A stretch of 64,000 nt of DNA from an uncultured Chloroflexia bacterium (GCA_963828165.1 CAWHDR010000001.1:2496001-2560000), one strand, 5' to 3'; numbered from the stretch's first letter, positions 1-64,000 are shown. Notes: generated from the letters alone by a model not told the origin. Made by a program: numbers and translations.

Positions 1-291
1 GACTTCTGCCGGGTCTGGCCAGCTCCGCGGAGGCCCTCTTCCCCGATGACGACGATCTTTGCGGGCTCTACACCGCCCGTCGCCAGGACGAGTCGGCGGA
101 ACGCCGCGTCCGCGGAGGCGAGCGAGATCTGCTGCTCGAGGATGATCCGGACGAGGGTCTCGAACCCTGGCTCGCGAGCCCACAGCGGCGGGGGTCCGTG
201 GCGCTCGGCGATGCCGGCCAGGTCGGGGTCGATGCCGGCTAGTGCCCGGACGGCCGGCGCCAGAGATGCCTCGTCGAGGGCCGCGAGGGCC
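1..291 (-). CDS. DNA-3-methyladenine glycosylase II (AlkA/HhH-GPD family), N-terminal part; runs off the window, start codon uncertain
   Basis: Manual translation (not in ORF track): ALDEASLAPAVRALAGIDPDLAGIAERHGPPPLWAREPGFETLVRIILEQQISLASADAAFRRL...GLRGAGQTRQK, with the AlkA-type FETLVRIILEQQISLA segment. Confidence 0.8.
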
Positions 292-297
292 CGCCCT

Positions 298-816
298 TCA
301 GCCGAGATAGCGCGACGTTGCCATGAAGAACACCGCGATGGCGAGGAACACCAGGTCCAGCTGGAACGCCCTTTGGAGCTTGGCCTGCAGCGCCGCGATC
401 GTGGCGCCCTCCTCGGGTGTCGGTCCGCGATGGGCCGCCTCCAGGGTCGCCCCGATCGCGTCGAGCTTGGAAATGTTCGGCAGGATCGCCAGCGGCCCGA
501 ACGCGAATGAGACCAGGGCTGCCGCCGCGCCGATCGTGAACCCGACGCCCGTCGCTGAGCCGAGCCACAGCTGCAGCCCTCCGGCGTTGCGCAGGTAGAG
601 AAGCAGTCCCGCCACGATCGTGATGATCGTCGCGATCAGGATGATCGTCGGGAACCGCCGCGCGCGGGTCAGGTTGGCCATGAACGCGCCTTCGCCTTCG
701 GGTCCCAGCGCGCGAGCACTCGGCTGGAAGAAGAAGAAGAATGCGAAGGCTGATCCCACCCAGAAGATGCCGGAACCGATGTGGAGCACGCGAAGCAGCA
801 GGAGGACGGGATCCAC
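298..816 (-). CDS. Integral membrane protein with 4 TM helices (DUF2269/CopD-like)
   Basis: LRVLHIGSGIFWVG N-terminus and hydrophobic helices; GTG at 816 after an AAAGGTGAG RBS. Confidence 0.65.
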   Translation of the reverse strand: MDPVLLLLRVLHIGSGIFWVGSAFAFFFFFQPSARALGPEGEGAFMANLTRARRFPTIILIATIITIVAGLLLYLRNAGGLQLWLGSATGVGFTIGAAAALVSFAFGPLAILPNISKLDAIGATLEAAHRGPTPEEGATIAALQAKLQRAFQLDLVFLAIAVFFMATSRYLG

Positions 817-922
817 GCGCTCACCTTTGTTGGTCGTGTCGGCCGGGGAGGACGCCACCTTACACGCCACGACATGCCACAGAACCACCGTTTCGGCGAC
901 GCGGTTGCGGTGGCTCGTTTTC

Positions 923-1615
923 CTAGCGGTGAGCGAGGGACTCGGCGAGCTGGGTCAGCGTCTCAACGACGGCCGCGGCGCCCGCGCCACGCAGCGCGGC
1001 GTCGTCGACGGCGGCTCCGGCCGTCACCCCGATCGGGATCATCCCGGCGGCGACGGCCGCCACCATGTCCCAGGTCGAATCGCCGATGTACCAGCAGCGG
1101 GTCGGGTCGACGCCCAATTCCTCGGCCGCCCGGAGCAGGAGATCCGGCTCGGGCTTCGCGTGCTCGACGTGGCTCGCGTCCACGATCGTCGGCTCCGACG
1201 GCAGTCCAAGGGCCTGGACCGAGGTGGCCACCTGGGCCTTCCGGCTGGAGGTCGCGATCGCCCACGGCAACCCGCGTGTTTCGATGGCTTCGACGAGCTC
1301 GCGAACCCCGGGGAGCGGGCGAGGGGAGAGGTTGAGCTGCTCGTAGATCTCGCCGGAGCGCTTGTCGATCGCCTCGGCGCGGTCCGCATCAAGCGTCGTT
1401 CCGGCGAGCGCGGCGATCTCGCGAGCCAGGCGCTTGCCATCGACGCCGATCAGCGGCGCGAGGCGTTCGTGGGTGCTCGGTAGTTCGGCGTCTTCGAGCG
1501 CGTGGAGCCACGCCTCGATGCGCGTCTCGACCGTGTCGATGAGGGTCCCATCGAGGTCGAACAGGACAGCCTCGGGGAGAGGCAGGGTGTCGACGTCGGC
1601 GGGGTTGGCGGGCAT
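923..1615 (-). CDS. HAD-family phosphatase
   Basis: FDLDGTLID, ATSS, KPEPD and IGDSTWD motifs. Confidence 0.9.
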   Translation of the reverse strand: MPANPADVDTLPLPEAVLFDLDGTLIDTVETRIEAWLHALEDAELPSTHERLAPLIGVDGKRLAREIAALAGTTLDADRAEAIDKRSGEIYEQLNLSPRPLPGVRELVEAIETRGLPWAIATSSRKAQVATSVQALGLPSEPTIVDASHVEHAKPEPDLLLRAAEELGVDPTRCWYIGDSTWDMVAAVAAGMIPIGVTAGAAVDDAALRGAGAAAVVETLTQLAESLAHR

Positions 1616-1786
1616 CGCCCTACGGTAGCGGGTCCCGAGCCCCACGGGCGTGGCGGGGACTCCGGCGCAGCGCAGCGGGGGCCCGCGGCGGCGGCGCCTC
1701 CGGCGCGACCACGAGCGGAGCGGCCTGCGGGGCGACAAGGGCGGAGGCCTGCGGCGCGACCACGGCGGGTGTCCGCACGCCGCCCC

Positions 1787-1864
1787 TGGCGAGATCGACA
1801 ACGGGGGACGGTTATGGCTGCTCGCCGGCCGGTTGTTGGCAGGATCGACACCGGGGGACGGTTA
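1787..1864. repeat. Two imperfect 28-bp direct repeats, 50 bp apart
   Basis: tggcgagatcgacaacgggggacggtta (1787-1814) and tggcaggatcgacaccgggggacggtta (1837-1864). Confidence 0.8.
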
Positions 1865-1934
1865 CGACCACAATTCGGCCAATTCGGGGTGAAGCGTCTC
1901 AGGGTTCGGCCATTAGCGTCCCGGGAGGTCGATC

Positions 1935-2140
1935 CAGCCACGGATACACCGCCAAATGCTCACCACGGGAACATCAGGCGGGCAATCGGCCCTGGATCGG
2001 GCACATCGACCCCTCGCAGTCCGGCTGGCGAGCCGGCACCACGCACGGTTGCGACGAGCGGGCGCGGGAAGCGGCCCGTCAGATCCCCGATAGGCCGCCT
2101 AACGTTCCCTGGGGCGTGCATTTGGCGGTGTTCCTGGCCG
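1935..2140. repeat. Imperfect inverted repeat pair (about 55-bp arms) around about 97 bp; MITE/REP-doublet-like
   Basis: Left arm 1935-1989 contains acaccgccaaatgc...gggaacatcaggcgggcaatcgg. The reverse complement of right arm 2087-2140 reads acaccgccaaatgc...gggaacgttaggcggcctatcgg. Confidence 0.8.
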
Positions 2141-2478
2141 CGTTCAGCGGACCACTCGCCGTTGCTCGAGCCCTGCCGCGACTTGGCTACGTGCCCGTGG
2201 CCACGCCCGCCGCGACTTCGCAACTCGCCCGTAGTTCGGGCCCACCGCGGCCTGGCTACGTGCCCGTGGCTCGCGCCGCGCCCGGGGCCGCGTTCAGCGG
2301 ACGACTCGCCGTTGCTCGAGCCCTGCCGCGACTTGGCTACGTGCCCGTAGCCACGCCCGCCACGACCTCGCAACTCGCCCGTAGTTCGGCCCGCCAACAC
2401 GACCTCGCAACTCGCCCGTAGTTCGGGCCCGCCGCGGCCTGGCTACGTGCCCGTGGCTCGCGCCGCACCCCGGCCGCG
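2136..2478. repeat. Composite 150-bp tandem repeat built from REP-like palindromic subunits
   Basis: Unit at 2136 recurs at 2286; ggctacgtgcccgt at 2185/2254/2335/2441; gcaactcgcccgtagttcgg at 2220/2370/2407. Confidence 0.9.
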
Positions 2479-3735
2479 TCCACTCCCTTGCTTCGGCCCG
2501 AACCCCCATGCCGACCAAACCCCGACGCACAACACGCCGATCCCCACGATCCCGACGACCAGCGGTGCCGATACACGGTCCGCGAGCGGTCCCGCCACGA
2601 GGGTCGGCGCGAGACTGGCCGCGCTCACGATCGACGCCAGCACGCCGAACACGCGCCCGCGGACCTGCGACGGCATCGATTCGAGCAGGGCCGTCTGCGC
2701 CGAAACCGAGACCACCGCATAGGCGGCGCCCGCGCACGTGGCCACCGCGACGACGATCGGCAGCACCGAAACGCCATAGCCTGCAAGCACTCCGCCGAGC
2801 ACGCCCGCCAGGGCCAGGGATGCCGTCAACAGCCCGAGCACGATGTGCCCGCCCTCCGCGGCGCGCCGATGCGACACGTGGCCTCCGAACCGGCGCAACC
2901 CGAACACCCCGATGACGACGCCGATCCCCAGCGGCACGACGATGACCGCCAGCTGGGTCGGCTCGAGTCCGACCGTGGCCGCGAGCCCCGGCCCCAGCAC
3001 GCCAAGGACGCCTGCCACGGATGCACCCGCGGCCTGGTGCACGATGGGCCGGCTGACTTCGCGGTCCCCCCGGATGACCTTGATCCCCTCCTGGAGCTCG
3101 TGGATGACGCGCACGCCGGCGTCGCGCCCCGACTCCTGCGCCCCGCGGTTCGGTGGCGCGCTGGGCAGCCCGATACAGGCGACGGTGGCGGCGACGTACA
3201 GGGCGGTCACGACGGCCAGCACCGCCGATGGCCCGGCGATCGTCACGAGCAGCGGGCCCAGGAACGCGAACCCCAGGGCGAACGAGGCCTGCAGGGTCAG
3301 GTTGAAGATGCCCATCGCGGTCTGGAGCTGAGCGCGCGGCACGACCCGCGGGATCATCGATCCCTCCGCGGGCGTGAGCGCGACGCTCGTGAGGCTGACG
3401 GCGAGGTTGAGCGCGAGCAGCATCGCCACGTTCGCGCCGGCGATCGCGAGCCCCGCCGTCAGGAGGGCTCGAGCGATGTTGGGGCCCACGAGCGCCCAGC
3501 GCAGATCCAGGCGATCGACCACGACCCCGGCGAAGGGCGACAACACGATCTGCGGCAGGACGAACGAGGCAACGAGTGCCCCGACCGCGGTGTTCGAACG
3601 CGTCGTGTCGAAGACGAGCACGGTCAGCGCGTACAGCGCCATGTTGCCGCCGACCTGGGTGGCGGCCTGGATGAACCACAATCGCGCGAAGATCGGGTCC
3701 CGCAAGATCGACCGCGCGGTCGCGCTCTCCTTCAT
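2443..3735 (-). CDS. MFS transporter (DHA3/EntS-like)
   Basis: About 12 TM helices; FARLW, AGVVVDRLD and RGRVFG motifs. Confidence 0.9.
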   Translation of the reverse strand: MKESATARSILRDPIFARLWFIQAATQVGGNMALYALTVLVFDTTRSNTAVGALVASFVLPQIVLSPFAGVVVDRLDLRWALVGPNIARALLTAGLAIAGANVAMLLALNLAVSLTSVALTPAEGSMIPRVVPRAQLQTAMGIFNLTLQASFALGFAFLGPLLVTIAGPSAVLAVVTALYVAATVACIGLPSAPPNRGAQESGRDAGVRVIHELQEGIKVIRGDREVSRPIVHQAAGASVAGVLGVLGPGLAATVGLEPTQLAVIVVPLGIGVVIGVFGLRRFGGHVSHRRAAEGGHIVLGLLTASLALAGVLGGVLAGYGVSVLPIVVAVATCAGAAYAVVSVSAQTALLESMPSQVRGRVFGVLASIVSAASLAPTLVAGPLADRVSAPLVVGIVGIGVLCVGVWSAWGFGPKQGSGRGRGAARATGT

Positions 3736-3894
3736 GCGCGAACCTTACGGTGCACGGCGATCGCGACGAGCAGTGGTGCGGTCTGGCAACGCGAGTGCAG
3801 AACGAAGCTTCGCGCCCGCACCGCTTGCGGCTACCTTAGGGTCTTCCCAGGTGGAGTCCGGGGCTCCACGGGCCGGTGAGGAGGAGTTTCATCG

Positions 3895-4413
3895 ATGCGT
3901 CGATCGGTTCTGTCCAGTCTGGCGCTCGCGAGCGCGCTGATGCTGATGTTGGCATCGAGCGCCTTGGGGGCACCCAACCATCGCACCATCCAGATTCTCG
4001 ACAATTGTGACGGGCCTTCGTTCAACGAGGCACTCGGGCCTGGCGCCTGCTCGCGTCCGGGCGGTCTGTCCTTCGAGAACCTGGAGCGGAGCTTCGCGCG
4101 TGGTGGCGCTCCTTCCTGGCGATTCTCACCGAGCCAGGCCAGCCTCGCCGCGGGTGGCTCCCTCACCGCGATCAACCGCGGCGGCGAGTTCCACACCTTC
4201 ACCGAGGTCGCCGCGTTCGGCGGTGGCTGCGTCCCGCCGATCAACGAAGCCCTCGGCCTCGCGCCCATCCCAGAGTGCGCGGATCCCTCGCTCTTCGGGA
4301 CCACCGGCGTCGTCCCGGGTGCGGCCCTGGAAGTCGGGCCGATCTCGTCGGGCGCTCACCGGTTCCAGTGCCTGATCCATCCGTGGCAGCGGGCGACGGT
4401 CACGGCCCGCTGA
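3895..4413 (+). CDS. Secreted cupredoxin-like protein
   Basis: Signal peptide; HTFT and C-terminal FQCLIHPWQ type-1-copper-like ligand pattern; GAGGAG RBS. Confidence 0.65.
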   Translation: MRRSVLSSLALASALMLMLASSALGAPNHRTIQILDNCDGPSFNEALGPGACSRPGGLSFENLERSFARGGAPSWRFSPSQASLAAGGSLTAINRGGEFHTFTEVAAFGGGCVPPINEALGLAPIPECADPSLFGTTGVVPGAALEVGPISSGAHRFQCLIHPWQRATVTAR

Positions 4414-4432
4414 CCGGACCCGTATCCAAAGG

Positions 4433-4462
4433 CGAAACGCCGGCCGTGTGGCCGGCGTTTCG
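4433..4462 (+). terminator. Stem-loop, putative terminator
   Basis: cgaaacgccggcc-gtgt-ggccggcgtttcg. Confidence 0.7.
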
Positions 4463-4506
4463 ATTCCGGGCCGCCCGCGCAGAGACGGCGCGATATCCTC
4501 GCCGAG

Positions 4507-5538
4507 ATGATCCTGCGCATCGTCCTGGGCGGTCTCCCGTCCGGTACCGACGCCAGCGCCCTGCTCGAGCTACGCGGCCGGCTCGCCCGGGTGGCTCGCG
4601 ACGTGCCGGGACTCGACAGCCTCATCGTCGGGGCGCGACGCGCGCTGCTCTCCGGTGGGGCCGGCGACGTCCCGGTCGAGGCCGCGATCGTCACGGTCTG
4701 GCGAGACGTGGACTCGATGGCTCGAGCCACCGGCATCGACGAGCAGGACCGGTTCCTGGGGCACCGGCTGCAGCTGCCACTCTCCATCGAGCGGGCGGTC
4801 CACTACGAGATCGTGGGACGGACGTTCGCCGCCTTGCCGCCCGAAACGACGACCCACCTGCGCATCGTCACGGTGCGCGCGCGACCGAACGAGGAGGCTC
4901 GTCTGATCGAGACGCTTCGCGATCGGCGCCCGCAGCTCGTCGAGAAAGGTCTCGTCGCCTCGCACCTGGGCCGTCGGGTGGTGTCCGGCGAGTTCGAGGC
5001 GGTGACCGTCGGCGTGTGGCCCGACAGGGCGACCCTCGAAGCGGCTACGGGCGGCGGGCCGGAGCGGCCGCTCTTCGAGCAGGACCTGGCGGACTGGTCC
5101 GACCGACTGCACCTCGAGACGTACGACGGGATCGAGATCGCGCCCAGGCTCCCAGCAGCCAGCGGGCCGCCCATCTTCATCCTGGACGACCAATTGCGGA
5201 TCGTGGACGTCACAGCGTCGGCCGCGGCGGCACTCGGCCGGGAACCCGACGACCTGGTGGGGAGATCCCTGCGGGACCTCTCGCGGACGGACCCCGAGGA
5301 ATTCGCCCGGAACGTCGGTTCACTGCGGCATCACGGGAGGGTCGCCGGTGAGGCCAAGTGGCACGTGCCCGACTCAGGCGAGGTCTTCCTGCGCTATGTC
5401 GCCCGCCAGGACGTGCCCATTTCCGGTCGCCACACGGTCCTCGTCCATCGCTGGAACGAGCCCGTCCCCACGGAGGCCGACCTCGACACCGCCCTCGACG
5501 TGGCCTTCCCGCTCACGTCGGGCCCTCGACGCGCCTGA
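4507..5538 (+). CDS. Protein with two ABM-like (dimeric alpha/beta barrel) repeats and a C-terminal PAS domain
   Basis: Duplicated VTVWRDVDSM / VGVWPDRATL motifs; PAS-like PIFILDDQLRIVDVTASAAAALGREPDDLVGRSLRDL. Confidence 0.6.
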   Translation: MILRIVLGGLPSGTDASALLELRGRLARVARDVPGLDSLIVGARRALLSGGAGDVPVEAAIVTVWRDVDSMARATGIDEQDRFLGHRLQLPLSIERAVHYEIVGRTFAALPPETTTHLRIVTVRARPNEEARLIETLRDRRPQLVEKGLVASHLGRRVVSGEFEAVTVGVWPDRATLEAATGGGPERPLFEQDLADWSDRLHLETYDGIEIAPRLPAASGPPIFILDDQLRIVDVTASAAAALGREPDDLVGRSLRDLSRTDPEEFARNVGSLRHHGRVAGEAKWHVPDSGEVFLRYVARQDVPISGRHTVLVHRWNEPVPTEADLDTALDVAFPLTSGPRRA

Positions 5539-5561
5539 CGTCTCCCTTCCCAACTACAGAC

Positions 5562-5587
5562 GAAGCCCCTCCCGAAGGAGGGGCTTC
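5562..5587. terminator. Stem-loop between convergent genes
   Basis: gaagcccctcc-cgaa-ggaggggcttc. Confidence 0.75.
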
Positions 5588-5605
5588 CGACGTGGAGGCG
5601 CCTGA

Positions 5606-5968
5606 TCAGCGGTTCTGCTGGACCGGTCGGTTCTGGTTGACCGGCTGCTGGTCCTTGTCCAACGGGCTCGTGCCGCTGGGCTGGGCCGGATCCGTCCGGT
5701 CGCCCTGCTGGAAATCGCCCTGCGAGCGATCGTTCCAGGCACCCTCCGACGTGGTGGTCGGGTCACCCTGCTTCCAGCTCTCCTGGCCCTGGGTCATGCC
5801 CTGGTCCTTGTTCAGGCCCCGGCCCTGATACTGGCCCTGGCCTTTCCCTTGGCTGCCCTGGCCCTGATAGCCCTGATCCGAACCGGTCTGGCCATGGGTT
5901 CCGACTTGGCTCGACTCGCGCGGCATGCTGCCGGTGGTCTGCTTGGTCTGGTCCTTGTTCTTGCCCAT
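5606..5968 (-). CDS. Small Gln/Gly-rich hydrophilic, probably disordered protein
   Basis: GGAGG RBS before ATG at 5968; QGYQGQGSQGKGQGQYQG low-complexity tract. Confidence 0.7.
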   Translation of the reverse strand: MGKNKDQTKQTTGSMPRESSQVGTHGQTGSDQGYQGQGSQGKGQGQYQGRGLNKDQGMTQGQESWKQGDPTTTSEGAWNDRSQGDFQQGDRTDPAQPSGTSPLDKDQQPVNQNRPVQQNR

Positions 5969-6136
5969 GCTCGTTACCTCCAGCGGTTCATTCGGGGGTC
6001 GCGGCCAGCGTCCCCCACGCCTGGGAACAGCCGACTCAACCCCCTCCGGCAATGGCTTGCGGCCACCTTGCGCGAGCGTTGCGACACCCTCCCTTACGAG
6101 AAACCGACGTTCGGGCGCCCGCTACACTGGCCGACC

Positions 6137-6892
6137 ATGACCGACCCCACTCCTGCCGTCTGGGTCATCCTCCCGACCTACGACGAGGCGGAGAACATCC
6201 GCCCGATCACCGCCGCGATCCTCGAGTCCCTGCCTGCCGCGACGGTCCTCGTCGTTGACGACGGCTCGCCGGACGGCACCGGCCAGATCGCCGACGAGCT
6301 CGCCGCCGCTGACCCTCGCATCCGGGTGCGCCATCGAACGGCCAAGCAGGGCCTGGGCCGGGCGTACCTCGATGGGTTCGGTGTCGCGCTCGGCGGGGGC
6401 GCCACCGTCGTGGCCCAGATGGACGCCGACTTCAGCCACGACCCGGCTGTGCTGCCGGCACTCGTCGCGCCGATCGAGGCCGGCGAGGCGGATCTCGTCA
6501 TCGGTTCGCGCTACACGAAGGGCGGCGGCGTGGTCGATTGGGGCATCGGCCGCCGGCTCATCTCCCGCGGTGGCTCGATGTTCGCTCGGATCGTGCTGGG
6601 GCTGCGCCCGAGCGACCTGACCGGCGGTTTCAAGGCATGGCGTTCGTCCACGCTGGCGGCGGTCCCGTTCGATGGCGTGCACGCGGGGGGCTACGTCTTC
6701 CAGATCGAGATGACCTACCGCGCCAGCCGCGCCGGTGCCCGCATTCGTGAGGTGCCGATCACCTTCCGCGACCGGCGGGTCGGCCAGAGCAAGATGTCGC
6801 GGCGGATCGTGGTCGAGGCGCTCGTCGTGGTCGTACAGCTCCGGCTCGATGAACTGGTCGGTTGGGTCGGGCGGCGACGGCGCAAGAAATGA
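6137..6892 (+). CDS. Polyprenol monophosphomannose synthase (GT2)
   Basis: ILPTYDEAENI, VDDGSPDGT, QMDADFSHDP, GSRY, DLTGGFK and YVFQIE motifs. Confidence 0.9.
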   Translation: MTDPTPAVWVILPTYDEAENIRPITAAILESLPAATVLVVDDGSPDGTGQIADELAAADPRIRVRHRTAKQGLGRAYLDGFGVALGGGATVVAQMDADFSHDPAVLPALVAPIEAGEADLVIGSRYTKGGGVVDWGIGRRLISRGGSMFARIVLGLRPSDLTGGFKAWRSSTLAAVPFDGVHAGGYVFQIEMTYRASRAGARIREVPITFRDRRVGQSKMSRRIVVEALVVVVQLRLDELVGWVGRRRRKK

Positions 6893-8223
6893 CGGACGGG
6901 CCGGAGACTGGGCCGGCACCCGGGCCGCTCAGCCGCGGAGAGGCCTCCGCCAGGGGGCTTGGGGAGGCCGCGGCCGGCGACCCGTCGCCTGGTGTCCGTG
7001 TCGTCATGGACGTCCGAGCGCTCCAGGAGCCGGCGCGAGCGCCCAGGACTGCGGCGTATCTCGATGGCCTGCTGAGCGGGTTCGACGCGGACCCGCGTCC
7101 CGGCGAGTCGTTCGCGTTCCTGCTCGCCTCGGACGAGGACGACCCGACGAGGCGCTTCGAACACCTCGAGGTCGTCGGCCGGCGACTGCTGCCGCCGACG
7201 CGGCTGCTCCGCCAGGCGGCGTTGACCGTCGATCCGTTCGTCCTGCGCGGGGCGTCCGTCGGCGCGGCCTGGCGGGCAGACCGGAGCGGCGCGTCTGGCG
7301 CCGTGTATCACGCGGCGGGCAACGCCGTCCCGATCGCGTCACGACTGCCGACGGTGGTGACCCTCCTGGATCTGGCGCCATGGGAGCTCCCCGACGCCTT
7401 CCAGCGTGGGACCGCGTCGCGCTTCGGCCAGCGCCTGCGCGCCCGGTTGCTGCGCGACGCCGCAGCGGTTCTCGTCGGCACCGAAGCGGTCGCGAAGTCC
7501 GCCCGTCGCCTGCTGCACCTGCGACGAGACCGGATCCACGTCGTGCCGCTCGCGCCGCGCCCCGCGTACGCTGCGGTCCTCGAGCACGCCCTCGGGCGCC
7601 GCGAGACCGCGCGCGCCGCCGCGGATCGACTCGGTCTCGGCGATCGATACCTGGTCTACCACGGTCGCCATGACATCCGACAGGACGGCGCCACGTTGAT
7701 GGCCGCACTCGCATCGCTCGCAGCGACCGATCGGCCGACCGGACTGGCGGACGCGGCTGAGTGGCCACCGCGGCTCCTCGTCGTGGACGCCACGCCCGAC
7801 GATCGTGCGGCGCTCGCCCGGATCGCCGCCCGCCATGGCGCCGGCAACCAGCTCGTGTACGCGCCGATCCTGCCACCCGACGACACGGCCGCGATCGTCG
7901 CCGCGGCCAGGGCGGTCGTCCTGCCGGTCGTGTCCGAGGCGAGCGGTCTCGTGGCCATCGATTCCCTGGCGGCCGGCGTCCCGGTCATCGCATCGGCGGT
8001 CGGGGCGTTGCCGGAGATCGTCGGCTCGGCCGGCATCCTCGTCGAACCACGAGATCGAGAGCGGTTGGCGGTGGCGATGGCGACCGCCTGGAGCGACGAG
8101 CCGGTCCGCGCGGGGATCGCGGGGGCGGCGCGGTCGCGTGGGACTAACGCCTCAGGCGTGCCGCGGTCGTGGGTGGACGTCGCGCACGAGGTCCGGGCGA
8201 TCTATGCGAGCGTCGCGCGCTAA
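6889..8223 (+). CDS. Glycosyltransferase family 4 (GT-B fold)
   Basis: SEASGLVAIDSLAAGVPVIASAVGALPEIVG (degenerate EX7E); ATGA overlap with the upstream gene. Confidence 0.8.
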   Translation: MTDGPETGPAPGPLSRGEASARGLGEAAAGDPSPGVRVVMDVRALQEPARAPRTAAYLDGLLSGFDADPRPGESFAFLLASDEDDPTRRFEHLEVVGRRLLPPTRLLRQAALTVDPFVLRGASVGAAWRADRSGASGAVYHAAGNAVPIASRLPTVVTLLDLAPWELPDAFQRGTASRFGQRLRARLLRDAAAVLVGTEAVAKSARRLLHLRRDRIHVVPLAPRPAYAAVLEHALGRRETARAAADRLGLGDRYLVYHGRHDIRQDGATLMAALASLAATDRPTGLADAAEWPPRLLVVDATPDDRAALARIAARHGAGNQLVYAPILPPDDTAAIVAAARAVVLPVVSEASGLVAIDSLAAGVPVIASAVGALPEIVGSAGILVEPRDRERLAVAMATAWSDEPVRAGIAGAARSRGTNASGVPRSWVDVAHEVRAIYASVAR

Positions 8224-8228
8224 CCACG

Positions 8229-9476
8229 CTAGCTCGGTGAGGCGCTGGCGGCGGGAGCGGCGCTGGTCCCTGGCGAGGCACTCGTTCCGGGTTCCGGGTT
8301 CGCGGCTGGCACCTTGCCGTCCTTGATGACGACCTTCGATCCCTTGGGCAGGACCTGGACGAAGGTCTGACCGACCGTCAGCGTGACGGGCTCCCCCGAA
8401 GCGTCGTAGAACCGGGTGGGTTTGGACATGCCGGTCTTGCGCCAGGTGCCTTTGATCGTGCGGCCGTTCGTGGCGATCCACGCGGTGCCCGAGCCGATCA
8501 CGTCGGCCTCGAGTCGGTGCTTGTTGCTGCCGTCGTTGAGCGGCCCGAAGGACATGAGCATCACGACGACGTTCTTGGGCGCCACCTGTTTGTCGTCGGC
8601 GCGATCGATCTGCGTCTTCGACCCGCTGACCGAGCGCTTGTACGTGTTCGTGTTGCGGTCGTAGCGGTATGTGATGTCGTTCCAGGCGTAGGAGACCGAG
8701 ATCCGGCCGCCATTCGGGCGATCGACCGGCGATGCGTCCGGACCGAATCGCCAGGCAGCCTTGTACGGGCCGTCCTTTGCCCCGATGCGCTTGGCCAGCT
8801 TCCGCAGCTCCTTGCCGGTCGTGTACACGTTGTGCGGAGAGAAGCGATCCGTCGCCCGGTGGTAGTAGATGTTGCCCCAGCGGAACTCGTCGGCGTTGTA
8901 GACGAGCTGGCCGTTCCCCTGATTCCGCAACGTCTGCAACGCCTGGGGCGACCCGCCCGAGTGGCCGTACACCGCCGCCCATTCGGCCGCCCACGCGATG
9001 TAGTACTGCCGCGCGCTGCGCACCGGTCCGACGGCTCCGGGAACCACGTCCTGGAAGATGAGCATGTAGCGGGGGATGCCACCTTCAGCCGGCGCCTGCC
9101 ACACGACCGACGCCGCGTTGAAGCCGGACTGCGGCCGGGCGTCGGGATGGTCGTCGATCATGATCGCGATCGCGTGCCGCTTCGCCACGGCGGCCGACAC
9201 GTAGCGTCCGGTCAGGGGTGCCCGGCTGAGCGGTTTCGGTGTCGGCCTTGGCGTGGGGGTCGGGGTGGGGACCGGCGTGGGTGCCGGGCTCGGGGTCGTG
9301 GTCGGGTTCGGCGTGGGGGAGGGGCTCGGGGACGCGTCCGCCGTGATGGACGATGATGGGCTCGGCGACGGCGCAGCCCCGGCCGCGAGCACGCCAAGGC
9401 CGGCCCCGGCCAACAGGGCGAGCGCGAGCCCGCCGATGACGATGATCGTGCCCATCCCGGATGGACGACGTTGCAT
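8229..9476 (-). CDS. DUF3048 domain membrane-anchored protein
   Basis: N-terminal TM, Pro/Thr linker, IDDHPDARPQSG, EGGIPRY, GPVRSAR and PHNVY motifs. Confidence 0.85.
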   Translation of the reverse strand: MQRRPSGMGTIIVIGGLALALLAGAGLGVLAAGAAPSPSPSSSITADASPSPSPTPNPTTTPSPAPTPVPTPTPTPRPTPKPLSRAPLTGRYVSAAVAKRHAIAIMIDDHPDARPQSGFNAASVVWQAPAEGGIPRYMLIFQDVVPGAVGPVRSARQYYIAWAAEWAAVYGHSGGSPQALQTLRNQGNGQLVYNADEFRWGNIYYHRATDRFSPHNVYTTGKELRKLAKRIGAKDGPYKAAWRFGPDASPVDRPNGGRISVSYAWNDITYRYDRNTNTYKRSVSGSKTQIDRADDKQVAPKNVVVMLMSFGPLNDGSNKHRLEADVIGSGTAWIATNGRTIKGTWRKTGMSKPTRFYDASGEPVTLTVGQTFVQVLPKGSKVVIKDGKVPAANPEPGTSASPGTSAAPAASASPS

Positions 9477-9617
9477 GGATCCCCTCAGCTGCCGACTGAC
9501 TCCACATCAGATCGACCGCGCGCAGGATAGCGGACGGACGCGCGCGACGCGTTGTGGCGGTACGCTGGCGGTTCGTCGCGGAAACATGCGCAGGACGCCC
9601 GCACCTGGAGGGGATCG

Positions 9618-10178
9618 ATGACCACCGAACCGACGATGCCCAAGGTCACCCCAGCGCGGGTGAAGACGTCTAAAGCGGTCACCGCGCCCGAGACGCTCCA
9701 GGCCGACCGCGTCGAGATCTCGCAAGGTGGCGTCGACCGCGTCGAGGCGACCTCCGTCTCCATCCATCAGGGCGGCATCGGAACGGCTGCCGCGACCACC
9801 ATCGACGTGCACCAGGGCGGCATCCAGCGCGCGACCGCGACGGACATCGCCGTGAGCCAGGGTGGGATCGTGCTCGCGCAGGGGAACCGGGTGTCGCTCG
9901 AGATGGGCGGCGTGGGCGCGGCCGTTGGCGACGAGGTGCGGGTGACCCAGTCGATAGCGGGCTTCGTGGCCGCCCGCGGGGACGCGACGGTGGACCAGAG
10001 CCTCGTCAGCACGCTCATCGCCGACCGGGTCACGATGCGTCAGCCGAGCGCCGTGCTCGTGCTCATCGCCCGACAGGTGGACGGGACCGTTCGTCCGCTG
10101 CTCGACTGGCGTGGCGCGATCGCCGCCGGGGCAGCGGCTGGCCTCGTTCTCGGAGTGTTTCGGGCGATCCGCCGCTGA
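9618..10178 (+). CDS. Hypothetical protein with 15-aa repeats (beta-solenoid-like) and a C-terminal membrane anchor
   Basis: Recurring A..V.I.QGG[IV] units; hydrophobic tail; GGAGG RBS. Confidence 0.7.
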   Translation: MTTEPTMPKVTPARVKTSKAVTAPETLQADRVEISQGGVDRVEATSVSIHQGGIGTAAATTIDVHQGGIQRATATDIAVSQGGIVLAQGNRVSLEMGGVGAAVGDEVRVTQSIAGFVAARGDATVDQSLVSTLIADRVTMRQPSAVLVLIARQVDGTVRPLLDWRGAIAAGAAAGLVLGVFRAIRR

Positions 10179-10237
10179 TCGACCTGCTCGGGCCGGGCTT
10201 CGGGCCGCCAGGCGTGGGGCCGCACCGGCCCTGCGTT

Positions 10238-10948
10238 CTAGGGCGTGGTCTCGATCGTCGCGTCGAACTCCGCCGCCGGCGCCGGCCCGTCGAACGTCAG
10301 CCGCAGCACGTGTCCCACGCCGCCCAGCGCGTCGCCTTCGCAGGCCGCCCGGAACATCCGCAGGGTCCGGCCGTCGGCGTTGATCACGAGCTGGTGACCG
10401 GTGTCACACGTGGCGCCGGCCCAGGTGAGGATGACCACGGCGGGGTCGGCGGGGTCGTTCTCGACCCGGACCAGGTCCTGCTCGACGTCCACGCCGTCGC
10501 CCGGGTCGCCCGAGATCGCCTCGATCATCGTGGACGATTCGTCGGTGATCTCGATGAAGGCGTCGTCTCCGAGGTGCTCGATCAGGTCCACGCGGAGCGT
10601 GGCAGGCCCCGACGGCACCGCCGATGGCGTGACCGACGGCGACGGGCTCACGACCGGCGGCACGACCGCCGGATCCCGATCGAACCAACCGCCGATCGCG
10701 GCCCCCGCCACGGCGGCGGCGAGCAGCAGGCCGACGGCCGCGACGAGCGGCAGTGGCTGGGCCGGCCATCCGAGTCTGAACCCGCCACTCCCCATCGGGT
10801 CGCGGCGAACTGCGGCCAGGGGATCCCGCCGGCGTGGGTGCGTGCGCGCATGCGCGAGGGCCGCTTCGATCGTCCGCTCCGGCAGTCGACCCTGCGTGTC
10901 CTGGAACCACGCGGCGATCCGCCGGTCCTGGTCGTTGGGGGTGGTCAT
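10238..10948 (-). CDS. Putative anti-sigma factor (single TM)
   Basis: ATGA overlap with the ECF sigma; short cytoplasmic N-terminus, TM helix, extracellular domain with two Cys. Confidence 0.6.
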   Translation of the reverse strand: MTTPNDQDRRIAAWFQDTQGRLPERTIEAALAHARTHPRRRDPLAAVRRDPMGSGGFRLGWPAQPLPLVAAVGLLLAAAVAGAAIGGWFDRDPAVVPPVVSPSPSVTPSAVPSGPATLRVDLIEHLGDDAFIEITDESSTMIEAISGDPGDGVDVEQDLVRVENDPADPAVVILTWAGATCDTGHQLVINADGRTLRMFRAACEGDALGGVGHVLRLTFDGPAPAAEFDATIETTP

Positions 10949-11511
10949 GCCGAGCGCTCCTTCCCGTGGTCCGCGCGGGCGTGGGCTTCGAGCGTGGCGC
11001 GGAGCGCCTGGCTCGCGTAATGGAGGCGGGAACCGGCCGTCCCGACCGGGATGCCGAGCACGTCCGCGATCTCCTGGGAGGACAGGCCGGCGAAGTGGTG
11101 GAGGGTCAGGATCGCGCGCTGTTCCGGCTTGAGCTGGCGGAAGCCGCGCTCGACCTCGTCCCGATCGGCGACCGAGCCGAATTCGTCGGGTGAACGGGAC
11201 GCGTCGGCGTCGGCGGGGAGCAGCCGGACGAGCGCTCCGCCGCCGGGACCCCGGCGCTCGCGCTTCGCGGCGGCGATGCTGGCTCGCGCGATCAGTCGAT
11301 AGGTCCACGCGTCGAACCGCTCGGGATCGCGCAGCCTCGGGAGCTCGTCCCAGATCGTCACGAGGGTCTGCTGCACGGCGTCCTCCGCGAGGTGGTGGTC
11401 GCGCAGGATCCGGTGGGCGATCGCGAACAGGCGGTCGGCCGACAGGCGGACCAGGCCCTCGAAGGCCTCCTGGTCGCCGCGCGCCGCCCGTTCCACCAGA
11501 TCTCGTTGCAC
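10945..11511 (-). CDS. ECF RNA polymerase sigma factor
   Basis: GDQEAF, AEDAVQQ, FDAWTYR and region 4 EIADVLGIPVGTAGSRLHYA. Confidence 0.92.
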   Translation of the reverse strand: MQRDLVERAARGDQEAFEGLVRLSADRLFAIAHRILRDHHLAEDAVQQTLVTIWDELPRLRDPERFDAWTYRLIARASIAAAKRERRGPGGGALVRLLPADADASRSPDEFGSVADRDEVERGFRQLKPEQRAILTLHHFAGLSSQEIADVLGIPVGTAGSRLHYASQALRATLEAHARADHGKERSA

Positions 11512-11770
11512 GATCGCTCGTCTCCTGCTGTGGTCGTTCGCCGAGTATGGGGAGGTCGCCGGCGCTTTCCTTCAATGTTGCTTGGCGAGTCTTGCGCACA
11601 CCACGCTCGTATCGACGAACGAAGACTCCGAATCACCGGATTTGGGATCGCTCGTTGACCCGGGCATGCGCCAGAGTCACATCCAGGGAACGAACGCCCG
11701 CGAACCGTTGTCCGTTCGCTGATAGGCGCATCCCGTGCACGACCGAAGGCTGGAAAGTCGTGGCAGCGTT

Positions 11771-11787
11771 TCTCAGGACGGTCTCAG
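11771..11787 (+). promoter_or_regulatory. TCTCAG-N5-TCTCAG direct repeat (MprA-box-like) upstream of the HtrA gene
   Basis: tctcag gacgg tctcag ends 23 bp before the ATG at 11811. Confidence 0.55.
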
Positions 11788-11810
11788 GCTTCGAGGCTGT
11801 ACTGATGGTC

Positions 11811-12800
11811 ATGGAGACCTTCGACCGCACCACCGATCTCAACCCAGGCAGCACCTCCGCCTTCGTGGTCGAACCATTCACACCGGTCCGTCCGTCCTCC
11901 CCGGCCGGATCGTCAGCGGCGACGCTCGTCGGTGAGCCCATCGCGACCCCCCAAGGAACGGCGACCTCCTCCCGTCCGTTCCGTGGCCGATGGCTCGCCG
12001 GCGTCCTCGCCGTGTCCATGCTTTCCGCGGTGGTGGGGTCGGTCGGGACGGTCGGGCTGCTCACCGGGCTGGGGGGCATGGGCGCCGGCCCCGGCACGGG
12101 CCCGGCCAGCGCCACGAACACCGCTGCGAACCCGGCCGGCGTTGCGTCCGCGGACGCCGTCGTGGCGGTCGCCGACTCGGCGAGCCCGGCCGTCGTGACG
12201 ATCACCGTGGACTCGGCCGGAGAGGCCGGATACGGACCGTTCTCGGTGCCATCGACCGGCGTCGGATCGGGCTTCGTCTTCGATGCGTCGGGTCTGATCC
12301 TCACGAACCATCACGTCATCGAGGGCAGCGACCGGATCACCGTCACGTTCAAGGACGGCTCGGAGCTGGCCGGGACCGTCGTCGCCAGCGACAGCACCCA
12401 CGACCTCGCGGTCGTCAAGGTCGACCCGGCCACGCCATTGCCGACGATCCCGATCGGCGACTCCTCGGCCCTGAAGGTCGGCCAGCGGGTGATCGCCATC
12501 GGCAGCCCGTTGGGCACGTTCACCGAATCGGTCACGTCCGGGATCCTGTCGGCGACCGGCCGGACGATCGAGGTCGGCTCCCCGAACAGCCGCCAGACGT
12601 CCACGATGACCGGCCTCCTGCAGACGGACGCCTCCATCAACCCCGGCAATAGCGGTGGCCCGCTGCTCGATGACACGGGCGCGGTCATCGGAGTCAACTC
12701 GGCGGCCGCCCAGAGCGCGCAGGGCATCGGATTCGCCGTCCCGATCGACGTGGCCGCCGACATCATGGCCCAGGCTCGCGCGAAGGTCGGGATCGTCTAG
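11811..12800 (+). CDS. HtrA/S1C trypsin-like serine protease, membrane-anchored, no PDZ domain
   Basis: GSGF, TNHHV, DLAV and QTDASINPGNSGGPL catalytic motifs. Confidence 0.92.
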   Translation: METFDRTTDLNPGSTSAFVVEPFTPVRPSSPAGSSAATLVGEPIATPQGTATSSRPFRGRWLAGVLAVSMLSAVVGSVGTVGLLTGLGGMGAGPGTGPASATNTAANPAGVASADAVVAVADSASPAVVTITVDSAGEAGYGPFSVPSTGVGSGFVFDASGLILTNHHVIEGSDRITVTFKDGSELAGTVVASDSTHDLAVVKVDPATPLPTIPIGDSSALKVGQRVIAIGSPLGTFTESVTSGILSATGRTIEVGSPNSRQTSTMTGLLQTDASINPGNSGGPLLDDTGAVIGVNSAAAQSAQGIGFAVPIDVAADIMAQARAKVGIV

Positions 12801-12888
12801 CCAGGGCCCGGCCGCCGCTTCAGCCGGGCCAGGCTGCCGGCCCGTCAGCCGGCTGGATCCCGAATTCGCGGCATACTGGTCGACCGTC

Positions 12889-13785
12889 ATGGTCATCCGC
12901 GTCTTGCCAACCCTCCGCCGCACCCTCGCGCTCCTCGTGCTCGCGGCCACCGTGGTCGCTGGCTGCACGCCGGGCGGTGGCGGCGCGTCGCCGACGTCGG
13001 AGGCCACGACCGCGGTGGCACGGACCGGGGAGCCGGCACGGACCGGGGAGCCGGCACGGACCGAGACGGGGCAGCCGGCACCGAGCGACGACGGCGCGAC
13101 AGCCGGTGAGCCTGGCCCGAGCGCGACCGTCGAGCCGTCACCGAGCGCGACTCCGACCCGCTCGCCCCGAAGCGAGGCCGCTGAGGCCGAGCGAAAGCCA
13201 TTCGCGATGAACCTCTACCGCAAGGGCGATTTCGTCGCTCAGTACAACTTCGAGTTGTGCGTCGGCGCGAGCCTGCAGATGGCGCTCAACATGGCCACCG
13301 ACGATTCGCGGACCTCTCGAACGGATCAGCAGCGCCTCTGGGAGATGGCGCGCGACACGAGTTTCAGTCCGTTCGGCGGCGCCAATCCACGGGGCTGGAC
13401 GGCTACGCTCAACGAGCTCGGCATCGGACCGTACGAGCTCGTTTCGATCCCGACCTTCGAAGGCGCCCTGGACGTCGCCGCCGAAGCCATCCGGGCGACC
13501 AAGCGACCCGTCGGTCTGGTCATGTGGCGCGGCCGCCATGCCTGGGTGATGAGCGGGTTCGAGTCGAGCGCGGACCCGCGCAAGTTCGACGACTTCGATG
13601 TCACCGGTATCCGTGTCCTCGACCCGCTGTATCCGCACGGCAGCTCGGTGTGGGGCCGGAGCCCCAAGCCGAACACGCTCGTCTCGCCCGCGACACTTGC
13701 CAAGCAGTTCGTCATCCGTGACAGCACGCGCGTGAACCTCGGCGTGCCGCCCGGCTACCTGCTGGTCCTGCCCGTCGTCGGATGA
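12889..13785 (+). CDS. Lipoprotein with a putative C39-like cysteine peptidase domain
   Basis: Lipobox VAGC; Q..CVGAS, GRHAWV and DPLYP pattern; 18-bp ARTGEP tandem repeat at about 13018-13065. Confidence 0.55.
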   Translation: MVIRVLPTLRRTLALLVLAATVVAGCTPGGGGASPTSEATTAVARTGEPARTGEPARTETGQPAPSDDGATAGEPGPSATVEPSPSATPTRSPRSEAAEAERKPFAMNLYRKGDFVAQYNFELCVGASLQMALNMATDDSRTSRTDQQRLWEMARDTSFSPFGGANPRGWTATLNELGIGPYELVSIPTFEGALDVAAEAIRATKRPVGLVMWRGRHAWVMSGFESSADPRKFDDFDVTGIRVLDPLYPHGSSVWGRSPKPNTLVSPATLAKQFVIRDSTRVNLGVPPGYLLVLPVVG

Positions 13786-14029
13786 CGACGACGTTCGTGG
13801 AGGTTCCGGGCAGCCGCCTCCAGGTCGTCGATGAGGGCGGTCCGAAAGACCCGCCGGTCGTGCTGCTCCACGCCGGCATCGCGGACCTGCGCGCCTGGGA
13901 CGACGTCGTGCCGCCACTCCACTCGGCGGGCTCTCGCCCGACGGCGCCCACATGATCGGGATGGAGATCCCGGACGAACTCGCTCGATTGATCGTCGGGT
14001 TCCTCGCGCCGCTTGCGCCCTGGTCGTGA
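13782..14029 (+). pseudogene. Internally deleted alpha/beta hydrolase remnant
   Basis: N-terminal MTTTFVEVPGSRLQVVDEGGPKDPPVVLLHAGIADLRAWDDV joined out of frame to C-terminal PDGAHMIGMEIPDELARLIVGFLAPLAPWS*; catalytic core missing. Confidence 0.75.
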
Positions 14030-15294
14030 TCGCCGGACGGCTGCGAACGCCCCTCGTTGGGATCCTGGCGGTAGTCCTGGCCGCCTGCGGCGGGGTCGCC
14101 CCGACCGCTGATGGAGCTCCCGTGGGCGAGCCGACGACCGCCGCCGCCACCGTCCGTCCGACGATCGCGCCGATCCCCGGTCACGAGGTCTACGGCTTCG
14201 TGCCGTACTGGGAGATGGACGATTCGATCGTCGACCACGTTGGTGCGACCGATCTCACGACCCTGGCCCTGTTCTCCGTGACACATCGGCGCAACGGGGA
14301 GCTGGACGACTCGCAGAACGGCTATCGGAGGATCTCGGGCGATGTAGGGCGGCGCCTGGCCCGTGCCGCGCAGGACCGCGGCGCCCGCGTCGAGCTCGTG
14401 TACACGAGCTTCGGTCCGGACAAGAACCGCCAGTTCTACGCGGAGCCCGAGGCCCAGACGCGCTGGATCGAGGTGCTCGTCCAGCTCGTCGACGAGCTCG
14501 GACTCGATGGCATCAACGTCGACGTCGAGAGTCTCCCGGCCGAGCACCTGCTCGACTACGGGGCCTTCGTCGGTCGCCTTCGAGACGCCTTGCGATCGCG
14601 CCTGCCCGACGCGCAGGTCTCGGTCGCGACCCAGGCGAACGAGCTCGGGGCGGGGATGGCCGCCGCCGCCGCTTCGGCGGGCGCGGACCGCATCTTCCTG
14701 ATGGGCTACGACTACCACTGGGCCGGGTCCGATCCCGGTGCCTCGGCGCCGATCGATCGGCTCGACGGCGAGCCGCGCGATCTGGTCTGGTCCCTCGACC
14801 TGTACGCCACGCTCGGCGTGCCGGTCGATCGGACGATCCTGGGTCTGCCGCTGTACGGGATGACGTGGCCGGTCATCGGCCCGGGCGTTGGGTCTCCAGC
14901 CACGGGTCGTGGCGACAACTGGGTGCCGCGCTGGAACCTTTCGACCTTTGCCGACCCATCGTTCGCACCGATGCTCGAGCCGGTCCAGAGCGTCGAGTTC
15001 TACTCGCTGCCCATCTCTGGAGCCTCTTCACGGTCGCCGGGGAGTGGCTCTTCCGAGGGCGCGGGGCCATTGTCGAGCGGCGAGGCATTCGCCAGCCTGC
15101 CTGCCATCGAGCCGGATCCCGGCTGGAACGCCGTGTACTACGACTCGCCTCGGAGCCTCACGCCGAAGCTGCTGCTCGCCGACGACCGTGGTCTGGCCGG
15201 AGCCGGATTCTGGGCGATCGGCTACGAGCGCGGCCTACCCGATTACACGGAGCTCATCGCCACGTTCCGTGCCGGCGATCTCCAGGCGCCCTGA
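14026..15294 (+). CDS. Glycoside hydrolase family 18 lipoprotein
   Basis: Lipobox LAAC; DGINVDVE catalytic motif, MGYDY, ILGLPLYG, GFWAIG. Confidence 0.88.
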   Translation: MIAGRLRTPLVGILAVVLAACGGVAPTADGAPVGEPTTAAATVRPTIAPIPGHEVYGFVPYWEMDDSIVDHVGATDLTTLALFSVTHRRNGELDDSQNGYRRISGDVGRRLARAAQDRGARVELVYTSFGPDKNRQFYAEPEAQTRWIEVLVQLVDELGLDGINVDVESLPAEHLLDYGAFVGRLRDALRSRLPDAQVSVATQANELGAGMAAAAASAGADRIFLMGYDYHWAGSDPGASAPIDRLDGEPRDLVWSLDLYATLGVPVDRTILGLPLYGMTWPVIGPGVGSPATGRGDNWVPRWNLSTFADPSFAPMLEPVQSVEFYSLPISGASSRSPGSGSSEGAGPLSSGEAFASLPAIEPDPGWNAVYYDSPRSLTPKLLLADDRGLAGAGFWAIGYERGLPDYTELIATFRAGDLQAP

Positions 15295-15338
15295 CCGCGC
15301 GTACCGTCCTTCTGGGTGCGTTTCCCGCCCAAAGGCTT

Positions 15339-15371
15339 GATTGCAACTCGATTGCAACTCGGCTGCAAGGT
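15339..15371 (+). promoter_or_regulatory. Candidate operator upstream of the sugar ABC operon
   Basis: gattgcaactc twice in tandem plus a degenerate third copy; also reads as the dyad TGCAA-ctcga-TTGCA. Confidence 0.5.
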
Positions 15372-15474
15372 CGCCCGAAGAGGGGGTCAAGGCCGGCGTC
15401 GAGTCGCCTGACTACGCTGAGGCAACGTCGTCGCCCGGGTCCGACCCCCAGCCCGTGTGCGCGGAGGAGCATCG

Positions 15475-16779
15475 ATGGATACATCGCGCATCTCGTGGCG
15501 CGTTTTCGCGCTGGTCTGTGCACTGGTCCTGGCGATCAGCGCGTGCGGCACCAATGAGCAAGGCGGGTCGGCTGCGCCTGACGCGACCACCGCCAATGAA
15601 CCAGGCCCCTCGGGTGCCCCGGCCGGGTCGCCTGCCGCGGTAAGCGGCGAGGTCACCGTGTGGGCCATGGGCAATGAAGGCACGAAGCTCGGCGTGATGG
15701 CCGACAAGTTCATGGCGGCCAACCCGGACGTGAAGGTCAGCGTGACCCCGGTCGACTGGGGCCAGGCGGTCGCGAAGCTGCAGACCGCGATCGGTGGCGG
15801 CGAGACCCCGGATGTGAGCCAGATGGGTACCGACATGATGGGCCAGTTCGTGGAGACGGGCGCCCTCGAGGCGGTGCCGGCTGATATCGACCCGAGCGGC
15901 TTCTTCGAAAGCGCCTGGCAGACGAACGTCGTCGACGGTCAGGCCTACGGCGTCCCGTGGTACGTCGAGACGCGCGTCCTCTACTACCGGACCGACGTGG
16001 CCGAGAAGGCCGGGATCACGGCCCCACCGACCACCTGGGATGAGCTGAAGGCGATGGCCAAGGGGATGCAAGCCGAGGGTGGCGCCGAGTACGGCATCGC
16101 GCTCGGAACGAAGAATGGGCAGGAGTACCTGCCCTTCGTCTGGTCGAACGGCGGCGACGTCATCGGCGCCGACGGGGCCTTCGCGCTCGATTCCCCGCAG
16201 GCGGTCGAGGCCCTCACGTTCTACGACTCGTTCTTCGAGGAAGGACTGACCCCCACGTCCGTCCCTGAAGGGTTCGACATCACGCCGGCCTTCGTCGCCG
16301 GCACGCACCCCATGTTCTTCTCCGGCCCGTGGCACCTGGGCCTCATCACCGAGGCCGGTGGCGCCGACATCGATGGCAAGTGGGCGATCGCCCCGATGCC
16401 CAAGAAGACGACCGGGACATCCTTCGTCGGCGGCAGCAACCTCGTCGTCTTCAAGGACAGCCCGAACAAGGAGGCCGCCTGGGCCTTCGTGAAGTTCATG
16501 GCGGATCCCGCGAATCAGGTCGCCTGGTACGACGAGGCGACCGTGCTGCCAGCCGTCCAGCGTGCCTGGGACGACCCGGCCCTCGCGGGTGACGAGAACG
16601 TCGCGGTCTTCGGCGAGCAGCTCCAGGACACGAAGGCCCCGCCGGCGATCCCGACCTGGAACGAGGTGTCGACGGCGATCAACGACAACCTCGAGAAGGT
16701 CACGACCGGCGATGTCGCTCCCGCCGAAGGGGCGAAGTCGATGGAGGAGGAGGCCACCGCCATCGGCACGGGCCGGTAG
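15475..16779 (+). CDS. Sugar ABC transporter substrate-binding lipoprotein
   Basis: Lipobox ISAC; TPDV, YGVPWYVETRVLYYRTD, PTTWDEL; GGAGG RBS. Confidence 0.92.
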   Translation: MDTSRISWRVFALVCALVLAISACGTNEQGGSAAPDATTANEPGPSGAPAGSPAAVSGEVTVWAMGNEGTKLGVMADKFMAANPDVKVSVTPVDWGQAVAKLQTAIGGGETPDVSQMGTDMMGQFVETGALEAVPADIDPSGFFESAWQTNVVDGQAYGVPWYVETRVLYYRTDVAEKAGITAPPTTWDELKAMAKGMQAEGGAEYGIALGTKNGQEYLPFVWSNGGDVIGADGAFALDSPQAVEALTFYDSFFEEGLTPTSVPEGFDITPAFVAGTHPMFFSGPWHLGLITEAGGADIDGKWAIAPMPKKTTGTSFVGGSNLVVFKDSPNKEAAWAFVKFMADPANQVAWYDEATVLPAVQRAWDDPALAGDENVAVFGEQLQDTKAPPAIPTWNEVSTAINDNLEKVTTGDVAPAEGAKSMEEEATAIGTGR

Positions 16780-16781
16780 TC

Positions 16782-17780
16782 ATGACCCAACGCGCTGACC
16801 CGGTCGGGCCACCACGCTCGACCGGGTCGGTCCGCGAACCGGTCGCCGCACCCGCGCTCGCGGGCGCGATGGCGACGGCGAGGATGCGCCGGGAACCGCG
16901 CATCAGCCTGCGCCAGCACCTCACTGGCTGGGGTTTCGCCCTGCCGTTCGTGATCATCTTCGTGGTGTTCATGGCCGGGCCGATCGTCGCGTCGCTCGTC
17001 TTGAGCTTCACCGATTTCGGCCTGCGCGACCTGCGCAACCCGCTCGGCACCAACTTCATCGGGCTGGACAACTACATCGAGCTCGCGGGCGACCCGACGT
17101 TCCGCATCGCTCTCGTCAACACGGCCTACTTCGTCATCGTCGGCGTGCCCCTGACCCTTGGGCTCGGACTGGCGGTGGCGCTCGCTCTCGACCGTGGGAT
17201 CCGACAGTTCAGGACCATGTTCCGGGTGGGCTACTACCTGCCCGTGGTCACGAGCATCGTCGCGGTCGCGGTCGTGTGGCGATTCGTCCTCAACCCGGAT
17301 TACGGCCTGCTCAACATGACTCTCGGCGCGATCGGCATCGATGGGCCCGACTGGCTCGGCTCGCCCATCCTCGCCATGCCCTCGCTCATCGTGATGGCCG
17401 CGTGGCGGAACCTCGGCTTTGCCATGGTGCTGTTCCTCGCCGGGCTCCAGACCATCCCCGTCCAGCTGTACGAGGCAGCGTCGATCGACGGGGCCGGTCG
17501 CTGGGCTGCCTTCAAGTCGGTGACCCTGCCCCTGCTTCGGCCGACCCTGCTGTTCGCGGTCGTCATCACGACGATCGGGTACCTCCAGGTCTTCGAGGAA
17601 CCGTTCGTCATGACGGACGGCGGCCCGTTGGATCGGACGCTGTCCGTGTCGATGTTCATGTACGAAGAGGGGTTCGAGTTCTTCCACCAGGGATACGCGG
17701 CCGCGATCGCCTGGGTCCTGTTCGTGCTCGTCGCGATCGTCGCGGTCGTCCAGTTCCGCTTGTTGCGGTCGCAGACATGA
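16782..17780 (+). CDS. Sugar ABC transporter permease (MalF-like)
   Basis: FIGLDNY; EAA loop LYEAASIDGA. Confidence 0.92.
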   Translation: MTQRADPVGPPRSTGSVREPVAAPALAGAMATARMRREPRISLRQHLTGWGFALPFVIIFVVFMAGPIVASLVLSFTDFGLRDLRNPLGTNFIGLDNYIELAGDPTFRIALVNTAYFVIVGVPLTLGLGLAVALALDRGIRQFRTMFRVGYYLPVVTSIVAVAVVWRFVLNPDYGLLNMTLGAIGIDGPDWLGSPILAMPSLIVMAAWRNLGFAMVLFLAGLQTIPVQLYEAASIDGAGRWAAFKSVTLPLLRPTLLFAVVITTIGYLQVFEEPFVMTDGGPLDRTLSVSMFMYEEGFEFFHQGYAAAIAWVLFVLVAIVAVVQFRLLRSQT

Positions 17781-17793
17781 CGGAAACGCCCCG

Positions 17794-18663
17794 ATGACCG
17801 CCCTGACCGGCGCCGCCCCGCCACCCGCCGCGGGGGCGCCGCGCCGCAGCCGTGCGTCGATCGTCCTCTACGTGCTGCTCACCCTTGGTCTCATCGCCAT
17901 GGTCGCGCCCTTCGTCTGGATGGTCCTGGGCTCGTTCAAGCCACAGGGCGAGTTCCTGCGGCTTCCCCCGACGTGGCTTCCCGAAGCGCCCACGACGGGC
18001 AATTATCAGCGGCTCATCGACCAGCTGGACATGCCGCGCTTCTTCTTCAACTCGATCGTGGTCGCCATCGCGGTCACCGCGGGCAACCTGATCTTCGCGC
18101 CGATGCTCGGCTACGCCCTGGCCAAGCTCCGGTTCCTCGGCAAGGGTGTGCTCATGGGGCTGGTGCTCGCCACCCTGATGCTGCCGGGCGCCGCGCTCCT
18201 CGTGCCGCTCTTCGTGCTGATGAGCTCGCTCGATCTCGTCAACACCTACCCGTCGCTGATCCTGCCGTTCCTGGCCGGCCCGTTCGGCGTGTTCCTGACC
18301 CGCCAATTCTTCTCGGGCCTGCCCGACGAGCTGCTCGAGGCCGCCCGGATGGATGGCGCCAGCGAGCTTCGGATCTTCTGGACCATCGCCATGCCCCTCG
18401 CCGGACCGGTCCTCGCGACCCTCGGCATCCTCACGTTCCTGGGCTCGTGGAACTCGTTCATCTACCCGCTGGTGATGGCCCAGGAACCAGAGATGTACAC
18501 GCTGCCGGTCGCCCTCGCCACGTTCGCGACCGGCCAGTACCAGGCGGACCACGGGATGCTCATGGCGGGCTCCCTGGTCCTGATCCTGCCCGTCCTCATC
18601 ATCTTCGTGGTGCTCCAGCGCTGGATCACCGAAGGCATCGCGACGACGGGTCTCAAAGGCTGA
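17794..18663 (+). CDS. Sugar ABC transporter permease (MalG-like)
   Basis: ELLEAARMDGA, SWNSF, EGIATTGLKG. Confidence 0.92.
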   Translation: MTALTGAAPPPAAGAPRRSRASIVLYVLLTLGLIAMVAPFVWMVLGSFKPQGEFLRLPPTWLPEAPTTGNYQRLIDQLDMPRFFFNSIVVAIAVTAGNLIFAPMLGYALAKLRFLGKGVLMGLVLATLMLPGAALLVPLFVLMSSLDLVNTYPSLILPFLAGPFGVFLTRQFFSGLPDELLEAARMDGASELRIFWTIAMPLAGPVLATLGILTFLGSWNSFIYPLVMAQEPEMYTLPVALATFATGQYQADHGMLMAGSLVLILPVLIIFVVLQRWITEGIATTGLKG

Positions 18664-18710
18664 CGGTCCGCCGCGGCCCGAGCGACCCGCCACACACGGA
18701 GGTATCGATC

Positions 18711-20225
18711 ATGCGCCAGCGCCGGCTCCACCCGCTCATCGGCGTCCTGTCAGCGCTCGTCATCGCGGCGGCGGCCTTCCCCGCCGCCGCGGCAGGCGCG
18801 AGCTCTGGCCTGAGCGCCGCCCAGCGCGCGACCCTGCGTGGGTACGCCGAGCACACCTGGGCGTCGTTCGTGGCGATGACCGATGCGGAAACGGGTCTGC
18901 CCGCCGACAGCCTGGCCGCGGACGGAACGCCGAGCGTCCAGACGTCGACGACGAACATCGGCGCGTACATGTGGAGCACCGTCGTCGCCGAACGCCTCCG
19001 GTTCATCGATCACGACGAGGCGGTGGCCCGCCTGGAGACGACGCTCGGCACGCTCGAGACGATGGAGCGGCACGAAGCGAGCGGCCAGTATTTCAACTGG
19101 TACGACCACACGAACGGCGAGGTCCTCACCGTCTGGCCGCCGAGTGGCGATCCGGTGGTGCCGATCCTCTCGTCCGTCGACAACGGCTGGCTGGCGACCG
19201 GCATCCATGTCGTGGCCAACGCCGTGCCCGAGCTGTCGACGCGTGCCGGCGCCCTCTTCGACAGCATGCATTTCGGGTTCTACTACCGACCCGAGGTCAA
19301 TCGCATCGCCTTCCACGTCGCCCCGAGCACCGGCGCGTCCCCGTGCTGCTACGACACGATCGTCAGCGAGAGCCGGATCGCGAGCTACATCGGCATCGCG
19401 ACGGGCGAGCTGCCGGAGAAGGAGTACTTCGGCGCCTGGCGGACATTCCCCGAGACATGCGACTGGAACTGGCACGAGACCCAGCCGGTCGGATTCCGCA
19501 AGACCTACCTCGGCGTCAGCGTCTTCGAAGGGGCCTATCCGTACGAGGACTTCCGCGTCGTCCCGGGCTGGGGCGGAAGCATGTTCGAGGCCCTGATGCC
19601 TGCCCTGTTCGTCCCGGAGGAGAAATGGGCCCCACGCAGCTGGGCCGTGAACCACCCGCTCACGATCGCCGCGCAGATCCACCACGGCCTCGTCGAGGCG
19701 GACTACGGCTACTGGGGCTTTTCGCCCGCGAACGTCCCCGAAGGCGGCTACACCGAATACGGCGTCGACGCCATCGGGATGCGCCCTGACGGGTACAAGT
19801 CGAACAACGACAACACGCTGGTCGACCGAGGCTTCGGTGACTGTCCGGGCCGCGAGCCGCAGCCGGATCCGCCGCCGTCGGCCTACACGAACGGCGTGGT
19901 CACGCCACATGCGGCGTTCCTCGCCTTGCGCTGGGCGCCGGACCGCGTGATGGAGAACCTGGCCAACCTGCAGTCCGATTTCGAGATCTACGATCGGTGG
20001 GGGTTCCGCGACTCGGTCAACGTCCAGACGGGGACCGTGTCCGGTGCCTACCTGTCGCTCGACCAGGGGATCGTCATGGCCGCGATCGGCAATGCGCTGG
20101 CGGACGACGTCCTGCGCGAGTCGTTCGCGACCAAGGAGTTCCGCAAGGTGCTCCGGCCGGTGATCGGCATGGAGACGTTCAACGCCGGGCCACGGGCCGC
20201 CGCCGACGAGTTCCTCGACCCGTGA
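18711..20225 (+). CDS. Secreted glycoamylase/DUF3131-family protein (beta-1,2-glucan-active GH144/GH189-like)
   Basis: Signal peptide; TSTTNIG, YFNWYD, SSVDNGWL, SESRIASY, WGGSMFEALMP, VTPHA, SLDQG. Confidence 0.75.
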   Translation: MRQRRLHPLIGVLSALVIAAAAFPAAAAGASSGLSAAQRATLRGYAEHTWASFVAMTDAETGLPADSLAADGTPSVQTSTTNIGAYMWSTVVAERLRFIDHDEAVARLETTLGTLETMERHEASGQYFNWYDHTNGEVLTVWPPSGDPVVPILSSVDNGWLATGIHVVANAVPELSTRAGALFDSMHFGFYYRPEVNRIAFHVAPSTGASPCCYDTIVSESRIASYIGIATGELPEKEYFGAWRTFPETCDWNWHETQPVGFRKTYLGVSVFEGAYPYEDFRVVPGWGGSMFEALMPALFVPEEKWAPRSWAVNHPLTIAAQIHHGLVEADYGYWGFSPANVPEGGYTEYGVDAIGMRPDGYKSNNDNTLVDRGFGDCPGREPQPDPPPSAYTNGVVTPHAAFLALRWAPDRVMENLANLQSDFEIYDRWGFRDSVNVQTGTVSGAYLSLDQGIVMAAIGNALADDVLRESFATKEFRKVLRPVIGMETFNAGPRAAADEFLDP

Positions 20226-22073
20226 TCACGGGCTCGTCCGCCCGGATCGCCTGGTTCGAGACCCTTGGGGCGTCGACCGAGCGTGACCGGCCGGCGCCCG
20301 ACGTCACCCTGCCCCCGCCGACCGAGGTCCGCGCAGAGCGCGGCCGCGGCCAGGTGACGGTGTCCTGGTCCCCGGTCGAGGGCGCGGTTGGCTATCTCGT
20401 CCACCGCGGCTCGGCCCAAGGTGACCTCGAGGCCATCGACCACAAGGGCGGTGACGTCCTCGCGGTCCCCCACGGGCCGTACGTCGATACGACACCGGGC
20501 GTCGAGAGCGACAACGTCTATGCCGTGGCCAGCCTGTCCAGCATCGACGCGCCCGTCGGACCGGTCTCGGCGCCGGCCAGGCCAGCCCAGACCCAGCGCG
20601 AGGGCGAGGTGAGCGTCGTGGTCGATGCCGCGCGCTCGACTGGCCCGGTCCTGCGGCCGTGGCGTCACATGATCGGCTCCGAGCACCTCGCGCTGCTCTT
20701 GCGCGGCGAAGGACCCGGCGGGTTGCCGGTCGGGGAGGATCTTGCGGAGGCGTTCCGCGTCGTCCGCGACCAGCTCGGGGTCGAGGTGGTCCGGGCGCAC
20801 GCTATCCTCCACGACGTCCTCGGCGTGTATTCCGAGGATGACGACGGCACCCCGCGATACGACTTCGACAAGGTCGACCTCGTCATCGATCGCCTGCTCG
20901 CGACGGGCCTGCGTCCGCTCGTGGAGCTGTCGTTCATGCCGAAAGCGCTCGCCGCCGACCCCGGGCCGAGGGTCTTCGACTACATCGGCCTCATCTCGCC
21001 GCCACGCGACCTGGATCGCTGGGCGGACCTCGTGGAGGCCCTCGTCCGGCACCTCGTCGCGCGCCACGGCCTCGACGAGGTCAGTCCGCTGGGGCTTCGA
21101 GGTCTGGAACGAGGCGAACATCAAGGTCTTCTGGGCCGGTCGCCAGAGCGACTACTTCGACCTGTACGACGCGACCGCTCGGGCCGTCAAGGCGGTGGAT
21201 CCGCGGTTGCCGGTCGGCGGGCCATCGACGGCCGCCGCCGGCTGGGTCGACGACCTGCTCCATCACGCCGCCGAGACCGGCGTGCCGGTCGACTTCGTGA
21301 CCACCCACACATATGGCGCGCCGCCGCTCGACCTGCGACCGATCCTCGAGCGGTATGGCCGCACGGGCATCCCGATCTGGTGGACCGAATGGGGCGTCAG
21401 CCCGACCCACGGCGGGCCCGTGAACGACAGCGTATGGGGCGCCCCGCTCGTCGCCCGCGGCATGCGCTCCGCTGCCGGTCGAGTCGATGCATTGTCGTAC
21501 TGGGTCGCCTCGGATCAATTCGTCGAGCTCGGCGTGCCAGAACAGCTCTTCCACGGAGGATTCGGCCTGCTCACGGTCGGCGGGCTGCGCAAACCGCGGT
21601 TCTGGGCCATCGCGGTCCTCGAGCAGCTGGGCGACCAGGAGTTGGCCAGCCAGGTCACCGGGGACGGCGGCGGCAGTCTGGTCGAGGCGTGGGCCAGCCG
21701 GGACACGGGCCTTGCGGGTGATCGCGTCGCAGTCGCTCTCTGGAACGGGTCGCTCGATCAGACGAAGACCGGCGGCGATGACGCGCTCGGCCGTCACGTG
21801 ACGCTGGACGTCTCGGGACTCCCGGCGGGCGAGTACGTGGTCGAGCATCGCCGAGTCGACGACGAGCATTCGAACATCGCCCGCTCCTGGGAAGGGATGG
21901 GCGGCGGTGACTGGCCGACGACGGGCCAATGGGAGCGGCTGCGCGCGGCGGATCGTCTCGAGTCGCTCGTTCACGACGAGCGGGTGTCAGTCGGGTCGGA
22001 CGGGGTCGCGCACCTCGCGTTCGACCTGCCCATGCCGGCCATCTCACTCGTGGAGATCCGCCCGGCGACCTGA
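20222..22073 (+). CDS. GH39 beta-xylosidase-like hydrolase with an N-terminal FN3-like domain; +1 frameshift near 21085
   Basis: VRAHAILHD and VELSFMPKALA in frame 1, then FEVWNEAN, DFVTTHTYG and WWTEW in frame 2. Confidence 0.85.
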
Positions 22074-22076
22074 GCT

Positions 22077-22535
22077 TCAGTCGCGCAGCGAGAGGGAGAC
22101 GGTCGACGCATCGACCGGACCGGTGAACTCGACCACCAGGTGGCGGATGACACCGGCCATCCCGCAACCGCCGAAGTCATGCTCGGTGGCAACGTCGAGC
22201 GACATGCCATCCGCCGACCCGTCCAATGTCACCAGCACATGGCGGTCGCACAAGCCCCCGATCCAGATGACGGAGAGTGCGTCGTCGCGCCCCGGCACCG
22301 GTTGAACGCCTTCCATCAGCGCACCCTGGGTGCCGACGGAAACGGCACGGACGGCTCCCGTCATGTCCGCGAACCGGAACGGCAGCTGGGGAAGCTCGGC
22401 CGTCGGCGGGAAGAGGCCATCGATCGCACGCGGTCCTGGTTGGTCGGCGGATCCGCATGCCGCGAGACTGGCCAGGCCCAGCACCACGACGAACAGCGCC
22501 AATCGAGTTCGCCGTGCCGTCGCTCGCGGGGACAT
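22077..22535 (-). CDS. Hypothetical lipoprotein
   Basis: Lipobox LAAC; WIGGLCD...C motif resembling the extracellular domain of the 10238-10948 protein. Confidence 0.6.
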   Translation of the reverse strand: MSPRATARRTRLALFVVVLGLASLAACGSADQPGPRAIDGLFPPTAELPQLPFRFADMTGAVRAVSVGTQGALMEGVQPVPGRDDALSVIWIGGLCDRHVLVTLDGSADGMSLDVATEHDFGGCGMAGVIRHLVVEFTGPVDASTVSLSLRD

Positions 22536-22628
22536 CCGCGGAGTATGCCGTCCGACTCACGGAGGCGACGCCATGCCATCGCAGCCGTCGTCGGGCCCGG
22601 GAACCCGAATGCGCCCACAATGGGTTCG

Positions 22629-24581
22629 ATGCCACGAGTCGCCCGGCCAAAGCCGTACGCACCGAAGTCCGCCAAGCCCAGGGCCGCCGAGCCCAAGGTC
22701 CGGGCGCCCAAGAACGTGACGGCCAGGGCCGCCCCACCGAGCGAGGCACCGGCGTCCGGGGCGCCCGCCGCGACCGACTCGCCCGCCCCCGACGGCTTCG
22801 CGACCTTCGACCTCGACGAGCGTTTGCTCGCCACGGTCGCCGACCTGGGCTACGAGGAGCCGACGCCGATCCAGCGAGAGGCCATCCCGCTGCTGCTCGG
22901 CGGCCGCGACATCCTCGCCGAGGCGCCGACCGGCACCGGCAAGACCGCGGCCTTCGCCCTGCCGATCCTCCAGCGCATCGCGATCGGCGCCGCCGGCCCC
23001 AACAGCACCAGCGCCCTCGTCGTCGTCCCGACCCGAGAGCTTGCCATGCAGGTCGCCGAGGCCTTCCACGTCTACGGCAAGTCCCTCGGGGCCCGGATCG
23101 TCCCCGTCTACGGCGGCCAGCCGATCGGGCAGCAGCTCCGTGGGCTCCGCCGCGGGGTCGATGTCGTCGTCGCGACGCCGGGTCGCGCGGTCGACCACCT
23201 CAAGCGCGGCAGTCTCAGCATCGATGCCGCGCGCATCGTCGTGCTCGATGAGGCGGACGAGATGCTCGACATGGGCTTCGCCGAGGATCTCGACACGATC
23301 CTGTCGGCGACCCCCGCGGATCGCCAGACGGCGCTCTTCTCCGCGACGATCTCACCGACGATCACGCGGATCGCCAAGCGTCACCTGCGCGATCCGGCCC
23401 GGATCACGGTCCATGCCGAGAAGACCACCGGTGACGGGGTCGCACGGGTCCGCCAGACGGCGTATGTCGTGCGGCGGGTCGACAAGCTGCCGGCGCTGTG
23501 CCGCATCCTCGACGTCGAGGACCCCGCGTCGACGCTCGTGTTCGCGCGGACGCGCGGCGAGGTGGACGACCTGGCCGAGGCCTTGAGCAGCCGCGGTCAC
23601 GACGCCGGAGCGCTCCATGGCGGCCTCGTCCAGGAGGCACGCGACCGGATCATGGGGCGTTTCCGAGACGGATCGCTGGACGTGCTGGTCGCGACGGACG
23701 TCGCCGCCCGCGGCCTCGATATCGACCATGTGAGCCACGTCGTCAACTTCGACGTGCCGTCCGACCCCGATGCGTACGTGCATCGCATCGGCCGAACGGG
23801 CCGGGCGGGACGCGAGGGCGTGGCGATCACCCTGGTCGAGCCGCGCGAGCATCGATTGCTCCGCAACATCGAGTCGGCCACGAGATCGAAGCTCCAGATC
23901 GCCCGTCTCCCGACCGTGGCCGACCTGCGCGAGCGCCGGTTGGAGCTGGTGCGGGCGAACCTGCGCGACGCGCTTGAGACGGGTGGCCACGACCGATTCC
24001 GGGGCGTGGTGGAGCCGCTGACCGAGGAGTTCGATGTCGTCGACATCGCGTTGGCGGCGGTCAGCCTGATCGAGGGCGCCGAGATCCGCGACGAGGACGA
24101 GGTGGAGCTCGCCCAGGCCTCGCTCCAGCAGCCCGGACCCGGCCCTGGCCGTGGTCAGAGCGGTCCGGGCGGTCCGCGGCGCGGCCCGGTCCCGGCGTTC
24201 CCTGGCGCCGGTCGCCCGGGCGGCGGTCCGCGCGGTCCCGGTGGTCCCGCCCGACCCCGGCGCGGTGTGCCCGGAGGCCCGGGCGGGGTCCGCGATGGCG
24301 ACTCTCGCGCTCCGCGCGGCCCCGAATCGGATGGCTGGGAACAGCTCTGGATCGGTGGCGGCCGGCGGGCCGGCCTGCGACCGGGCGACCTCGTCGGAGC
24401 CATCGCCAACGAGGCGGGCGTGCCCGGCTCCGTGGTCGGTGCGATCCAGCTGTTCGACGATTTCGCGCTGGTCGACGTCCAGGGCAACGTCGCGGATGCG
24501 ATCGAGCACGCTCTACGCAACGCGACGATCCGCGGCCAGAGGCTTCCCGTACGGCGCGAGCGCGCTCCCTCGCGTCGCTGA
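22629..24581 (+). CDS. deaD: DEAD-box RNA helicase (DeaD/CsdA type) with a DbpA RNA-binding domain
   Basis: Q motif, GTGKT, PTRELA, DEAD, SAT, HRIGRTGRAG; C-terminal RPGDLVGAIANEAG. Confidence 0.9.
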   Translation: MPRVARPKPYAPKSAKPRAAEPKVRAPKNVTARAAPPSEAPASGAPAATDSPAPDGFATFDLDERLLATVADLGYEEPTPIQREAIPLLLGGRDILAEAPTGTGKTAAFALPILQRIAIGAAGPNSTSALVVVPTRELAMQVAEAFHVYGKSLGARIVPVYGGQPIGQQLRGLRRGVDVVVATPGRAVDHLKRGSLSIDAARIVVLDEADEMLDMGFAEDLDTILSATPADRQTALFSATISPTITRIAKRHLRDPARITVHAEKTTGDGVARVRQTAYVVRRVDKLPALCRILDVEDPASTLVFARTRGEVDDLAEALSSRGHDAGALHGGLVQEARDRIMGRFRDGSLDVLVATDVAARGLDIDHVSHVVNFDVPSDPDAYVHRIGRTGRAGREGVAITLVEPREHRLLRNIESATRSKLQIARLPTVADLRERRLELVRANLRDALETGGHDRFRGVVEPLTEEFDVVDIALAAVSLIEGAEIRDEDEVELAQASLQQPGPGPGRGQSGPGGPRRGPVPAFPGAGRPGGGPRGPGGPARPRRGVPGGPGGVRDGDSRAPRGPESDGWEQLWIGGGRRAGLRPGDLVGAIANEAGVPGSVVGAIQLFDDFALVDVQGNVADAIEHALRNATIRGQRLPVRRERAPSRR

Positions 24582-24587
24582 TCGGCG

Positions 24588-26111
24588 TCAGCGGCCCAGG
24601 AGCTGGTCCACCGGGGCGAAGTCGTCGCTGAGGACCGTCGCATCCCCGATGAATGCGGCCACCTCGCTCCGATCGGCCAGGATCCCGGTCGAGTCGCCCT
24701 CGCCCCACCGCTCGATGCGGGCGTTGACCGCCGCCACGTCCAGCGGCTCGGCGCTCGCGACCAGCACGACATTGCCACCGGACTCGCTGGCGAGCGTCGA
24801 GCGCCCGCTGATCACGGCGACGTGCTCGAACAACCGGCTGGCGGTCGCGGCCTCTGCCCGCACGAAACCAAGCGGCGGATAGTCGATCAGGTTCATCGCG
24901 TACATCCCGCCGGGGCGCAGCACCCGCCCGATCTCCCCGAGGAACTCGGTCGTGGTGAGATGCCATGGCACCGCCAGCCCGCCGAACGCGTCGCCGACCA
25001 CGAGATCGACGCTGTCGTCCGGCAGTCGCTCGATCGACAGCCGCGCGTCGCCGACGATCACCCGGATCGCGTCGCTCGGCGCGAACCCGAGCTGCTCCTG
25101 GGCGACTGCCAGCACCTTCGGATCGAGCTCCAGCACCGTCTGCGAGGCGACCGGCCGCGTCGCCGCCAGGTAGCGCGGGAACGTGAAGCCTCCACCACCG
25201 ACGTGAAGCACGTCGACCGGACGGCCCAGCCCATCGAGATACGGCCCAACGGCGTCGGAGAACCGCCGCTCGTACCCGAACACGAGGTTGGTCGGGTCGG
25301 CCAGGTCGACATAGGCGTGCGTCAAGCGGTCCAGGATGAGGATCCGGCCGTCCGAGTCGCCGGGATCGACTTCGACCGCGATGCAGTAGTACGCGCTTTC
25401 GGTATCGCACGGGGAGGGGCCGGCGAGCGCCAGCCCGCCCATCGCGACCGCGGCCAGTGCCACCACACCGGTCCGGGCCGGTCCGCCGCCACCGCCCCGG
25501 AGCGCGACCGTCAACGCCAGCCCCACGACGACGAGCAGCCCACCGACCCCGACGATGAGCACGCGGGTCGGCACCAGGCCCAACAGCACGAACCCGGTGA
25601 GGAACGTTCCGATGATGGCCCCTGCCGTGCCGATCGCCGAAAGCCGCCCGACGATCGAGCCGCTCGTCTGGAGGTCTGTCAGCGTCGCCCGCACGATCAT
25701 CGGGCCAACCGCCGACAGGATCGCCGCCGGCAGCACGAACCCGACCGAGGCGAGCGTCACGATCGCGACGACTCCCTCGCCGAGGTCGGCTGCGCCTAGC
25801 CATCCGACGATCGGGACCGCCGCGATGGCCGCAGCGCCGCCCAGCACGAACGACGGCCCCAGCAGGGGCTCGGGCCCGAACGCGTCGGCCGCCCGGCCGC
25901 CGATCCACGCCCCGAGCGCGATGCCGGCCAGGATCGCGCCGATGATCCCGGTGTACGTCGTGAGCGATACGCCGACATACGGCGCCAGCAGTCGGCCGGC
26001 GGCGATCTCCAGGACCAGCACGCAGGCGGCCGCGAGGAACGTCAGGATCGCGGCGACCGGCCAGCTGAGACGGCGACCTGGGCGATCTACGGTCGGGATG
26101 GGCTCAGACAA
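24588..26111 (-). CDS. Fused MFS-like/spermidine synthase-type methyltransferase
   Basis: LEIAAGRLLAPYVG TM region; HVGGGGF, ELDP, GDAR, GDAF, SDDFAPVD. Confidence 0.85.
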   Translation of the reverse strand: MSEPIPTVDRPGRRLSWPVAAILTFLAAACVLVLEIAAGRLLAPYVGVSLTTYTGIIGAILAGIALGAWIGGRAADAFGPEPLLGPSFVLGGAAAIAAVPIVGWLGAADLGEGVVAIVTLASVGFVLPAAILSAVGPMIVRATLTDLQTSGSIVGRLSAIGTAGAIIGTFLTGFVLLGLVPTRVLIVGVGGLLVVVGLALTVALRGGGGGPARTGVVALAAVAMGGLALAGPSPCDTESAYYCIAVEVDPGDSDGRILILDRLTHAYVDLADPTNLVFGYERRFSDAVGPYLDGLGRPVDVLHVGGGGFTFPRYLAATRPVASQTVLELDPKVLAVAQEQLGFAPSDAIRVIVGDARLSIERLPDDSVDLVVGDAFGGLAVPWHLTTTEFLGEIGRVLRPGGMYAMNLIDYPPLGFVRAEAATASRLFEHVAVISGRSTLASESGGNVVLVASAEPLDVAAVNARIERWGEGDSTGILADRSEVAAFIGDATVLSDDFAPVDQLLGR

Positions 26112-26979
26112 GCGGTGCGACTTCCTGGGCGAACCGCTCGGCGAGCGCCGACACCTCCGCGGGGTCCGTCGCGTCGAACCACAGGGCCAGGTGGCTGACC
26201 CCGAGAGACTCGAAGGCGCGCACCTCGGTGGCCATCTCCTCTGGCGTGCCGCGGATCGCGTAGAACTTGTCGGTGGCTGACCCGAACTGCGTATAGGCGC
26301 GTGCCATGAGCTGGGGCATGGGCCGACCGGCGGCCTCGGCGGCGGCCCGGATGATCGGAATCCGGTCGGCGTACTTCGCGGCACTCGTCGCGCTGGACTG
26401 GTACCCGTCTCCAAGGGCTCCGGCGCGTCGGAGGGCCGCTTCGGCCCGACCTCCGACCACGATCGGCAGGCGCTCTCCCTGGTCGGGGAGGGGAGCGAAC
26501 GCGAAGTCGTCGAAGCTGTGGAACCGCCCATCGAACGGCTCGGTGGAACCCGACCACAGATGCCGGAACAGCGCGATCGTCTCGTCGAGGTACGCGCCTC
26601 GAACGTGAAAGCGGTCGGCGAGGTCGAGGTTCGCGAACTCAGGCTTGCTCCATCCGACGCCGACGCCGGCGATGACCCGTCCGCCGCTCAGCGTGTCGAG
26701 GGAAGCCAGTTCCTTCGCCAATACGACCGCGTTTCGGTAGGGGACCACGATGACGCTCGTGCCCAGCCGGACCTTGGCGTACTTCGCCCCGATCCAGGTG
26801 AGGCTCAGGATCGCCTCGAAGATCCGACCGTAGTCGTCGGTGTCCGCGGTCTCGACGAGGATGTGGTCGGTCGTCCAGACGGTGGACCAGGCGAGGCGCT
26901 CGGCCGTCTCAGCCGCTGCCTCCATGCCTTCGCGCGAGGCGCCGTCGCGGAAGTTCGGGAGACAGAGCCCATAGTCCAT
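26104..26979 (-). CDS. LLM-class (probably F420-dependent) oxidoreductase
   Basis: WTTDH, LGTSV, LAKELASLDTLSGGRVIAGVGVGW. Confidence 0.88.
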   Translation of the reverse strand: MDYGLCLPNFRDGASREGMEAAAETAERLAWSTVWTTDHILVETADTDDYGRIFEAILSLTWIGAKYAKVRLGTSVIVVPYRNAVVLAKELASLDTLSGGRVIAGVGVGWSKPEFANLDLADRFHVRGAYLDETIALFRHLWSGSTEPFDGRFHSFDDFAFAPLPDQGERLPIVVGGRAEAALRRAGALGDGYQSSATSAAKYADRIPIIRAAAEAAGRPMPQLMARAYTQFGSATDKFYAIRGTPEEMATEVRAFESLGVSHLALWFDATDPAEVSALAERFAQEVAPLV

Positions 26980-27086
26980 GGTTGGGGATGGTAGCGGGCG
27001 GGCGGCCGTAACGATGACGTGACGAATGGCGTGTACCGTGCGGACGACAGCCTGGGCCGGCACCACCCGGCGCAGCAGGAGGAGCC

Positions 27087-27816
27087 GTGAGTTTCCTCGA
27101 GCGGGTCGATCAGACCATCCGCCGCAGCGGGGCGTGGCGCTCGCTGTTCCGGCAGCCGTACCCGCGCGACGAGCGCTCGCGCGCGTACGCGGTCATGAAC
27201 AACGTGTTCCTGCACATCCACCCGGTGCGCGTCCGCCAGCACGCTGTGCGCTTCGCGTACACCTTCTGTCTGGGCGGGCTGACGTTCTTCCTGTTCCTGG
27301 TGCTGACGATCACCGGCGTGTACCTGATGTTCTTCTACGTGCCCTCGCGCCACGCTCGCGTACACGAACATCCTCGACATCCAGAGCCAGGTCACGTTCG
27401 GCCTCTTGACCCGCAACATCCACCGGTGGGGCGCCCACCTGATGGTCTTCTTCGTGTTCCTGCACATGATGCGGGTCTTCTACCACGGCGCCTACAAGCC
27501 ACCGCGCGAGTTCAACTGGGTGGTCGGGGTGGTGTTGCTCTTCCTGACCATCATGTTGAGCTTCTCGGGCTACCTGCTGCCATGGGACCAGATCGCGTTC
27601 TGGGCCATCACGATCGGCACGAACTTCGGGTCGTACTTCCCGATCGTGGCGACCCCCGTGAACCGCCTCCTGCTCGGTGGCGTGGAGGTCGGGCAGAACA
27701 CGCTCCTCCGCTTCTACGTGCTCCACATCATGGTGCTGCCGTTGCTTACCGCCATCTTCCTGGCCGTCCATTTCTGGCGGATCAGGAAGGACGGCGGCAT
27801 CTCCGGGCCGCTCTGA
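27087..27816 (+). CDS. Cytochrome b N-terminal/cytochrome b6-like subunit; +1 frameshift near 27348
   Basis: FCLGG, then [50 protein letters not shown]. Confidence 0.88.
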
Positions 27817-27947
27817 CCGATCGACCGCCAGCGCGCAACGAAACTGCAAGAGGAGCCGTCGAGAGGGTTCGATTCGCATGTCGCGTTCCGGGCCCTCCGC
27901 CTGTTGGAATACGGGGACGTCATCCCCGTCCACTCCAGGAGGCACGC

Positions 27948-28421
27948 ATGAACGCGATCACCATGCTCGAAGAAGACCACGCCAAGATGCGGAAGCTGCT
28001 CGATGAGCTCGAGTCCACGACCGAACGCGGCGTCAAGACTCGGACGGAGCTCTTCGCGACGATCAAGGGCGAGCTCACGGTCCACGAGATCATCGAGGAG
28101 GAGATCTTCTACCCGGAGCTGAAGGCGCACCCCAAGGCCAAGGAAATCGTCCTCGAGGGCTACGAAGAGCACCACGTGGTCGATCTGGTCATGAAGGAGC
28201 TCGAGGAGACGCCGGTCGAAGACGAGAGCTGGGGCGCCAAGGCCAAGGTCATGAAGGAGAACGTCGAGCACCACATGGAAGAGGAAGAGGGCGAGATGTT
28301 CAAGCAGGCTCGCTCCGTCTTCGACCGGGCTGAGCTCGAGGATCTCGGTGAGCGGATGGCAGCCCGCAAGGCCTCCGCGCAGCGGGAGCTGAACATCCCG
28401 GCCACCGCCGGCAAGTCCTAG
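27948..28421 (+). CDS. Hemerythrin domain protein
   Basis: DH, HEIIEEEIFYP, EEH and HHMEEEE motifs; AGGAGG RBS. Confidence 0.88.
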   Translation: MNAITMLEEDHAKMRKLLDELESTTERGVKTRTELFATIKGELTVHEIIEEEIFYPELKAHPKAKEIVLEGYEEHHVVDLVMKELEETPVEDESWGAKAKVMKENVEHHMEEEEGEMFKQARSVFDRAELEDLGERMAARKASAQRELNIPATAGKS

Positions 28422-29426
28422 CCGAGGTCCTGGAGCAGCTCCGCGAGCATCAGGGCATTCGTCGCGCCGTAGTTGGCGTAGCAGTTGTTGAAGAGGACGT
28501 GGGTTTGCTTCGCCTGTCCGGCGGCTTCGCGTACGCGCGGCACCCACTCCTCGAGCTCATCCTCGTCGTACAGGTAGCGGAAGCGCTCGACGGTCTTGAT
28601 GCCGGGCTTCTCCCAGGTCTCGGTGCGGCGGCCGTGGAAGCGCACCAGCGCGAGTTCCGGTGATGTCGCGGCGACGATCGGCGGCACGCTCGACTTGAAG
28701 CCCTGCGGCCCATCGACCATCACCATCGGGATCTCGCGGTCGCCGAGGAACTTGAGCGTGCGCTCGATGTTCTTGTCGTTGAACCACGAGGCGCTGCGGA
28801 ACTCGACGGCCGGCGTCATCCCGACATCCCGCAGCCGGGCGACCAATTCCTCGATCGTGTCGCGGTTCTCCGACGAGGTGAAGAACCAGCGCGGGTACTG
28901 GAGCAGGATCGAGCCGAGCTGTCCGGCCTCCTGGAGGGGCTCGAGTCCGTCGGCGAACCAGGCCCACACGTCGTCCTTGAGCGCGTCGGGCAGGTCCTTG
29001 GCATAGATCCGCGCCTTTTCGGCGACTTCGCCGGGCAGGGCCTCGCGCAGGTCCCTGGGGAGGCGCTTCGTCTCGGTCGGCTGGCCGGTCATCAGGGCAT
29101 GCGCCTTGATGTCGAAGGTGAAGTCGGGCGGCGTGCGCTCGACCCACAGCTCCGAGGTGCGCCGAACCGGCAGCGAGTAGTAGGTCGCGTCGACCTCGAC
29201 CAACGGGAAGCGCGACGCATAGAACTGGAGCCGCTCTTCTGCGGAGTCGGCGCCCGCGGGGTAGAAGACCCCGGAAGCCGTCATCGTGGGATCGGTCCAC
29301 GACGCCGTCCCGATGCGAATCGCACCGCCGCCCTTGATCTCCAGCGGGGTTCGCGGCGATGTCCGACGGCCCGTCGAAGGTCGCCGCGGCGGCGTCCGGG
29401 CCGGGATCGTGGGCGTTGTCGGTCAT
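28418..29426 (-). CDS. DUF72 domain protein; probable +1 frameshift near 29347
   Basis: IGTASWTD, VEVDATYY, LLQYP, VEFR, RFHGR, YLYD, FNN. Confidence 0.85.
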
Positions 29427-29498
29427 GCCCGCAGGGTACCCGGCCGGACGCCAGGAGTCGTCACCGTGACTCGGCGCGAGACCGTCTACGATGCGTCC

Positions 29499-29774
29499 GT
29501 GGACGACGACGACCGCAGCCTCGATCTCCACCTGGAGATCGCCGATGAGGAGGAGTTCGAGGAGCTGGAGCGCGCCCTGCTGAAGGCCCGGGCGACCGAG
29601 CTCGGCGAGGTCCGCCGGCGCGATATCCGGCTGACGGCTGGGTACGGCGACGCGACCACCCGCGACGTGCTCGACGATGAAAGCCGCCGAGCCCGGATCC
29701 GTTACGACGTCCTGGGCAAGCTGCTCGATGCGCTCCGCTCGGGCCGCGGGACCGGGCGAGACAAGGGCGCCTGA
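29499..29774 (+). CDS. Small hypothetical protein
   Basis: GC3-biased 91-aa ORF; TACGAT 6 nt before GTG. Confidence 0.55.
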   Translation: MDDDDRSLDLHLEIADEEEFEELERALLKARATELGEVRRRDIRLTAGYGDATTRDVLDDESRRARIRYDVLGKLLDALRSGRGTGRDKGA

Positions 29775-29798
29775 CCGGCCCCGAACCCGGACGCTCGG

Positions 29799-31209
29799 TC
29801 AGCTGCCCGCCGCGACGCCCCGATCCGCGGTCCTGACGGCCCGTGCGGGCAGGAACAGCGATGCGATCGTGACCCCGACCGCGACGGCCGCGAGCAGCCC
29901 GAAGCCCGTCGACACCCCTGCCGGCCGTGACGGTCCCGCCAAGGACCGCCCCGGCGAGCGTCGCCCCGATGGCCCCGCCGATGTATCGGCCGGTCAGGTA
30001 CGTGCCGGCGGCCATCCCCACTCGTTCCGGTTCGATCGCTTCGAGCGCTGCCGCCTGCCGAGGCGCACCCGCCAGCCCCATCCCGAACCCGACCAGCGCC
30101 AGCACCAGGCCCAGGAGGAGCGCGGTGGCCTCGGGCGCGACGAGCCATAGGACCGCCAGCCCGACGACGCACGTCAGCATGCCCATCACGGCGGGCCGGC
30201 GGCGCCCGACGGCATCGGACATCCGACCGCCGATGGGAGCCGCGATCGCGCCAAGCGCGGAGATGCCGAGCAACACGATGCCGCTCGTCTGGGCGTTCCC
30301 CGCCTGGAGCTCCTCGACGAGCAGCGGCACGAGGACCAGGGTGCCGTGGAGGATCACGGTCGCCCCGAACACCCCGACCACCGCCGCCGAGAACGACCGC
30401 GAGGCGAACAGCTTTGGATCGACCGCCGGGTGCTCGGTCCGACGCTCGATCAGCACGAAGATCGCCAGGAGCAGGGCCGCCGCGGCGACCGCGAGGAGCG
30501 GCGAGCCACCGCTCTCCAGCTCGCGCAGTCCGAGGAGCAGCGACATCAGGAACCCGGCAAGGAGGCCCAGTCCGGGAAGATCGATCGGTCGTGGCGTCCC
30601 TCGGATCTTCACGGCCCTGGGTCGCGCGAGTGCGCCCACCGCGACCGCCGCGAGCAGTGCCACGGGCACCGCCACGATGAAGATCCACCGCCAGCCGAGG
30701 CCGGCGACCAGGAGGCCGCCGACGAGCGGGCCGACGGCCGCGCTCGTGGACACCAGCATGTCGAACAACCCGAACGCCGAGCCTCGTCGATCGGGCGGTG
30801 CCATCTCGCGCAGCAGCGCCACGGAGCTCGTCGAGACGAGTGCCCCGGTGACGGCCTGGAGCACCCGCGACAGCGCGAGCAGTTCGAAGGACATGGCCGT
30901 GGCCGCGAGCGCCGAGGCCAGCGCGAAGGCGCCTACGCCGAAAAGGAACACGCGTCGATGGCCGAATCGGTCCCCGAGGCTGCCGCTCGCCGGCAGCGCG
31001 ATCGCGACCGCGCCGAGGTACAGCGTGACGAGGGAGGCGACCGTGGCCGCGCCCACCCCGAACTCGTCCATCACGCTGGGAAGCGCGACCGCGAGCATCG
31101 TGGAGTTGAGGGGCACCAGGATCGCCCCGGACGCCAGTCCGAGCATCGCGCCGGTGATCAGGCGGGCCTGACCGCCCGCCGGGGCCGTCTCCTCAGCGCC
31201 CCCGGTCAC
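29799..31209 (-). CDS. MFS transporter (DHA2/EmrB-QacA-like); +1 frameshift near 29920
   Basis: LNSTMLAVALP, GSLGDRFGHRR, GPLVGGLL, WRWIF; the last TM continues in another frame. Confidence 0.85.
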
Positions 31210-32816
31210 AACAGCCGGACGTAGCCCGTCGTCCCGTCCAGCTCGAGCTGCTGACCGTCGGCGATCCGTGTCGTGGCATCGCCCGTGCCGACGACCGCGG
31301 GAAGATCGAACTCGCGTGCCACGACGGCCGCGTGGGAGAGGACGCCGCCGGTGTTCGTCACGAGACCACCGGCGATCGAGAAGAGCGGCACCCACGACGG
31401 GTTCGACGAGGGCGCCACGATGATGTCCCCTGGCTGCACGCGGGCGAAATCCTGGGGCCCCAACACGATCCGTGCCGGCCCCCGGGCGAGGCCGGCGGAG
31501 GCACCGGTCCCGCGCACGATCGCCTCGTCCTCCTTCGCGAAGCGCTCCCCGCCGAATCGTCCGGACGATCCCTCGTCGGAGGGCTTCCCGATCCTGGACG
31601 GCGGCGTGTAGTTCCGCCAATGGTCGTGCTCGTCCTTCCGCGCGGAGACGATCCCTCGTCGGTCCTCGGGTTCGCGCAGGAGATCGGGTATCTCGGCGCG
31701 GCGAAGGAAGAGCACGTCATCCGTTCGCTCGATGACACCGGCCTCCGCGAGCCGAGCCCCGACCCGCATCACGAAGGTTCGCAGCCGGGCCTGCGCCATC
31801 CGATCGATCCAGTAGTTGTGCGTTTCCGTGATGGGCCCGATCTGACGAGCGAGGCCCAGCAGCCGTTCGAATTCCGCGAGTTGGTCGGGCTGATCGGAGA
31901 GTCGCGTCCGGACGCCGTCCGCGAGCGCGTCGGCCTCACGCGCCAGACGCGCCGCGCGCGTGACGGCGGGCTCGACCGGGTGCTCGAGCCGCTTGGCGAC
32001 CTCGGCCAGGAGCATCTCGGGCTCCTCTCCCCACGATGCCAGCGCCAGGTCGTCGAACCCCTGGCCGAGGTGGCCGTGTTCGACGAGGAATGAGCGCAGC
32101 TCGGAGACGAACGCGTCCCCGCCCGGCAACTCCGCCAGCTGCTCCGGGCTCGGTGCCGGGGTGGCCCGCACGGCGCTCGCGAGGTCCGGGGACGCCGCCG
32201 CGAGCTCGGTCAGGCGGCCGAGGCCGGCATCGACACTGACCAGTTCGTGGATCGTGCCCTGGATCAGCTTCAGGGCCTCGCCCGGATGCGGCTTCTCCAC
32301 CACCGATTCGTAGAAGTCCGCGAGGTCGTCCATGACCTGGTACGGGCCGGTGATCGCGTAGAAGTGGATCGCCCATGCCCGCTGAACGCGTTCCCACACC
32401 TCGTCCCATGCGGCGGCGAGCTCTCCGGCCGTCAGCCGCTCGACCTCGATGGCGGCGATCCCGTCGTACAGCTCGCGCAGCTCCGGGACGGCCCGTTCCC
32501 AGTATTCGACGCCGAGCGGCGTATGCGTCCGGCACGAGGCGACGTACTGCTCGACGATGGCCTCGTGCTCCGATTCCGGACCGAGCGGGAGCCACGAGAA
32601 GTACAGGTACCCGTTGACGACCTGGGCACGCATGCTGATGGGGACCTCGAGCCGCTCGTAGCGGTAGCCGAACCCGTTCCCGATGAGACCCACGTAGTCC
32701 TGCGACAACGGGACCAGGCAGAAGGGCGAGTGCATCTCGTCGCGTCGCCACGACCGCTCGACGTCGCTCGGGTCGGACCACGCGATCGGAAAGGACGTGG
32801 TGACGGACGCGTTCAT
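31206..32816 (-). CDS. PEP-utilizing enzyme mobile-domain protein (Rph-like substrate domain plus His swivel, no ATP-grasp)
   Basis: FLVEHGH; GTGASAG; TGGVLSHAAVVAREFDLPAVVG. Confidence 0.85.
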   Translation of the reverse strand: MNASVTTSFPIAWSDPSDVERSWRRDEMHSPFCLVPLSQDYVGLIGNGFGYRYERLEVPISMRAQVVNGYLYFSWLPLGPESEHEAIVEQYVASCRTHTPLGVEYWERAVPELRELYDGIAAIEVERLTAGELAAAWDEVWERVQRAWAIHFYAITGPYQVMDDLADFYESVVEKPHPGEALKLIQGTIHELVSVDAGLGRLTELAAASPDLASAVRATPAPSPEQLAELPGGDAFVSELRSFLVEHGHLGQGFDDLALASWGEEPEMLLAEVAKRLEHPVEPAVTRAARLAREADALADGVRTRLSDQPDQLAEFERLLGLARQIGPITETHNYWIDRMAQARLRTFVMRVGARLAEAGVIERTDDVLFLRRAEIPDLLREPEDRRGIVSARKDEHDHWRNYTPPSRIGKPSDEGSSGRFGGERFAKEDEAIVRGTGASAGLARGPARIVLGPQDFARVQPGDIIVAPSSNPSWVPLFSIAGGLVTNTGGVLSHAAVVAREFDLPAVVGTGDATTRIADGQQLELDGTTGYVRLL

Positions 32817-32930
32817 GCTCGGACAGGCGCTCCTGCGGGCTCGGACCGACAGAGTTCGCGACAGTCTAGCAACCGCCCATGGCCGCATCGGTATCCTGAC
32901 GACCTAGCCCACGAGCCATGGGGACGCACG

Positions 32931-34001
32931 ATGACCCGGAACCTGCTGCTGGTCGGAACCTCGAAGGGAGCCTTCATCCTCGACGGCGACGCGTCGAGGC
33001 GGTCGTGGTCGCTGCGCGGCCCGCTGTGCAATGGATGGCCCGTCCACGACCTGTCCGTCGACCCGGCCGATGGAGCCATCCTCGCTGCAGGCGGATCGGC
33101 CTGGTATGGGCCGGCGGTCTTCCGGAGCGAGGACCTCGGGTCGACCTGGACCCACTCATCGGAAGGGCTGACCTACGGTGACGACGGCCCGAAGATCCCG
33201 ACGATGTGGAATGTCACCGCTGCGCACGGCTCGATCTGGGCCGGCGCCGAGCCCGCGGGTCTCTTCCGCAGTGACGACCGTGGTGCGACCTGGTCACACG
33301 TCTCGGGGCTGCGCGATCACCCGAGCCGTCCCGGCTGGGAACCCGGCGCCGGCGGCCTCATCTGCCACACGATCGTCCCGCACCCGGAGGACGGGACGCG
33401 GATGTGGGTCGCCATCAGCGCGGTCGGGACGTTCGCCACGGAGGATGGTGGCGCGACGTGGGAGGCACGGAACCGCGGGGTCGCGGCCTGCTTCGCGCCC
33501 GATCCGTACCCGGAGACCGGCCAGTGCGTGCACAAGCTCGTGATGGCCGCCGGCGAACCCGACAGCCTCTATCAGCAGAACCATTGCGGCGTGTACCGCT
33601 CGTCCGACGGCGGTCGGAGCTGGGAGGATGTCAGCAAGGGCCTCGTGTCCGAGTTCGGGTTCGTCATGGGTGCGCATCCGCGCGACCCGGCCACCAGCTG
33701 GGTGATCCCACTGACCCATCCGGAGGAGGGTCGGCTATCGCCCGACGGCGCACTCGCGGTCTGGCGGACACGCGATCGCGGCGATACCTGGGAGCGTCAC
33801 GGCGAAGGACTGCCGCAGAAGGACGCCTTCGTCGGCGTCCTGCGCGAGGCGCTCGCGGTCGACCGGCACGACCCGGCCGGCGTCTACTTCGGGACGAGCA
33901 CGGGGCAGCTCTACGGCTCGATCGACGAAGGGGTCAGCTGGTCGCTCGTGGCTGACCACCTGCCGCCGATCTGGGGCGTCGAGGCGGTCGCGCTCGACTG
34001 A
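32931..34001 (+). CDS. BNR/Asp-box beta-propeller protein (sialidase-like)
   Basis: Repeated SxDxGxTW motifs; QQNHCGVYRS; VYFGTSTGQLY. Confidence 0.85.
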   Translation: MTRNLLLVGTSKGAFILDGDASRRSWSLRGPLCNGWPVHDLSVDPADGAILAAGGSAWYGPAVFRSEDLGSTWTHSSEGLTYGDDGPKIPTMWNVTAAHGSIWAGAEPAGLFRSDDRGATWSHVSGLRDHPSRPGWEPGAGGLICHTIVPHPEDGTRMWVAISAVGTFATEDGGATWEARNRGVAACFAPDPYPETGQCVHKLVMAAGEPDSLYQQNHCGVYRSSDGGRSWEDVSKGLVSEFGFVMGAHPRDPATSWVIPLTHPEEGRLSPDGALAVWRTRDRGDTWERHGEGLPQKDAFVGVLREALAVDRHDPAGVYFGTSTGQLYGSIDEGVSWSLVADHLPPIWGVEAVALD

Positions 34002-34006
34002 CCGCC

Positions 34007-34291
34007 ATGGCCACCATCATCCTGCCCCGATCGCTCATCGCGCTGTTCCCGGCGGCACCGCGACGCTGCGACGTCGACGCGACGACGGTCGCCGAGGCGA
34101 TCGATCGGCTGGACGAGCTGGCGCCCGGGATGCGCAACCGCATCGTCGATGCGGGGCCCGCGATCCGCGAGCACATCAAGGTGTTCGTCGATCAGCAGCC
34201 CGCGACGCTTGGGACCTCATTGCGCCCGGATTCGACGCTCCACGTGATCCCGGCGGTCTCGGGAGGTCAGGCGACGGGGCGCTCCGCCTGA
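34007..34291 (+). CDS. MoaD/ThiS-family ubiquitin-like protein with a C-terminal extension
   Basis: TVAEAIDRLDELAPG...VIPAVSGG followed by QATGRSA. Confidence 0.8.
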   Translation: MATIILPRSLIALFPAAPRRCDVDATTVAEAIDRLDELAPGMRNRIVDAGPAIREHIKVFVDQQPATLGTSLRPDSTLHVIPAVSGGQATGRSA

Positions 34292-34461
34292 TACTCCTGC
34301 GGATGACCCGACCGATCCTTGTCGACGGTCGCGGTGACGATCTCGAAGGTCTTCTCGACGCTGTTGCCGTTCTCCTTCGCGGCTCGCTCCACGTCCTCGA
34401 AGGTGATGTTGGACTCGCCCATCTCCCGATGCGCATCCATGCAACCGCAGGTCAGACACAT
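34267..34461 (-). CDS. Small CxxCxC..H protein, putatively metal-binding
   Basis: MCLTCGCMDAH; AGGAG RBS. Confidence 0.7.
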   Translation of the reverse strand: MCLTCGCMDAHREMGESNITFEDVERAAKENGNSVEKTFEIVTATVDKDRSGHPQEYQAERPVA

Positions 34462-34577
34462 GGCGTGATCTCCTCTCGATGACGGCACGAGCGGGCTTTC
34501 GATGCCGCCGTGCCGCGTCGATCATCGATAACGGACCGTTGCAACCGCATCAAACGTGCTGCACGGCCAGCAGCGGA

Positions 34578-35459
34578 TCACGACACGCCTCGAATATCGA
34601 GCACCCGCCCCCAATGGAAGACGCGGACGGCCACGAGCACCCCGAACGCGGCGAGCACCAGGATCGCTGCCGCGGCGATCGACTGGTCCAGGTCTCCGCC
34701 CTGGAACTCCGAGTAGACCACCAGCGGCAGCGTCTGCGTCCGGCCTTGGACGTTGCCCGCGAACATGATCGTTGCGCCGAACTCGCCGAGAGCGCGGGCC
34801 CAGGTCATGACCAGGCCGGCAGCAAGGGCGCCACTCGCCAGTGGCACGGTGATCGATCGGAACAGCTGACGCTCGGACGCGCCGTCGACGCGGGCGGCGT
34901 CCTCGAGGTCGCGGTCGACGCCGGCGATGCCGGTTCGAGCCGAGCGGACGAAGAACGGCGCCGACACGAAGATCTGCGCCAGGATCACCGCGATGGTCGT
35001 GAATGGCACCGAGATCCCGAGGAGCTCGAAGGGCTCGGACAAGAGGCCACGACGACCGAACACCAGGAGCAGCGCGAGGCCCGCCACGGACGGCGGCAGC
35101 ACGATCGGCAGGTCGACGATCGCCTCCAGCCAGCCCTTGCCCCGGAACTGGCGTCGGGCGAGGACGATCGCGAGCGGCAACCCGAGGGCGACCGTGACCA
35201 CCAGGCTGATGGCCGTGGTGACCAGGCTCAGACCCAGGGCCTCGAGGACGACGGGCGAGGCGATGGCGACCCGCAGGGATCCATCGAGGATCGCCCGCGC
35301 GAGGAGGGCGAGGACCGGGAGCCCGAGAAACAGCGCGAAGAGCGCGGCCAGGGCAGCGATCGAGCGCTCGCCCCAGCCCGATCGGATCGTGGCCGGCCGC
35401 GATCGACCAGCCGCGTCCCCAGCACTCCCGGTCGGCCCCCCGGCGAGATGTTCGATCAC
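34578..35459 (-). CDS. modB: Molybdate ABC transporter permease
   Basis: DLPIVLPPSVAGLALL, WARALGEFGATIMFAGN, TQTLPL. Confidence 0.92.
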   Translation of the reverse strand: MIEHLAGGPTGSAGDAAGRSRPATIRSGWGERSIAALAALFALFLGLPVLALLARAILDGSLRVAIASPVVLEALGLSLVTTAISLVVTVALGLPLAIVLARRQFRGKGWLEAIVDLPIVLPPSVAGLALLLVFGRRGLLSEPFELLGISVPFTTIAVILAQIFVSAPFFVRSARTGIAGVDRDLEDAARVDGASERQLFRSITVPLASGALAAGLVMTWARALGEFGATIMFAGNVQGRTQTLPLVVYSEFQGGDLDQSIAAAAILVLAAFGVLVAVRVFHWGRVLDIRGVS

Positions 35460-36262
35460 GACGCCGGCGGCAGGAACCCGAGACCCGACAGGACGGCCCG
35501 CCCGTCGGGACCGGCGAACCAGTCGAGGAAGGCCCTGGCGGCAGCGGCCTTCTTGGACGCCTTGACGACGACACCGTCATACGTTGCGGGCACGTTCGCG
35601 GATTCCGGCACCTCGATCGGCGCGACCTTGTTGGACGCCTTCGCGTCGGTGACGTAGACGATGCCTGCGTCTCCCTCGCCGAGTTCGATCTTGACGACGA
35701 CCGCCTTCACGTTGTCCTCCTTGGACACGACGTTCGCGGCATAGGCCGCGGCGAAATCGGCGGGGTAGCCAGGTTCCCGGGCGAGGTTGTCGACGAGCGC
35801 GGTGGCGTATTTGGTGATCGGCACCTCGTCACCCGCGGCGATGACCTTGATGCCCGACTTCGCCAGGTCCACCGGCGTGGTGACCCCGGCGGGGTTGGAG
35901 GCCGGCACGATGATCGTCAACTCGTTCGAGGCGAAGGTGACGGGGTCACCCTCGGCAAGGCCCTTGTCGACGAGTCTCTGGGGATTCGTCGTGTCGGCCG
36001 ACAGGAATACGTCGGCGGGTGCTCCCTGCTCGATCTGCGTTTCCAGGGCGGATGACGAATCGGTCGAGATCGTGAGCGTCGTGCCGGGGTTGGCCGCCTC
36101 GTAGGCGACCTGGGCTGCCTCCACGGCGCCCTTGAGCGAAGCCGCCGCGTACACGGTCAATTCCCCACCGGCCGCGGACGGAGCAGGCGACACGTCGGCG
36201 CTCGTACAGGCCGCGAGAACCACAGCGATGATCGAGAACGTGATCGCCCGGCGCGACCTCAC
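35456..36262 (-). CDS. modA: Molybdate ABC transporter substrate-binding lipoprotein
   Basis: AAASL, SS.L..QIEQGAPADVFLSA, GEGDAGIVYVTDA. Confidence 0.92.
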   Translation of the reverse strand: MRSRRAITFSIIAVVLAACTSADVSPAPSAAGGELTVYAAASLKGAVEAAQVAYEAANPGTTLTISTDSSSALETQIEQGAPADVFLSADTTNPQRLVDKGLAEGDPVTFASNELTIIVPASNPAGVTTPVDLAKSGIKVIAAGDEVPITKYATALVDNLAREPGYPADFAAAYAANVVSKEDNVKAVVVKIELGEGDAGIVYVTDAKASNKVAPIEVPESANVPATYDGVVVKASKKAAAARAFLDWFAGPDGRAVLSGLGFLPPAS

Positions 36263-36696
36263 CCCCGTGACTCCCTGGCCGAGGGGATCTCCACGATGAC
36301 ATTGGTGGCTTTCACGACGCAGACCGCCTCGTCGCCGACCTTGAGGCCCATCTCCTCGACCGCCTCGGCCGTCATGAGGCTGACCATCCGGTGGGGGCCC
36401 GCGACGACCTCGACGACCGCCGCGACGCGGTCGGCCTCGATCCGGGTGACGATCCCCGGGAAGCGGTTCCGGGCCGATTGGGCGACGATCGGTCGATCGG
36501 TCGATGCCTTGCGGCGCTCGTCGAGGAGCCGGCTGACGTCTTCGAGGTCGACCAGCCGCTGGCCGCCCTCGGATCGCTCCATCCGGAGTCGACCGTCGGC
36601 CTCCCAGCGACGCAGCGTCTCGACCGACACGCCGAGCATCTCGGCCGCCTGACCCACCCGTAGGCGCGCATCTGGACGATCATTCGTTTTCGCCAT
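36259..36696 (-). CDS. MerR/excisionase-type HTH plus TOBE molybdate-binding regulator
   Basis: AAEMLGVSVETLRRWE; SARNRF...VVKATNV Mop motif. Confidence 0.88.
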   Translation of the reverse strand: MAKTNDRPDARLRVGQAAEMLGVSVETLRRWEADGRLRMERSEGGQRLVDLEDVSRLLDERRKASTDRPIVAQSARNRFPGIVTRIEADRVAAVVEVVAGPHRMVSLMTAEAVEEMGLKVGDEAVCVVKATNVIVEIPSARESRG

Positions 36697-36891
36697 ACCG
36701 CGGAGTATCGTCGAAAAGAACCATCTGTGTCTAGGTTTTGCGCGCTCCTGTTGAGGAATGTCCCGGCGACGATCGACCGATCAAGATCTCGGGCGCGTCG
36801 CCTTGGCATCCCTTTCCAGACGCGTTCAGGCCAACATCGACCCTAGACTGGTCGTCACGCGAACCGTCTTGATGCCCCGGAGGGAGATGCC

Positions 36892-37452
36892 TTGGTTTCC
36901 AGAACGGTGACCTATCTCGATGCGCAAGGGCGATATGTGGGAGCGAACCCGGATCCTCGGGACATGGGTGCCGAGGCGACGACACTCCTTGGCTTCCTGG
37001 AGCGCCAGCGAGCGACGACCGCCTGGAAATGCGGCGGACTCGATGCCGACCAGTTACGGGCGACGCTCGGCTCCTCTTCGATGACCCTTGGCGGGGTGCT
37101 CAAACACCTGGCCCGCTTCGAGGACGACATGTCGGCTGAGTGGCTCAACGGGCAACCCCAGCGGCCGCCGTGGAATGCGGTGGACTGGGCCGCAGAACAC
37201 GACTGGGACTGGCGTACCGCAGCCGAGGACAGTCCCGAGCAGCTCTACGGCCGCTGGCAGGAAGCGGTGAACCGCTCCCGCGACCAGTTCGCCGAGGCGA
37301 TGGCCGATCGAGATGCAGCGCGCCCAGCGGAGGCGCCGAGCATCCCCTACATCCTGATCAACATGATCGAGGAATACGCGCGGCACAACGGCCATGCCGA
37401 CCTGATCCGAGAGTCGGTGGATGGTCTCGTGGGGCATGACCCGCCGGGCTGA
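36892..37452 (+). CDS. DinB family (DUF664) protein
   Basis: FLERQR, SMTLGGVLKHLA, EEYARHNGHADLIRE. Confidence 0.88.
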   Translation: MVSRTVTYLDAQGRYVGANPDPRDMGAEATTLLGFLERQRATTAWKCGGLDADQLRATLGSSSMTLGGVLKHLARFEDDMSAEWLNGQPQRPPWNAVDWAAEHDWDWRTAAEDSPEQLYGRWQEAVNRSRDQFAEAMADRDAARPAEAPSIPYILINMIEEYARHNGHADLIRESVDGLVGHDPPG

Positions 37453-37489
37453 GCCGGCACGGCGTGGTGACGCTTCTCTTCACCTCCAT

Positions 37490-37582
37490 GATGCCACCCG
37501 GCTGATCCGGGACGGGCAGCGGATCCGCGTCCATGGAACGGACGGATACGTCGAGACCCTGCCCGACGTCGATACACCCTAG
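37490..37582 (+). pseudogene. 3'-terminal remnant of an rph/PEP-synthase-like gene
   Basis: Translates as DATRLIRDGQRIRVHGTDGYVETLP, the typical end of the PEP-utilizer swivel domain; no nearby in-frame start. Confidence 0.65.
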
Positions 37583-37587
37583 GGGTA

Positions 37588-37664
37588 TTGACACAGGGTT
37601 GACAGATCGGCGCCAAAAGGAGCACAATATGGCTCTACCGGGCTTGTCAAGACTTGACAGGCCC
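37588..37664 (+). promoter_or_regulatory. dnaG-rpoD promoter region with repeated TTGACA and a 25-bp dyad
   Basis: TTGACA at 37588 and 37599, CACAAT at 37623; gggcttgtcaag-a-cttgacaggccc at 37640-37664. Confidence 0.6.
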
Positions 37665-37740
37665 ACAGGTGTGTTCGGGACCTGGCGAGGGGCCCTGACG
37701 CGAGATCTGAACGGCGCCGACTGGTCCTCGGCGCGAAGGA

Positions 37741-39678
37741 GTGGATTTGTCGGTCGGCGTCACTGCCGAGGTCAAGAGCAAGCTGTCGGTCGTCGATGTC
37801 GTCGGCGAGTCGGTCACGCTGAAGAAGGCTGGCACTACCTTCAAGGGCCTCTGCCCGTTCCACGGCGAGAAGACACCGTCGTTCGTCGTCACCCCCGGAC
37901 GCGAGTCGTGGCACTGCTTCGGCTGCGGCCTGGGCGGCGACATCTTCAGCTTCGTCATGCAACGGGACGGCGCGACCTTCCCCGAAGCTCTCCGCACGCT
38001 GGCCGCACGCGCCGGTGTCGAGATCGACGAGCGGACGAAGCGAGAAGACGCTCGCCGTGCGCGGTTGCGCCACGTCCTCGAGACCGGCGTCGCGTTCTAC
38101 CACGCGGTCCTGACCGGCTCCAAGGCCGGCGAGGGGGCGCTCGCCTACCTCAAGGGCCGCGGTTTCACGGACGCCACGATCGAGACCCATCAGCTCGGCT
38201 GGGCGCCCAACGGCTGGGACCAGATGGCCCGCCAGCTCCAGGCCAAGCGTGACATCCGAGCCGAGGAGCTCGTCGAGGTCGGCCTCGCCAGCCCCAGCCA
38301 GCGTGGCCGCGGCGTCATCGACAAGTTCCGTGCCCGCGTCCTGTTCCCGATCCGGGACACGAGCGGCCACGCGGTCGGGCTCGGTGGCCGGCTCCTGGAC
38401 GGGGAGGGGCCCAAGTACCTGAACTCCCCGGCGACGCCGCTGTTCGACAAGAGCCGGACGCTCTATCTCATCGACAAGGCCAAGGGACCCATCCGCAAGA
38501 GCGGCCAGGCCGTGATCGTCGAGGGCTACACGGATGCGCTGATGGCCCACCAGGCGGGCTTCGACAACGTCGTTGCGAGCCTCGGCACCGCGCTCACACC
38601 GAACCAGATCGGCCTGCTGACCCGCTACGCCAACCGCATCGCGCTCGCCTACGACGTCGATGCCGCCGGCGAGAAGGCGGGCACGCTCGGGGTCACGGCC
38701 CTCGCCGGCCTGATCGGCCAGCTCCAGGGTGACGTCTCGGGCGTGAAGCTCGAGGACGTGCGCGTGGTGCGGCTTCCGGACGGGAAGGATCCCGACGAGG
38801 TCGTTCGCGAGGACCCAGCCGCCTGGGAGGCGGGCGTCGCGAAGGCCAAGCCGCTGGTCGAGTATCTGATCGGTCATCATGCCGGGCGTTTCGACCTCAA
38901 GACCCCGACCGGCCGCATCGGCTTCGTGGATGCGGTCATGCCGGCCATCCGCGACATCGCCGATCCGCTGCGCCGGGACGAGGCGCTCCAGCAGGTCCGC
39001 CGCGAATCGGGTGTGGAGGAGCGCGTGCTTCGCCAGGTCCTGGACCGTCGAATCGCCCAGACCGCAGGGCAGGGGACCAATCGCGGGGGTGAAGCGGCAA
39101 GCCGGATCACCGTGGACGCTGTGCTGGCCTCGCCGGACGCGCTGCCGATCGGCGACATCCTGCGGGCGGTCACCCCGGTCGAAGCGGAGCTCCTTCGGCT
39201 GCTGCTGCTCGTTCCGGACCAGCAGCTGCGCGTGACGGACGAGCTGGGCCCGGACCAGCTGCCGAGCACGCTCGCCCGCGAGCTGTACCGCGCGATGGTG
39301 CTCCAACGGGCACCGGACGACCAGGGCGTCCGCCCGCCGTTCGATGGCGCCGCGCTGCTGCTCGCCGTCGACGATGAAACGGCCTCGCTCGCCCGGGCGT
39401 TGTACGCCAAGACGGGCCCCGATGCGCGCACGCTCGATCCGCGCAAGCTCGCCTATGAGATCACCCGCCTCCTGCTCGAGCTCGAGGATGACCAGCTGCG
39501 CGAGCGCAGTGAATACAACGAAGCCGCCCAGGCCGAGGCCGAGCGAGCCGGTGACACGGACTCGATGGAACGCCTGCTCCTGGAGCGTCGCCAGATCAAC
39601 GAAGCTCGCCGGTCGCTCGACCGGCGTCGCGAAGACACCCGAATGCTTGCCCGGCCCAGCGTGGCCGTGCACGCCTGA
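37741..39678 (+). CDS. dnaG: DNA primase
   Basis: CPFH..KTPSF, HCFGC zinc finger, PKYLNSP, EGYTD, YDVDAAG, KDPDE. Confidence 0.96.
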
Positions 39679-39698
39679 ACCGGTCCAAGGAGGAACCC

Positions 39699-41435
39699 AT
39701 GCCCGCCGATCCGCTCGATAAGCAACTCGTAGAGGCCGTCCTGTCACGGCCACGCCGCGCCAAGGCCGATCTCGAAGAGGCCAAGATGGCGGGCATGCGC
39801 CCGGCGCGCGGTGCCACGGCGGTCGCCGCCGCCGAGGATGACGATGACGACGAGGACGAGGATCTCGACCTCGGGCCGGAGGCTGCGGCCCGCCCGGACG
39901 CCGATGCCGAGGTGAACGTCGAGGTCGTCGCGGAAGACGGCTCCATCGATCCCGCGGCCAAGCTGCCACTCGAAGGGCCGACCAAGCTCGACCCCAAGGA
40001 GGTCGAGGAGCCGACCGCCGAGGACCTCGAAGCCATCAGCGCCGACATGATCGGCATCGACGACCCGGTTCGGATGTACCTCAAGGAGATCGGCAAGGTC
40101 GCCCTGCTGACCGCCGAGGAAGAGGTCGTCCTGGCCAAGGCCATCGAGCTCGGCGAGCAGCTCGTCGACGAGCCGTGGAAGGGCATCGCCTCGCTCCACC
40201 AGTGGACCCTGCACGACACCGAGCGCAAGACACGGACCCAGAAGCCGCAGCATCGCCTGCCGTACGGCGACGAGGCGCACGCGCTCGTGCGCACCGCGAT
40301 CTCGGCCAAGGCGGCCAAGGACCTGCTGGTCCCGTCCCCCGACTTCCACCTGATCAAGGCCGGCCGTGACGCGCAGTCCGACGGCACCAAGGAGCTGCTC
40401 AAGCAGGCGAAGAAGCTCGTCCACACCTACAACGAGCAGCCGAACCCGGACAACTTCATCACCCTGCTGGACTGGGCATTCATGGCCGTCCACAACGGCG
40501 ATCTCGACTCCCGGGACAACGTGGGGCTGCGCGCGATCTGGGACTGGACCCGTGATGACGTGGCCTTCCCGGCGCTCGAGCGCTACATCCTCGCCGGCAA
40601 CGAAGCCGAGCTGCTCAAGAAGATGGGCTACGACCCGGAGGTCCCGGCCAACACCAAGCTGCGCGACCGCAAGGGCGTGATCGTCGGCATCGGTCGCGAC
40701 GCGCGCGAGCAGTTGACGTCGGCCAACCTCCGGCTGGTCGTCTCGATCGCCAAGAAGTACATCGGTCGCGGGATGTCGTTCCTGGACCTGATCCAGGAAG
40801 GCAACATCGGCCTGATCCGGGCGGTCGAGAAGTTCGACTACGAGAAGGGCTTCAAGTTCTCGACGTACGCGACGTGGTGGATCCGCCAGGCCATCACGCG
40901 CGCGATCGCGGACCAGGCACGCACGATCCGCATCCCCGTCCACATGGTCGAGACCATCAACCGGCTCATCCGCGTCTCGCGCGGGCTCCTCCAGGAGCTC
41001 GGCCGTGAGCCGACGGTCGAGGAGATCGCCGAGGCGATGTCCAAGGGCCAGGAGGTCCAGGTCACCCCAGAGAAGGTCCGCGAGATCATCAAGGTCTCGC
41101 AGGAGCCGGTCTCGCTCGAGACCCCGATCGGCGAGGAGGAGGACTCCCACCTCGGTGACTTCATCGAGGACCGCGGCGCCCTGGCCCCGGCCGAAGCGGC
41201 CTCGCACCAGCTTCTCAAGGAGCAGGTGGAGGCGGTCCTCGACTCCCTGACCGGCCGTGAGCGACGCGTCCTACAGTTGCGCTTCGGGCTTGAGGACGGG
41301 CGTGCCCGCACCCTCGAGGAGGTGGGCAAGGAGTTCAACGTCACCCGCGAACGGATCCGCCAGATCGAGGCGAAGGCGTTGCGCAAGCTGCGTCACCCGT
41401 CCCGGTCGCGCAAGCTCAAGGACTACCTGGAGTAA
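39699..41435 (+). CDS. rpoD: Primary RNA polymerase sigma-70 factor
   Basis: [60 protein letters not shown]. Confidence 0.97.
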
Positions 41436-41472
41436 CCCTCTCCAGCGCGCGCCGGCCGCGGTCGCGCGGTCG

Positions 41473-42126
41473 TCAGGCCGGCGGCTGGTCCGGCGCGTAG
41501 AAGGCCGTGGAGTTCGCGACCGCCTTGGCCGCGGCCGTTGGGTCCGCGCCCGAAGCCTCGTTCGCGGCACCCCACGCCACGCTGCTTCGAGTGGCGTACT
41601 CGCGTCCTTCCTCGGACAGCTGCCAGGCGATGGGATCATCCACGGTCGCTCCGGTCCGCAGGTAGAGCGACAGCCCGAGCAGGCCCTGATCCCAGCCGAT
41701 TCCGACGGCGCCAGGCCCGTACTCGGCCCAGACCTCGTCGGGCACGACAGCCGTGTGCTCGAGCTCGAGCGTGGTCGATCCCTCGCCGGCGGGCGCGAGC
41801 CGCACCTCGAGCTCGGAGACGCTTGCCGCATCGGCGACCTCGCCGTAGACCCAGGTCACCCGGAACTTGTTCGGCCGGTCGCAGGCGAGGATCTCGCCGC
41901 CGGCGTTGCCTTCCAACTGATACCGACCGCCGACGCGGTAGTCGCCGCTGATCGGCAGGAACCAGCGAGAGATCCGGTCCGGGGTGGTCAGCGCGTCCCA
42001 GACGTCCTCGATCGGGGCCGAATAGGTGCGGCGGAGACGGATCGCGCGGCCTTCGCCGGCGGCGATGCGGCCGCTGCCGACCTCCCGCTGGACGGCCTCG
42101 ATCTCACGGACGATGTCGATCATCAA
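41473..42126 (-). CDS. SRPBCC/AHSA1 domain protein
   Basis: RTYSAPIEDVWDALTTPDRISRWF, YGPGAVGIGWD. Confidence 0.88.
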   Translation of the reverse strand: MMIDIVREIEAVQREVGSGRIAAGEGRAIRLRRTYSAPIEDVWDALTTPDRISRWFLPISGDYRVGGRYQLEGNAGGEILACDRPNKFRVTWVYGEVADAASVSELEVRLAPAGEGSTTLELEHTAVVPDEVWAEYGPGAVGIGWDQGLLGLSLYLRTGATVDDPIAWQLSEEGREYATRSSVAWGAANEASGADPTAAAKAVANSTAFYAPDQPPA

Positions 42127-42488
42127 TTCGGATCCTCCTTCGTGTCGGGTGCCACGGCGGCGAGGCGCCGTTCACGCTTGCCGCGTGCGAGCTCGGTGGC
42201 GAGCGAGTCGAGACGCTGCTCCCAGAAGCGGCGGAACGGGTCAAGCCACATGTCGACTTCCTCGAGCGGTGCGGAATCGACGGCGTAGAGGCGCCGGGCG
42301 CCCTCGGGCCGGACCGTCGCGAAGCCGCTGTCGCGCAGGACCTTGAGGTGCTGCGAGACGGCCGGCTGGGAGATCGCGAACTCGGCCTGGACCACCGCGG
42401 TGATGGCCCCCGAGGGCAACTCGCCCTCGGCGAGTAGCTCGAGGATCCGCCGCCGGACGGGGTCGCCGAGGACATCGAACGCATGCAC
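42123..42488 (-). CDS. ArsR/SmtB-family transcriptional regulator
   Basis: LGDPVRRRILELL, SQPAVSQHLKVLR. Confidence 0.92.
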   Translation of the reverse strand: MHAFDVLGDPVRRRILELLAEGELPSGAITAVVQAEFAISQPAVSQHLKVLRDSGFATVRPEGARRLYAVDSAPLEEVDMWLDPFRRFWEQRLDSLATELARGKRERRLAAVAPDTKEDPN

Positions 42489-42495
42489 GAGGGGG

Positions 42496-42525
42496 AGTAT
42501 AAAAGCTACGACTTATATAAGTCAA
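42496..42525 (-). promoter_or_regulatory. Promoter and palindromic operator of the ArsR-SRPBCC operon (leaderless)
   Basis: TTGACT-N18-TATACT, 7 nt before GTG; perfect palindrome gacttatataagtc at 42510-42523. Confidence 0.75.
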
Positions 42526-42555
42526 GTCTGATGTCCGGCGGACGTCGGTTGCCGC

Positions 42556-43335
42556 TTAGCTTCGACCTCGCAGGGCCCAGCGCTCGGGCGTAAGCCCGAT
42601 CGGGAAGTCGCCAACGAGCTTCTCGGGCGCCGTGGTGTCCTCGACCGGTGCCAGTCGTCCCGTCATCCAATCGCGGTACCAGGGCGCCCATGTCCTGGCG
42701 CCGCCGTCGTGGAATTCGGCATACGACCCACCGTATGGCGGCTCGTCCGCCGACCGGGCCGACGTGAACGCCGCCGCATCGTGGAGCGGTGGGAGCTCGC
42801 CTTCGGAGACGCCGAGCGCCCGGTACACCGCCTCGACCTGGTGGAGCCATTCGTGGACGTAGCCCTGCTCGGGGTCGGGATCCGTGAGGAGCGTCCGCCA
42901 GTGGTCGGTCGAGATCGACGAGAACCCAGCCCCGAAGGTCGCCTCCGATGGTCCGACGCTGCAGCCCCAGCCGCACTGCGGCACGGACGTTTCGCACGGC
43001 CACAGTGCGTACACGGAGTCGTAGGTTGCGCCCGTCTCCGCGACCGCCTCGAGCTCGGGGCGGACTTCGCGGGGTCCGACCCACCATCGACCGGCCCCGC
43101 TCGATGACAGCGAACGCACGGACCGCCGAACCTCGACGACATCGAACGGCTCGAGGGTCGCGAGGCCGTCGCTCCAGGCGCGCACGGTCGCTGGCAGGCG
43201 CTCGACGACGGCCATCACCGCCGCTCGTTCCTCACGCGTCATGACCCGACGCGCTGACGTCCGCCGCACGCCAGAACCGTAGCGAGCATCCAGCACGGGA
43301 TAGAGCAGGACGAGCGTGCGCCAGGGCTGGCTCAT
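42556..43335 (-). CDS. Hypothetical protein with an HEXXH (zincin-like) motif
   Basis: GYVHEWLHQVE. Confidence 0.55.
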   Translation of the reverse strand: MSQPWRTLVLLYPVLDARYGSGVRRTSARRVMTREERAAVMAVVERLPATVRAWSDGLATLEPFDVVEVRRSVRSLSSSGAGRWWVGPREVRPELEAVAETGATYDSVYALWPCETSVPQCGWGCSVGPSEATFGAGFSSISTDHWRTLLTDPDPEQGYVHEWLHQVEAVYRALGVSEGELPPLHDAAAFTSARSADEPPYGGSYAEFHDGGARTWAPWYRDWMTGRLAPVEDTTAPEKLVGDFPIGLTPERWALRGRS

Positions 43336-43382
43336 AGCCCGAGCGTACCCGGCGCGCCGACCGGCTGCTAGCATCGGCGGCC

Positions 43383-44288
43383 ATGGAGACGCAGCGCCGC
43401 ACGACCGCCGATCCGGGCCGGCTGATCGGCGTGGACTGGCTCATCGAACACCTCGAGGACCCCGATCTCCGGCTCGTCCACGTATCGCCGAACCGACGCG
43501 TCTACAACAAGCGCCACATCCCGGGCGCCGTGTATGCCGACCTGCATCGGGAGATCGCCCTCCGCGGCACGGCCCCCGAGACGGGCGACGCGGAGCGCGA
43601 ATGGCTGATCCCCACGCCGGAGCAGACCGCCGCGGTCCTGCGTCGCTGGGGCGTCGGCGACGGCGACCGGGTGGTCTTCTACGACGACGTGGGGCTCAAT
43701 CGCCAGGCGATCCGCGGCTACTGGCTGCTTCGGCTGTACCGGTTCCCGCAGGACCGGTTGCACATCCTCGACGGCGGCATCGAGGCATGGCGGCGGGCCG
43801 GCCACGCGACCACGACCGACGTTCCGGCGGCCGATCGGGCCGACCCCGAACGCGCCCCGGTGACCCTCGGCGACCGCGACGACTCGATCATCGCGACCTA
43901 CGACCAGGTGCTCGAGTGGAGTCGGGAGTCGAGCGCTGGTGACGACGCCCCGACGAGGATCCTGGACGTCCGGACCGCCGGAGAGTGGGTCGGCACGGAC
44001 CTTCGAGCGCGGCGTGGCGGACACATCCCGGGCTCGCGCAACCGCTTGTTCTCCGACCTGCTCACCGACGAGGGGACGTTTCGGCCGGTCGCCGACATGC
44101 TCTCGATCATCCGGGCCAGCGGTGCCGACCCGGCCGAGATCCGGGCGACGTATTGCCAGGGCGGCGTCCGCGCTGCCCTGGTCTGGTTCGCCCTGCACGA
44201 GCTCGCTGGCTTCGAGGAGGTGCGCAGCTACGCCGGGTCGTGGGAGGAATGGGGCAATCGCGCGGACAGCCCGATCGAGGCGCCCTGA
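43383..44288 (+). CDS. Tandem-rhodanese sulfurtransferase
   Basis: HIPGA, LDGG, ILDVR, GGHIPGS, YCQGGVRA, YAGSWEEW. Confidence 0.92.
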   Translation: METQRRTTADPGRLIGVDWLIEHLEDPDLRLVHVSPNRRVYNKRHIPGAVYADLHREIALRGTAPETGDAEREWLIPTPEQTAAVLRRWGVGDGDRVVFYDDVGLNRQAIRGYWLLRLYRFPQDRLHILDGGIEAWRRAGHATTTDVPAADRADPERAPVTLGDRDDSIIATYDQVLEWSRESSAGDDAPTRILDVRTAGEWVGTDLRARRGGHIPGSRNRLFSDLLTDEGTFRPVADMLSIIRASGADPAEIRATYCQGGVRAALVWFALHELAGFEEVRSYAGSWEEWGNRADSPIEAP

Positions 44289-44463
44289 TCGGGCCTTCGC
44301 ATGACGATCTCCATCGCACGCGTCCTCCAGGGCGCTCGACCGCGATCGCGCGGGGGGTCCCGGGGAGCGCTCGCGTCGCTGCTACCAGCGCTGCCCTGAG
44401 GTATCCTTCCGACCGGCCGCGCGCGACGCGGCTTCGCTCGCGGGCGCGATGCTCGCGAAACGT

Positions 44464-44538
44464 TCCGGCGTAGCTCAGTGGTAGAGCGGGCGGCTGTTAA
44501 CCGCTTGGTCGTAGGTTCGAGTCCTACCGCCGGAGCCA
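44464..44538 (+). tRNA. tRNA-Asn (GTT)
   Basis: Acceptor stem tccggcg/cgccgga, D-arm tagctcagtggtagagc, anticodon loop ctGTTaa, T-loop gttcgag, encoded CCA. Confidence 0.96.
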
Positions 44539-44564
44539 CACCCACCTCGATCGGGCTTCACCGC

Positions 44565-44595
44565 TTGACTTTGCAGTGGCTGTAAGGATTAGCCT
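44565..44595 (+). promoter_or_regulatory. MerR-type promoter with a 19-bp spacer and dyad
   Basis: TTGACT (44565), N19, TAGCCT (44590); spacer dyad ttgcag-tgg-ctgtaa; GTG 6 nt downstream. Confidence 0.75.
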
Positions 44596-44601
44596 GCCGG
44601 C

Positions 44602-45459
44602 GTGAACATATCGACCCTGGCACGTAGCGCCGGAATCTCGCCCTCTGGCGTGCGCTGGTACGAATCAACCGGCGTCATGCCGCGACCGTTTCGCCAGCCC
44701 AACGGCTACCGAAGCTACACCGATGCCGACCTGGCCAGGCTGACGCTCGTGCTGACCATGCGCCGGTTGGGCATGAGCCCGGCCGAGGCCGGACAGCTTG
44801 CCGAGCGCTGCCTGTCTGGTGCAAGCGCCGACCCGGCCCGCATCGCAATCCTCGAGGACCATCGTCGGCGGATCGCCCTGCAGCGAGAAGAGCTTGAGCG
44901 GCTGGAGATCGAGCTGGCCGACCTGGAGCGGACGATCGAGGTGGCCGATCCGAATCGCCCAGGCCCGGCCGACCGCGCGATCGGCGTCCTGTTCGTCTGC
45001 AACGGCAACTCAGCGCGCAGCCAAATGGCCGAGGCTCTTCTCGGCCGCTTCGGCGGCCGCAACTTCCAGCCATTGTCGGCCGGCACGCGACCAACGTCAG
45101 TACACCCGCTGACCATTCGCATCCTGGCCGAGCTGGGCATCGACTGGAGCCACGCCCGCGCGAAGCAAGTCGGCGAGCTGCTGGGCGAGCCGATCGACTA
45201 CGTCATCACGCTCTCGAACGCTGCCCGCGAGGAGTGCCCCACCCTACCGGGCCGCCACAGCTCGCTGCACTGGCACCTGGAAGACCCGGCAGCGGTGATG
45301 GGCAGCGACGACGAGCGGCTGGCGGCATTCCGCGCGACCCGCGCCGAACTGTCCGTCCGCCTCCGCCCGTTCATCGAGATCGCGCGGCGCGCCGCCGGCC
45401 AGCTGCCGGCCGCCACCTCGCACGCATCCAAGCTCGCAACACGGGGAGTCCGCTCATGA
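44602..45459 (+). CDS. MerR-family regulator fused to an ArsC/LMW-PTP-like domain
   Basis: VRWYE..G..P..R.PNGYRSY HTH and coiled coil, then VLFVCNGNSARSQMAE, SAGT, HWHLEDP. Confidence 0.85.
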   Translation: MNISTLARSAGISPSGVRWYESTGVMPRPFRQPNGYRSYTDADLARLTLVLTMRRLGMSPAEAGQLAERCLSGASADPARIAILEDHRRRIALQREELERLEIELADLERTIEVADPNRPGPADRAIGVLFVCNGNSARSQMAEALLGRFGGRNFQPLSAGTRPTSVHPLTIRILAELGIDWSHARAKQVGELLGEPIDYVITLSNAAREECPTLPGRHSSLHWHLEDPAAVMGSDDERLAAFRATRAELSVRLRPFIEIARRAAGQLPAATSHASKLATRGVRS

Positions 45460-46313
45460 AGTTCGGCGTCGTCACCTCGTTCGGCAGCGCGCAGGACTAC
45501 GTGGCCATGGCGCGCGACGCCGAGGAAGCCGGCTGGGATGGCGTATTCGCGTGGGACGATATCTCTGTCGAGCGCACGGATGTGTTCGATCCGTGGGTCG
45601 TGCTGGGGGCGATGGCCGCCGTCACCGAACGGGTGACGCTGGGCTCCATGGTCTTCTCATTGCCGCGCCGGCGCCCGTGGAAGGTGGCCCGCGAGACGAT
45701 CACGCTCGACAACCTCTCGAACGGGAGGCTGGTGGTGCCTGTTGGCCTGGGCGGGACGTGGGATGGCGGCTACTCCAGGGTCAGCACCGAGGATCCGTCA
45801 CGCCGCGTGCGCGCTCAAAAGCTGGACGAATGCCTGGACATCCTTGAACTCGCCTGGTCAGGCGAGACGGTGAGCTACCAGGGCACCCACTACTGGATGC
45901 GCAACCTGCATTTCGACCCGCGTCCGGTTCAGCGGCCGCGCATCCCGATCTGGCCCGTCGGCGCGTGGCCGCATCCGAAGTCGCTGCGCCGCGCCGCCCG
46001 CTGGGACGGTGTCATCGTGGCGGACAAATCCGGTGAGCGCGACGACGAGCACGCCACCCCCAAGGTCGTGGCCGGCGTGGCCGATTGGATGGCGCAGCAC
46101 CGCGAGTCGTCTGGCCCGTTCGACATCATCATCGAGGGCCTCACCTCCGGCACGGACCACGAAGCCGATCGCGCCTTGCTCGAGCCGATGGCCGAGGCCG
46201 GGGCCACTTGGTTCATCGAGAGCCGCTGGGAGGACGACCAGTCGGTCGACACCGTCCGCGAGCAAATCCGTCGCGGTCCACCTCGCCTGTACGTGCAAGC
46301 GGGCAAATCATGA
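45456..46313 (+). CDS. LLM-class flavin-dependent oxidoreductase
   Basis: AEEAGWDGVF, DPWVVLGAMA, TLDNLSNGR, PVQRPRIPIW. Confidence 0.88.
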   Translation: MKFGVVTSFGSAQDYVAMARDAEEAGWDGVFAWDDISVERTDVFDPWVVLGAMAAVTERVTLGSMVFSLPRRRPWKVARETITLDNLSNGRLVVPVGLGGTWDGGYSRVSTEDPSRRVRAQKLDECLDILELAWSGETVSYQGTHYWMRNLHFDPRPVQRPRIPIWPVGAWPHPKSLRRAARWDGVIVADKSGERDDEHATPKVVAGVADWMAQHRESSGPFDIIIEGLTSGTDHEADRALLEPMAEAGATWFIESRWEDDQSVDTVREQIRRGPPRLYVQAGKS

Positions 46314-46434
46314 CCCCGCTGTCCCCGAGCCGCTGCCCTGTCTGATCGCCGGGGTGAGCGGGTCATTCCCAGGCCGCTGCGCCGGGGGAGAGGCCGGCGG
46401 CGAGCCGTGTGACCTGCGGGCATCGGAGCCCTCG

Positions 46435-47034
46435 TCAGGGCGACAGGTGGCCGGCCTCGTTCCAGGTCTCGATCGCCCGGTTGTCTCGTTCCCAGCCCAG
46501 GGTCCCGACCGTGGCCGTGCCCAGCGCGAAATGCCGGCCGGCAACGGCCGGCAGCTGGATCCAGCGGGCCGCCAACACCCGCAGCAGGTGCCCGTGGGCG
46601 AACAGCAGGGCGTCACCGTCGACTCGCTGATCCAGACAACGTTCGATGACCCGGTCCGCTCGGGCGCCGACCTCGTCGACCGTCTCGCCACCGCGCCACG
46701 GACCGGTCCAGACGCTCCAGTCCGGGATCTCGGTGCGGATGTCGACCGTGGTGCGACCCTCGAACTCGCCGTAATCCCACTCGCCGAGGTCAGGATCGAT
46801 CAACGCGTCGGGAAACCCAGCCAGGCGGGCCGTCTCCGCGGCTCGCGAGCGCGGGCTCGTGAGGACGAGCGCGAACGCGTGCCCGGCGATCCGGCGCGCC
46901 AGCGCCTCCGCCTGTCGCCGCCCCTCGTCGGTCAGCGGGATGTCGCTGCGACCGGTATGGCGCCCAGACGTCGACCACTCCGTCTCACCGTGGCGGACCA
47001 GCCAGATCTGGCGCTCCGGGAGCGGCTCCCTCAC
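46435..47034 (-). CDS. Histidine phosphatase family protein
   Basis: RHGETEWS, SPRSRA, EWDYG, AHGH. Confidence 0.92.
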   Translation of the reverse strand: MREPLPERQIWLVRHGETEWSTSGRHTGRSDIPLTDEGRRQAEALARRIAGHAFALVLTSPRSRAAETARLAGFPDALIDPDLGEWDYGEFEGRTTVDIRTEIPDWSVWTGPWRGGETVDEVGARADRVIERCLDQRVDGDALLFAHGHLLRVLAARWIQLPAVAGRHFALGTATVGTLGWERDNRAIETWNEAGHLSP

Positions 47035-47597
47035 AGCGAGGCGTCGGGGCGGATGCTCTCCTCGGGGGTCGCCGCGAAGAACTCGCGCGCCTTCCACCCG
47101 AAGAGCCAGGCAAGCGGGAGGGTCGGGATCGTCGAGATCTTCGTGTTGTAGCGGTAGACCTGGTCGTTGTAGAGCTCCCGGCGGTCGGAGATCATCGCCT
47201 CGAGCCGTTCGATCTCGTTCTGCAGGTCAAGGACGTTCTGCTGGGACTTGACCGCCGGATACGCCTCGACGACCGCGAACAGGGAACGAACGGCCGCTGA
47301 TGTCGCCTCGGCGTGGACCGCCTGAGCCGGGATGGGTTCGGTGGGGGAGTAGGCCGCGCGTGCATGGGTCACCTCGGTGAGCACTTCCTGTTCGAACGCC
47401 ATCGCGCCGCGGACCGCGGAGACGAGCGCCGGCAGCTGGTCGTGGCGCTGCTTGAGGGCGACGTCGATGTTCGACCAGGCCTTGTCGATGCGCTGCCGTA
47501 GTGCCATGACAGCGTTGTAGCTTGCTACCACGATGAAGCCGACGATGATCGCCAGCAGCCCGACCGCGAACAGCGCCGCCACAGACGCCGGGGTCAT
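47031..47597 (-). CDS. lemA: LemA family protein
   Basis: N-terminal TM; YN..AWSNIDVALKQRHD, EAYP, YN...YN. Confidence 0.9.
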   Translation of the reverse strand: MTPASVAALFAVGLLAIIVGFIVVASYNAVMALRQRIDKAWSNIDVALKQRHDQLPALVSAVRGAMAFEQEVLTEVTHARAAYSPTEPIPAQAVHAEATSAAVRSLFAVVEAYPAVKSQQNVLDLQNEIERLEAMISDRRELYNDQVYRYNTKISTIPTLPLAWLFGWKAREFFAATPEESIRPDASL

Positions 47598-48685
47598 GGC
47601 CCGAACGCTCCGCTGACCACGAGGGCAAGGCCCATCGCGGAGCCGACCGCCAGCACGGCCCCGAGCAACCCGATGATGAACACGTCCTGGTTCCGATCGG
47701 CGGCGACCCCGGGCAACCCGTGGGCGATGAGCAAGGGCACGTCCGGGGCGCTGGCGAGGACCAGCGTATGCGGCGCGATCGCGAACCGTCGCTCGATCCG
47801 CGCGGCGTCCTCGGCGCTGCCCAGCGGAAGGGCATTCGCCTCGGGATCCAGCTCCGGCGATCGCACGGGCCGCCCGATGCCGAACCCGGGGATCGCGGCG
47901 TTGCCCCAGGCTTCTTCGGGATCATCGGCAAGCAGACCGGCCGCCCGTGCCTCGGCAAGATCGGCCGCGACCTCCGGGTCATCCGCGGCGACCGCGGAGC
48001 CGGAAGCCTCGTCGGCCTCGGCGGGGTCGGCGAGGTCCGAGAACGGCATCGCCCGGCCGATGATGGTCACCGCATCGCCCGGCGCGAGTCGGGCCTCGCG
48101 ATAGTGCCGGCGTCGACGTCTGCCACCCGAGAAGCCGCTCAGCACCGACGCGCCGCCCGTCGCGTCGAGATCCGGGCCTGCGGCGGTCCGCACGGTCAAG
48201 AGGGCGGCGATGGCGGCTTCGCGATCGATCTCCGCGGGTGCGACGGCGCTCCCGGATCGCATGGAGAGACCGGCCGGCTCCTCACCGAACGATCCGGTCC
48301 GATCGTCGAAGCAGACCGGGGCGTCCCAGCGTGCTCCGCGCGGGAACACTCGGACGTCGCCCGATTCGTCAACGACCCGGAACCCGATGGCGCGTTCCTC
48401 GACCACATCGTCCACGTCGACGAGGTCGTCGTCGCCGCTCTCGATCGACGACCGGTAGTACACGCAGGGCGCGCTCTGGAGGGGCGAGACGAGCATCACC
48501 TCCGCCGACTCGATCCGGCCGCTCACGCGCACCTCACCGGCCGCGAGCGTCGCGATCCGCGACGTCCCCGTGTCGCCGATGCGCGCGGCCGTCCGATAGC
48601 CGCGCATCCCGCGCACGAGGAGCCAGAGGCCCGCGCCGACACCCGCGACGAGGACCGCTGCGACCAGTGGCTGGGCATCGTCCAT
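47594..48685 (-). CDS. GIDE-domain-like membrane protein
   Basis: N- and C-terminal TM helices; SPLQSAPCVYY, FRVVDESG, REARLAPGDAVTIIG; translationally coupled to lemA. Confidence 0.6.
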   Translation of the reverse strand: MDDAQPLVAAVLVAGVGAGLWLLVRGMRGYRTAARIGDTGTSRIATLAAGEVRVSGRIESAEVMLVSPLQSAPCVYYRSSIESGDDDLVDVDDVVEERAIGFRVVDESGDVRVFPRGARWDAPVCFDDRTGSFGEEPAGLSMRSGSAVAPAEIDREAAIAALLTVRTAAGPDLDATGGASVLSGFSGGRRRRRHYREARLAPGDAVTIIGRAMPFSDLADPAEADEASGSAVAADDPEVAADLAEARAAGLLADDPEEAWGNAAIPGFGIGRPVRSPELDPEANALPLGSAEDAARIERRFAIAPHTLVLASAPDVPLLIAHGLPGVAADRNQDVFIIGLLGAVLAVGSAMGLALVVSGAFGP

Positions 48686-48718
48686 GGACGCATCGTACGG
48701 AACCGGCGGCGAGCCGGT

Positions 48719-48895
48719 TCAGCCGGTCGGGCGTCCGGGACGGATCGACAGGACCAGCAGCGTCACCCCGAGCACGACGGACGCGATCGGCCACAGCCGC
48801 CCGAAGTCGAAGCCCGGGATCGCCTCGCGGGCCAGGAACAGCCCGCCGATGACGATGAGCACGAGTCCCGCCGCGATCGGGCCGCGTCCGCTCAC
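48719..48895 (-). CDS. Small LiaI/LiaF-TM-like (DUF5668) membrane protein, 58 aa
   Basis: Manual translation MSGRGPIAAGLVLIVIGGLFLAREAIPGFDFGRLWPIASVVLGVTLLVLSIRPGRPTG*; GTGA overlap. Confidence 0.7.
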   Translation of the reverse strand: MSGRGPIAAGLVLIVIGGLFLAREAIPGFDFGRLWPIASVVLGVTLLVLSIRPGRPTG

Positions 48896-49872
48896 GAACA
48901 GCCCTCCTCGGGGTCGAGCCGGAACGATCCGGCATTGGCCTCGATCTGCAGCTCGATCCTCGTGACCGCGGTGTCGTACCCGGGGGTCTCCCAGGTGTCG
49001 CCCACCTGGACGAGGCCCGCGGAACCGAAGTCGTACGACGACAACACGCTGTCCGCGGTATGCAGGCGCAGGGCCACACCGGGCGGGGCGCAGAGCCGGA
49101 TGCTGCCCGCGTTCGCCTCGATGGTGCCGGTCGTGGACACCGCTGGCAGGTAGAGCCCGAGCGACCCGGCATTGAGCCCGGCGTCGACGCTGCCGATCTC
49201 AGCGACGTCACGAAGGTTCACGGTGGCCTGGCCCGCGTTGAGCTCGACCGCAACCGCCCCCAGCCGCGCGTCGCCTAGGTCGGCGACGGCGGCGCCGGCG
49301 TCCAGGCTCAGGTCGATGTCGAGGCGCACGGTCGTTGGCAGGTTGACGATCCAGCGATCGCGCTCGCCGAGGAAGCCGAGATCGCCGTCGGGCGGCTGGA
49401 TCTCGAGGGTCTCGCCGTCGGCCGCGACGGCCGGTCCCTGACCGGCCTCATCAACGCCCTCGACCGTCCAGGCGTCGCCACGGGTCGTGCCGATCTCGAC
49501 GTTCCCGCAGGCGACCTCCACCTTCACGGAGGCGTCCGACTCGAACGTGCCGCTGCGTGGCTGGAACGGGGTGCCACCGTCGCCTGGCCCACATACCCCT
49601 GATGGCAGGTCGCCGATGCCGCCGAACCCGCCGGTCAGGATCCCCGCCGCGAGGAGGCCCAGCGTCCCCGAGACGATCAGGCCGCCGAGCATCTCGAGCG
49701 ACGTCCGGGTGAAGATGAGCCCGAGACCGATGCCGACCAGGATGAGCGGCCAGAACGTCCACCATCGATCGAGCACGGCCGGGTCGAGGAGACCGGTCTG
49801 CACCGCCAGCGGCACCCCGCCAGCCACGACGAAGAACACGCCCCAGCCCGCGAGGTCCCGGTGGATACGCAC
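48892..49872 (-). CDS. LiaF-like membrane protein with a C-terminal beta-repeat (DUF2154/adhesin-like) domain
   Basis: TFWPLILVGIGL TM motif; repeated L[DN]AG beta units. Confidence 0.6.
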   Translation of the reverse strand: MRIHRDLAGWGVFFVVAGGVPLAVQTGLLDPAVLDRWWTFWPLILVGIGLGLIFTRTSLEMLGGLIVSGTLGLLAAGILTGGFGGIGDLPSGVCGPGDGGTPFQPRSGTFESDASVKVEVACGNVEIGTTRGDAWTVEGVDEAGQGPAVAADGETLEIQPPDGDLGFLGERDRWIVNLPTTVRLDIDLSLDAGAAVADLGDARLGAVAVELNAGQATVNLRDVAEIGSVDAGLNAGSLGLYLPAVSTTGTIEANAGSIRLCAPPGVALRLHTADSVLSSYDFGSAGLVQVGDTWETPGYDTAVTRIELQIEANAGSFRLDPEEGCS

Positions 49873-50003
49873 CGCGGCACGATACCTTGCCGGCCGGGAG
49901 TGTGGCGACCCGTGATCGGGAGCGCGTGCGATCCGGGCAACGGCCCTGTGCTAGCCTCGAAACGGACGTTCCGTGCCCACCGACGGTCATGCGGGAGGAC
50001 AGC

Positions 50004-50585
50004 ATGCGGCTGAGCGATTGGCGGCAACGCGCGCCTCACAAGGACTCGTTGACGCCCAAGGTCCTGGCGGTCCTCGAGCCCATCCTCGCGTCGCTCGGCG
50101 CCACTCCAGATCCATCGTGCTGGATCGTGTGGGGCGAGGATCCGGGCGTCCGTTACGTGATGCTCGTGCCGACCGACGCCGGCCTGCTGCAGGTGCTCGT
50201 GCGTGTCAACGTCCCAGGCGAGGGTCCGCGCGCCTCCGCGAAGGTCATCCGCTGGGGACGGCTCCAGGTCGGAGAGCTCGGGCTGGAGACGGTGAGCAGC
50301 CACCACCTCCTGGGCTTCCAGGTCGAAAGCCACATCCTTCGGGGCTCCGACGACGAGGGCGATGCCATCGCTTCCTTCGCGCTCGAGGTCTTCGCCCGGA
50401 TCGACGGCCGGCCATTCGCGCCGAGCGCGGTCAAGCGCCCACGAGCAGCCAAAGCCGGCACCGCGTCGAAGACGGTCGCCAGATCGGCGGCGCGCAAACC
50501 GGCGGTCGTCTCGTCCAAGCCGGCCGCAGCGTCTCCCAAGTCCGCGGCCACTCGGAAGCCCGCGGCCGGACGCTCTAGTACTTGA
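50004..50585 (+). CDS. Hypothetical protein with a Lys/Ala-rich tail
   Basis: GGAGG RBS; GC3-biased; overlaps the next gene. Confidence 0.6.
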   Translation: MRLSDWRQRAPHKDSLTPKVLAVLEPILASLGATPDPSCWIVWGEDPGVRYVMLVPTDAGLLQVLVRVNVPGEGPRASAKVIRWGRLQVGELGLETVSSHHLLGFQVESHILRGSDDEGDAIASFALEVFARIDGRPFAPSAVKRPRAAKAGTASKTVARSAARKPAVVSSKPAAASPKSAATRKPAAGRSST

Positions 50586-51379
50586 GCGTCCGGCCCAAGG
50601 CCGCACCCGTGGAGGACCGGCCGCTTCATCCGTGGCGGCGGACGATCCGCTACTGGGCCTCGCGGCTCGTTTCCGGAGCGGTCACCCGAGCCTGGCTGCG
50701 GCTCGAATGCCAGGGCTTCGAACAGCTTCCGGACGGCCCGGCGATCTACTGCTTCAACCACCTGTCCTGGGCGGATCCGTTCGTCCTGATGGCCACGCTC
50801 CCGATGCGTCCGCGCTTGTCGTTCTTCGGTCCGAAGGAGGAGGACATGGGCGTCGGCGGTCGCAACCGGCTCATGCACTGGACCGGGGCGACGATCCCCT
50901 ACAAACCGGGCAAGAACGACCTGCTCGAGGCGACCCGAAAGGTGGGGGCGGTCATCGGTGCCGGTGGGATCGTCGCGATCGCGGGGGAGGGGAGGATCGG
51001 TGCCCTTGAGGCGGCCGTGCTCCCGCTCAACGACGGACCCGCCTATTTCGCCCTGCGGTCGCGCGTGCCGCTCGTCCCGATCGCGATCAACGGGACGAGC
51101 TGGCTGCGGTTCGGCGGCCGCATCCGGGTCCGCGTCGGCCAACCCATCGTGGGAATCGGTCGGCCTGATCGAACGAACGTGGCCGAGATGACGGCTGCTC
51201 TCCAGGCGTCACTCGCGGCCCTGGTCGCCGATGCTCAGCAGCCCGTACGCACCGGCCGGTCCGGGGCATGGCTGTCGGAGCGGTTCAACGAATGGCCCGA
51301 AGGCTCCCGCGAGGCGGCCCTGGCCGCCCAGATCGATGGGGCGATCGAGCCACAGCCGCTGGCCGCTGCGGGCGGCTGA
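50582..51379 (+). CDS. Lysophospholipid acyltransferase (PlsC family)
   Basis: NHLSWAD (HX4D), GEGRI, VPLVPIAING. Confidence 0.85.
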   Translation: MSVRPKAAPVEDRPLHPWRRTIRYWASRLVSGAVTRAWLRLECQGFEQLPDGPAIYCFNHLSWADPFVLMATLPMRPRLSFFGPKEEDMGVGGRNRLMHWTGATIPYKPGKNDLLEATRKVGAVIGAGGIVAIAGEGRIGALEAAVLPLNDGPAYFALRSRVPLVPIAINGTSWLRFGGRIRVRVGQPIVGIGRPDRTNVAEMTAALQASLAALVADAQQPVRTGRSGAWLSERFNEWPEGSREAALAAQIDGAIEPQPLAAAGG

Positions 51380-51429
51380 CCGGGCGTCTCTGGCATACTC
51401 GGCGCGCAGGATCCCCCTCAGGAGCGACC

Positions 51430-51795
51430 GTGGCTGCAACCGGCCTGTCCACCGATTCCACCGAGTACCGAACCCGCCTCAACGAGCAGACCGACCAGCA
51501 GATCGACCTGTGGGCGCAGGAGATGATGCGCGACGTGGCCAAGCGTCGGGGCGTCCTTCGGGTCCTCGATGATCTGCGCCGCGCTGCGCGACTCTCGGAA
51601 CGCGATATCGAACGGGTGTTCGCTTCAGGCGATGGACCGCCGGCGGTGATCGGGCGAGACGCCCAGGGCCGCCAGATGATGCCGGCAGTGGCCCTGTACG
51701 CACTCGTCCCCGGACTGCGCGCGGACACCGCCGACGCCCGGGAGCGTCTCATCGACTACCTGGTCGAGAACTTCCACGAGCTCGTCTACGTCTGA
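51430..51795 (+). CDS. Hypothetical protein
   Basis: AGGAG RBS before GTG; GC3-biased 121-aa ORF. Confidence 0.6.
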   Translation: MAATGLSTDSTEYRTRLNEQTDQQIDLWAQEMMRDVAKRRGVLRVLDDLRRAARLSERDIERVFASGDGPPAVIGRDAQGRQMMPAVALYALVPGLRADTADARERLIDYLVENFHELVYV

Positions 51796-52633
51796 CGGGC
51801 CCCTCACCAGGGCCGCGGCGTTCATCCGGCTCGCCCATCCGTTCCCGTCGCTGCTGGACGGCGTCGTCGTCGGCGCGGTCGCCGTCGCCGCCGGTGCGGA
51901 TCTTGGGCGAGCGCTCGGCCTCGGGCTGTCGATGACGGCGCTCCAGGCCTCGATCGGGGCGCTGAACGACATCCGCGATGCTCCCGACGATGCCGGTCAC
52001 AAGCCCGGCAAGCCGATCCCGGCGGGCCTGGTGAGCGTGACGGTGGCCTGGGCGGTCGTGGTCATGGGCGCGGCCTTCGGGATCGCCCTCGGAGCGCTGG
52101 CCGATGTTCGGATCGGGGCGCTCGCGGTCGTCGTGCTGCTCATCGGCTACGGCTACGACCTTCTTGCGAAGGGGACGGCCTGGTCCTGGCTCCCGTTCGC
52201 GCTGGGTATCCCCCTGCTTCCGGTCTACGGCTGGCTGGGTGCCACCGGGGCGCTCCCGTCCTTCTTCGTCGCCCTGCTCCCGATGACGATGCTGGCCGGC
52301 GCGGCGCTCGCCATCGCGAATGCCCGAGCGGATCTGGAACGGGACGTGGGGGCGGGCACCGTGTCGGTCGCCACCCGGCTCGGCGCCGAGAGGTCGTGGC
52401 GGCTGCACGCCGCACTCTGGTCGGTGGTCCTGGTCGTGGGGCTGGGTTCCCTCGCCTTCCGTGGCGTGGGACTCGACCAGATCGTCCCGGTGGCCGCCGC
52501 GGCTGGCCTCATCGGAGCGACCGTGGTCGGGTCGCGCCACGCTCGACCGGCCGTCCGGGAGCGGGCCTGGCAGTTCGAGGCTGCTGGCGGGGGGCTGGCC
52601 CTGTTGGCCTGGCTGGCGGCCGCTGTTCTCTAG
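51788..52633 (+). CDS. UbiA-family prenyltransferase; start codon uncertain
   Basis: RLAHPFPS, SIGALNDIRDAPDD, KPIPAG, NARADLERD; homology-like sequence extends upstream of the first ATG (51932). Confidence 0.8.
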   Translation, partial: TSDGPLTRAAAFIRLAHPFPSLLDGVVVGAVAVAAGADLGRALGLGLSMTALQASIGALNDIRDAPDDAGHKPGKPIPAGLVSVTVAWAVVVMGAAFGIALGALADVRIGALAVVVLLIGYGYDLLAKGTAWSWLPFALGIPLLPVYGWLGATGALPSFFVALLPMTMLAGAALAIANARADLERDVGAGTVSVATRLGAERSWRLHAALWSVVLVVGLGSLAFRGVGLDQIVPVAAAAGLIGATVVGSRHARPAVRERAWQFEAAGGGLALLAWLAAAVL

Positions 52634-52775
52634 GGCACAGGCCCGGCGGAGGCAAGACGAACCCGAACGGGACCTTCGTCCTCCCTAACACCGCCCACCG
52701 GCATTCGTTCTCAAGGATGCGGGGTCAAGACCCTGGGGCCGGATGGCCCGCCCCCGCGAATGGAGGCCCGACATC

Positions 52776-53277
52776 GTGCATCGACACACTCGCCACCTCC
52801 GCGGCCTGCTGGTCGCCCTCGCCGCGCTCGTCCTGACAGCGGGAGCGGTGTTCGCAGCCCGTCCGGCTTCGGTCGAAGCCCCACCGGCGGCTGCCGGGGA
52901 TGGACTGACACGCGCATCCGAGGCGGCGGGCAAGACAGTGCCGGTCCGACCCGAGGCGCCGGCCGTGCCCGAGGCCGACGTGGACGATGACGCGGACGAG
53001 ACCGTCCCCGAGGCCGACGAAGTTGAAGCGGCAGCCGACGAGGCCGCGGGCGAACGCCCCGAGAACCACGGCTGGTTCGTCTCCGAGGCGGCGAAGGCCG
53101 AGACCCCCGACGGCTTCGACAACCACGGCGCCTACGTGTCCGAGATCGCCCGCGGTGACGAGGGCAAGCCGGAGGCGGCCACGGCCGCTCGTGACGGCGG
53201 GATCGGCAAAGGCGGAAGCCGCAAAGGCCCGCAAGGCCGAGCGCGCGCCCAAGGGCGCGAAGGGCGGCAACGACTAG
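52776..53277 (+). CDS. Secreted acidic protein with two NHG motifs; probable +1 frameshift near 53190-53200
   Basis: GGAGG RBS, signal peptide, NHGWFVSEAAK and NHGAYVSEIAR; alternate frame ends AKAEAAK...GGND* just before a hairpin. Confidence 0.6.
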
Positions 53278-53299
53278 GAACGGTCCTCGACCCCCAAAC

Positions 53300-53332
53300 G
53301 ACGAAGCCGGCGCCATCGGCGCCGGCTTCGTC
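53300..53332. terminator. Stem-loop between convergent genes
   Basis: gacgaagccggcgcc-atc-ggcgccggcttcgtc. Confidence 0.78.
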
Positions 53333-53354
53333 ATGTCCAGATCGGTTCGGTCGG

Positions 53355-54398
53355 TCAGTCGCGGGGGTCACCTGTCCGGACGATGGCGATCGCGTTCTCC
53401 AGGCGGAGCTTCGCGATCGTGAGGTACTTCGCGAGGTTGGCCCGGTCGATCTCGGTGATCGAGGCCACGGCATCAGGGGAGCGAAGGACGTCGACCAAGG
53501 CATCGAGTGCCTCGCCCAGGTCCTGCTTGGCGTTGACGAGCGAATCGTCGGTGAGCTCCACGGCCGGCCGGGGTGCCGTCTCCGCGACCGCGGCGTCGTC
53601 ATCGATCTCGAGGTCCACATCGTCGTGGCCAACACCGTTGGTCCCATCGAGCCCGTTGCCATCCGCGCCGATGTCGTCGATGACCCGCACCGGCCGAGAC
53701 CGGCGACCCTCGATCTTGTCGCGGAGCTTGATCAGGGTCAGTTCACCACGAGCGACCTGGTCGGCCAGCCTGCGGCGCTTCTTGGGGTCGTCGACCTTCA
53801 TCAGCTCGTAGGCGTGGGACAGGGTGTCTTTGCGCAAGGACACGAGCTCTCGGATCTCCGGCGGCGCATCGGCGAGCCGGAGCCGGTTCTCGAGGTAGCC
53901 CTTGTCCTTGCCCAGCTTGTCGGCAAGCTTGCGGATGCTGTAGCCGTGTTCCCGGACCATCCGGTCGTACATCGCGGCTTCATCGAGCGGCGAGATGTCC
54001 TCGCGCTGGAGGTTCTCGATGATCGAGATCTCCAGGGCGGTGTCGTCGTCGATCTCCTCGATGAGGGCCGGGATCGTCTCGAGGCCGGCCTGCTTCGAGG
54101 CTCGCCAGCGCCGCTCGCCGGCAACGAGCTGGTAGCGGTTCTGGCCGATGGGTCGGACGAGGATGGGCTGCAGGACGCCGTGCTCGCGGATGGAGGCAGT
54201 CAGCTCGTCGAGCGTCTCCTGGTTGAAGGCGAGTCGCGGCTGCTGCGGGTTGGAGTCGATGCGATCGACCGGAACGATCCGGACGCCGACACTGCGCGTC
54301 GGGGAGTCGTTCGACAGGAGGCTGACGATGGCAGGGGAGAGCTCACGCTCTTCCGACAGGCGACGCGCGGCGGTCGCTCGGAAATCAGGCCGTGCCAA
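53355..54398 (-). CDS. parB: ParB/Spo0J-family partition protein with a divergent HTH
   Basis: [25 protein letters not shown] (CTP-binding), [12 protein letters not shown]. Confidence 0.92.
53826..53841. promoter_or_regulatory. 16-bp palindrome copy 1 (candidate non-canonical parS), inside parB
   Basis: GTCTTTGCGCAAGGAC (15/16), extended by gt...ac. Confidence 0.5.
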
Positions 54399-55155
54399 GT
54401 TCGACCACCTCCCGCGCGAGCTCGCGGTACGTACGCGCGGCGTCGCTGCCCCCGGCATAGGTCGTGATGGGGCGTCCCACCAGCGGTGCCTCGCCGAGCT
54501 TCACGGTGTTACGAATGATGCTGCTGAACACGTGGTGATCGCCAACGACCCGGAGCTCGTCGAGCATGTCCCGAGCGAGATTCGTTCGGCCGTCGTAGAA
54601 CGTTGGCAGCAGTCCGAGGATCTTCAGGTCCCGGTTCAGCTTGAGCCGGATCGCGTTGATGACCTTGACGAGGTTCGTCAGGCCCTTCATCGCGTAGTAC
54701 TGGGTCTGGACCGGGATGATCACGCCGTTTGCAGCGACGAGACCATTCACCGTCAGCAACCCGAGGTTCGGCGGGCAATCGATGAGGACGTAGTCGTAGG
54801 CGTCCGCCTGGCCTTCGATCGCGTCACGCAGGATCTGCTCGCGGCCAAGGGCGGTGAAAAGCTCGCCCTCGGTCGATGCCAGGTCGATGTGCGCGGGCGC
54901 GACGTCGATGCCCGCGCTCTCTGTGGGGCGGATGACTTCGGAAAGGGTCGCTCGTCCATCGGCGAGCACGTCAGCCATCGAGCGTTCGACGGTGTTGAGG
55001 TTGATCCCGAGTCCGGCCGTCAGGTTGGCCTGGGGATCCATATCGATGCAGAGGACCCGGAGGCCCTCCTCAGCGAGGGCGCCCGCGAGGTTGATCGCCG
55101 TGGTGGTCTTGCCCACTCCACCCTTCTGATTGGCGATCGCGATCACATTGGTCAC
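54385..55155 (-). CDS. parA: ParA/Soj-family ATPase
   Basis: [30 protein letters not shown]. Confidence 0.95.
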
Positions 55156-55259
55156 CAGGGCATCACCTCGAATCATCGGCCGGGCTCGCGCGCTCTGCGG
55201 GCGGTTGGGGCGGGGATGCCGTCATGCTACTCCAGCCCGCGCCCCAGCGAACACGCTGG

Positions 55260-55302
55260 TTATCCACACGGATCGCGAGTTGTTCACCATTTCGGTGGAT
55301 AA
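55260..55302. promoter_or_regulatory. DnaA-box cluster between parA and pccB
   Basis: Perfect TTATCCACA at 55260; inverted 8/9 box ggtggataa at 55294; weak ttgttcacc at 55280. Confidence 0.65.
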
Positions 55303-55325
55303 GTAGGACCGTATGATGGGCCACT

Positions 55326-55341
55326 GTCCGTGCACAAAGAC
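55326..55341. promoter_or_regulatory. 16-bp palindrome copy 2 (degenerate), intergenic upstream of parA
   Basis: GTCCGTGCACAAAGAC (13/16). Confidence 0.35.
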
Positions 55342-55367
55342 GGCCCACCGCAACGGGAGGATCGGCA

Positions 55368-56913
55368 TTGCCGACGAATGAGGAGCGAGCCGCACGCCTC
55401 GATGCGATGCGAGCGGAGTCGATGCTCGGTGGCGGACAGGAGCGCATCGACCAGCAACATGAGCGCGGAAAGCTCACCGCGCGAGAGCGGTTGGAGCTGC
55501 TGCTCGACGCCGGATCGTTCGTGGAGTTCGACGCATTCGTCACGAATCGCAACCCCGACGCCGAGACCGCGTTCCTCGGGGACGGCGTGGTCACCGGCCA
55601 CGGCAAGATCGACGGGCGGCTCGTCTTCGTGTTCAGCCAGGACTTCACGGTCTTCGGCGGATCGTTGTCCGAGGCGTACGCGGAAAAGATCTGCAAGGTG
55701 ATGGACCTTGCGATGAAGGTCGGAGCACCGATCATCGGGCTCAACGACTCGGGAGGCGCCCGCATCCAGGAGGGCGTCGTGTCGCTCGGTGGGTACGCCG
55801 ACATCTTCCTGCGAAACACGTTGGCCTCGGGTGTCGTACCGCAGTTGTCGCTGGTGATGGGCCCGTGTGCCGGCGGGGCGGTGTACTCCCCGGCGATCAC
55901 CGACTTCACGATCATGGTCGAGGGCACGAGCTACATGTTCGTCACCGGGCCGAACGTCGTGAAGGCCGTCACCCACGAGGACGTCGACGCGGAGACGCTT
56001 GGTGGGGCGACGACCCACACGACGCGCAGCGGGGTTGCGCACATCGCGGCCCACGACGAAGCGGAGGCGCTCGGCTTCGCGCGGCGGATCCTCGGGCACC
56101 TGCCACAGAACAATCTCGACGACGCGCCGCGGGGATCGACGTCGGATCCGATCGATCGGCAGGACGCCGCGCTGGATCGGATCGTCCCGGACGACCCGAG
56201 CAAGCCATACGACATGCATCAGGTCATCGAGCTCGTCGTCGACGACGGCGCATATCCTCGAGATCCAGCCGGGCTGGGCGCCGAACATCCTGACGGGCTT
56301 CGCGCGACTCGGCGGGCGCAGCGTCGGCATCGTCGCGCAGCAGCCAGCGGTCCTTGCCGGCGCGCTGGACATCGACGCCTCGACGAAGGCGGCACGGTTC
56401 GTCCGGACCTGCGACTGCTTCAACGTGCCGATCATCACCTTGGTCGACGTGCCGGGTTTCATGCCGGGCGTCGGTCAGGAACACGGCGGGATCATCCGTC
56501 ACGGAGCCAAGCTGCTGTACGCCTACTGCGAGGCGACCGTCCCCAAGCTGACGGTGATCACGCGCAAGGCCTACGGCGGCGCGTACGACGTCATGTCCAG
56601 CAAACATGTTCGCGGCGACATCAACCTGGCGTGGCCCACTGCGGAGATCGCCGTGATGGGCGCAGAGGGCGCGGTCAACATCCTCCACCGCGACACGATC
56701 GCGGCCGCCGCGGACCCGGCTGCCGAGCGCGCCAGGCTCGTTGCCGACTACGAGGAGCGTTTCGCCAACCCATATGCCGCCGCGGCTCGCGGCTACGTCG
56801 ATGACGTCATCAGGCCGTCGGAGACTCGGCCACGGCTCATCGCCGCGCTGGAGATGCTGGCCGACAAGCGCGACACGAATCCACCGAAGAAGCACGGCAA
56901 CATCCCGCTGTGA
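55368..56913 (+). CDS. pccB: Acyl-CoA (propionyl-CoA) carboxylase carboxyltransferase subunit; +1 frameshift near 56253
   Basis: [24 protein letters not shown], then [25 protein letters not shown]. Confidence 0.9.
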
Positions 56914-58529
56914 CCGCGCCTTCGCGGACGGTGGGGGAGGCCGCGTCTTTGCGCAAAGACGGAGCCCGACCGTTTGTGCGGATCCTCGTCGCGAACCGGG
57001 GAGAGATCGCCCTTCGCATCATTCGCACCTGTCGCGATCTCGGCATAGAGACCGTCGCGGTTTTCTCGGACGCTGATTCCCAAGCGGCTCACGTCGGGGC
57101 GGCCGACTCGGCCGTGCGCCTGGGCCCGGCGCCGGCGACGGAGAGCTACCTTCGCGCCGACGCGATCGTCGAGGCCGCCCTCTCGACGGGTGCCGAGGCG
57201 ATCCACCCCGGCTACGGGTTCTTGTCGGAACGCGCGGCGTTCGCGCGGGCGGTGATCGACGCCGGTCTGACGTTCATCGGACCGGCGCCCGACGCGATCG
57301 ATGCCCTCGGGGACAAGCTGACGGCACGCCGGACGGCGAAGGATGCCGGCGTCCCGGTGGTGCCGGGGACGTACGAGGCCGCGGCTGTCGATCGACCCGA
57401 CGAGGCGGCAGCTGTCGTCGCGGCGGCCGAGGACGTCGGCTTTCCGTTGCTCGTGAAAGCCTCGGCGGGCGGCGGGGGCCGGGGCATGCGACGCGTCACG
57501 AGAGCGGCGGATCTGCCAGCCGCGTTGGCGGCGGGGGCGGCGGAGGCGCTTGCGGCATTCGGCGATGGCGCGGTCTACCTCGAGCGGGAGGTACGCCCGG
57601 CTCGCCATATCGAGGTGCAACTGCTCGGCGACGCGGACGGCACGATCGTGGCCCTCGGGGAGCGCGATTGCTCGATCCAGCGCCGACACCAGAAGCTCGT
57701 GGAGGAATCACCGGCGCCCGGACTGTCACCAGACGAACGAGCCGAGCTGCACGATCTCGCCATCCGCGCTGCGGTCGCGGCGAAGCTCCACAACGCCGCG
57801 ACGGCCGAGTTCCTCTTCGACACCGACCGGCGGTTCTGGTTCCTGGAGGTCAACGCGCGCCTCCAGGTCGAGCACGGGGTGACCGAGCTCGTGACGGACC
57901 TCGACCTTGTCGCAGAACAGCTGTGGATCGCGGCGGGGGCACCGTTGTCGGAGGCGGTCCTGACCGCGGCGGCGAATGCGCTGACCCCGACCCGCCACGC
58001 CATCGAGGTCCGGCTGGCCGCCGAGGATCCGGCCCGCGAATTCGCACCGTCGCCGGGACGCGTGGGGGAGTGGCGGATGCCATCGGGTCCCGGGGTTCGC
58101 GTGGACACGGCGCTCCGTGCGGGGGAGCGCGTGCCGCCCGACTACGATCCGTTGATCGCCAAGATCATGACGGTCGCCCCCGACCGGGGAAGCGCCATCG
58201 ACCGGATGCGGAGGGCGCTGGACGAAGTCGCCGTGACCGGCATCCAGACGACCCTACCATTCGATCGCGCGCTCATGCGCGACCGGGCCTTTGCCGCGGG
58301 CGACCTATCGACGGGCTGGGTGGAGGCGCGCTGGGACGGCGAGACGCGCCGGTCCGAAGCGTTGACACGGGCTGCCCGGGCCGCGGCAGGCGCCGCCGAT
58401 GCGGTGCTCGTCGAAGGTGCCAGGTCCGCCGCGCAAGCGGAGAAGGACCCGTCTTTGCGCAAAGACGGCAGCCCGTCGGCCTGGCGGGACGCTGGCCGCC
58501 AGGCCGCGGCCGATCGCTGGCCTCGATGA
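56910..58529 (+). CDS. accC: Biotin carboxylase subunit
   Basis: [52 protein letters not shown]. Confidence 0.92.
56945..56960. promoter_or_regulatory. 16-bp palindrome copy 3 (perfect), in the accC 5' extension
   Basis: cGTCTTTGCGCAAAGACg. Confidence 0.55.
58451..58466. promoter_or_regulatory. 16-bp palindrome copy 4 (perfect, 20 bp with flanks), in the accC 3' extension
   Basis: ccGTCTTTGCGCAAAGACgg. Confidence 0.55.
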
Positions 58530-59013
58530 CACGCGCGTCTGGCGGCGGAGCACGACGAGTCACGCTCGCGCCCGCGTCCGCCCACCCGGGCGACGAGCCC
58601 GTGACCATCACGCCGGATCCGACGGCCGATGACCGGTCCGACGTCGTCGTCGGCGCCGTGGGGCCCCTCGATCGTGATGGCCGCCTGGGCGTCGAGATCG
58701 TCGTCGGGGGCTGGCGCTTCGAACTGCTCGTCGAGGACGAGGCCAGGGCCGCCCTCCGAGAGCGTGCCTCGCGTGACCCGACCGCCGGCGGAGCCGCTGG
58801 TGGGCCCCTGGAGATCCGTGCCATCATCCCCGGCAGGATCGCGTCCGTGGCCGTCGCTCCCGGCGACACCGTCGAAGCCGGCCAGACCCTGCTCGCGGTG
58901 GAGGCCATGAAGATGCAGAACGAACTGCGGGCACCACGGGCGGGCACCGTGACTCGGGTGCCCGTCGGCGCGGGCTCCACCGTGGAGCTCGGCGACGTTC
59001 TCGTGGTCCTCGA

Positions 59014-59017
<4 letters not shown>
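58526..59017 (+). CDS. Biotin carboxyl carrier protein
   Basis: EAMKMQNE biotinylation motif. Confidence 0.92.
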
Positions 59018-60711
<1,694 letters not shown>

Positions 60712-60761
60712 ACGCGGGAGCGGAGGCGAACACAGATGACGCACCGACTCGAGCAGGGATC

Positions 60762-61229
60762 GTGAGCGCCGGACGGCCGCTGCCGGCGCGCATCCGATCG
60801 CTCGGCAAGATCCATCACGTGGCCCTCATCGTGGCCTCGATCGAGACCGCCCTGGGTCTGTGGCGCGACATGCTCGGACTCGAGCTCGAGACGATCATGG
60901 ACATCGAGCAGGACCAGGTCCGCATCGCCTTCCTCACGGTCGGGGAGTCCAAGATCGAGCTCGTCGAGCCGACGGACGACACGACGGGCGTGGCCCGCTT
61001 CCTCGCCGCCAAGGGCGAGGGGTTCCACCACGTGTGTTTCGAGGTGCCGAACCTGACGGAGACGCTCCTGCGGCTCGAGATGGACGGCCTCGAGCTGATC
61101 GACACGGCACCGCGCAAGGGCGCCGAGGGGCCCGTGGCCTTCATCCATCCGCGCTCGTGCCACGGAGTGCTGGTCGAGCTGATCGAGGCTCCCGGTGGAC
61201 CCGCCTGGACGGCGCTCGGGTTCGGCTGA
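60762..61229 (+). CDS. mce: Methylmalonyl-CoA epimerase
   Basis: [27 protein letters not shown]...GVLVEL. Confidence 0.92.
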
Positions 61230-61279
61230 GCTATCCTCGGGCGGCAACCATCCCGCAGCGCAATCCGGAGGAGCCCTCG

Positions 61280-61600
61280 ATGATCATCTCCACGACGCCC
61301 ACCCTCGAGGGACGCCCGATCGCCGAGTACCGCGGCCTGGTGACAGGGGAGGCGATCCTGGGCGCGAACATCTTCAAGGACCTGTTCGCCGGCATCCGTG
61401 ACATCGTCGGCGGGCGCTCGGGTGCCTACGAGCAGGAGCTCAACAAGGCGCGCTCGATCGCCGTCGAGGAGATGACGGCCGCCGCGGTCGCGCTGGGCGC
61501 CGACGCGGTCGTGGGCGTGGACCTCGACTACGAGACCGTCGGCCAAGGCGGCTCGATGCTGATGGTCACCGCCTCGGGCACGGCGGTCCGCCTGGGCTGA
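61280..61600 (+). CDS. YbjQ/UPF0145 family protein
   Basis: [35 protein letters not shown]. Confidence 0.92.
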
Positions 61601-61639
61601 CAGCCGGCAGAGAGCCCGGGGTCATGCGACGGGCGACTT

Positions 61640-61906
61640 TCAGTCGCGGAAGGCGCGCGAGTTCTTGGTTCGCTCTTCCTTCGAGGGCTTGGGCTCGCGT
61701 CCCGGGCGCGGCGGTCGCGGCGGCGTGCCCGGCGCCATCGGGGGCGGCGGCTCGACCGGGCCGCGGGCCCGAGCGGCCTGGACGGCGGTCGTGAAGGCCT
61801 TGGCCGTGTCCGGGGCGAGGCTGCCCAACCAGGCGGCCTCGATCTCCTTGACCCGAATGGTCTCGGCGGCGCGTCGTTCGCGCTCGGCGCGGGAGTGCTT
61901 GGTCAT
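61640..61906 (-). CDS. Small basic Pro-rich hypothetical protein
   Basis: GAGGA RBS; 88-aa GC3-biased ORF. Confidence 0.6.
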   Translation of the reverse strand: MTKHSRAERERRAAETIRVKEIEAAWLGSLAPDTAKAFTTAVQAARARGPVEPPPPMAPGTPPRPPRPGREPKPSKEERTKNSRAFRD

Positions 61907-62009
61907 CGGTCGTCCTCGATAGCTCTGGAAGATGGGCCGGACGGGTTGACGTCTTCCGTCCGTGAAAAGCTCGAATGGGAAGTGTACGCCCGATCAGCCG
62001 GGCGCCGGC

Positions 62010-62894
62010 TCAGCCGCGGTAGCCGGCGTCGCGCAGCAGGCCCGGCAACTCGGTCGGGGAGCCGGCGACGCGGAACCCGGCCGCCTCGAGTGCCTCCACC
62101 TTGGAGGCCGCCGTCCCTGCGCCGCCGCTGATGATCGCCCCGGCGTGGCCCATGCGCTTGCCCTCGGGTGCGGTCCGGCCGGCGATGAACGCGACCTTGG
62201 GCACGTCCCGGAGGTGCTCGCCGGCCCAGGCCGCGGCCACCTCCTCGGATGCGCCACCGATCTCGCCGATGAGCACGATCGCATCGGTCTCGTCGTCCGC
62301 CGCGAACAGTTGGAGCACGTCGAGGAAGGTCGTGCCGATGATGGGATCTCCACCGATCCCGACACAGGTCGACTGGCCGAGTCCGGCGTCCGTCATCGCC
62401 TGGACGGCCTCGTAGGTCAGCGTGCCGGACCGGCTCACGACGCCGACCCGGCCCTCCCGATGGATGTCGCCCGGGATGATCCCGACCTTGGCCCGGCCCG
62501 GGGACGTCGCGCCAGGACAGTTCGGGCCGATGAGGCGGGCGCCGCGGGCGCGCACGACCTCCACGGCGGGGATCATGTCGAGCGCCGGGATGCCCTCCGT
62601 GATGCAGAAGATCGTGGCGATCCCGGCCGTGGCGGCCTCCATGACCGCATCCGGGGCCCCGGCGGCCGGGACGAAGATCAGGGACGTGTTCGCGCCGGTC
62701 TCGCGGACGGCTTCGGTGACGGTATCGAAGACGGGGACCGCGCCGTCGAGGGCGGTCTGGCCGCCCTTGCCCGGGGTCACGCCCGCGACGATGTTCGTGC
62801 CGTACTCGAGGGACGCCTGAGCGTGGAATCCGCCCTCCCGCCCGGTGATGCCCTGCACGACGAGGCGGGTCTCGCGTCCGACGAGGATGCTCAT
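62010..62894 (-). CDS. sucD: Succinyl-CoA synthetase alpha subunit
   Basis: [32 protein letters not shown]. Confidence 0.96.
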
Positions 62895-64000
62895 GCCGAC
62901 GCCCGCTCGCCCCGGGACGCGGCCACGGCCTTGGCGGCCGCCTCATCCAGCGATGCCGCCGTCTGGAAACGGGCTTCCTCGAGCAGGACGGCGGCCTCCG
63001 CGGCGTTCGTCCCCACGATCCGTACGACCATCGGGACGTCCCGGGTCTGCTGGGCGCGCGCCTCGATCAAGCCACGAGCGACCTCATCCCCGCGGGTGAT
63101 GCCGCCAAAGATGTTGACGAGGATCGCGTTGACCTTGGGGTCGGCCAGGATGAGGCGCATCGCCGCCGCGACCTTGTCCGCGCGTGCGCCACCACCGATG
63201 TCGAGAAAGTTGGCCGGTTCGCCGCCTGCCCGTTTCACGAGATCCATCGTGGCCATCGCGAGGCCCGCGCCGTTGACCATGCAGCCGATCGTCCCGTCGA
63301 GCTTGATGAACGTGAGGCCGGCCTCGCGGGCCTCCTTGTCTTCGGGTGCCTCCTCGTCGGGATCGCGCAGGTCCTCGAGGCCGGGATGCCGGTCGAGAGC
63401 GGAGTCGTCCAGCGTGATCTTCGCGTCGAGACAGACGAGTCGCTCGACCGTGGCGCCGTCAGGGCCGGCCTCACGAACGATGGCCAGCGGGTTGATCTCG
63501 ACGAGGTCGGCGTCGTATGCCTTCATCGTGGTCACGAGTCCCTTGGCGATCGCGACCGCTGCCTTCAGGTGAGCTCCGAGGCCCATCGCGAAGGCCAGCT
63601 CGCGGGCTCCGAAGTCCTGGAGTCCCAGCAGCGGGTGCGCGTGGCGCCGGATGATGGCCTCGGGGCTCGTCTCGGCCACGGCCTCGATCTCGACGCCGCC
63701 CTCGGCCGAGCCCATCATCAGGATCCCGCGCTCCGCGCGGTCGAGCACCGCCGCGAGATAGAACTCCTTGACGATGTCCGCGGCCGGCCCGACCAGGACC
63801 TTGCGCACGGTCATGCCCTTGATGTCCATCCCGATGATCTGCGACGCGACAGCCTCCGCTTCGTCCGCGGAGCCAGCGAGTTTCACGCCGCCGGCCTTTC
63901 CGCGCCCTCCGACGAGGACCTGCGCCTTGATGACGACCTTGTCCGCACCCGCGCCGAGAAACCGTTCCGCGGCCGCCCGCGCCTCGGTCGCGGTGTGGGC
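62891..64000 (-). CDS. sucC: Succinyl-CoA synthetase beta subunit; 5' end outside the window
   Basis: [50 protein letters not shown]. Confidence 0.95.

Follow-up and report, generated by a model that had tools for sequence, protein, structure and literature searches.

The locus studied here lies in a window of 64,000 nucleotides from an uncultured Chloroflexia bacterium, the window being the whole stretch of DNA that was analysed. A parA-parB gene pair, designated parA2 and parB2, is divergent from a set of carboxylase genes, and four copies of a palindrome (S1 to S4) lie in and between these genes. The features are as follows.

53355..54398, minus strand: parB2, 347 aa, with Pfam domains ParB_N and HTH_ParB and alignments to Noc, ParB and Spo0J structures
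54385..55176, minus strand: parA2, a deviant Walker A ATPase (Pfam AAA_31/CbiA; best PDB matches Soj/ParA)
55260-55268 (plus) and 55294-55302 (minus): convergent pair of DnaA-box-like 9-mers upstream of parA2
55312..55317, plus strand: -10-like hexamer facing pccB, 8 bases 5' of S2
55368..56913, plus strand: pccB-like carboxyltransferase between S2 and S3, as two ORFs that are consecutive halves of PF01039, with a frameshift near 56250
56910..58529, plus strand: accC-like biotin carboxylase, host gene of S3 and S4
53825..53842, no strand: site S1, within the parB2 coding sequence, where it encodes VSLRKDT; found in 80/80 loci
55325..55342, no strand: site S2, between parA2 and pccB, just 3' of the -10-like hexamer; 70/72 loci
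56944..56961, no strand: site S3, at the pccB/accC junction; 93/93 loci, in all three accC frames
58450..58467, no strand: site S4, in a C-terminal insertion of accC; 19/58 loci

The start of parB2 is taken, from conservation, to be a TTG overlapping the parA2 stop; the open frame extends to 54458. A conserved gene at 51268-51795 adjoins parB2 and gave no match in an atlas search.

ParB2 is built of an N-terminal helical peptide, a CTPase domain, a helix-turn-helix (HTH), a linker and an all-helical C-terminal domain (model pLDDT 84), and its fold matches those of ParB and Noc in a fold search. The CTP-binding motifs are intact (GERRWRA and ENLQRE), with GERR and ENLQRED invariant in 96 sequences. 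The specificity residues are K-R-D-S, a new set in which K and S replace R173 and G201 of canonical ParB. Pfam, NCBIfam, PDB and fold searches yielded ParB-family matches only and no homology to MatP, and a protein homology search returned close orthologues only. Modelling of the C-terminal domain predicts a homodimer with a score of 0.55 against 0.02 for the best control (pLDDT at least 73, predicted contacts agreeing between runs in at least 87% of cases); 20 of 30 solved pairs and 1 of 23 single chains attained the mark set for this score. ParA2, encoded directly upstream, retains KGGVGKT and is kept at 59-86% identity across four families. It is absent from the locus in 4 of the 12 f2 genomes examined, where parB2 is retained; the N-terminal helix of ParB2 is replaced in these four and kept in the eight with parA2.

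A sequence-only reading of the window had reported a 16-bp palindrome at 53826 (one mismatch), 55326 (three mismatches), 56945 and 58451 (both perfect), and all four copies were confirmed, against a chance expectation of 0.14 on average (maximum 2, with none of 100 shuffles reaching 4). The length required correction: the motif is 18 bp, YGTCYKTGCGCAMRGACR, with Y and R flanking every site. In the genome (3.3 Mb) there are nine palindrome matches at up to three mismatches, and all three at up to two mismatches lie within the window; the sites scoring genome-wide, comprising these copies and one with three mismatches, are the four window sites. Under a weight matrix built from 241 distinct related sites the four score 25.9-34.9 bits and the next best genome position 12.7, values that are partly circular for the window sites because the matrix was trained on orthologous sites, while the gap to the remaining genome is not. 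The regular spacing of the copies recurs in relatives (1490-1625, 1590-1649 and 1475-1554 bp), but it tracks gene boundaries and differs in other genera (1.8 and 2.7 kb).

Across the class Limnocylindria, ParB2 is present in 45/45 genomes. Of the 108 family genomes, 105 have the motif at up to one mismatch, against 0 with the reversed control, and the strict 18-mer is present in 23/23 f1 and 15/16 f3 genomes; among 355 other Chloroflexota genomes it is absent from 352, the remainder giving 3 single matches. Strict sites were not found within one mismatch in f2 and f4 (0/42, and further 0/4 and 0/2), although the recognition helix is invariant there, a point against the pairing. Relaxed patterns for f2 are noisy, with 66 matches against 27 for the control, whose matches fall in 21/42 genomes; a relaxed motif match was lacking in 11/38 f4 genomes. 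A very relaxed class-wide pattern gave many chance-like matches and served only to choose f4 genomes; it covered three unpublished genomes (G585, G606 and G612), which underlie none of the claims made here. As the sequence-only reading had anticipated, the motif is not scattered through the genome, clusters near parAB2 and co-occurs with the ParB2 clade.

Three relatives outside the class, two of them on a plasmid or conjugative element, have near-identical palindromes within or next to the parB gene of each, and this ties the motif to ParB2-type proteins. On the G763 conjugative contig three perfect copies of GTTTTTGCGCAAAAAC are all located at its parB, with none elsewhere within one mismatch, and on the Chlorohelix plasmid NZ_CP128402.1, whose ParB has the helix GKDKSYIENR, two perfect copies of TGTCTGTATATACAGACA follow parB by 37 and 121 bp. 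G174 has one related palindrome inside parB, unique in the genome; an earlier candidate there was dropped, having one exact copy and scattered two-mismatch matches. The ParB of a second Chlorohelix plasmid has a different helix, and no palindrome of the ParB2 type was found in 12 kb. The linkers of distant relatives contain repeated SLRKD peptides. Metagenome and viral scans with distant-relative alignments yielded generic ParBs and 9 Limnocylindria-type loci, with no new outside members with DNA, and 14 viral motif matches were discarded, having no parB nearby and numbering about as many as estimated by chance. In a quick tree ParB2 forms one clade (98) among the outside relatives, with a 95 branch separating ParB1 and generic ParBs; ParA2 forms its own clade in the ParA tree and is not grouped with plasmid ParAs, a point against a plasmid origin.

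The ParB2 system is a second one beside an intact canonical parABS and lies on the terminus side, so the origin proximity expected for the motif cluster is not borne out, and the motif is not the main centromere. No canonical parS had been seen by eye, yet one is present in the genome, 1.28 Mb from the locus. The canonical parABS, which encodes ParB1, is located 35 kb from dnaA; the helix of ParB1 is canonical, and a canonical parS lies upstream in 7/7 loci. This system accompanies parAB2 in 58/60 genomes, and the two share one primary chromosome in the single-contig genomes G087, G095, G123 and G127. Because GC skew by itself gave too weak a signal to locate the origin and the terminus, codon-site skew, gene orientation, skewed octamers and a dif-like site were used. 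The distance of parAB2 from dnaA is 36.7-42.5% of the genome (n=10, 10/10), about 40% here, and that from dif is 287-466 kb (n=34); dif was not found in 7 f3 genomes and 1 f4 genome with the dif pattern used.

Where a lineage has dispersed sites, they are located around the terminus, some of them within 1-3 kb of dif. Three g23 genomes have such sites at 1.6, 2.7 and 2.5 kb from it, and a motif variant, itself within an ORF, lies 954-967 bp from dif in 22/30 f2 loci. Intergenic f2 matches fall in the terminus zone in 33 of 34 cases, a zone that holds 21% of genes; of all 59 f2 matches mapped to this zone, 26 fall within coding sequence at two places that recur, and protein conservation could explain these. 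The sites are confined to the terminus region, and owing to kinship of the genomes the dispersed ones reduce to roughly a dozen independent positions. Most f1 genomes have all their sites about 350 kb from dif and none within about 10 kb (15/15 checked), and the constant distance between parAB2 and dif may therefore be plain synteny.

Several other explanations of the palindromes were weighed. RNA hairpins at gene junctions, or by-products of a conserved peptide, would suit sites that often lie 3' of stop codons or at a transcript 5' end and coding copies that mostly encode SLRKD. Covariation, frame and codon tests largely refute both, leaving them very improbable. Departures from the consensus across 236 sites comprise 174 mismatches, 45 G-U pairs and 1 compensatory pair, and 1 symmetric non-consensus site was observed where 21 would be expected if the halves varied independently. 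The claim of rare codons held in the genome, where TCT makes up 2.0% of Ser, TTG 4.9% of Leu and AAA 5.8% of Lys codons (usage computed from genes called by an in-house script). In 96 f1 loci parB2 Leu188 is TTG in 98% and Lys190 is AAA in 71%, compared with at most 15% and 11%, respectively, at the other conserved Leu and Lys columns. S3 occurs in three accC frames (59/26/7 loci; two with an in-frame stop), and the DNA motif is kept through these frames and through amino-acid changes. The rare codons in parB2 and the frame changes at accC, without RNA-type covariation, show that the motif is selected as DNA, as had been proposed. The accompanying placement of both perfect copies in accC extensions applies in part: in many relatives the copy at 56945 falls between genes or in a different frame, and that at 58451 is restricted by lineage, occurring in 19 of 58 loci of sufficient length. 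A further possibility is that the palindrome is the operator of another transcription factor, acting on the propionyl-CoA/methylmalonyl-CoA pathway, with parB2 incidental. Three of the four sites are in or at the pccB-accC operon, f2 and f4 combine an unchanged ParB2 helix with few strict sites, and a conserved gene of no assigned family adjoins parB2. We nevertheless consider such an operator improbable, given the near-identical palindromes that accompany related parB genes, in a plasmid and in a conjugative element, with no carboxylase operon nearby, the presence of S1 inside parB2 throughout, and the rarity of the motif in other Chloroflexota.

ParB2 might instead be a KorB-like sliding-clamp repressor of the divergent parAB2 and pccB-accC-bccp-mcm promoters, with the flanking sites as loading points within sliding range. 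A regulatory role is possible because S2 follows, by 6-9 bases in 62/96 loci, a -10-like hexamer facing pccB, that is, at operator position; a promoter scan found no full sigma-70 promoter. This partly matches an outcome that the sequence-only reading had named as adverse to its own proposal, a motif lying mainly at promoters of an unrelated regulon. Furthermore, S2 persists upstream of mcm when pccB-accC is gone, part of f2 keeps parB2 with no parA2 next to it, and KorB can reach promoters as far as 1.5 kb away by sliding (PMC11790492), a range equal to the spacing here. The sites are, however, independent of the carboxylase genes: in genus g4, pccB-accC-bccp is absent at the locus with S1 and S2 retained, and no accC orthologue was found in 4/4 genomes. 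S2 suits an operator, but convergent-intergenic and in-gene sites do not: in f4 the sites are found between convergent genes, where an addA-like gene ends, and away from carboxylase genes, and G448 has a single site in the whole genome. The dispersed sites adjoin unrelated genes (rbfA, gpsA, trpD, topA and a GNAT) whose shared trait is chromosomal position, and the conservation of parA2 across four families also argues against a repressor, which we regard as unlikely overall, if the most credible of the alternatives. Alternatively, an integrated plasmid or secondary chromosome could have brought in DnaA boxes, parAB and parS together, the locus being its origin, either a relic or still active in replication. 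The pair beside parA2, scored against what we take to be the DnaA-box consensus, is conserved (two boxes at 76 orthologous loci, one at 18 and four at 2; n=96), although the two matches are not above chance for the window alone; no such pair was found at dnaA in the same genome, and ParB2 groups with mobile-element ParBs. Against this, gene orientation, four-fold-site skew and skewed octamers keep a single polarity through parAB2 and switch near dnaA and dif, the dnaA-dif distance in 10 genomes is 47.6-54.4% of the genome, and the neighbours are core genes (dnaG, rpoD and the dcw cluster). A secondary origin is therefore hardly probable.

The ParB2 system resembles the chromosomal ParABS of Soj/Spo0J and Caulobacter ParAB-parS in its parA-parB operon, GERRxRA CTPase domain, HTH and predicted dimerising C-terminal domain, and a few palindromic sites near parAB are typical of such systems (PMC7333895). 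It differs in its 18-bp site, its position on the terminus side, its all-helical C-terminal domain, the lack of an LGRGL-type N-terminal peptide and its K-R-D-S in place of R-T-A-G at the specificity residues (PMC7383237). Type I HTH-ParB systems of secondary replicons and plasmids with a private parS, those of Burkholderia cenocepacia chrII and Streptomyces SCP1, likewise have an orthogonal palindromic parS in few copies around parAB. The chrII parS, gTTTATGCGCATAAAc, matches at 12/16 positions (PMC7022226), a likeness that may be convergent, and SCP1, a single replicon, is described as encoding two ParABS, each with its own site (10.64898/2025.12.10.693275); in contrast, the ParB2 and ParB1 systems share one primary chromosome and are vertically kept across a class. 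KorB of RK2 and Noc also have a ParB fold with altered DNA specificity and act beside a canonical system, and KorB, too, is encoded with a ParA-family ATPase. Unlike Noc, ParB2 has K-R-D-S and not Q-K-K-R, a cognate ParA and few sites rather than many chromosome-wide ones, and scores 186.8 bits with the curated Noc model, below the 315 cut-off. In proteobacteria the positioning of the terminus region is the task of MatP or ZapT. The sequence-specific sites of these organisers are, like those of ParB2, confined to a region of several hundred kb around the terminus (PMC7188993). ParB2 is an unrelated protein, predicted to be a CTPase clamp partnered by a ParA, and its 2-6 sites mostly cluster on one side of dif.

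Taken together, co-occurrence, DNA-level selection and the related palindromes beside related plasmid ParBs support the earlier proposal that the divergent ParB encoded next to the palindrome binds it, and its predicted pairing with ParB2 is held with high confidence. The reading we prefer, with a probability of roughly 0.6, is an orthogonal ParABS that derives from a plasmid and acts on the terminus side. The palindrome would be parS2, the loading site of ParB2, and with ParA2 would form a second partition module, orthogonal to the origin-linked canonical ParABS. The second system was probably borrowed from a plasmid: ParB2 would derive from a family whose members occur on plasmids and conjugative elements, and the module would have been fixed on the terminus side in the Limnocylindria ancestor. 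By analogy with the family mechanism, ParB2 dimers would bind the site, close on CTP and slide, so that 2-6 sites could coat a patch of 10-20 kb, and the N-terminal peptide would stimulate ParA2. The complex may then position or segregate the late-replicating arm and terminus region, the least certain step, with timing possibly set by the DnaA boxes at the parA2 promoter. Terminus positioning is the function we somewhat favour. The fuller proposal, that Limnocylindria domesticated a plasmid ParABS as a terminus-side centromere, whose CTP clamp and own ATPase actively segregate or position the terminus and perhaps couple it to the division site, on the chromosome that also bears the origin centromere, is advanced tentatively, at a little below even odds.

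We found no description of the ParB2 system in the open-access literature, and subscription papers and supplements could hold a prior report. Regardless of function, the locus offers a predicted orthogonal ParB-parS pair with new specificity residues, and natural ParB2 variants should be useful for mapping the ParB recognition code and as DNA-labelling tools. The family appears to carry parS inside its own parB gene, and site and reader would therefore be inherited as one sequence; if so, helix-site pairs across the family would constitute a natural recognition code beyond parS and NBS. Chromosomal parS is described in reviews as origin-proximal (PMC7333895), and a passage in PMC7188993 states terminus organisation outside enteric bacteria and Caulobacter to be open. 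A class-wide terminus-side ParABS, kept even in streamlined genomes of 1.1 Mb, would, if true, be a new answer on terminus organisation, and plasmid machinery would have been turned into a core part of the cell cycle.

Four palindrome copies, a number never reached in 100 shuffles, lie at the positions given by the sequence-only reading, amid genes for ParB, ParA, a frameshifted pccB-like protein, AccC, a biotin carrier and methylmalonyl-CoA mutase. The sites, and the canonical ParABS system of the same genome, are as follows.

Palindrome copies and the canonical system of the genome
S1, window 53826, in parB2
S2, window 55326, upstream of parA2
S3, window 56945, at the pccB/accC junction
S4, window 58451, in accC
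parAB1, G000:C1:1272860-1274388 (~1.273 Mb on the contig of this genome), canonical parABS, 35 kb from dnaA, single canonical parS just upstream of parA1

The absence of good copies outside the locus, first noted for the window, extends to the whole 3.31 Mb genome, whose three matches at <=2 mismatches all fall here; scanned with a matrix made from 241 distinct related sites, S1-S4 score 25.9-34.9 bits and the rest of the genome <=12.7. The motif is palindromic as described, but 18 rather than 16 bp long, since the preceding base is always C/T and the following base always A/G. The pccB-like gene (window 55368-56913) is broken by a frameshift near 56250, probably an assembly error because close relatives are in frame at that point and similar breaks are common in long-read assemblies of the genome set. 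Window 51268-51795 encodes a conserved protein without Pfam family or atlas match, convergent with parB2 in f1, f2 and f3 family loci but not in two f4 loci. Directly 3' of parB2 (52743-53277) lies a gene, patchy in relatives, whose acidic product is signal-peptide-like, carries two NHG motifs and has no Pfam family.

At <=1 mismatch the motif occurs in 105/108 f1 and 0/42 f2 genomes, and a reversed control gave 0 matches. Across 80 loci S1 is present in 80/80 and, among those long enough, S2 in 70/72, S3 in 65/65 and S4 in 19/58; f3 loci carry S2 and S3 in 16/16 and S1 in 14/16. Within parB2, S1 forces TTG at Leu188 (98% of loci vs a 4.9% genome rate) and AAA at Lys190 (71% vs 5.8%), while the remaining conserved columns use TTG for Leu at <=15% and AAA for Lys at <=11%, percentages drawn from loci that are kin and hence not independent counts. 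S3 is found at 93/93 loci, spread over all three accC frames. The excess of TTG and AAA at S1 and the three frames at S3 bear out the earlier suggestion, made for the two accC copies, of selection on DNA rather than protein and, on this comparative evidence, the motif is selected as DNA. An RNA hairpin was rejected, as site variation shows 1 compensatory change vs 174 mismatches and 45 G-U pairs. One half is perfect in almost every varying site.

The genome has two ParB genes, as do 58/60 related genomes, and parAB1 is preceded by a canonical parS in 7/7 loci read. ParB2 occurs in 45/45 genomes of the class Limnocylindria; weaker matches in 12/355 other Chloroflexota comprise 11 with the canonical helix and 1 ParB2 relative, and 2/201 genomes of another class carry such a relative. 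The window parABS is thus a second system beside the canonical one. A quick tree unites ParB2 in one clade, placed among distant and outside relatives and separated from ParB1 and 30 generic ParBs; in the ParA tree ParA2 forms a clade of its own and does not group with plasmid ParAs.

By genome comparison, the motif follows the ParB2 family. A strict pattern matches 23/23 f1, 15/16 f3, 0/4 f2 and 0/2 f4 genomes and, outside the class, 3/355 other Chloroflexota with one match apiece. In genus g4 the carboxylase genes are gone from the locus (no accC orthologue was found in 4/4 genomes) and S1 and S2 are kept. A contig of genome G763 that encodes a coupling protein and relaxase has three perfect palindromes, each half one base off the window motif, and one of the three lies within parB; none was found elsewhere in that genome at <=1 mismatch. 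This element (L348/L359, G763:C80), conjugative and from another Chloroflexota class, carries parAB together with antirepressor-like and Cas6-like genes. In G174 a single related palindrome, unique genome-wide, lies within parB on a 4 kb contig. Among plasmids the DNA-binding domain finds its best match on Chlorohelix plasmid NZ_CP128402.1, where the helix GKDK.Y.ENR is common to both proteins and two perfect palindromes directly 3' of parB match the relaxed ParB2 consensus. A second Chlorohelix plasmid parAB (L361:7386-7470) has a different helix, with one perfect and one near-perfect related palindrome ~800 bp downstream, within another gene. Two viral contigs (L610:4050-4295, L611:5002-5247) bear two perfect motif copies each, 230 bp apart; parB was not detected at either locus. 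Of 57 more distant ParB relatives, one of them labelled Abditibacteriaceae, 4 carry SLRKD where S1 lies and most carry xxRPD there; several repeat SLRKD, SGRPDT, DLRKS or SYFQKY in linkers, repeats that, judged from the proteins, probably reflect parS arrays of in-gene palindromes. A short linker peptide is repeated 2-8 times in P0243, P0246, P0224, P0261, P0241 and P0204.

Strand polarity is unchanged at parAB2 and switches in two places, one close to dnaA and the other close to a dif-like site (C1:2,889,011) that is separated from dnaA by 49.9% of the genome. We take this site to be dif from its fit to the dif consensus, its single copy and its antipodal position; it recurs in 40/41 f1 and 2/2 f2 genomes and was not found in the 7 f3 and 1 f4 genomes searched. 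Sites cluster at parAB2, which lies on the terminus side and not near the origin: its distance from dnaA is 36.7-42.5% of the genome (n=10), and dif is 287-466 kb away (median 353, n=34). The locus is flanked by dnaG-rpoD on one side and the dcw cluster on the other (mraZ at 19 kb, ftsZ at 35 kb), a linkage that recurs in f2, f3 and f4 loci.

In three g23 genomes dispersed sites lie 1.6, 2.7 and 2.5 kb from dif; f4 has them where an addA-like gene ends, a gene that is 204-287 kb past dif in 5 near-complete f1 genomes, and others lie near topA, which is 167-231 kb past dif in 4 f1 genomes. Among 30 loci from f4, f83 and g23, the terminus zone takes 22 and other regions 1, with 7 unmapped. Relaxed f2 matches fall in this zone, which holds 21% of genes, in 59/66 cases, including 33/34 intergenic ones. 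In 22/30 f2 loci a variant altered in both halves lies within an ORF 954-967 bp from dif, with TTG in 25/28 although the pattern permits CTG, and adjacent codons free to vary. The parAB2 system is terminus-side, and sites that left the locus stay near the terminus. Points against this are that no site was found within ~10 kb of dif in 15/15 other f1 genomes, that the relaxed patterns also gave control matches, and that the dispersed positions collapse to about a dozen independent ones. C1:2300000-2800000 holds most tRNA clusters, >1 Mb from dnaA and near parAB2 and the dcw cluster, and, by the tRNA pattern, the ribosomal-protein and, we infer, rRNA regions likewise. Gene-strand bias is strong on the replichore carrying parAB2 and weak on the other. 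A convergent DnaA-box-like pair (window 55260-55302) lies 5' of parA2 and is kept in orthologous loci; three further pairs occur at C1 1.134, 1.734 and 2.017 Mb, and none was found at dnaA in this genome.

By sequence tests parAB2 groups with type I HTH-ParB systems and not with canonical origin ParABS, nor does ParB2 group with Noc. It resembles plasmid and secondary-chromosome ParABS with a private parS, as described in excerpts of PMC5450999, PMC7022226 and the SCP1 preprint (10.64898/2025.12.10.693275). Site distribution is similar to that of matS (PMC7188993, excerpt), but ParB2 lacks MatP homology. The consulted passages of a recent ParB-fold survey (PMC12704722) do not mention Chloroflexi, and we found no report of the motif or of a terminus-side ParABS in open-access literature text. 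The palindrome is a real feature.

ParB2 retains intact CTP motifs and a recognition helix invariant class-wide, with K, R, D, S at the specificity positions occupied by R173, T179, A184, G201 in Caulobacter ParB and Q, K, K, R in Noc (PMC7383237, excerpt). The predicted model comprises N-terminal helices, a ParB core and a helical C-terminal hairpin, and a C-terminal homodimer is predicted (0.55 vs 0.02 for a control). The N-terminal helix is replaced in 4 f2 genomes without parA2 and retained in 8 with it, presence being judged at the locus only, which is probably one loss event. A sub-lineage of the streamlined family (L114-L117) retains parB2 without parA2 at the locus, and the N-terminus of its ParB2 is replaced. 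ParB dimers bind their site, close on CTP and slide, and their N-terminal peptide stimulates ParA (PMC7333895, excerpt); by analogy, ParB2 dimers would load on the palindrome, close on CTP, slide and stimulate ParA2 through the N-terminal peptide, each part needed for which appears present in the sequence and predicted model.

S2 is placed like an operator, and the RK2 sliding-clamp repressor KorB has a reach of 1.5 kb (PMC11790492, abstract), so that ParB2 could be a KorB-like repressor; we consider this unlikely, and it could coexist with a partition role. The DnaA-box-like pairs 5' of parA2 suggest cell-cycle control. From these pairs and the parts of ParB2 we therefore favour, at a probability of about 0.6, a reading in which ParA2, ParB2 and the palindromic sites work as a module that partitions the terminus side of the chromosome.
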